From a virus (Duplodnaviria; Caudoviricetes): a stretch of DNA of 26,310 bases. The stretch lies in the IMG/VR virus record IMGVR_UViG_3300005805_000412, positions 1-26,310 of that record; one strand, written 5' to 3'. The notes below the pieces were generated by a model, which saw nothing but the letters and a program-made list of their open reading frames with translations, searched no databases and was not told where the DNA came from. Shown here in pieces: positions 1 through 26,310 of the stretch. The number at the start of each line of letters is the position of its first letter. Positions within the stretch are counted from its first letter, which is position 1. A program made the position numbers and the translations under genes.

Positions 1-1
1 G

Positions 2-1967
<1,966 letters not shown>

Positions 1968-1972
1968 ACAAG

Positions 1973-3901
1973 ATGTCAAATACAGCAACCAATTATATTA
2001 ATTTGATACGTAAAGATTATCCTGTGAGGGGTAAGGATAATGACTCTCAAGGGTTTAGGGATAACTTTACCAATATTAGTAAAGCATTAGAAACTATTAA
2101 TAGTGATGTGAGCACTCTTGGTAATATTGCTGTATTATCAAATACTACCGCTACATTTTTTGGTAACAATATTGAAGAAGCAAACTTTAAAAATTGCTCA
2201 ACTGAATTATGGGATAACGGCACATTAAGCGGTAATATCACACTAGATTACACACTAGGCAGTTATCAAAAGTTAACTGTGGAAGCAGGTGATAACTTTG
2301 TTACGATTCAAAACTGGCCAGACGAAGGTTCTTCAGGCAACATGAATTTAGCTATCTATCCTGTAGCTGAAGAAGGTGTGTATACAGTAAGATTTATTGG
2401 GGATTCTATAACTTCATTAGGTCCATCAAAAAATCCCTACCGATTAGTAAGTGGCGCTAACCTATTTCAAATCTACAGTGAGTACGCGGCTGGAGCAGAT
2501 AATCCTACAATTCACACAAGATTATTGAATGAACTTGCACAATTAACTACCTCAACTACGCAAGTTAGAGCAGATGAATTAATCTTAAACAACAAAAAAT
2601 TACCCATTGATACTGGGCAGGATGTAACTATAAGAGTAAGCACTGCGTCAGGTTCGACCTCGGCTACGGTAATTCAATCAAAAGTAGCAGGCAAATCGGT
2701 CTCCGCTAATATTGGTTTAGTAGCTAACAAAGTTGTACACACTGTAGTAGACATTGACCCTACAGGGTTTGTAAGCACGACCACTGCCAACAAGATCCAA
2801 TTAAATTCTGTTTCTGGCATTTTATTGGGTGCTACATTTGGTTTACTTAATAACACAGCAAATTTTAAAGTAACCGACATTTCGACCACAGCTAGCGTAA
2901 TAACCTGTACTCCTGTGTTTAATGTTGGTATTGGCACAGGCGAAGTAATTTTTAGAAATCCCATGTACGGCGATACTTTGGATGGCATACAATTAGGCAG
3001 CAAAACAGCATTCCCTACTCTGTTAACCTTATTAGACGGATCAGAATATATTGCTGCAAATACTTCAACTGGTAGGGTTGGCGTATTCAGAGGATCACTG
3101 TATGCTAGCGCCAATACCTTAGAAATCACTTTCCAGGATTACGGCAGCGGGATTAAAAATACATTTACTGCCAGTACCATGGTGTCTACAACTGCGTCTA
3201 ACGACAGTGTAGACTTAGCTAATACTCAATTCGTCCATGACATATTACCAGCTGGTTCAATTATCATGTGGTATGGCGATATATCTAATATACCAACTGG
3301 TTGGAAATTGTGCGACGGTTCTACATACACAGTTCTAGGAACTACCGCTACTGTTAAGTCACCAGATTTAAGAAATAGATTTGTAATTGGAGCTGATACC
3401 GATCTAGTTGTTAACGGATTAGATCCCATCAACAGTCGAGTAGCTTCATCCAGTATTCTAGGACAGAATACTACCACAGGTGGTACAGCGGTTGCGGCCA
3501 TTGTTACACATAATCACGTTAGCACCGGTACTTTTGTCAGCCCTCCACATACACACGATATTGAAGATGAAGGTCATACTCATGTATTGACCGACAGAGC
3601 TGGCGTACTAGCAGGTGATGGTGTTGCTAGAGCAGATATCGATAGTGATGATAGAATTTGCCTGTTTGGTAGTTACGATCTTGTTAAAACTAGTAAATCA
3701 GCCACAACTGGTATATTGATTGAAAATTCTACAACAATCGTCAACGCCAATTTACAGGTGTTACATACAGGTACAACTTATCAATCTAGTTTTGGTACAA
3801 CGTTGTCCGGACAACCTGTGCTTGAAGGAAATAATGTTGCCAATATTCCGCCGTTCTATGCGCTGGCTTATATAATTAAGATTACCGGTTATCGTGCATA
3901 A
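1973..3901 (+). CDS. Tail fibre/baseplate protein with phage tail-collar domain
   Basis: LPAGSIIMWYG...PTGWKLCDGS...PDLRNRFVIGA collar motif, HxH motifs (THNH, HTHD, GHTH) and C-terminal NIPPFYALAYIIK. Thr/Ser/Gly-rich. Confidence 0.8.
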   Translation: MSNTATNYINLIRKDYPVRGKDNDSQGFRDNFTNISKALETINSDVSTLGNIAVLSNTTATFFGNNIEEANFKNCSTELWDNGTLSGNITLDYTLGSYQKLTVEAGDNFVTIQNWPDEGSSGNMNLAIYPVAEEGVYTVRFIGDSITSLGPSKNPYRLVSGANLFQIYSEYAAGADNPTIHTRLLNELAQLTTSTTQVRADELILNNKKLPIDTGQDVTIRVSTASGSTSATVIQSKVAGKSVSANIGLVANKVVHTVVDIDPTGFVSTTTANKIQLNSVSGILLGATFGLLNNTANFKVTDISTTASVITCTPVFNVGIGTGEVIFRNPMYGDTLDGIQLGSKTAFPTLLTLLDGSEYIAANTSTGRVGVFRGSLYASANTLEITFQDYGSGIKNTFTASTMVSTTASNDSVDLANTQFVHDILPAGSIIMWYGDISNIPTGWKLCDGSTYTVLGTTATVKSPDLRNRFVIGADTDLVVNGLDPINSRVASSSILGQNTTTGGTAVAAIVTHNHVSTGTFVSPPHTHDIEDEGHTHVLTDRAGVLAGDGVARADIDSDDRICLFGSYDLVKTSKSATTGILIENSTTIVNANLQVLHTGTTYQSSFGTTLSGQPVLEGNNVANIPPFYALAYIIKITGYRA

Positions 3902-4143
3902 TGTATCATCCTTTAGTATCAGATCCAAGAAAATTTAAAGACCAAGAACTAGACGATAAAATACAAGAGCTTAGTAAAAAATATCATCTAGCAGCAAGAA
4001 GTGGTCAGGGCGGAATTTGCACTCAAATTCTTGCAGCTTTGGATATGTTTAAGGCAGAAGCGGAACGCCGCAGAATAGAAAGCATAGATAATCTTATAAA
4101 GAAACAAAATAAAGACCTAGACGATCTAATTAATGTTGACTAA
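3901..4143 (+). CDS. Hypothetical protein (helical, 80 aa)
   Basis: ORF overlapping the upstream stop (TAATG), tightly packed. Confidence 0.7.
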   Translation: MYHPLVSDPRKFKDQELDDKIQELSKKYHLAARSGQGGICTQILAALDMFKAEAERRRIESIDNLIKKQNKDLDDLINVD

Positions 4144-4693
4144 TAAACCAGAACACTTTGTATGGACTACCGAAATAGTTTGTACTTTCATATCCGATAA
4201 CATTCTCATCCCCAATATCTATAGTCTAAGTATAGGCATGGAGCCTAATACATCAAACACTGATGATATTGATTTGGGGTTTAAAAAATTGAAACATTTT
4301 GTTTCAGACTATCTCCAAAATTCAATTTTTGTTTTTAAAGACTCAGATTTAGTAAAACCACTATCAAAACTAGATACTAATTTAGTTCTATTTCCGGATG
4401 AACCATTTGATTATTTGGTGGCTGCTATTCTATATAGAAAATTTTCTGTAATCACTGACAAATACTTTAGTATTGGATTTATTACCATTGACAGTTCTAT
4501 TGGTGACCATGTACAATACACACTTACCGTGGACTGTGAGGTAGAGTCTGAACTCAATGGTGATTACTGGTGGAACAAAGACAATGTTAACACTGGAACG
4601 GATGATCACACCAGTTGGGACGATCTTAATCTCAAGGAAACTCCACGCTTTTCACCCAAAGTGGTAAAGGGCGGCAAAAGTGAAAACAAATGA
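4133..4693 (+). CDS. Hypothetical protein
   Basis: 186-aa ORF overlapping both neighbours; no motif recognised with confidence. Confidence 0.7.
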   Translation: MLTNKPEHFVWTTEIVCTFISDNILIPNIYSLSIGMEPNTSNTDDIDLGFKKLKHFVSDYLQNSIFVFKDSDLVKPLSKLDTNLVLFPDEPFDYLVAAILYRKFSVITDKYFSIGFITIDSSIGDHVQYTLTVDCEVESELNGDYWWNKDNVNTGTDDHTSWDDLNLKETPRFSPKVVKGGKSENK

Positions 4694-5198
4694 ATTTGGA
4701 CAAGTTGAAGTAACAGAGCAAGAAGCATTCACGGCACTATTACAGAAAAAAATTCCAGATCTTGCTAATGTATTTTTGGAAGATCCTATTGTAATAGATC
4801 AGTATAACACTGCCAGAAACACAAATGCTGATCGCATTCCGCCGCTGCTGGCGCTAGAAGAATTGAAAATTTCTCTAGAAGACTTTGATAAAGTGAATCA
4901 AGAAAAATGGTTCATGCCCCAAGACTATTGCCCAAACCTAATAGAATGGCTGTTTGCTCAGTGCTCAAACGATGAACAGGCTATTAGAGTAAGCGAAGAA
5001 CTGGAATTGTTCATTCAATACAAGATGACGGATGTATTGAGGTATGTTAAATACCTCGTCGATACAATGCGTAAAGAAGGCATAGTATGGGGCGTAGGCA
5101 GAGGCAGTAGTGTAGCTTCCTACGTATTATATTTGATCGGTGTTCATAAAATTGACAGCATCAAATATAATCTTGACATACGTGAATTCTTAAAATAG
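4680..5198 (+). CDS. DNA polymerase III alpha (DnaE)-like fragment (GRGS region only)
   Basis: RVSEELELF...YLVDTMRKEGIVWGVGRGSSVASYVLYLIGVHKIDSIKYNLDIREFL parallels DnaE RL..EL..I....G.GRGS.AGSLV.Y.LGIT.IDP....L.FERFL. It lacks the PHP domain and the PDIDxD catalytic motif. Confidence 0.8.
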   Translation: MKTNEFGQVEVTEQEAFTALLQKKIPDLANVFLEDPIVIDQYNTARNTNADRIPPLLALEELKISLEDFDKVNQEKWFMPQDYCPNLIEWLFAQCSNDEQAIRVSEELELFIQYKMTDVLRYVKYLVDTMRKEGIVWGVGRGSSVASYVLYLIGVHKIDSIKYNLDIREFLK

Positions 5199-5207
5199 GA
5201 GATAAAC

Positions 5208-5495
5208 ATGCCAAAATATAGATCAATGCAGGGCAAGGAAGTTGACATGGATAAGTTAATGCAACAAAACGAACTTATGCCTGCCATCGGTAATATGAAG
5301 GTTAATGCTCGCGGAGACGAATTAGGTCCAGGCGGTCAAATTATAAGAAAGCGCGAGGACGTAATGGCCGCATATTATGAAAATAATCCCAAGAGCAGAA
5401 TTAACCGATCACCTCCACCGAAACCCTCTGTAAAAGAAGAAAAAACAACTCAAGTTAAATCAAAAAAACCACAGGTAAGCGACGATGAAAGTTAA
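5208..5495 (+). CDS. Hypothetical protein
   Basis: Strong SD (AGGAG) upstream of ATG 5208; basic/Pro-rich C-terminus. Confidence 0.75.
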   Translation: MPKYRSMQGKEVDMDKLMQQNELMPAIGNMKVNARGDELGPGGQIIRKREDVMAAYYENNPKSRINRSPPPKPSVKEEKTTQVKSKKPQVSDDES

Positions 5496-5826
5496 AGGAA
5501 CAATCAGACCTCTCAAAGATAAAGTCTTTGTAAGCGATATGAATTTTGATGCTCAAATTACTGCCGGCGGGCTTTATATCCCCAGTTCAGACGGTAAGGC
5601 TGAAGGTATTACACCACGTTGGGGGAAAGTATACGCTATAGGTCCAGAACAAACTGAAGTTAAAATAGGTGACTGGGTTATGATTGAGCACGGTCGATGG
5701 ACTAGAGGCGTAGATGTTGCGGTAACAGAAGATACACATTTTACCGTTAGAATGATCGACGCTGATGCAATCATGCTGGTTTCAGAAGAAAAACCGCAAG
5801 AAGAAGTGTATCGACGAGCAGACTAA
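5485..5826 (+). CDS. groES: Co-chaperonin GroES-like protein
   Basis: IRPLKDKVFV...TAGGLYIP...GKVYAIGP...VKIGDWV matches GroES (IRPL.DRV; T.GGI.LP mobile loop; G.V.AVG.G; VKVGD.V). Confidence 0.85.
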   Translation: MKVKGTIRPLKDKVFVSDMNFDAQITAGGLYIPSSDGKAEGITPRWGKVYAIGPEQTEVKIGDWVMIEHGRWTRGVDVAVTEDTHFTVRMIDADAIMLVSEEKPQEEVYRRAD

Positions 5827-5827
5827 A

Positions 5828-6061
5828 TTGGAATACAGTATAGAAAGTATAACACGCCAAATCAATGCAGCGTCTTATCGCTGCAGTGATCCTAGGGAAG
5901 ATGGTTTTAGCACCTGGGGTGTTAAACAAGATCTCTATAGAGTTAAATGGTGTGTGGAAGAAGCATTACGTCGCTGTCCTACATATGTGGGAGAGCCAGA
6001 ATGGTTAAAAGAACAAGAAAAGAAAAAAATAATGAGGATATTAAAAGATGGAACACCCTGA
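5828..6061 (+). CDS. Hypothetical protein (start probably TTG 5828 rather than 5765)
   Basis: In-frame TTG just after the GroES stop; the ORF fills the gap to the next gene. The start is uncertain. Confidence 0.55.
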   Translation: MEYSIESITRQINAASYRCSDPREDGFSTWGVKQDLYRVKWCVEEALRRCPTYVGEPEWLKEQEKKKIMRILKDGTP

Positions 6062-6206
6062 CGCAAAGAAACATTTACAAATCAGCATTCTCAAAAGCGT
6101 TCTACGCATTATCGCAGGAACTGCCCTAGTCTTTCAAGCTTTTATAATAGCAGGCGCGCTGCTTGTGTTAGCAGAAGTATTAGGTATTGCTGAAGAATTA
6201 GTATGA
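6048..6206 (+). CDS. Small membrane protein, 52 aa (not in ORF track)
   Basis: MEHPDAKKHLQISILKSVLRIIAGTALVFQAFIIAGALLVLAEVLGIAEELV*. Hydrophobic core, AGGA upstream, ATGA overlap with the next ORF. Confidence 0.7.
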   Translation: MEHPDAKKHLQISILKSVLRIIAGTALVFQAFIIAGALLVLAEVLGIAEELV

Positions 6207-6373
6207 ACAAAGTTTTGTTCGAAAGAGTCTGCGAACTAGAAGCCAAATTAGAACTTGAAATACAGAAACGTTGGCAGGCCGAACAGCAAGTGCTAAATGT
6301 AGAAAAAGAACTACATAGACTAAAATATCTAATGTCAAAACAACAGGATTCAGATGAAACAACTATGGGTTGA
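6203..6373 (+). CDS. Small coiled-coil protein, 56 aa (not in ORF track)
   Basis: MNKVLFERVCELEAKLELEIQKRWQAEQQVLNVEKELHRLKYLMSKQQDSDETTMG*. ATGA coupling to the upstream gene; heptad-like pattern. Confidence 0.6.
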   Translation: MNKVLFERVCELEAKLELEIQKRWQAEQQVLNVEKELHRLKYLMSKQQDSDETTMG

Positions 6374-7286
6374 GAAATATCGTCCAAAAAGCATAGACGA
6401 ATACGTGTTCGTAGATGATGCGCAGCGTCGTCAAGTCGCTAATTGGATTAAAGAAGGCAGTATTCCGCATCTACTATTCAGCGGTAGTGCCGGTATCGGC
6501 AAAACTACTCTTGCTAAAGTACTATTGAACGAACTAGGCATCGAAGAATATGATGTATTAGAAATCAATGCTAGTCGCGAGAACGATGTCAACACTGTTC
6601 GAGACAAGATTGTAAACTTTGTGCAGATGATTCCGTTTGGTCCTTTCAAAGTCGTGCTACTTGACGAGGCCGATTATCTTACTCCCAACGCACAGGCAAT
6701 ACTGCGTGGTGTTATGGAGACTTACAGTAACCACAGTAGATTTATCCTAACCTGTAATTATGAAAACAAGATTATTCCTGCACTTCACAGTCGCTGTCAA
6801 GGGTTTCATATTACTAAGACCGATCAAACAGAGTTTACCGCAAGGGTAGCAACTATTCTAGTATCAGAAAACGTAGACTTTGAACTAGACACATTAGACA
6901 CTTATGTAAAAATTGCCTACCCAGATCTACGCAAATGTATTAATCTTTTGCAACAAAATGTTTCTCAAGATAACAAATTAGTTTCCCCCACTGCGGGAGA
7001 TAATGCAGGCAATGATTATAAAATTGAAATGGTAGATTTATTTAAAAAGGGTAGAATTGCAGAAGCAAGAAAACTACTATGTAGTAAAGCTCGTCCAGAA
7101 GAAATTGAAGATATCTATCGCTGGATGTATGACAATTTAGATCTATTTGGGGATGATGAAGAATCTAAAGATACAGCTTTATTGATTATTAAGCAGGGCT
7201 TAGTTGATCATACACTAATTGCTGACCCGGAAATTAATTTAGCAGCAGTCCTAGTTAAATTGGCAAGGATAAAATTAAAAGATTGA
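6354..7286 (+). CDS. Clamp loader AAA+ subunit (RFC small subunit / T4 gp44-like)
   Basis: WVEKYRP, Walker A GSAGIGKT, INAS, Walker B LLDEAD, SRC arginine-finger motif, DLR sensor 2. Confidence 0.93.
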   Translation: MKQLWVEKYRPKSIDEYVFVDDAQRRQVANWIKEGSIPHLLFSGSAGIGKTTLAKVLLNELGIEEYDVLEINASRENDVNTVRDKIVNFVQMIPFGPFKVVLLDEADYLTPNAQAILRGVMETYSNHSRFILTCNYENKIIPALHSRCQGFHITKTDQTEFTARVATILVSENVDFELDTLDTYVKIAYPDLRKCINLLQQNVSQDNKLVSPTAGDNAGNDYKIEMVDLFKKGRIAEARKLLCSKARPEEIEDIYRWMYDNLDLFGDDEESKDTALLIIKQGLVDHTLIADPEINLAAVLVKLARIKLKD

Positions 7287-7327
7287 GCGACGTTTGCAGG
7301 TCAAACCTAGTCGCTCAATCTTTTTTG
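7277..7327. terminator. Probable bidirectional intrinsic terminator
   Basis: GATTGAGCGAC (7281-7291) and GTCGCTCAATC (7310-7320) form a perfect 11-bp stem. T7 follows and A4 precedes it. It lies between the convergent clamp loader and phoH genes. Confidence 0.85.
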
Positions 7328-7341
7328 CTAAAATTTAATCG

Positions 7342-8085
7342 TTATACAATCTCCTTATAAATTGAAAGTATTTCTTTCACCACCGGATGTCTTTCCACAT
7401 CTAATGGTGTAAACTTTGCCATCCCGATTAATTTAACGTCACCTCCTTCATTATATAATCTGCAAAAATCTAATAGGCCATTTTCTCTAGGTCGATCTGC
7501 TTGTCCCAAATCACCGGTAACGACCATTCTACTGTTTTCACCCAATCGAGTTAATAACATTTTCATTTGAGAAGCGGTTGCATTCTGCATTTCATCTGCA
7601 ATTACAAATGCATTTTTGAATGTGCGTCCTCTCATGTATGCCAGCGGGCTTATTTCTACTATTCCGTATTCCAACATAGTTTTTAGTTCTTTAGGATGAT
7701 AGTATTCTTCTAGAACATCAAATATAGGCTTTGTCCACGGCTCCATTTTTTGATTAAGTGTACCTGGCAAAAATCCATGTTCCTCATCCACACTTACAGC
7801 AGGACGGGTAACAATAATTTTGCTTATAGCTCCTTCTTTGAGTTGTTTGATTGCTGTCTGCACTGCAAGCATGGTTTTGCCGGTACCTGCAGGACCAATC
7901 GCAAAAATTATAGTTTTGCGATTATTTTTTAGCAATTCTATGTAGTGTTCTTGAGATACACTTCTGGGTATTAATTCTACTTGATTTTTCTTTTTTAAGT
8001 AGGGCTTGATCTGTATTAGGTTATTTTCAACTGTTTCAAAACGCGGATCGCGTTCTTCTTTAAATTTTCTTCTGCTTTTTGGCAT
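7342..8085 (-). CDS. phoH: PhoH-family ATPase
   Basis: GPAGTGKT, VTRP, GFLPG, LAYMRGRTF, DEMQN, GD..QAD, VERHP motifs. Start probably 8085 (GGGGGA SD-like sequence upstream) rather than 8097. Confidence 0.93.
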   Translation of the reverse strand: MPKSRRKFKEERDPRFETVENNLIQIKPYLKKKNQVELIPRSVSQEHYIELLKNNRKTIIFAIGPAGTGKTMLAVQTAIKQLKEGAISKIIVTRPAVSVDEEHGFLPGTLNQKMEPWTKPIFDVLEEYYHPKELKTMLEYGIVEISPLAYMRGRTFKNAFVIADEMQNATASQMKMLLTRLGENSRMVVTGDLGQADRPRENGLLDFCRLYNEGGDVKLIGMAKFTPLDVERHPVVKEILSIYKEIV

Positions 8086-8123
8086 CGAATCCCCCATATG
8101 TGAAAATGGTTGACCTGCACAGA

Positions 8124-8129
8124 TATTTA
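8124..8129 (-). promoter_or_regulatory. Candidate late promoter TAAATA for phoH
   Basis: TATTTA on the + strand in the divergent intergenic region, about 40 nt upstream of phoH. Confidence 0.45.
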
Positions 8130-8197
8130 CTCAGTTGAGAAAAAATAAGCAGGAAACACTAGGATTTTTAGAAACAATCAAATGCTGATTTTTAACA

Positions 8198-8203
8198 TAA
8201 ATA
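8198..8203 (+). promoter_or_regulatory. Candidate late promoter (CA)TAAATA
   Basis: CATAAATA is one mismatch from T4 TATAAATA and is followed by AGGA SD and ATG 8222. Confidence 0.55.
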
Positions 8204-8221
8204 ATGTACAGGAACATTCAT

Positions 8222-8749
8222 ATGCACTATGATATCGCAGAAGTTATTAAGAATATACAAACACTCAGTGAAAACACGGGTGCGTTTGAAGTATTAAAAG
8301 ACTTTGAACGTGTGCTAGACGAACTAGACATATATGTGTTTAAGAACTGGGAAGAAGGTGAACTCTGCGAAGGTCCTATCGTTAATAGATACAGTGTAAA
8401 ATGCAGCTTTATGTGGGAAGCTAAGGAAATGCCGGATCCACAGGGCGGCAAAAGATTATTAGATTATGGTTGTAAAGTTGTTTACAAAAAAACCAAAGTA
8501 TTAGTACCACGTAAGATTAAAGATCCTAGCGATTACAGACCTGGTACAAAAAAAGGCAAAATTGATCCGCATCCCGTTTGGATTGTTAGCATAGACATGC
8601 CTAAAAAGCTAATGCAGGATGTGGGAGTAGGTAGTGAAAATAGAGAAAATTTACAAATGGCGGAAATGATGAGATATAGTCAACAGAATCCAGCAGACGT
8701 TCAACCGCCAGCAGCAGAATCACCGGCGGAGGCTCCAGCAGGTGCATAA
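8222..8749 (+). CDS. Hypothetical protein (start probably ATG 8222)
   Basis: Long ORF with SD AGGA before 8222; Pro/Ala-rich tail. Confidence 0.75.
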   Translation: MHYDIAEVIKNIQTLSENTGAFEVLKDFERVLDELDIYVFKNWEEGELCEGPIVNRYSVKCSFMWEAKEMPDPQGGKRLLDYGCKVVYKKTKVLVPRKIKDPSDYRPGTKKGKIDPHPVWIVSIDMPKKLMQDVGVGSENRENLQMAEMMRYSQQNPADVQPPAAESPAEAPAGA

Positions 8750-9485
8750 ACTAATTCAAGAAGGTCTCAGACACGAAGATCTAAAAGATTTTGTAAGCGA
8801 AGTTTTTACAGTTGACCATTTTAAAAGTAAAATGGGCGAAGATAGAGATGTTGTAGTCATTGGCTTTCGTGTAAAAGAAAAATATCCTGCTATCGATCTA
8901 ATGGAATTTATTGAAAAGGGCTATAAATTTATTCTAGACGGAGACATGAGTAGTGGCGAAGAAAATGACGGTCAATATCAAGTGTTTGTGGAAATTGAGC
9001 GTACTCCACAATTGCCATCGCAGCTTAGAGAACTATTAATGGGAATAGGACAACTTTGCGGATGCTATGAATGGAAATTTAGATATCATAAATCTTCCAA
9101 TATTGTAGAATTTACCGAACAGGCAGTGTTAGAAAACATACCTTTGACTCCAGCTGATTATGAAATGAAAATTTTAGAAGTAAAAAATCATGATATTCGT
9201 GAGTTTTTTGATCAGGGTGCTACATCAGTTTCCCTAGCAGCAGATAACACACTTACTTTTAACAAGCCATTTGCAGGTGATGTTACTGCAAAATTTATTA
9301 GTATTGGCGATTATGCAGATGTCAAACAAACTTTACCAGGTGCAGTAAGCTTAGATGAAAGTAGTCAGAGTCAAGTTTTATTTTTAAACAAGTATCTTGG
9401 TAATTACGACATACATAAAATTAATGATAAATTTTTGATTAGAAATAAAACCAAAGCAGTGGTCTTAGAAAAGACGCATTGGTAA
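8742..9485 (+). CDS. Hypothetical protein
   Basis: 247-aa ORF, GTG start overlapping the upstream gene. Confidence 0.75.
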   Translation: MHKLIQEGLRHEDLKDFVSEVFTVDHFKSKMGEDRDVVVIGFRVKEKYPAIDLMEFIEKGYKFILDGDMSSGEENDGQYQVFVEIERTPQLPSQLRELLMGIGQLCGCYEWKFRYHKSSNIVEFTEQAVLENIPLTPADYEMKILEVKNHDIREFFDQGATSVSLAADNTLTFNKPFAGDVTAKFISIGDYADVKQTLPGAVSLDESSQSQVLFLNKYLGNYDIHKINDKFLIRNKTKAVVLEKTHW

Positions 9486-9513
9486 TTGACTTTTTACAAA
9501 AATAATTTATAAT
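9486..9513 (+). promoter_or_regulatory. Sigma70-type promoter
   Basis: TTGACT (9486-9491), 16-nt spacer, TATAAT (9508-9513); ATG 7 nt downstream. Confidence 0.7.
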
Positions 9514-9520
9514 AGTCTAT

Positions 9521-10336
9521 ATGCAAGATTATTATTCTACGCTAGGCGTATCCAGAACAGCAAGCCCAGAAGAAATTAAAAAAGCCTACAGAAAACTGGC
9601 TTCCCAATATCATCCAGATCGCGGAGGCAGTAAAGAAAAGTTTCAAGATATACAGGCTGCTTACGATACACTTAGCGATCCAAACAAAAGACAACAGTAC
9701 GACAACCCGCAGCCACAATTTCATTTCCAGCAGGGAGGGGTTCCTCCAGGTTTTGAAGATTTTTTTGCCAATTTTGGTGCTAGTCCCTTTGGAGACTTTT
9801 TTGGACAACGTCGTCCTAGAAACAGAAATATCAATGTTCAAACCACAATTAGCCTAGAAGAGGCGTTTCATGGCAAGGATATGGTGGCTAATATCACTCT
9901 GCCGAATGGTAGAGATAAAACTTTACAGATTAAAATACCGGCAGGAATCCAAGACGGCACTACACTAAGACTTTCTGGTATTGGAGAGGATGCTATCGCG
10001 GGTGTACCTCCAGGCGACATTTATCTTACTGTGCATGTATTGCCGCATCCTGTATTCCAAAGAAATGGCGACGATCTAATTCAAAATATTAAAATAACCT
10101 GCATAGATGCCATGCTAGGTACCACAGTGCGTATAACAACACTGGATAATAAAAATTTAGATGTGAATATTTTGCCAGGCACACAGCCAGGATCAGTGTT
10201 AAGTATTTCTGGACATGGAATGCCTATGATGGCTGACCAAAGATTGAAAGGCAGATTGTTACTGCAAATACTGGTAGAAATTCCAACCAATTTAACAGAA
10301 CAACAAAAAAACATTTTACAATTTAATTTTACTTAA
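9521..10336 (+). CDS. dnaJ: DnaJ-family co-chaperone, type II (CbpA-like, no zinc finger)
   Basis: DYYSTLGV..AS.EEIKKAYRKLA..YHPD J-domain, G/F-rich linker, C-terminal domain (ISLEEAFHG; IPAG; GDIY; GDDL). No CxxCxGxG repeats. Confidence 0.92.
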   Translation: MQDYYSTLGVSRTASPEEIKKAYRKLASQYHPDRGGSKEKFQDIQAAYDTLSDPNKRQQYDNPQPQFHFQQGGVPPGFEDFFANFGASPFGDFFGQRRPRNRNINVQTTISLEEAFHGKDMVANITLPNGRDKTLQIKIPAGIQDGTTLRLSGIGEDAIAGVPPGDIYLTVHVLPHPVFQRNGDDLIQNIKITCIDAMLGTTVRITTLDNKNLDVNILPGTQPGSVLSISGHGMPMMADQRLKGRLLLQILVEIPTNLTEQQKNILQFNFT

Positions 10337-10339
10337 ATA
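10334..10339 (+). promoter_or_regulatory. Candidate late promoter TAAATA overlapping the dnaJ stop
   Basis: TAAATA 5 nt before ATG 10345; no SD. Confidence 0.4.
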
Positions 10340-10344
10340 TTTTT

Positions 10345-10854
10345 ATGCTAAAAATAGTTAAATTTCCCGATCCAATACTTCGGGAGAAAATGCCCTTATT
10401 TAATTTTGATAATCCTTCTCACGATCCAAAACAGCTAGAGAAAGATTTAATCTTAGCTATGTTTGCTAACAACGGTATGGGCCTTAGTTGTAACCAAGTA
10501 GGTATACGAGTAAGAATGTTTGTAATGGGTCATCAAAGCGATCCGCAATCTGCTGCTGCATTTTATAATCCAGAAGTATTAGCCACAGTGGAATCTATGG
10601 ACGATCTAGAGGAAGGTTGTTTGAGTTTTCCAGGTATATATGTTAAAATTAAAAGACCTATTAAGATCAAAGTAAGATGGCAAAACAGCAGTGGCGAAAT
10701 TCAAGAAGGTGTTTTTGAAAACTACGCAGCAAAATGCTTTTTGCATGAATTAGACCATTTAGAAGGTATTGTTTTTAAAGACAGAACTAGCGATTTAAAA
10801 TGGACTAGTGCTGTTAAAAAAAGTATAAAAGAAAATAAAAGGAAAAATTTTTAA
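10345..10854 (+). CDS. def: Peptide deformylase
   Basis: Motifs GMGLSCNQ (GxGxAAxQ variant), EGCLS and HELDH. Confidence 0.93.
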   Translation: MLKIVKFPDPILREKMPLFNFDNPSHDPKQLEKDLILAMFANNGMGLSCNQVGIRVRMFVMGHQSDPQSAAAFYNPEVLATVESMDDLEEGCLSFPGIYVKIKRPIKIKVRWQNSSGEIQEGVFENYAAKCFLHELDHLEGIVFKDRTSDLKWTSAVKKSIKENKRKNF

Positions 10855-13130
10855 TGTTAGAGCCAAATAAAAGTTTAGAAAATATTTTTGAAAATTCTGT
10901 AAATCTAGCAATTCAGAAAAATCACGAGTACCTTACACTAGAACATTTTTTGTTTAGTTTATTAGATGATAGTAAATTTGCAGAAATTTTAACTGCATTT
11001 GGTACGGACGTTTCTACATTAAAAACTGACGTTTTAAATTACATCGATAACAAACTAACAGAACTGACTTGCAATGATTCAGAACGACCAAAAAAGACAC
11101 AGACTGTAGAACGAGTGCTTAACCGTGCATTTACGCAAGTATTGTTCAGCGGTAGGCAAGTTATTGAACCATTAGACTGTTTTATCAGTATTTTTTCAGA
11201 AAAAAAGAGTTATGCACACTTCTTCGTTAAAAAAGCAAACATTGATAAAGAACAATTTTTGCATTTTGTTAAAAAAGAAGTTGACAGGGAAGAAACTGAA
11301 CTAGATACCGTAGATAAAAAACAGTTTAATCCACAGTTAGAAAAAGTTCTAAGTCAGTTTACAGTAAATCTTACTGCCAAGGCTAAATCTAAAAAAATTG
11401 ATCCTGTTATTGGTAGGGACAGAGAAATTGAAGAGCTACTATTAATTCTAGCAAGACGTGTGAAGTCTAATGCTATACTTGTTGGCGACCCGGGCGTAGG
11501 TAAGACTGCAATCGCCGAAGGGCTAGCCCGTAAAATTATTGAAGGTGATGTACCAAACTTTGTCAAAGACCACACACTGTACAGCCTGGATATCAGTGCT
11601 ATTCTAGCAGGAAGCAAGTACAGAGGTGATTTTGAAGAACGTCTCAAGGGCGTTATAAGTGCTATTGAAAAGAAAGGAAACTGTATTGTTTTTATTGACG
11701 AAGCACATATGATGAATGGCGCAGGGGCTAACACAGGTAATAGCAACGACATGGCTAACATGTTGAAAAGCACATTAAGCAAGGGCAGTATCAAATTCAT
11801 TGCCAGTACTACCTGGGAAGAATGGCGCAAATATTTTGAAAAAGACCGTGCGTTGATGCGTCGCTTTCAGCGTGTAGTCATCGACGAGCCCGATGAAATT
11901 ACTACCATTAAGATTATCAAGGGTCTAAAAAAATATTACGAGCGCCATCACAAAGTTAAAATTACATCTCAGGCTATTACGGATGCTGTCAAATACAGTA
12001 TCAAATATATGAGCGATAAAAAGTTGCCGGACAAGGCGATTGATGTGCTAGATCGCGCTGCCGCCAGATTCAAAATTAAAAACGAAGAGAATGGCGTGGT
12101 AGATCATGATGAAATTGTTTTTGAGATCAGCAAGCTTTGTAATCTTCCTTTGGAACAGATTGGCAATAAAGAAAGTGTAAATCTTGGCAGCTTAGAGAAG
12201 AACATGCGATCCACTGTTTACGGACAAGACAAGGCCATTGACAGCATATTGGATAAGATCTATATCAGCCAAGCGGGATTAAAGGTTCTTAACAGACCTG
12301 TAGGCAACTTCCTCTTTGTAGGACCAACTGGCGTAGGTAAAACAGAAGCAGCAAAACAACTAGCGGCAAATCTTGGAGTCAAATTAGTTAGATTTGACAT
12401 GAGTGAATTCCAAGAAAAACACAGCGTGAGCAAGTTTATTGGTAGTCCTCCAGGATATGTAGGCTTTGAAGATAACGCTGGACAGTTAATTACCAGCCTG
12501 CAAGAAAATCCTAATTGTGTGTTATTGTTAGACGAAGTTGAAAAAGCACATCCAGATGTGTTAACAGTGCTGTTGCAGATTATGGATAATGGTTTTATCA
12601 CTGGCAGCAACGGCAAAAAGGCAGATGCTAGACAGGCTATCATTATTATGACTAGCAATCTAGGTGCTGCAGACGCCGAAAAGAACGCTGTAGGCTTTGG
12701 TAGTTTGGAAAGAGATAGCGATCCTAAAGACGCAGTCAATAGATTTTTTGCGCCAGAGTTTCGTAACAGACTAGATGGTATTATAAGATTCAGCAAACTA
12801 GATCGTTCAACGATGGTTAAGATTGTCAAAAAGTTTATCGACGAATTAAATCAACTTGTAAAAGACAAAAATATTTCCATTAAACTTGCGGACAATGCTG
12901 TAGAATATCTTATCGACAAAGGATTTGACAGCAAAATGGGTGCAAGGCCTTTACAACGTACTATCGATGAAATGATTAAAAAACCAATGAGTAAAGAAAT
13001 ACTTTTTGGTAAGTTAATCAATGGGGGAGTTGTTGAGGTAGATGTAGATCAGGATAAACTAATTCTTAACATTTTAGATATATTGCCCGTAAAAAAAATA
13101 AAAGATGTTGTTGAAGAAAACATTAACTAG
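10854..13130 (+). CDS. clpA: ClpA-like Hsp100 ATPase
   Basis: Clp N-domain (HEYLTLEH), NBD1 (GDPGVGKT, KYRG, IDEAH), NBD2 (GPTGVGKT, GYVG, LLDEVEKAH), VGF loop for ClpP binding, GARPL. No ClpB middle coiled coil; 758 aa. Confidence 0.92.
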   Translation: MLEPNKSLENIFENSVNLAIQKNHEYLTLEHFLFSLLDDSKFAEILTAFGTDVSTLKTDVLNYIDNKLTELTCNDSERPKKTQTVERVLNRAFTQVLFSGRQVIEPLDCFISIFSEKKSYAHFFVKKANIDKEQFLHFVKKEVDREETELDTVDKKQFNPQLEKVLSQFTVNLTAKAKSKKIDPVIGRDREIEELLLILARRVKSNAILVGDPGVGKTAIAEGLARKIIEGDVPNFVKDHTLYSLDISAILAGSKYRGDFEERLKGVISAIEKKGNCIVFIDEAHMMNGAGANTGNSNDMANMLKSTLSKGSIKFIASTTWEEWRKYFEKDRALMRRFQRVVIDEPDEITTIKIIKGLKKYYERHHKVKITSQAITDAVKYSIKYMSDKKLPDKAIDVLDRAAARFKIKNEENGVVDHDEIVFEISKLCNLPLEQIGNKESVNLGSLEKNMRSTVYGQDKAIDSILDKIYISQAGLKVLNRPVGNFLFVGPTGVGKTEAAKQLAANLGVKLVRFDMSEFQEKHSVSKFIGSPPGYVGFEDNAGQLITSLQENPNCVLLLDEVEKAHPDVLTVLLQIMDNGFITGSNGKKADARQAIIIMTSNLGAADAEKNAVGFGSLERDSDPKDAVNRFFAPEFRNRLDGIIRFSKLDRSTMVKIVKKFIDELNQLVKDKNISIKLADNAVEYLIDKGFDSKMGARPLQRTIDEMIKKPMSKEILFGKLINGGVVEVDVDQDKLILNILDILPVKKIKDVVEENIN

Positions 13131-13782
13131 AAAACTCTTTTATAAAAAATATCCGTATAGAATAACCTGTAATATACAAGGTTGTTGGATATTACGAAGT
13201 TATGGCTACGAAAAAACTCAAGAGTTCTGTAGTACACAAAGATGGGAGTACAGTAATTGGAAACCTAATATAGATAGGGATAATCTAGCAGCATTTATGA
13301 CTGCTATAGATACACATAAATCTGCAGCCAAGTTTAGATTTAAGAATAATTTTTTTGATGTATATTTAAAAACAGAAGAAAAGTACAGAGAATTCCAATC
13401 TATACTACATCCTTGGATGACTGGAATTTGTGAACCAGAAAGTCAGCAAGAATTAGAGTTTCTTTTAGAAAAACAAAACAGTAAAAAGGTAATTTGTAAT
13501 AAACTTCCTCATGACTTATATAAGTTTAAAATACATCTGAGATATAAAACAGATCCTGAAATTAGGAAAAATTTTCTTGCGTGGTCTAAAAACTACGGAA
13601 ACAAAATTCGTATTCCAAAGCAAACTAGTCAGTGGTTAGAATATGACAGCAGATGGCAGTGGAGTCCTTTTTTATATGTGGCGGATAACAGCACTTTAAG
13701 CATGGTTAGTTTGTTTTTAAGTGGGTCTGTTACAAAAGTAGAAGAATATATACCTAAAATGAGCATAAATACTACTCTATAG
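13105..13782 (+). CDS. Hypothetical protein
   Basis: 225-aa ORF overlapping the clpA end; basic and aromatic-rich. Confidence 0.7.
   Translation: MLLKKTLTRKLFYKKYPYRITCNIQGCWILRSYGYEKTQEFCSTQRWEYSNWKPNIDRDNLAAFMTAIDTHKSAAKFRFKNNFFDVYLKTEEKYREFQSILHPWMTGICEPESQQELEFLLEKQNSKKVICNKLPHDLYKFKIHLRYKTDPEIRKNFLAWSKNYGNKIRIPKQTSQWLEYDSRWQWSPFLYVADNSTLSMVSLFLSGSVTKVEEYIPKMSINTTL
13766..13771 (+). promoter_or_regulatory. Candidate late promoter (CA)TAAATA
   Basis: CATAAATA upstream of AGGAG SD and GTG 13796, which starts structural-looking genes. Confidence 0.55.
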
Positions 13783-13795
13783 GAGAGTAGTATCT

Positions 13796-14230
13796 GTGCC
13801 TGCATTATCTCAAGGCCTACAATTTACAGTAAACGGTAGCACAAGCACCAGCGTTGTTTACCCTGCGGGCACTTCAACAGCGCAAATTTTTACCAGCACT
13901 GCTGTAAAAGCTGCAAATTTTTATGGCATCAATAATGCTGTACAAACAGTGGCATTCAAAGTTACTAACTTTATAGGAACTGTTACTCTACAAGCTAGTT
14001 TAGCCACTAGCCCCAACGAAAACGATTGGTTTTCTATTAATTTACTAGGGCAATCTTACTCTGTAGACACCACAGGATTAGTAAGTCAAGCTGTGAAAAA
14101 ATCAATCAGCAGCAACCTAGGTACATCTACTACAGAAGTTTATAATTTTGAAGGAAACTATCTATGGTTGAGAGGTAGAATTTCTGCATTTACTGCAGGA
14201 ACAGTAAATGGGATAACAATAAACTACTAA
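13796..14230 (+). CDS. Putative virion structural protein
   Basis: Thr/Ser/Gly/Asn-rich, beta-type composition; SD AGGAG; late-type promoter upstream. Confidence 0.6.
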   Translation: MPALSQGLQFTVNGSTSTSVVYPAGTSTAQIFTSTAVKAANFYGINNAVQTVAFKVTNFIGTVTLQASLATSPNENDWFSINLLGQSYSVDTTGLVSQAVKKSISSNLGTSTTEVYNFEGNYLWLRGRISAFTAGTVNGITINY

Positions 14231-14231
14231 C

Positions 14232-15803
14232 ATGACACAACAAATTATCAACATAGGCAGTGCAGAATTACAGGGCGATGGTGAGTCAATTCGATCTGCG
14301 TTTAATAAAGTAAATTCAAACTTTACAGAAATTTATAGTATATCACACACTGGAAATATTTCCTTTACCGGTACTGTAATGTACAGTAGTTCTGGTCTAA
14401 CAATTTCCAATCAAGGCACAAGCACAGGCGCTACTGCAGTTATTACGTTACCAAGCGACGCAGGCTATAACCTAAGTCTATTAAACAACTATGGAGTAAT
14501 AAGCCTTACTGCAGCAGCCGACCCCGGTTCACAAAAAACGTGGACATTTACCACATCTGGCTCACTAACTGCTCCAGGACACATTATACCAACTGAAAAT
14601 TTGTCTTATGATTTAGGCTCAACATCAAGTCAATGGCGTAGTCTCTATGTTGGTACAGGTACAATTTACATTGGTGGTGTTCCTATTACTGTTAATACAT
14701 CTAATAACACATTAATTGTTGGCGCATCATCTGGAGAATCAACAACGGCAACCAACCTTGCCACAGAAAGTTATGTTATTGATTATGTTACTCAACACGG
14801 CGGCGGAAATCAAGCAGTAACAACAACCTCTACTCTGATAAACGGAACATATACTGTATCGCTTTCAAATGTGGGGCTCACACAATTTCCTACTTACGGT
14901 GAAGGAAGTTTATTCATACAAGGCCCAGAGATTGGTTCTGTAAATTCAAGTATTGCCGTATCTGTGGCAAATGATATTATTTTAACTTCAAATATACTTG
15001 TAAGTCCGAAGCAATGGACATTTGGCACGGGTAGTAATATAACATTACCAGGTGGCGGAAATATCATAGGAGCCGACTATAGTATTGCTATTGTAGGCGG
15101 CAATGACGGATCATCAGCTTATGGTGATGTTAATATAACGACCAACAATCCATTTAGCACCAGCACCTGGAGTTTTGGAACTATGGGCGAGTTGACATTG
15201 CCCAGCGGTGGAGAAATAACATCCAATCAAATTACTAATGAAGTATTTGGAACTACAACAACTTCGCTGACATTGGTTCCTGGTGGTGCTACCGAACCTG
15301 GTCAGCGTTTAGAAATTTACGCAACCATTGGCGGTGAAGGTAATCATCTACATCTAACCGCAGGTGAATTACCTACTGAACTATATTTAGGCAATGATTC
15401 TCAATATGTTAAATTAGGCTCGATGGGAGATATAGAAGTCAGTGCCCAAAGCGGATTAACCCTTTGGGGTCAGGGTGTTATGTCTAATGCCTATTTAATA
15501 TTACCAAATAATGTTGATTCGTCGTCAACTAATGTAACATTGGGCAATGTCAACGGTGATGTTCTAATACAGGCATCTCAACCCGGTGATCCAGTTCCTC
15601 AAAATTGGTTCTTTAGCAGAGATGGTAGTTTAACATTTCCAAACGGTACTACACAAACCACAGCATTTACCTTAGTTTCAGTGCCGGCTGCGTCGACTTC
15701 AACAGGAGTTGCAGGGAACTTTTCTTACAATGAAAACTATTTCTATGTCTGTACAGCTACAAATTCCTGGCAGAGAATTGATTGGGATACGACTCCTTGG
15801 TAA
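14232..15803 (+). CDS. Putative baseplate/tail fibre structural protein
   Basis: N-terminus QIINIG....GDGESIRSAFNKVNSNF.EIY resembles T4 gp9/gp10-type N-termini. Has repeated WxF...G.LT.P motifs; Gly/Thr/Ser-rich. Confidence 0.7.
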   Translation: MTQQIINIGSAELQGDGESIRSAFNKVNSNFTEIYSISHTGNISFTGTVMYSSSGLTISNQGTSTGATAVITLPSDAGYNLSLLNNYGVISLTAAADPGSQKTWTFTTSGSLTAPGHIIPTENLSYDLGSTSSQWRSLYVGTGTIYIGGVPITVNTSNNTLIVGASSGESTTATNLATESYVIDYVTQHGGGNQAVTTTSTLINGTYTVSLSNVGLTQFPTYGEGSLFIQGPEIGSVNSSIAVSVANDIILTSNILVSPKQWTFGTGSNITLPGGGNIIGADYSIAIVGGNDGSSAYGDVNITTNNPFSTSTWSFGTMGELTLPSGGEITSNQITNEVFGTTTTSLTLVPGGATEPGQRLEIYATIGGEGNHLHLTAGELPTELYLGNDSQYVKLGSMGDIEVSAQSGLTLWGQGVMSNAYLILPNNVDSSSTNVTLGNVNGDVLIQASQPGDPVPQNWFFSRDGSLTFPNGTTQTTAFTLVSVPAASTSTGVAGNFSYNENYFYVCTATNSWQRIDWDTTPW

Positions 15804-15807
15804 AGGG

Positions 15808-15813
15808 TAAATA
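15808..15813 (+). promoter_or_regulatory. Candidate late promoter TAAATA
   Basis: TAAATA 5 nt before ATG 15819. Confidence 0.5.
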
Positions 15814-15818
15814 TACAT

Positions 15819-16220
15819 ATGCGTTTACATGAACTATTAAAAGAAGAAACTATACAAATTGGGGATCATTTTGATCTAGAATTAGGCGATTTAGTAATAG
15901 AAACCGTGGTTGTGGACCTAAACAACGACGGTATAGTTATTGCTGTGGATGATACCGCAATGACTTATATTAATTTAACAGAAGCCAAATATCAGGGACG
16001 CGAAGTACCGCTCGGTAAACCCATGGCCGGGGATGTTAAGAAACGCAAAGTTTATGTAAAAAAGCCAAACGGCAAGGTTGTCAAAGTAAACTTTGGCGAC
16101 AAGAAAATGCGCATTAAAAAATCAAATCCAAAGCGTCGTAAAAGTTTCCGTGCAAGACACAATTGCAAAAATCCTGGTCCACGCTGGAAAGCACGTTACT
16201 GGTCTTGCAGGGCTTGGTGA
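15819..16220 (+). CDS. Hypothetical protein; acidic N-half, very basic C-half (possible head-packaged DNA-binding protein)
   Basis: MRLHELLKE start, LTE^A site, then K/R-rich ...SFRARHNC...ARYWSC motif. Confidence 0.7.
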   Translation: MRLHELLKEETIQIGDHFDLELGDLVIETVVVDLNNDGIVIAVDDTAMTYINLTEAKYQGREVPLGKPMAGDVKKRKVYVKKPNGKVVKVNFGDKKMRIKKSNPKRRKSFRARHNCKNPGPRWKARYWSCRAW

Positions 16221-16223
16221 GTT

Positions 16224-16589
16224 ATGCTGTTAAAAGAATTTTTTGGAAAAAGCATTCAAGTACACAAGTCAGCAGACAGTAAAAGAGACGCTGGCAATGA
16301 TTTATTGAATAGACTTTTTTACTATACATTAGAACACGATAAAATTTTTAAGGAATACTTTTTTCCAATAGCTAAAAAAATTAAAAACGGCAAGGGTATG
16401 GGCAAAGATCAATGTTTAAAAGAATTTATGCCTATGGTAGAACGTAGTTGTATGGAATATTACAAAACAAACAAGATGACTGGTAAGCTTGGCAAAATAT
16501 TCCCCAAAACCCTTAGAGAAGAACTCTGCGAAAAATTGTATAATCACTATCACGAAGGCATTATCAACGACGAATATTCGGTAGGATAA
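16224..16589 (+). CDS. Hypothetical protein
   Basis: 121-aa ORF, MLLKEFF start, tight packing. Confidence 0.7.
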   Translation: MLLKEFFGKSIQVHKSADSKRDAGNDLLNRLFYYTLEHDKIFKEYFFPIAKKIKNGKGMGKDQCLKEFMPMVERSCMEYYKTNKMTGKLGKIFPKTLREELCEKLYNHYHEGIINDEYSVG

Positions 16590-16593
16590 TACT

Positions 16594-16797
16594 ATGGACT
16601 TGGCAGAATTACGCAAACTAGCTGGCGTAAACAGCAAACAGTCAAAAGAAATAAATAATGGTAGTAATATCAGCATGACTGGAATGGAAAAGTCTGCGCT
16701 GATGAAAAAGCATAATATTAAACCTGGTACTCCAGAATGGTTTCAACTGTGGTTTAGTAAGCCGTATTTAACGGGTGAAAAACCTATAGGGAAGTGA
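16594..16797 (+). CDS. Hypothetical protein
   Basis: 67-aa ORF with AGGA SD. Confidence 0.65.
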   Translation: MDLAELRKLAGVNSKQSKEINNGSNISMTGMEKSALMKKHNIKPGTPEWFQLWFSKPYLTGEKPIGK

Positions 16798-16798
16798 T

Positions 16799-17233
16799 AT
16801 GGAACGTTTGATTAAAGTTAGTAAAGTTGCTTTTGCCAGCGAATTTAGCTTTTATTTAAAAGCACATAATTTTCATTGGAACGTAGAAGGTTCTGACTTT
16901 TTAGAATACCATGATCTGTTTGGCAAAATCTACGAAGAAGTATACGGCAAGATTGATGACTTTGCAGAAAAAATTCGCAGTATCGGCAGTTATGTTCCCG
17001 GTAGTTATGATCGATTCAACATGCTTTCTAAGATACAAGATGAAACAAATGTCTTAGATAAGGATCAAATGGTAAAAGAGTTACTGCTAGATAATGAAAA
17101 GATGATCAAAATTTTTAAGTTTGCCTATGACGCAGCAGAAGCAGAAGGCGAACATGGATTTTCAAACTTCCTAGCAGAACGCATGGATGCCCATCGTAAA
17201 CACGGTTGGATGTTGCGAGCAAGTCTAAAATGA
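16799..17233 (+). CDS. dps: Dps / ferritin-like protein
   Basis: HNFHWNVEG..F...HDLF...YEE....DDFAEKIR ferroxidase signature; C-terminal HRKHGWML. Confidence 0.92.
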   Translation: MERLIKVSKVAFASEFSFYLKAHNFHWNVEGSDFLEYHDLFGKIYEEVYGKIDDFAEKIRSIGSYVPGSYDRFNMLSKIQDETNVLDKDQMVKELLLDNEKMIKIFKFAYDAAEAEGEHGFSNFLAERMDAHRKHGWMLRASLK

Positions 17234-17598
17234 GAGCTGCAGAATTTATACAAGAAAATGTAGGCAAGCTCCCAAAAAGATATCAAAAATCTGCTCGAGG
17301 AATTAGTACCTACGGAGACAGTCAAGGTGTCAATACTGACTATGTAAGCTATCGAGTAGGACTAGCGGTTGCCTGTGCAGATGGTGTCAATCCACTAGAT
17401 GTAGATTCTCTTTCGTGGTATGGCAAAATGAAAACTGCTCAACCCTATACAGAAATTGAAGCAAGAATGTTGGACCAAGCTTATCAAGCTACGGGCGCAG
17501 ATTATACTGATCACAATCCAGGATCAAAATTTAAAAGTAAAGAATTAGATAGTACTAATAGTGTAAGTCCTGTTTCAACATGGAACTCAAAATTATGA
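17230..17598 (+). CDS. Hypothetical protein (start probably ATG 17230)
   Basis: ATGA overlap with the dps stop; N-terminus MRAAEFIQE. Confidence 0.7.
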   Translation: MRAAEFIQENVGKLPKRYQKSARGISTYGDSQGVNTDYVSYRVGLAVACADGVNPLDVDSLSWYGKMKTAQPYTEIEARMLDQAYQATGADYTDHNPGSKFKSKELDSTNSVSPVSTWNSKL

Positions 17599-19214
17599 AT
17601 AAAGAATTTAAAAAAACTACCAAAGCTAACGAGGTAATTTATACATTGGAAGCAGCATCAGCAGGAGCTACCAGCTCAGCTGCAGTAGCAACAGGCCCAG
17701 TTGGCAAAAAAGGAAACTTATTGGTTCAAAGTAAGGATGACAAGCCAGTTGTACAGAAAAGAAATCCAGTTGCTGCCAATGTCAATGCCACAGTGGGTGG
17801 CGGCGGCAGTGGTGCTCACAAAGATCGTAAACGTGCAGAAAAGCGCGGAGAAGTTAAACATAAAAAAGATTTTCGCAGAGATGTTGACGAAAACATTGCT
17901 GAAAGAAAAGTTGATTTTAATTTTGATGCCAACGATATAAAAAGATTAGAACAAATTAAAGATATTGATACATTAAAAGCGCAGGCGCTTGATTTAATTC
18001 AAAGACCTAGCAAAAAACCAATGAAGCCAGAAAAGGTAGAATGGTTCAAGAATGTTCTAGCAAATGCAGACAGTCGTTTAAAAATTGTAAAACTCATGTA
18101 TGATTTACTGCTCAGTGGAGAAGGACATTCCGTAATAGGAAATAAATCTTCAACAAATCCAAATTTTTATAGACAGCGTTTTGGTGAAGAAGATAGTGTA
18201 AATGAAAAACAGAGATTAGATGCAAAATGCTGGAAAGGCTACAAAAAACAAGGAACAAAGATGAAGGGCGGGGTTCGTGTTAATAATTGCGTACCTAAGG
18301 AAAGTATAAATGAAGGATACGGCATGGGTGGTTATTCTACTGTAGTTGGTGGTGCACAGATTTCCAAAGCTGTTCCAGAAACTGGTGTGGATCCCGGATA
18401 CATCGATCAAGAAAATAGCATGACTTCGAGCGATCTAAAATCTCTGTACAAGCAGGCAGTGAGATTACGCGATCTAATTCAAAGAATGGGCGACGACACT
18501 ACTTTGGAGCCTTGGCAGCAAACAAAGATTGCCAAGGCTGCAGATTATGTGAATAGTGTATTCCGCAGTTTAGATGATGAATACAGCATAAGCGAAGCTG
18601 AGAAAAAAGGTTTGTGGGCGAATATTCACGCACGTCGTAAGAAGGGATTGCCACCGCGCAAGCCTGGAGAGAAGGGCTCTCCAACTAAAAAAGGATGGGA
18701 CGCTGCTGTTGCTGCTAGCAAAAAGAAAAAGGGTGTAGGCGAAGATAATCTAGCAGAATACGAAACTCACACATACACAGACAAAATGGGAAGAAAGTGG
18801 CGTGTAGACGACGAAGGAAATAAGGATTTAATCTACGATCCAAATGATCGATTTGGATCCAAATCTAGATACAGCGCGCCAAAACAACCAGAAGTTTACT
18901 ATTTCTACGCTGTTCCTGATGGCGCAGCTATGAAAGCATTTGATTTAGGTTTGAAGAAGACAAAGTCGGGCAAATGGTATGCTAAATCTCCAATTGATTC
19001 TGCTACTAAGGTATTTGGCAATCCTAGGAAATGGATGCCAAAAGCAGAAGAATCAATGATGCCTGCCAATCATTTTGCAGGAACCCCTAAAAATAAATTA
19101 GGTCCAGCTGCACACTTAAAAGGTAAAATGAAACGTCCTGCTCGACAAGGAGACCTAGTAGGCGGAAGCGCAGAAGAAAGTTTTGAAAAAAAAAAGATAT
19201 TGAAGAAAAGCTAA
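17595..19214 (+). CDS. Large modular, Lys-rich hypothetical protein (probable processed head/internal protein); possible -1 frameshift extension to 19360
   Basis: ATGA overlap at 17595. Short modules are separated by (L/I/V)-x-E sites. The ORF ends just after an A10 run. Confidence 0.75.
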   Translation: MNKEFKKTTKANEVIYTLEAASAGATSSAAVATGPVGKKGNLLVQSKDDKPVVQKRNPVAANVNATVGGGGSGAHKDRKRAEKRGEVKHKKDFRRDVDENIAERKVDFNFDANDIKRLEQIKDIDTLKAQALDLIQRPSKKPMKPEKVEWFKNVLANADSRLKIVKLMYDLLLSGEGHSVIGNKSSTNPNFYRQRFGEEDSVNEKQRLDAKCWKGYKKQGTKMKGGVRVNNCVPKESINEGYGMGGYSTVVGGAQISKAVPETGVDPGYIDQENSMTSSDLKSLYKQAVRLRDLIQRMGDDTTLEPWQQTKIAKAADYVNSVFRSLDDEYSISEAEKKGLWANIHARRKKGLPPRKPGEKGSPTKKGWDAAVAASKKKKGVGEDNLAEYETHTYTDKMGRKWRVDDEGNKDLIYDPNDRFGSKSRYSAPKQPEVYYFYAVPDGAAMKAFDLGLKKTKSGKWYAKSPIDSATKVFGNPRKWMPKAEESMMPANHFAGTPKNKLGPAAHLKGKMKRPARQGDLVGGSAEESFEKKKILKKS

Positions 19215-19372
19215 CTACTAACGATCCTATTGAAACTTGGAGGGACGTTTTCCTTCAAGCCAATCCAAATCAATATAGACAGTTCTTGAACAAAACTCCA
19301 GAAAAGAAAATACGCATGGCCAATAGAGCTAGATTTAGAGCAGTTAATAAAAATAAATGATTGCCTAAGTCA

Positions 19373-19401
19373 TTGACTTTAAATACAGATCAAGTTATTA
19401 T
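19373..19401 (+). promoter_or_regulatory. Sigma70-type promoter with TAAATA embedded in the spacer
   Basis: TTGACT (19373-19378), 17-nt spacer, TATTAT (19396-19401); TAAATA at 19380-19385; AAGGAG SD downstream. Confidence 0.65.
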
Positions 19402-19422
19402 CAATTAAAGGAGAATAATAAC

Positions 19423-19692
19423 ATGAGTAAAGTATTTGGCGCTCCCGAGCAAGCTAAAATTAAACAAATCGTATCAGAAGGCGTAACTGTAATGCAGGAA
19501 ATCTCAGATCTGCAGGAAGGTCTTAATGAAACAATTAAAGCTGTAGCAGAAGAGCTAGAAGTTAAACCTGGTGTAATTAAAAAAGCAATTAAGATTGCCC
19601 AAAAAGGCGAATGGGATCAAGTTCTCAGCGAGTTTGATGATTTAGAAAGCATTGTAGATATTAGCGGACACGGTTCTTCTAAGAATCCTTAA
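19423..19692 (+). CDS. dsDNA-binding protein, T4 DsbA/GapR-like
   Basis: 89-aa helical protein with IKAVAEELEVKPGVIKKAIKI pattern and an acidic C-terminal helix, similar in size and pattern to T4 DsbA. Confidence 0.65.
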   Translation: MSKVFGAPEQAKIKQIVSEGVTVMQEISDLQEGLNETIKAVAEELEVKPGVIKKAIKIAQKGEWDQVLSEFDDLESIVDISGHGSSKNP

Positions 19693-20318
19693 TGCTTAAA
19701 CATTTAGGAAAAATCAAGTTTATCGGCGACTTAAGTATGGAAGACGCCGATATTCTTACCAAATATGCCAAACAGTCTATTAATATTTTAGAGTTTGGTG
19801 TAGGCGGAAGTACGCAGATACTGTCGCAATGTTTGCCGCAGCGACTGATTTCGGTTGATACTGTGGAAACTGGAGGCGACAAATGGATCGCGGTTACTAG
19901 GGATAGAATTAATAAACTAGAACATAAAACCAATCCAGAATTTTTTGATCTTTTTGATTTTTTACCTAACATTCCAAAGCTTTCTTTTGATTTAATTTTT
20001 GTAGATGGTGTATGGTGGCAGCGCAGACCGTTTGCAGATGCAACTTGGCCCTTGCTAGCAGTTGGCGGTGTGATACTGTTTCACGACACTAGAAGAAAAA
20101 TAGACTCAGACAATGCGATAGACTTTGCAAAAGAATATTTTGAAGAAATTTCTAATGTAGAGTTGAACGCCGTTGCCTCTAACGGTAAAAGTAGTAATAC
20201 AACTGTTATACATAAAAAAATAAAAGAGCCGTATGTAAATTGGAATAATACTGAGAATAAGCCTGCATGGGCATACGGAGATCCCAGTTATACAGGCGAT
20301 CTTGTATCCTGGCAATAA
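19692..20318 (+). CDS. Class I SAM-dependent methyltransferase
   Basis: ILEFGVGGST (motif I), ISVD, FDLIFVDG, L..GGVILFHD. No DPPY/NPPY or PC motif, so not a classical DNA MTase. Confidence 0.8.
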   Translation: MLKHLGKIKFIGDLSMEDADILTKYAKQSINILEFGVGGSTQILSQCLPQRLISVDTVETGGDKWIAVTRDRINKLEHKTNPEFFDLFDFLPNIPKLSFDLIFVDGVWWQRRPFADATWPLLAVGGVILFHDTRRKIDSDNAIDFAKEYFEEISNVELNAVASNGKSSNTTVIHKKIKEPYVNWNNTENKPAWAYGDPSYTGDLVSWQ

Positions 20319-20330
20319 ATAAAATTGTAA

Positions 20331-20389
20331 AAGGCACAGCGAGCCACAAGTCGCACAAGTGAAGGTATGCCGGCCATAAACGGTAAGGA
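20331..20389 (+). promoter_or_regulatory. Tandem hairpin element in the DNA polymerase 5' leader (candidate translational operator)
   Basis: GCGA-GCCACAAG-TCGC (20339-20354) and GCCG-GCCATAAA-CGGT (20369-20384), 30-nt period, abutting SD AAGGA. TAAATA lies upstream at 20316-20321. Confidence 0.6.
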
Positions 20390-20397
20390 AGAAAAAT

Positions 20398-23067
20398 ATG
20401 AGTTACGTAGACGCGAATTGGGATCGCGATAAAGACATTGTTCGAGTCGTCGAACGAGATTCAAAAAAAGGCAGACTTTATCAAACATACCCTGCCAGAT
20501 ATTTTTTTTACTACCCAGATCCAAAAGGCAAATACAGATCAATTTACGGTGAATCTTTAAGCAAGGTCAATGCTAAAAGTCACAAAGAATTTGTTAAAGA
20601 ACAGCGCATACACGGTCATCATAGGCTGTTTGAAAGCGACATTAATACTGTATTCCGTTGTTTAGAAGAAAATTATCTCGGTAAAGAATCTCCTAAACTT
20701 AATGTAGCATTTTTCGATATCGAAGTAGACTTTGACCCAGAGCGAGGTTACGCAAGTCCCGAAGATGCCTTTATGCCTATTACTGCTATTGCGGTACATC
20801 TGCAATGGATGGACACGCTAGTATGTCTTGCTGTACCTCCAAAGACACTTACTATAGAGCAGGCAACTGAGCAGGTAAAAGATTTCCCTAATACTATTCT
20901 TTTTGAAACTGAATATGAAATGCTAGATGCGTTCTTAAATCTCATTGAAGATGCAGATGTTCTAAGCGGTTGGAACTCAGAAGGATATGATATACCCTAC
21001 ACAGTCAATCGTGTTACAAAGGTGTTAAGCAAAGAAGATACCCGCAGATTTTGCTTGTGGGATGAGCTTCCTAAGAAAAGAGAATACGAAAAATACGGTA
21101 AAACTGCGGTTACCTATGACCTTATTGGCAGAGTGCATTTAGACAGTCTCGAACTTTATAGAAAATATACATACGAAGAACGCCATACATACAGACTAGA
21201 TGCAATTGGTGAAATGGAAGTAGGTGAGAGCAAAACAGTTTACGAAGGAACATTGGATCAACTCTATAACAACGACTTCCGTAAGTTTATTGAATATAAC
21301 AGACAAGACTGTGCTCTATTAAACAAACTAGATCGTAAACTAAAGTTTATTGACCTAGCAAACACCATTGCACATGAAAACACTGTTTTATTGTCAACAA
21401 CTATGGGAGCAGTGGCGGTTACAGAACAGGCCATCGTGAACGAAGCACATCATAGAGGACTTATTGTTCCTAGTAGACCAAAAAGAGACGAGGAAGAAAA
21501 TAATCAGGCTGCGGGTGCCTATGTAGCATATCCCAAGAAAGGATTACATGATTGGATTGGATCTATGGACATTAACAGTCTTTATCCGTCTGTTATTCGT
21601 GCATTGAACATGGGACCAGAAACCATTGTAGGACAGCTACGCCAGGATTATACCAAAGCAGAAATTGAAAATAAAATCAATAAAGGATCTAGTTTTGCTG
21701 GAGCCTGGGAAGGAAAGTTTGGCACTAACGAATATGAATTTGTAATGGCGCAAGATCGTACTAACGATATTGTTGTAGATTGGGAAAACGGCAGCACGGA
21801 TATAATGAGCGGCGCACAAATCTACGAAATGATTTTCAACAGTGGTAAGCCGTGGATGTTGAGTGCTAACGGCACTATTTTTACTTCTGAATCAGAAGGT
21901 GTAATTCCTGGACTACTGAAGCGTTGGTACGCAGAACGTAAAGAAATGCAGGCCAAACTTAAAGAAGCAATCAAAGCAGAAAACAAAATTGAAGAAGAAT
22001 ACTGGGATAAACGTCAATTAGTTAAGAAAATTAACTTGAACAGTCTGTACGGCGCTATTCTAAATGCGGGCTGCAGATTTTTTGATAACCGCATTGGACA
22101 AAGCACAACTCTTACTGGTAGACAAATTGCCAAACATATGGCCAGTAAAATTAACGAAGTTATCACAGGCGAATATGATCACGTAGGAAAAGCCATTATA
22201 TACGGCGATACTGATAGTGCTTATTTTAGTGCCTACAATAGTCTCAAGAATGAAATCGCCAAGGGCGAAATTGCTTGGGACAAAGACACTGTTATCAAGC
22301 TCTACGACACCGTGGCAAATTCAGTAAATGCTACATTTGCAGAATTCATGCAGGATGCTTTTCATTGTCCAAAAAGTCGCGGGGAAGTAATTAAGGCAGG
22401 ACGAGAAATTGTTGCTGTTAAGGGACTATTCATTACCAAAAAACGCTATGCTGTTCTTTATTTTGATAAAGAAGGCAAGCGTTTAGATATGGACGGCAAG
22501 CCAGGAAAGATCAAGGCTATGGGTTTGGATCTCAAACGCAGCGATACTCCGGAATTCATGCAAAAGTTTCTAGAAGAAGTGCTATCTAAGGTGCTTAACG
22601 GTGCTGAAGAAAAAGAAATTCTAGAACGTATTAGTGAATTCCGTACTGAATTTAAGGCTAGACCTGGTTGGGAAAAAGGATCCCCAAAACGAGCAAACAA
22701 CATCACCGACTACGAAGAAAAAGAACGCAAAGCAGGAAAAGCCAATATGCCCGGACATGTTCGCGCCAGCATCAATTGGAATACACTGCGAAGAATGAAC
22801 GGTGACAAATATAGCATGCAGATTGTAGATGGTATGAAGGTGATCGTATGTAAAGTAAAAGACAATCCCTTAGGATATACCAGTGTTGCCTATCCAACTG
22901 ACGAACTTAGATTACCTAAATGGTTTCAAGAGCTGCCATTTGATCATTCAGAAATGGAAACTACAATCATCAACAACAAATTAGAAAATCTCATTGGGGT
23001 ATTGGAATGGGATTTGGATAGTACAACCCAGACCAATACATTCAATAGTTTATTCAGCTTTGATTGA
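20398..23067 (+). CDS. Family B DNA polymerase (T4 gp43-like) with 3'-5' exonuclease
   Basis: ExoI FDIEVD, ExoII WNSEGYDIPY, ExoIII YNRQD; polymerase motifs DINSLYPS, KINLNSLYG, YGDTDS, KKRY. Confidence 0.96.
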   Translation: MSYVDANWDRDKDIVRVVERDSKKGRLYQTYPARYFFYYPDPKGKYRSIYGESLSKVNAKSHKEFVKEQRIHGHHRLFESDINTVFRCLEENYLGKESPKLNVAFFDIEVDFDPERGYASPEDAFMPITAIAVHLQWMDTLVCLAVPPKTLTIEQATEQVKDFPNTILFETEYEMLDAFLNLIEDADVLSGWNSEGYDIPYTVNRVTKVLSKEDTRRFCLWDELPKKREYEKYGKTAVTYDLIGRVHLDSLELYRKYTYEERHTYRLDAIGEMEVGESKTVYEGTLDQLYNNDFRKFIEYNRQDCALLNKLDRKLKFIDLANTIAHENTVLLSTTMGAVAVTEQAIVNEAHHRGLIVPSRPKRDEEENNQAAGAYVAYPKKGLHDWIGSMDINSLYPSVIRALNMGPETIVGQLRQDYTKAEIENKINKGSSFAGAWEGKFGTNEYEFVMAQDRTNDIVVDWENGSTDIMSGAQIYEMIFNSGKPWMLSANGTIFTSESEGVIPGLLKRWYAERKEMQAKLKEAIKAENKIEEEYWDKRQLVKKINLNSLYGAILNAGCRFFDNRIGQSTTLTGRQIAKHMASKINEVITGEYDHVGKAIIYGDTDSAYFSAYNSLKNEIAKGEIAWDKDTVIKLYDTVANSVNATFAEFMQDAFHCPKSRGEVIKAGREIVAVKGLFITKKRYAVLYFDKEGKRLDMDGKPGKIKAMGLDLKRSDTPEFMQKFLEEVLSKVLNGAEEKEILERISEFRTEFKARPGWEKGSPKRANNITDYEEKERKAGKANMPGHVRASINWNTLRRMNGDKYSMQIVDGMKVIVCKVKDNPLGYTSVAYPTDELRLPKWFQELPFDHSEMETTIINNKLENLIGVLEWDLDSTTQTNTFNSLFSFD

Positions 23068-23075
23068 AAATTTTA

Positions 23076-23104
23076 TTGACAGGAAACAAAGATCTAAATA
23101 TAAT
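23076..23104 (+). promoter_or_regulatory. Consensus sigma70 promoter overlapping a TAAATA motif
   Basis: TTGACA (23076-23081), 17-nt spacer, TATAAT (23099-23104); TAAATA at 23095-23100. Confidence 0.8.
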
Positions 23105-23123
23105 CAACTTAAAGGATAATAAT

Positions 23124-23858
23124 ATGAAAGACATTCTCTCCGACATTGTGTCACACACAAACAAACTAGGATTTCTTAACATTGTTAAGATTACTGGCAG
23201 CAAAGACAAAACACAGATTGACAGCATGGCTGACGATCGCAGTGTAATCATGTATGCAGAAACAACTGAGCCGCAGTCAGCAATGACTGGTGTATTTGGC
23301 ATGCCGCAGTTGGAAAAACTGCGTTATCTACTAGACGGCGAAGAGTATCAGGAAGACGCGGTTATTGAAGTAGTGGTTGCTGAACGCAACGGCGAAAAAG
23401 TTCCAGTTGGACTACACTTTGAGAACAAGGACGGTGATTTTAAGAACGACTATCGCTTTATGAACCAGGAAATCATCAACGAAAAACTTAAAACTGTTAA
23501 GTTTCGTGGCGCCAAGTGGGACGTAGTTGTTCAACCTACAGTAAGTTCTATTCAGCGATTTCAGTTTCAGGCAGGAGCCAACACTGAGCATACAACATTT
23601 TTGGCTAAGACTGACGGTGACAAGTTAAAGTTTACCTTTGGTGATGCTGCTACACATGGTGGTGAGTTTATTTTTGCTACAGGTGTAACCGGAAGACTGA
23701 ACAAGGGTTGGACATGGCCAGTGCTTCCTGTTCTCAGCATTCTTAGAATAGCAGACAACAACAATACCACAATTAGCTTTTCCAACGATGGCGCAATGCA
23801 GATTGAGCTAGACAGCGGATTGGCAACATACAAATATATTATTCCGGCACAAGCATAA
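23124..23858 (+). CDS. Probable DNA polymerase sliding clamp (gp45/PCNA-like); start ATG 23124
   Basis: 244 aa, directly after PolB, with a clamp loader in the window. Helix/strand alternation and C-terminal YKYIIPA strand resemble clamps. SD AAGGA precedes 23124. Confidence 0.55.
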   Translation: MKDILSDIVSHTNKLGFLNIVKITGSKDKTQIDSMADDRSVIMYAETTEPQSAMTGVFGMPQLEKLRYLLDGEEYQEDAVIEVVVAERNGEKVPVGLHFENKDGDFKNDYRFMNQEIINEKLKTVKFRGAKWDVVVQPTVSSIQRFQFQAGANTEHTTFLAKTDGDKLKFTFGDAATHGGEFIFATGVTGRLNKGWTWPVLPVLSILRIADNNNTTISFSNDGAMQIELDSGLATYKYIIPAQA

Positions 23859-25402
23859 TGAAACAGCAAGTTAACCTAACTCCCTTACAAAAAGACTACG
23901 CTGTATATCTGCCAGCAATAAGCAGTTTCTACAGCACCTATGTCGCTAAACAGCGATTGGAAGAGTTTGTTCCTCAAGATCGTATTCCTGTAGGATTTGA
24001 CCGCGGTATTGAAGGTATGAACTTCCTCAATCCAGAGGAAGGCTACTTCAACTACAAATATGCGCTTTATTCTGCAGGACACGCACAGTTGGATTTAAAC
24101 AAGAGTTTTGTACAAGAGTCTATGATTCAGCAGCGTGATCGCAAGAACACAATGATTCTAGGCGACTCAGGTGGATATCAAATTGGTAAGGGTGTTCTAA
24201 AATTTGATTGGTTAAACTTTGAGGGCAAAGATGCCAACAAAGTACGCCAACAGATTTTAGAGTGGTTAGAGTTAACTGCTGATTGGTCAATGATGCTAGA
24301 CGTTCCTACCTGGGCCTGTGACCATATTCACAGTCCCAAGACTGGACTAAAGACATTTGAAGACTGTTTGGAAAAGACACGTTTCAATAACAAATATTTT
24401 TTAGAAAACCGCTTAGGTCAAACCAAATTCCTTAATGTGCTGCAGGGCAGCGATTGGAATACTGCAGAACAGTGGTACAACGGCGTTAAGGAATTTAGTG
24501 ACAATAAGATATGGGGAGATAAGGCTGCAGAAGGTTGGGCGTTTGGTGGTGCAAACATGTGCAAGATGCACATCACACTCAAGCGTCTAATGACCATGCG
24601 CGATGAAGGAATGTTGGAAGGAAAGGATTGGATTCACTTTCTAGGAACGGCTCAGTTAGATTGGAGTTGCTTCCTAACCAGCATTCAGCGTCAGATTAGA
24701 GAGCATATCAATCCAAATTTAACTATTAGTTTTGACTGTGCTTCACCGTTTATTGCTACCGCTCACGGTTTGGTTTATACAAACGCACAGCACAGCAACA
24801 AGCGTTGGTCAGTGATCATGGACAAGGCTCCAGATAATAAAGCACTAGCCAAGAGCGATATTCCGTTCCCGTTTGAAAGCGAAATTGGTCGTAGACTTAC
24901 AATGGGCGACATCTGCTGGTATGCTCCTGGTATGCTCAACAAGATTGGCAAGGAAGGCAAAACTTCTTGGGACAGTTTCAGCTATGCACTAATGATGGGT
25001 CATAATGTCTACTGTCATATTGTTGCTGTACAACGAGCCAATCAACTGATGGACATCGAATGTGCTAAATCGCAGCCCGATTGGAGACTGTGGAATAAGA
25101 AAAAAGATAAGGACATGAGCGACGAATACAGCGAATGGGTTCCTAGAAACATTCTATACTTTGATCGTTTTGTAAAAGAACTGTTTCAAACTAAGAATAA
25201 AAAAGCCGCATTTGCAATGATCGATGCTGCTAGTCCTTTCCTTAAAGATTTAGAAGGATCTAGACTACGCGGTGGTGCACTTGAAAATGAGTTCAATAAT
25301 TTATTCAGCGTGGAAGAAATAACTAAACCGGAACAGGTAGATATGACCAATCCGGATGATGATAAACTAAGAGAATTAGAAGAGGCAGTACAAACTGTCT
25401 AA
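23858..25402 (+). CDS. dpdA: TGT-fold transglycosylase, DpdA-like (7-deazaguanine insertion into DNA)
   Basis: DSGGYQ, MMLDVP, NVLQG, GWAFGG, IHFLG and SFDC motifs in TGT order. No CxCxxC zinc site of tRNA TGT. QueD-like gene nearby. Confidence 0.75.
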   Translation: MKQQVNLTPLQKDYAVYLPAISSFYSTYVAKQRLEEFVPQDRIPVGFDRGIEGMNFLNPEEGYFNYKYALYSAGHAQLDLNKSFVQESMIQQRDRKNTMILGDSGGYQIGKGVLKFDWLNFEGKDANKVRQQILEWLELTADWSMMLDVPTWACDHIHSPKTGLKTFEDCLEKTRFNNKYFLENRLGQTKFLNVLQGSDWNTAEQWYNGVKEFSDNKIWGDKAAEGWAFGGANMCKMHITLKRLMTMRDEGMLEGKDWIHFLGTAQLDWSCFLTSIQRQIREHINPNLTISFDCASPFIATAHGLVYTNAQHSNKRWSVIMDKAPDNKALAKSDIPFPFESEIGRRLTMGDICWYAPGMLNKIGKEGKTSWDSFSYALMMGHNVYCHIVAVQRANQLMDIECAKSQPDWRLWNKKKDKDMSDEYSEWVPRNILYFDRFVKELFQTKNKKAAFAMIDAASPFLKDLEGSRLRGGALENEFNNLFSVEEITKPEQVDMTNPDDDKLRELEEAVQTV

Positions 25403-25422
25403 ATACGTTACAGGAGATTTTT

Positions 25423-25578
25423 ATGATCAATACAAAAGTTAAAAAGAATACAACAAACGAAGTCCCATCAGACGAAAAGCTTTATAAACTTTTGGAGTCG
25501 ATGGATTGGAAGCTTTGGGAAATTATGAATATGCTCAAAGACAATCTTCCCAACACAGAGAAAAAGGCTAAGAAATAA
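25423..25578 (+). CDS. Small hypothetical protein, 51 aa (not in ORF track)
   Basis: MINTKVKKNTTNEVPSDEKLYKLLESMDWKLWEIMNMLKDNLPNTEKKAKK*. SD AGGAG at 25412, TAAATA at 25400-25405, TAATG overlap with the next gene. Confidence 0.7.
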   Translation: MINTKVKKNTTNEVPSDEKLYKLLESMDWKLWEIMNMLKDNLPNTEKKAKK

Positions 25579-26111
25579 TGAAACGCGATTACACTGAAGG
25601 TGTAAGGAGCGATGTTCAATTTTTTATTGGCAAGGAAGTAGAGCATACTCCTGCCTTTGGGATGAAGACTCTGTTTATTGCAGGTTTACACACTACAGAT
25701 TCTATAGAAAAAGTTCTAGCAGATTCTTTTATGAGTATAGGAGGTCCTGTTGAGCATCTTTTCTTTGGAGCAAATCATTCTTATAATCCAGCAAGAAACG
25801 GTGATTGGCAACCTTGGGAGGACATGGTAAAACATTTCCTTAAAAAAGGTTATTTGTGTAGTCTAGATATTCCCCTTAGTGCGGTCGAACAGTTTCATGA
25901 CGGCGCACTTTGCGAATATGATAACTTTATTCCGCAAATTCGTGTAGCTATACCTTATGTAAAATTATGGAACTATAATACCATGATTAAAATAGATGAT
26001 AAGGATTTTAGATCTACCAATCCCGGAGTATGGAGTCATAGTCTGCACAATCTAATGGATAGGGATTGCTTTACAGATTGGGCAAAATATCGCAACGATG
26101 TTGCCCTATAA
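25578..26111 (+). CDS. Hypothetical protein within the deazaguanine cluster
   Basis: 177-aa ORF between the DpdA-like and QueD-like genes; function not recognised. Confidence 0.75.
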   Translation: MKRDYTEGVRSDVQFFIGKEVEHTPAFGMKTLFIAGLHTTDSIEKVLADSFMSIGGPVEHLFFGANHSYNPARNGDWQPWEDMVKHFLKKGYLCSLDIPLSAVEQFHDGALCEYDNFIPQIRVAIPYVKLWNYNTMIKIDDKDFRSTNPGVWSHSLHNLMDRDCFTDWAKYRNDVAL

Positions 26112-26127
26112 ATTGGTAAAAAAATGC

Positions 26128-26156
26128 TTGACATTTGGTTTGACTTACCATACAAT
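26128..26156 (+). promoter_or_regulatory. Sigma70-type promoter
   Basis: TTGACA (26128-26133), 17-nt spacer, TACAAT (26151-26156). Confidence 0.75.
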
Positions 26157-26185
26157 ACATACATTAATAATTTGTACAGAGTTTT

Positions 26186-26310
26186 ATGAGTACTAGTTTG
26201 TCAATGATTTGGGTTACATTTCGTAAAGAAGGTATTCATCAATATCCTGCTGCTGCCACAGATTCAAAGTTGGCCACCGGAGATCAATATGATGTAAGCT
26301 TTTTAGGCTG
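26186..26310 (+). CDS. 5' part of a probable QueD/PTPS-like T-fold protein (runs off window)
   Basis: MSTSLSMIWVTFRKEGIHQYPAAATDSKLATGDQYDVSFLG... resembles the N-terminus of phage QueD-like proteins (first metal His). The HxH motif would lie beyond the window. Confidence 0.5.
   Translation, partial: MSTSLSMIWVTFRKEGIHQYPAAATDSKLATGDQYDVSFLG

Follow-up and report, generated by a model that had tools for sequence, protein, structure and literature searches.

Of the described systems, the minimal Pol III alpha that group 2.2 jumbo phages encode in two pieces comes closest; it was described from sequence by Iyer et al. (2021, Viruses 13:63; PMC7824862). It consists of a stand-alone N-terminal piece that binds NTP and a distant gene for a C-terminal piece that binds Mg2+ and template, in genomes with a family B polymerase and no other Pol III domains, and the accessible text of that paper offers neither a map of residues nor a model of the complex, and reports no experiment. 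The arrangement has been known since 2021, and each half has a PHROG family of its own. A literature search in which subscription journals were thinly covered yielded no experimental follow-up on split Pol III alpha; the available parts of the PA5oct omics paper contain no passage on 'DNA polymerase', and the passages of PMC12926913 on split, phage, Iyer and thumb make no mention of a split phage Pol III alpha.

Canonical DnaE carries the PHP domain, palm, thumb, fingers and catalytic aspartates in one chain, which in bacteria (E. coli, M. tuberculosis, Taq) is about 1160 residues long. A dnaE that is divided over two separate genes is found in cyanobacteria, with their split-intein DnaE. For the E. 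coli enzyme, the accessible part of PMC4374717 describes R362, G363 and S364 as nucleotide-binding residues and R390, R709 and R710 as contacts of dATP, and that of PMC8485763 describes D401, D403, D555 and the steric-gate residue H760. In B. subtilis, according to the available text of PMC3664799 and PMC5627055, DnaE extends RNA primers ahead of PolC.

The window analysed here is the whole stretch of 26,310 nucleotides of the IMG/VR record IMGVR_UViG_3300005805_000412 (Caudoviricetes). Its 172-aa ORF with DnaE similarity (Table 1) is almost certainly a subunit of a split minimal Pol III alpha, and it shows no difference of kind from the system of Iyer et al. (2021): the stand-alone N piece, the absence of other Pol III domains (by a search for PHP) and the family B polymerase are shared, and in relatives the distant C gene is as well. 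The best GenBank matches include Atu_ph07, a group 2.2 phage in the accessible text of Iyer et al., and the downstream gene order, which takes in a GroES-like gene, the clamp loader and virion genes, is also shared with that type, as read from a 26-kb fragment that is rated 7% complete. With bacterial DnaE the phage pair has in common the palm fold and the R362-G363-S364 motif, and in the partner D401, D403, D555 and H760, but it amounts to about 365 residues in two chains, has no PHP domain, carries Glu at the R390 position and is without the thumb region, the R709/R710 region and everything past about residue 781. It also differs from the cyanobacterial split-intein DnaE, in that the N chain stops at EFLK, the C chain starts at the catalytic motif and intein sequence is absent. 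No intein family matched at the N/C junction, and since there is no intein at either end the phage chains would stay separate.

Table 1 Features of the window around the split Pol III alpha gene and its replication context
Feature	Position	Strand	Remarks
Split Pol III alpha N-terminal subunit (PHROG 11127), almost certain	4680..5198	+	GTG start; 172 aa; ends ...IREFLK*
Phage-specific arm, residues 1-74	4680..4901	+	Outside DnaE alignment in fold search; predicted to wrap round partner
DnaE palm helices, residues 75-172 (E. coli 277-393)	4902..5195	+	R141-G142-S143; E169 at R390 position
AGGAGA Shine-Dalgarno of next gene	5198..5203	+	Overlaps stop codon of 4680-5198; next ATG at 5208
80-aa helical ORF, conserved upstream neighbour	3901..4143	+	77/79 loci; weak PHROG 15348 match; no named family in atlas
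186-aa ORF, variable gene	4133..4693	+	14-nt overlap with N-subunit start; its family makes up 19/81 upstream ORFs
Downstream pair: 95-aa PHROG 14844 protein and GroES-like protein	5208..5826	+	Conserved
RFC-type clamp-loader AAA+ subunit	6354..7286	+	Annotated clamp loader in Atu_ph07 and GAP32
Complete family B DNA polymerase (PolB), presumed main replicase	20398..23067	+	889 aa; PHROG 262 at E 9e-200; Pfam exonuclease and PolB

The downstream neighbourhood is conserved: among loci with room for the gene in question, the 95-aa gene follows in 77/77, the GroES-like gene in 75/75 and the clamp-loader gene in 47/53, and PA5oct, Atu_ph07, GAP32 and Phosso carry N homologues followed by the same genes in the same order. 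The closest cultured homologues are about 35–38% identical to the window's N subunit over its full length. The overlapping upstream ORF gave no Pfam, PHROG or NCBIfam match; a weak atlas lead (0.84) points to 6-pyruvoyl-tetrahydropterin synthase-like proteins, and on a single contig a protein of this type is fused ahead of an N subunit (P0243). Elsewhere the window encodes, at 168–1967, a tail-fibre-like protein that has collagen-like GFTGS repeats and ends in an intramolecular chaperone domain, a minus-strand ORF called PhoH-like for its synteny (7342–8097), and, between 5485 and 17233, host-like genes for protein quality control and stress (GroES-like, DnaJ, peptide deformylase, Clp ATPase, ferritin/Dps-like). 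Right after PolB comes a 264-aa PHROG 12062 protein (23064–23858), by its position a sliding-clamp candidate, and then a 514-aa ORF (23858–25402) without Pfam, PHROG or NCBIfam match, which together with a following 177-aa ORF (25578–26111) possibly forms a base-modification module. Motifs of the 514-aa ORF recall what we take to be a tRNA-guanine transglycosylase-like fold.

Several lines of evidence place the 172-aa ORF in family C. Residues 92–171 match positions 15–94 of the 260 in Pfam PF07733 (DNA_pol3_alpha; E 6e-13), with 49.4 bits against a cut-off of 23.9, and PHROG 11127, a stand-alone family of 171 positions, matches at E 1e-39. The NCBIfam models give 19–39 bits against cut-offs of 434–1806, Pfam finds no PHP domain, and the ORF does not have the one-chain composition of a canonical DnaE. 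Residues 103–171 pair with E. coli DnaE 324–392 over equal length on both sides, an alignment that by itself is weak (E 0.7); because of this equal length the chain ends about nine residues short of E. coli D401, and the same offset sets R141-G142-S143 on R362-G363-S364. In an AlphaFold model based on 89 sequences (pLDDT 89), residues 75–172 superpose on E. coli DnaE 277–393 (Z 9.6, rmsd 2.6 Å, 97 residues aligned). The seven top rows of the fold search with this model were family C polymerases (Z 7.5–11.9, with the first unrelated row at Z 3.4), and residues 1–74 did not align to DnaE. Foldseek gave nothing at E ≤ 0.001, yet family C polymerases filled all of its top 16 rows, and the A1 profile had no match at E ≤ 0.01 among PDB sequences.

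The initial annotation, which had placed a DnaE GRGS match in the C-terminal 75 or so residues, was right about the match and too narrow about its extent, since the DnaE-like part is longer in the model. It had also stated that the ORF ends just before the catalytic aspartates, that it has no PHP domain, that the next gene has a strong Shine-Dalgarno sequence of its own and is unrelated, and that a complete PolB is present, all of which holds. Past the stop codon no continuation of DnaE was found in three frames, and the motif D-[IVCF]-D-[ILVMF]-D is absent from all six frames of the window.

Lacking a PHP domain and catalytic residues, so short an ORF might be the remnant of a decayed dnaE, the product of a recent truncation, or an assembly error. 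This explanation is extremely improbable, and decay or truncation is ruled out by the conserved end point and by dN/dS values below 1. The stop codon lies 33–39 residues past the first G of GRGS in all of 102 related loci, some of which were fetched twice, and exactly 33 residues past it in 65; the end point is common to cultured phages, and it recurred in 120/120 matches of a protein search restricted to 94–301 aa. At least 8000 homologue clusters have a similar length, again in a length-limited search. From 72 distinct N genes 2556 pairs were formed, of which 527 were usable and none reached a dN/dS of 1, which points to purifying selection; eight listed pairs at 85% identity or more gave 0.07–0.26. 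Distant pairs push up the overall median, which stands at 0.38, and dS between the window's own gene and even the nearest fetched loci is saturated. The initial annotation had argued against decay from clean boundaries and upstream overlap; the overlapping upstream gene is no fixed partner (Table 1). The DnaE similarity proposed from the letters alone held in the profile search, and the alternative of relatives with a full-length dnaE found no support at any of the 102 loci, where the copies end likewise. A search among longer proteins returned five matches from 421 candidates, in themselves weak evidence, namely four single-contig fusions and one distant DnaE of 1251 aa (E 2e-4); a fusion of N with C was not among these five. 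In three of the fusions (P0241, P0242, P0244) the N subunit is joined to part of a ribonucleotide reductase, to a piece resembling a homing endonuclease or to a piece of a transporter; these three are probably assembly chimeras or read-through calls.

The preferred reading, a subunit of a split polymerase, calls for a partner with the catalytic aspartates. The initial annotation had suggested that it is encoded elsewhere, as an ORF starting near PDIDID; such an ORF was not found in the 26-kb window (0 matches) and was found in relatives. Because of its absence from this fragment we can only infer that the window's phage carries the back piece outside it. Full-length DnaE profile phrog_405 independently finds a second ORF in 4/5 relatives, at places that coincide with a D-x-D-x-D pattern; this 15-base pattern has about the same number of matches as its reversed control, and counts as evidence only at places shared with profile matches. 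The partner ORFs of the relatives have 191–216 aa, start at an (M)(P)DIDID motif and belong to PHROG 11778 (about 192 aa), and in 76 of 77 the chain starts 1–5 residues ahead of the first Asp. PF07733 did not find the partner in relatives; a second match in GAP32 (E 0.008, two stops) spans unrelated ORFs and was dropped. PF17657 gave sub-threshold matches in 4/5 records, one of which (GAP32 201372) is off target.

The two halves occur together. Among 28 records that were chosen for holding either half, 12 hold both, 10 only N (22–46% complete) and 6 only C (30–79% complete), and N, C and PolB are all present in the 6/6 records that are complete or at least 90% complete. All seven complete or near-complete relatives, a 141-kb Alishewanella phage included, have N, C and PolB, with the halves 11–224 kb apart. 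Of ten IMG/VR records at 50% completeness or more, eight have both halves and two have C without N; in one of the latter (G014) the end of the contig is 18 kb away from PolB, at about the place where N would be expected, and the other (G020) is also without PolB. GenBank phage records number 92 for N (E ≤ 1e-10) and 96 for C (E ≤ 1e-3), and the genus tallies, which are not matched lists, nearly coincide (N/C: Escherichia 33/34, Pseudomonas 11/11, Klebsiella 10/11, Erwinia 8/8, Salmonella 8/8). The PHP profile PF02811 detected 14/14 controls and matched in none of five complete or near-complete relatives. In the Alishewanella phage (OQ508956.1, not a jumbo phage) the halves, annotated as hypothetical, lie at 67570–68181 and 79020–79532, 11 kb apart, and PolB is in two pieces; in PA5oct the PolB match is also in two pieces (216595–218661 and 220937–221803, about 2.3 kb apart).

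The C piece can be traced along DnaE. Its profile maps to E. coli DnaE 399–420, 597–641 and 752–767 with weak, collinear scores, and to M. tuberculosis DnaE 567–663, KxD motif included, also with a weak score. The C model (pLDDT 91) aligns 182 residues across E. coli 401–781 (Z 7.8, rmsd 3.8 Å; best row Z 9.4), and Foldseek finds Taq Pol III with it at E 7e-4. Since N ends at about residue 393 and C starts at the equivalent of M399, the split removes only about E. coli residues 393–398. Of the 381 residues that the C piece spans, about 200 have been lost, among them the R709/R710 stretch and presumably the thumb region. Residues D2, D4, D6, K62, D64 and H167 of C, equivalent to E. coli D401, D403, D405, K553, D555 and the steric-gate H760 (the K553/D555 pairing being deduced through the M. 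tuberculosis alignment), are invariant in 187/187 sequences, the Y764 equivalent is kept in 186/187, and R141-G142-S143 is invariant in 190/190 N sequences; all conservation counts lean on close environmental relatives, partly found by query-derived patterns, and on four cultured phages.

Complex prediction points to a heterodimer. For the cognate N and C of one relative (G002), of which the N subunit is 53% identical to the window's protein, the score was 0.90 in three runs against 0.00 for the best of three controls, and the score mark is reached by 116/157 solved pairs and 2/215 mismatched pairs. The runs agree in at least 98% of contacts, with a partner pLDDT of 84. As two parts of one divided gene can score well through their resemblance to solved DnaE structures, the score speaks of likeness and not of binding. 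In the model N residues 136–138 lie against C residues 5–7, with the GRGS strand beside the aspartates, and the interface on N includes residues 1–31 and 65–78, largely beyond the DnaE-aligned part; in the prediction these contacts would be less readily explained by solved DnaE. The two chains are predicted to abut over the gap of about six residues, and GRGS on the N chain would meet D401, D403 and D555 on the C chain in one active site.

The initial annotation had offered as its other reading a repurposed module that modulates the host replisome, which would make the 172-aa protein a catalytically dead factor acting alone. The lack of a catalytic aspartate, the phage-specific arm of 74 residues and the distance of the N gene from the other half would fit, but a half with intact aspartates co-occurs and begins where N ends, the arm is predicted to touch that half, and homologues, in which the nucleotide-binding motif is invariant, come from phages that infect alpha- and gammaproteobacteria. 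We regard the modulator as very unlikely and have given it up in favour of the split family C subunit, for which the partner ORF in relatives, the co-occurrence and the predicted binding all speak.

Very probably the two chains form an active nucleotidyl-transferring heterodimer. The position of R390 is acidic in 190/190 N sequences (Glu in 187, Asp in 3) in place of the canonical Arg, and R709/R710 are deleted, so that ordinary polymerase activity is not assured. New invariant lysines appear, K134 and K164, the latter in place of N757. The same heterodimer might be read as an enzyme with changed chemistry, either a nucleotidyltransferase that needs no template or an enzyme that uses the Pol III core to prime DNA synthesis de novo, and the loss of about 200 of 381 residues and the new lysines fit such a change. 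On the other hand the steric-gate His and Tyr equivalents are kept, the relatives already encode a DnaG-type primase, and K134 and K164 may simply substitute for the lost arginines. A changed chemistry seems unlikely to us, and we would put just as little trust in the related proposal that the heterodimer of about 365 residues is a dedicated priming-stage enzyme, making de novo DNA primers or untemplated additions; if true, this would mean a Pol alpha-like step inside a T4-type replisome.

For the templated heterodimer, the role that we favour is the extension of primase-made primers, after which PolB would take over; we hold this specific role to have about an even chance of being correct. 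With no PHP domain and with the thumb region and most of the fingers lost, the pair would be non-processive and without proofreading, adding few deoxynucleotides per binding event. The role is favoured because of gene context, universal retention and the analogy with B. subtilis, where likewise a family C enzyme extends primase primers before a second replicase, the difference being that there a full-length DnaE hands over to PolC, whereas in the phage the proposed acceptor is PolB. The C gene lies 0.9–1.5 kb from a DnaG-type primase gene, followed by DnaB, in 7/7 neighbourhoods (five IMG/VR records, PA5oct and GAP32). This proximity is one of gene order only, and the same cluster includes UvsX and a helicase. 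The primase was found by PHROG scans; profile PF08275 missed it in 2/5 records and was sub-threshold in three. T4-type PolB extends RNA primers without a helper, for which reason a hand-off enzyme is not obviously needed.

An accessory polymerase for repair or recombination (gap filling, lesion bypass, extension of invaded 3' ends), formed by the same heterodimer, is to be weighed as well, and we consider it rather unlikely, though not negligible. UvsX and a DNA helicase lie upstream within the C-gene cluster wherever they were scanned for or annotated, a DnaQ-like exonuclease is part of that cluster in GAP32, a stripped, non-proofreading core would suit short-patch synthesis, and repair is one of the possibilities listed in the accessible text of Iyer et al. 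(PMC7824862). A core function nevertheless fits better with retention in 7/7 complete relatives, the reduced 141-kb genome included, and in the 7/7 neighbourhoods no identified replication gene lies closer than those for primase and DnaB. In the loci read, a C2H2 zinc-finger-like protein of about 230 aa (PHROG 11058; L127:576–1271) precedes the C gene and a convergent gene for about 124 aa (PHROG 11637) follows it; both products are candidates for accessory subunits.

Beyond the description of Iyer et al. (2021), the present analysis adds the invariant catalytic aspartates and steric gate, the replacement of R390 by Glu and the apparent deletion of the thumb and of R709/R710. The residue map, together with cognate N and C pairs in cultured phages (PA5oct gp196 and gp264; GAP32_323 and GAP32_282), makes a direct test possible. 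An active pair would reveal how small a part of Pol III alpha suffices for catalysis, would provide a small two-chain polymerase for study, and would account for the retention of two unrelated polymerases by these phages.

What the first reader, a model, noticed from the sequence alone, without database searches (positions are those of the whole stretch)
20316..20400. Tandem twin hairpins with a shared 8-nt loop in the DNA polymerase leader: candidate translational autoregulation element
Seen: the 79-nt gap before polB holds two units 30 nt apart, AAGG-caca-GCGA[GCCACAAG]TCGC and AAGG-tat-GCCG[GCCATAAA]CGGT. The stems differ in sequence yet both pair, while the loop GCCAYAAR is kept. The second hairpin abuts the SD (AAGGA 20385-20389). 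Known: T4 gp43 represses its own translation by binding a short stem with an 8-nt loop just upstream of its SD. Inference: this is a distinct, duplicated operator motif bound by PolB or another replication protein.
Basis: partly seen in the sequence, partly recalled or inferred. Interest (0 to 1): 0.75.

Follow-up and report, generated by a model that had tools for sequence, protein, structure and literature searches.

The report
Twin pseudoknot operator of phage polymerase
Two small, conserved RNA units, each predicted to fold into a knot, sit just ahead of the ribosome-binding site of the DNA polymerase gene in a large group of uncultured giant aquatic phages, and they likely let the polymerase limit its own production.

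Summary
Each 'hairpin with an 8-nt loop' is a predicted compact H-type pseudoknot: a 5' GGY pairs with the loop's RCC, leaving an A-rich 5-nt linker. Both units are present in 68 of 70 distinct polB leaders, and the stems covary strongly. The knot helix covaries too: all 13 polB leaders with loop GCU have 5' AGU. A gene-blind scan put 109 of 120 hits before polB. Five large contigs hold one strong copy each, and no RegA. A late-type TAANTA box lies 12-22 nt upstream in 68 of 68. A sister form occurs in relatives at about 60% identity; in 14 of them the stem takes up the SD. Repression is likely; PolB as the binder is inferred from T4 gp43 and untested (about 0.5). There is no Rfam match. An uncurated candidate (DNAVirus_1784, PMC10690425) may be this element; I could not read its alignment. 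This scan has already reported the element on at least 8 other genomes.

The parts
19373..19401 (+). Sigma-70-like promoter (TTGACT-17-TATTAT) with a TAAATA box inside the spacer; candidate source of early read-through transcripts into polB
   Evidence: Consensus match 10 of 12 (such matches are at chance frequency in shuffles); TAAATA at 19380. Function inferred.
19423..19692 (+). 89-aa small protein (phrog_12534; phrog_639 'transcriptional regulator') upstream of polB
   Evidence: Similar small proteins lie upstream in the relatives translated.
19692..20318 (+). Methyltransferase-domain gene; the gene directly upstream of the element varies among relatives
   Evidence: Pfam Methyltransf_24; upstream sequences differ.
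20316..20321 (+). TAAATA late-type promoter box (overlaps the upstream stop codon); predicted +1 at G20327
   Evidence: TAANTA starts 12-22 nt before unit 1 in 68 of 68 leaders, mode -17, often not the stop codon. In G005 the box-to-ATG distance peaks at 4-5 nt. A late-sigma family match is found in 5 of 5 related contigs. The start site is not mapped.
20333..20354 (+). Pseudoknot unit 1: S1 GGC 20333-35 with GCC 20343-45; S2 GCGA 20339-42 with UCGC 20351-54; linker ACA; A-rich linker ACAAG 20346-50
20364..20385 (+). Pseudoknot unit 2: S1 GGU 20364-66 with GCC 20373-75; S2 UGCCG 20368-72 with CGGUA 20381-85; A-rich linker AUAAA 20376-80
20385..20389 (+). Shine-Dalgarno-like AAGGA directly after unit 2
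   Evidence: Sequence. The SD GG begins 1-7 nt (mode 3) after the fourth S2 base in the unit-2 set.
20398..23067 (+). Family B DNA polymerase, 889 aa, gp43-like
   Evidence: Pfam DNA_pol_B and exo1; phrog_262; best PDB matches E about 1e-62; 43-51% identity to the PolB of cultured jumbo phages.

Best explanation
The 79-nt gap before polB holds two conserved units that are predicted to fold in the mRNA as compact H-type pseudoknots against the ribosome-binding site, and they likely form a translational operator that spare PolB would bind to block its own translation. Shown by sequence comparison: both helices of the unit, the tandem layout, the fixed spacing to a TAANTA box upstream and to the SD downstream, the link to polB, and a single strong copy per contig. 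Inferred: transcription from the late-type promoter starting about 6 nt before unit 1; the two helices stacking into a short duplex braced by the linker adenines; recognition by shape; repression. Least certain: that the binder is PolB. The proposed logic is that polB has its own late promoter, so its message rises while replication runs, and PolB not engaged on DNA would feed back on translation, as T4 gp43 does.
For: Structure: 89.3% of cells paired against 70.3% shuffled; 198 double-sided changes against 71; all slid registers at 22-40% (66 sequences). Knot helix, tested with the partner left free: of 22 hits for a non-C third loop base, 13 were polB leaders, all with U and all with 5' AGU (two at a shifted gap of 6 or 8 nt). 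Of 12 hits for a non-G first base, 11 were polB leaders, all A with U. The one polB hit among 117 metagenome hits was also AGU/GCU. These are 8 distinct leaders needing 4 changes on a quick tree, 2 forced by strong branches. ACC went with GGU in 7 leaders. The sister lineage has AGY/GCU in 16 of 19 parsed SD-proximal units (the parser prefers pairing partners). RNA rather than DNA: G-U accounts for 23 of 520 unit-2 stem pairs with 0 mismatches (units were selected for pairing). Specificity: 109 of 120 gene-blind hits precede polB; there is one strong CM hit in each of 5 contigs, including the 99%-complete G005; loose single units in G005 are at chance level (10 against 3-12); no RegA in 5 of 5 contigs; the SSB leaders carry a different element. 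Direction: in 14 of 32 sister-form leaders the stem's 3' strand contains the SD GG. Precedent: gp43 autorepression and the gene 32 pseudoknot (PMC3014915, passages read).
Against: There are no binding or expression data, and RNA contigs could not show transcript ends. The T4/RB69 operator is a plain hairpin with no evidence of a pseudoknot, and some T4-related gp43 proteins do not autoregulate. In the twin form the SD itself stays unpaired, and a nested-fold model prefers a competing fold for unit 1. The element is dispensable: it is absent from L049 (76% identity), from 6 of 6 cultured relatives inspected, and from 33 of 69 distant leaders within 700 nt (two of those, L582 and L597, have a degenerate unit by eye). 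In 12 loci it heads an inserted gene rather than polB. Eleven of these overlap the polB start, but so do about 20 of the 33 motif-less ones, so the overlap is weak support. Shuffles of the AGU/GCU label on the tree gave as few changes in 55 of 500, and the tree is weakly resolved. No unit-2 AGU/GCU variant was found in the twin lineage.
Confidence: 0.5

Rival explanations
1. The same RNA operator is bound by another phage protein, such as the gp32-like SSB, the small upstream regulator-like protein or an unknown repressor.
For: T4 gp32 binds a leader pseudoknot. A gp32-like gene is present in 4 of 5 contigs. The small protein lies upstream of polB in the relatives checked.
Against: There is only one target per contig and no RegA. 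The SSB leaders use a different motif and do not match the model.
Confidence: 0.17
2. No regulator is involved: the knots constitutively damp initiation and/or protect the 5' end of a strong late transcript.
For: The element starts about 6 nt after the predicted +1. The conserved bases (S1 and the linker AA) are those that would brace an H-type fold (general knowledge). The stem overlaps the SD in 14 sister leaders.
Against: A plain hairpin would do this job. The near-fixed S1 sequence, the 5-nt linker, the invariant A at -2 (68 of 68) and the duplication suggest specific recognition. No copy precedes other late genes.
Confidence: 0.15
3. The element is a positive translation enhancer: a standby or loading site for host ribosomal protein S1.
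For: A 5' pseudoknot is essential for S1-dependent standby on tisB mRNA, and S1 unfolds pseudoknots (PMC7708055, PMC7038950; search listing and abstract starts only).
Against: Standby serves a sequestered RBS about 100 nt away, whereas here the SD is adjacent and mostly free. An enhancer would be expected before other genes as well.
Confidence: 0.1
4. The element is a tandem small-molecule riboswitch, for example for a nucleotide or a deazaguanine precursor, that gates polymerase synthesis.
For: Compact H-type folds next to an SD are typical of preQ1-I, SAM-II and guanidine-III riboswitches (recalled). The layout is tandem, and the SD lies inside the stem in the sister form.
Against: There is no Rfam match. 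L1 and S2 are free in sequence, the junction pair varies as U-G, C-G or U-A, and no unpaired L2 is left, so there is no conserved pocket.
Confidence: 0.06
5. The element acts as DNA, for example as an operator or hairpin for a DNA-binding protein just downstream of the promoter.
For: It has a fixed distance to the TAANTA box.
Against: G-U-type pairs are tolerated on one strand only, the stems covary without keeping their sequence, and the spacing to the SD is fixed.
Confidence: 0.02

Closest known systems
Gene 43 (DNA polymerase) translational operator of T4, RB69 and RB49 (PMC3014915, passages read)
   Same: Structured leader just upstream of the RBS of a gp43-like PolB; A-rich loop ending in AA-like bases; single target gene.
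   Different: The T4/RB69 operator is one 16-18-nt hairpin with no evidence of a pseudoknot. This element has two units with a covarying knot helix, stems free in sequence and a dedicated late-type promoter. Binding is untested.
Gene 32 (SSB) leader pseudoknot of T4, T2 and RB69 (PMC3014915, passages read)
   Same: H-type pseudoknot with two stacked stems in the leader of a replication gene, used for autoregulation.
   Different: The gene 32 knot is single, lies 67 nt upstream and is followed by a long A+U-rich tract. These units are tandem, have a 3-bp S1, end about 13 nt before the start codon and precede the polymerase.
Candidate structured RNAs DNAVirus_1784, _1407 and _6370 (PMC10690425, supplementary tables read by search)
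   Same: They are listed within 25 bp upstream of POLBc genes. DNAVirus_1784 is 79 nt, has 23 sequences, all from freshwater.
   Different: Unknown. The alignments, diagrams and position file could not be read, so identity is neither shown nor excluded. The main text has no occurrence of 'polymerase'. DNAVirus_1407 and _6370 are marine.
Small H-type riboswitches (preQ1-I, SAM-II, guanidine-III; recalled)
   Same: Compact pseudoknot with an A-rich linker next to an SD.
   Different: No Rfam match, and no conserved ligand-pocket nucleotides.

Membership tests
T4-type gp43 translational operator | Lies directly upstream of the RBS of a gp43-like PolB | tested here: met
T4-type gp43 translational operator | Single simple hairpin with UAAC/UAAA loop bases and no pseudoknot | tested here: not met
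   Two units; the loop pairs with the upstream GGY. UAAA is common in the linker but is not fixed.
T4-type gp43 translational operator | Bound and repressed by the cognate polymerase | not testable with these tools
   Needs EMSA, toeprint or a reporter.
T4 gene 32 pseudoknot operator | H-type pseudoknot in the leader | tested here: met
   Both helices covary. The fold is predicted, not probed.
T4 gene 32 pseudoknot operator | Upstream of the SSB gene, followed by an unstructured A+U-rich tract to the RBS | tested here: not met
   It precedes polB and abuts the SD; the SSB leaders carry another motif.
RegA-type regulon | regA gene present, with several unstructured targets | tested here: not met
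   PF01818 is above cut-off in 0 of 5 contigs, one of them 99% complete; one structured copy per contig.
Known Rfam family or riboswitch | Covariance-model match | tested here: not met
   only a chance snoU61 hit at E 6.7.
T4-type late promoter | (TA)TAAATA box and a phage late sigma factor | tested here: met
   Box in 68 of 68 leaders; late-sigma family in 5 of 5 related contigs; consensus from PMC2984593 passages.
T4-type late promoter | Mapped 5' end about 6 nt downstream of the box | tested here: inconclusive
   Only assembled contigs were available.

The most novel reading that the evidence does not exclude
A widespread group of aquatic jumbo phages controls its replicative polymerase through a natural tandem-pseudoknot RNA that the polymerase itself binds by shape. 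This would be a family of polymerase-binding RNAs whose variants (twin, hairpin-plus-knot, SD-sequestering) have evolved alongside PolB, and a second phage example, after gene 32, of a pseudoknot used in translational autoregulation.
Probability: 0.45. Interest if true: 0.75.

Novelty: new variant of a known kind. Interest (0 to 1): 0.58.

Why it matters
The T4 review (PMC3014915, 2010) notes that the gene 32 pseudoknot may be the only viral pseudoknot used in translational autoregulation, and that no gp43-RNA complex had been solved. A 22-nt unit with well over 100 natural variants and built-in compensatory changes gives a small, directly testable system for how a B-family polymerase recognises RNA. 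It would also show how uncultured jumbo phages cap polymerase levels when polB has its own late promoter. If the binder is not PolB, it points to an unknown phage regulator.

Tried and rejected
Single-sequence folding and loop counts were uninformative. Rfam gave nothing. A shared polB/SSB regulon was suspected from AGUCAGUUGGCU in two SSB leaders and rejected: across 68 distinct SSB leaders this is a separate short hairpin among AGGCA repeats, and it does not match the model. A host-genome counterpart was not found: one exact single-unit pattern gave 4 hits in GTDB genomes, near the roughly 2 I estimated by chance, none with a second unit or SD by eye. RNA runs shared at most 0.13 of sampled words and were contigs only. 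One RNA contig covers 20068-20388 at 99%, and two probable-DNA records begin at 20325; neither shows a transcript end. Pfam Sigma70_r2 did not detect the late sigma, but PHROGs did. One search used a wrong family accession and is irrelevant. The careful tree did not finish, so the quick tree was used, on 111 of 140 leaders with at least 140 aa. Three GGC/ACC rows (L039, L059, L137) are mis-anchored parses and were set aside. The 11 non-polB hits lack stems or an SD by eye (L092 pairs in unit 1 only). Literature searches that found no description of the element: (0 papers each), and listings. Passages of PMC5737381 and of bioRxiv 2026.09.15.751765 had no mention of a polymerase. The primary gp43 operator paper (PMC137073) is not held.

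Full report
Observation. Taken alone they are weak: the loop octamer is at chance frequency (3 against 3.95) and the region folds no better than shuffles (z 0.34). The window is part of a T4-like jumbo phage, with tail, clamp-loader, PhoH, DnaJ and Clp genes. The downstream gene is an 889-aa family B polymerase, 43-51% identical to those of cultured jumbo phages such as Phosso, Atu_ph07, GAP32 and PBECO4, and closest among solved structures to RB69-type gp43.

Conservation. The 80 closest IMG/VR loci (72-88% identity) plus the window give 70 distinct leaders. Both units are present in 68 (together; each parser misses a subset that the other finds). L061 has the element about 630 nt upstream, ahead of an inserted gene (64.8 bits), and L049 has none. 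A second, partly overlapping set gave 60 of 65 adjacent and 5 displaced. On 66 aligned leaders, 89.3% of cells pair against 70.3% in shuffles and 22-40% in slid registers, with 198 double-sided changes against 71 (relatedness inflates the shuffle comparison). Unit 2's stem is cleaner (95.5%) than unit 1's (82.8%).

It is a pseudoknot. Each unit reads GGY, 1-4 free bases, a 4-6-nt stem strand, RCC, a 5-nt linker with AA at positions 3-4, and the second stem strand. GGY can pair with RCC. Because this helix is nearly invariant, I tested it with collection scans that left the partner free. Of 22 hits with a non-C third loop base, 13 were polB leaders; all had U there and all had AGU upstream. Of 12 hits with a non-G first base, 11 were polB leaders, all A with U. 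The only polB hit among 117 metagenome hits was again AGU/GCU. These reduce to 8 distinct leaders in the pooled set of 140. They are scattered on a quick PolB tree: 4 changes are needed and 2 are forced by strong branches, but label shuffles were as low in 55 of 500 and the tree is poorly resolved. ACC pairs with GGU in 7 leaders; three apparent GGC/ACC rows were mis-anchored and were dropped. A matching scan for unit-2 variants in the twin lineage returned 2 hits, neither a polB leader by eye. G-U pairs are tolerated in the stems (23 of 520 in unit 2), which points to RNA.

A sister form. Among 69 distinct leaders of more distant polymerases (49-64% identity), 32 have one SD-proximal knot, usually preceded by a different hairpin, and 4 more have it displaced by a small ORF. 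Here S1 is mostly AGU/GCU or GGC/GCC, a second line of covariation, though the parser favours pairing partners. In 14 of the 32 the 3-bp stem ends in CGG or UGG followed by AG, so folding takes up the SD. This is the best evidence that the folded state is repressive. The other 33 show no full unit within 700 nt, and about 20 of them have no leader at all because the upstream stop meets the polB start. Six cultured relatives lack the element.

Context. A gene-blind pattern scan found polB downstream in 109 of 120 hits, and the rest lack stems or an SD. The covariance model gave one strong hit per contig in 5 of 5 large contigs (66-81 bits; next best 17.7). Loose single units in the 99%-complete G005 were at chance level. 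RegA was not found. A TAANTA box starts 12-22 nt before unit 1 in 68 of 68 leaders, mode -17, and is often not the upstream stop codon; an A at -2 is invariant. The box matches the T4/cyanophage late consensus (PMC2984593 passages), and a late-sigma family is present in 5 of 5 contigs. In G005 the box-to-ATG distance peaks at 4-5 nt, as for window genes 10345 and 15819. This suggests +1 at G20327, six bases before unit 1. A sigma-70-like site at 19373-19401 could supply early read-through. Available RNA data were contigs and cannot show ends. In the twin form the start codon lies 10-19 nt (mode 13) after the fourth S2 base, and the SD stays unpaired. In 12 loci a gene lies between the element and polB; 11 are small Cys-rich ORFs whose stop overlaps the polB start. 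This fits control passed on by translational coupling, but such overlaps are common in this group and the ORFs look homologous.

Mechanism. The shown layer is a conserved two-helix unit, duplicated, tied to a late-type box and to the first RBS of the polB message, and single-copy per contig (about 0.93 that it is a functional cis RNA). The inferred layer is that a protein recognises the folded shape and blocks 30S loading. A single target, no RegA and the T4 precedent make PolB the best candidate (0.5). T4 gp43 represses its own translation through a hairpin when not engaged in replication, and gp32 does so through a pseudoknot (PMC3014915 passages). The rivals are another phage protein (0.17), a constitutive damper or 5'-end protector (0.15), an S1 standby enhancer (0.10; PMC7708055 and PMC7038950 seen as listings only), a riboswitch (0.06) and a DNA element (0.02).

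Comparison and novelty. It would work like the gp43 operator but fails that operator's structural definition, and it has the fold of the gene 32 knot but not its gene or layout. Rfam has no match. Full-text searches found no description, but most subscription journals are not covered. The viral structured-RNA survey PMC10690425 lists three uncurated candidates upstream of POLBc genes. DNAVirus_1784 (79 nt, 23 freshwater sequences) could be this element or its sister; the alignment, diagram and position files could not be read. This scan reported the same element on at least 8 other genomes. I reached the pseudoknot reading before that look-up, and those notes are not independent support. Verdict: a real, apparently uncharacterised regulatory RNA, a new variant of a known kind, with the effector untested; interest 0.58.

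Noticed in passing
L363-L442, the 150 nt before the gp32-like SSB start (e.g. L280:1230-1383): SSB leaders of this phage group carry sigma-70-like and TAAATA boxes, a palindromic hairpin, up to several AGGCA repeats in an A/U-rich tract and, in one subgroup, a covarying AGUCAGUDGGCU hairpin. This is a candidate SSB autoregulatory operator; PMC10690425 lists 12 gp32-leader candidates.
   Followed up: partly
L283, L146, L169, L296, L331, L333, L337, L588, L596, L607, L618, directly before polB: Small (about 45-65 aa) Cys-rich ORFs with a CxxC-x5-C-x3-C-like spacing lie between the element and polB, and their stops overlap the polB start. Function unknown; possibly metal-binding.
   Followed up: partly
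window 10334-10347, 15808-15821, 1961-1975, 8198-8206: TAAATA lies 0-6 nt before an ATG; in G005 this distance peaks at 4-5 nt. This suggests many leaderless late mRNAs in this phage group.
   Followed up: partly
L084, L085, L086 about 1430-1500 (GAP32, XbC2, PBECO4 polB leaders): These cultured jumbo phages have TAAATA followed by one GC-rich hairpin and a U-rich run at the equivalent place. It could be a terminator of the upstream gene or a simple operator, and it is testable in culture.
   Followed up: no
L146:1428-2448: polB is interrupted after 129 codons and followed by an ORF that looks HNH-like (not scanned).
   Followed up: no
L061 about 875-1485: A roughly 200-aa gene resembling a 2OG-Fe(II) oxygenase (by eye, not scanned) is inserted between the element and polB.
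   Followed up: no
window 4680-5198: A 172-aa ORF matches part of the DNA polymerase III alpha domain (PF07733, phrog_11127); a stand-alone fragment beside the GroES-like and clamp-loader genes.
   Followed up: no
window 9521-13130 and 16799-17233: DnaJ, peptide deformylase, ClpA/B-like ATPase and ferritin/Dps-like genes, typical host-like cargo of jumbo phages.
   Followed up: no
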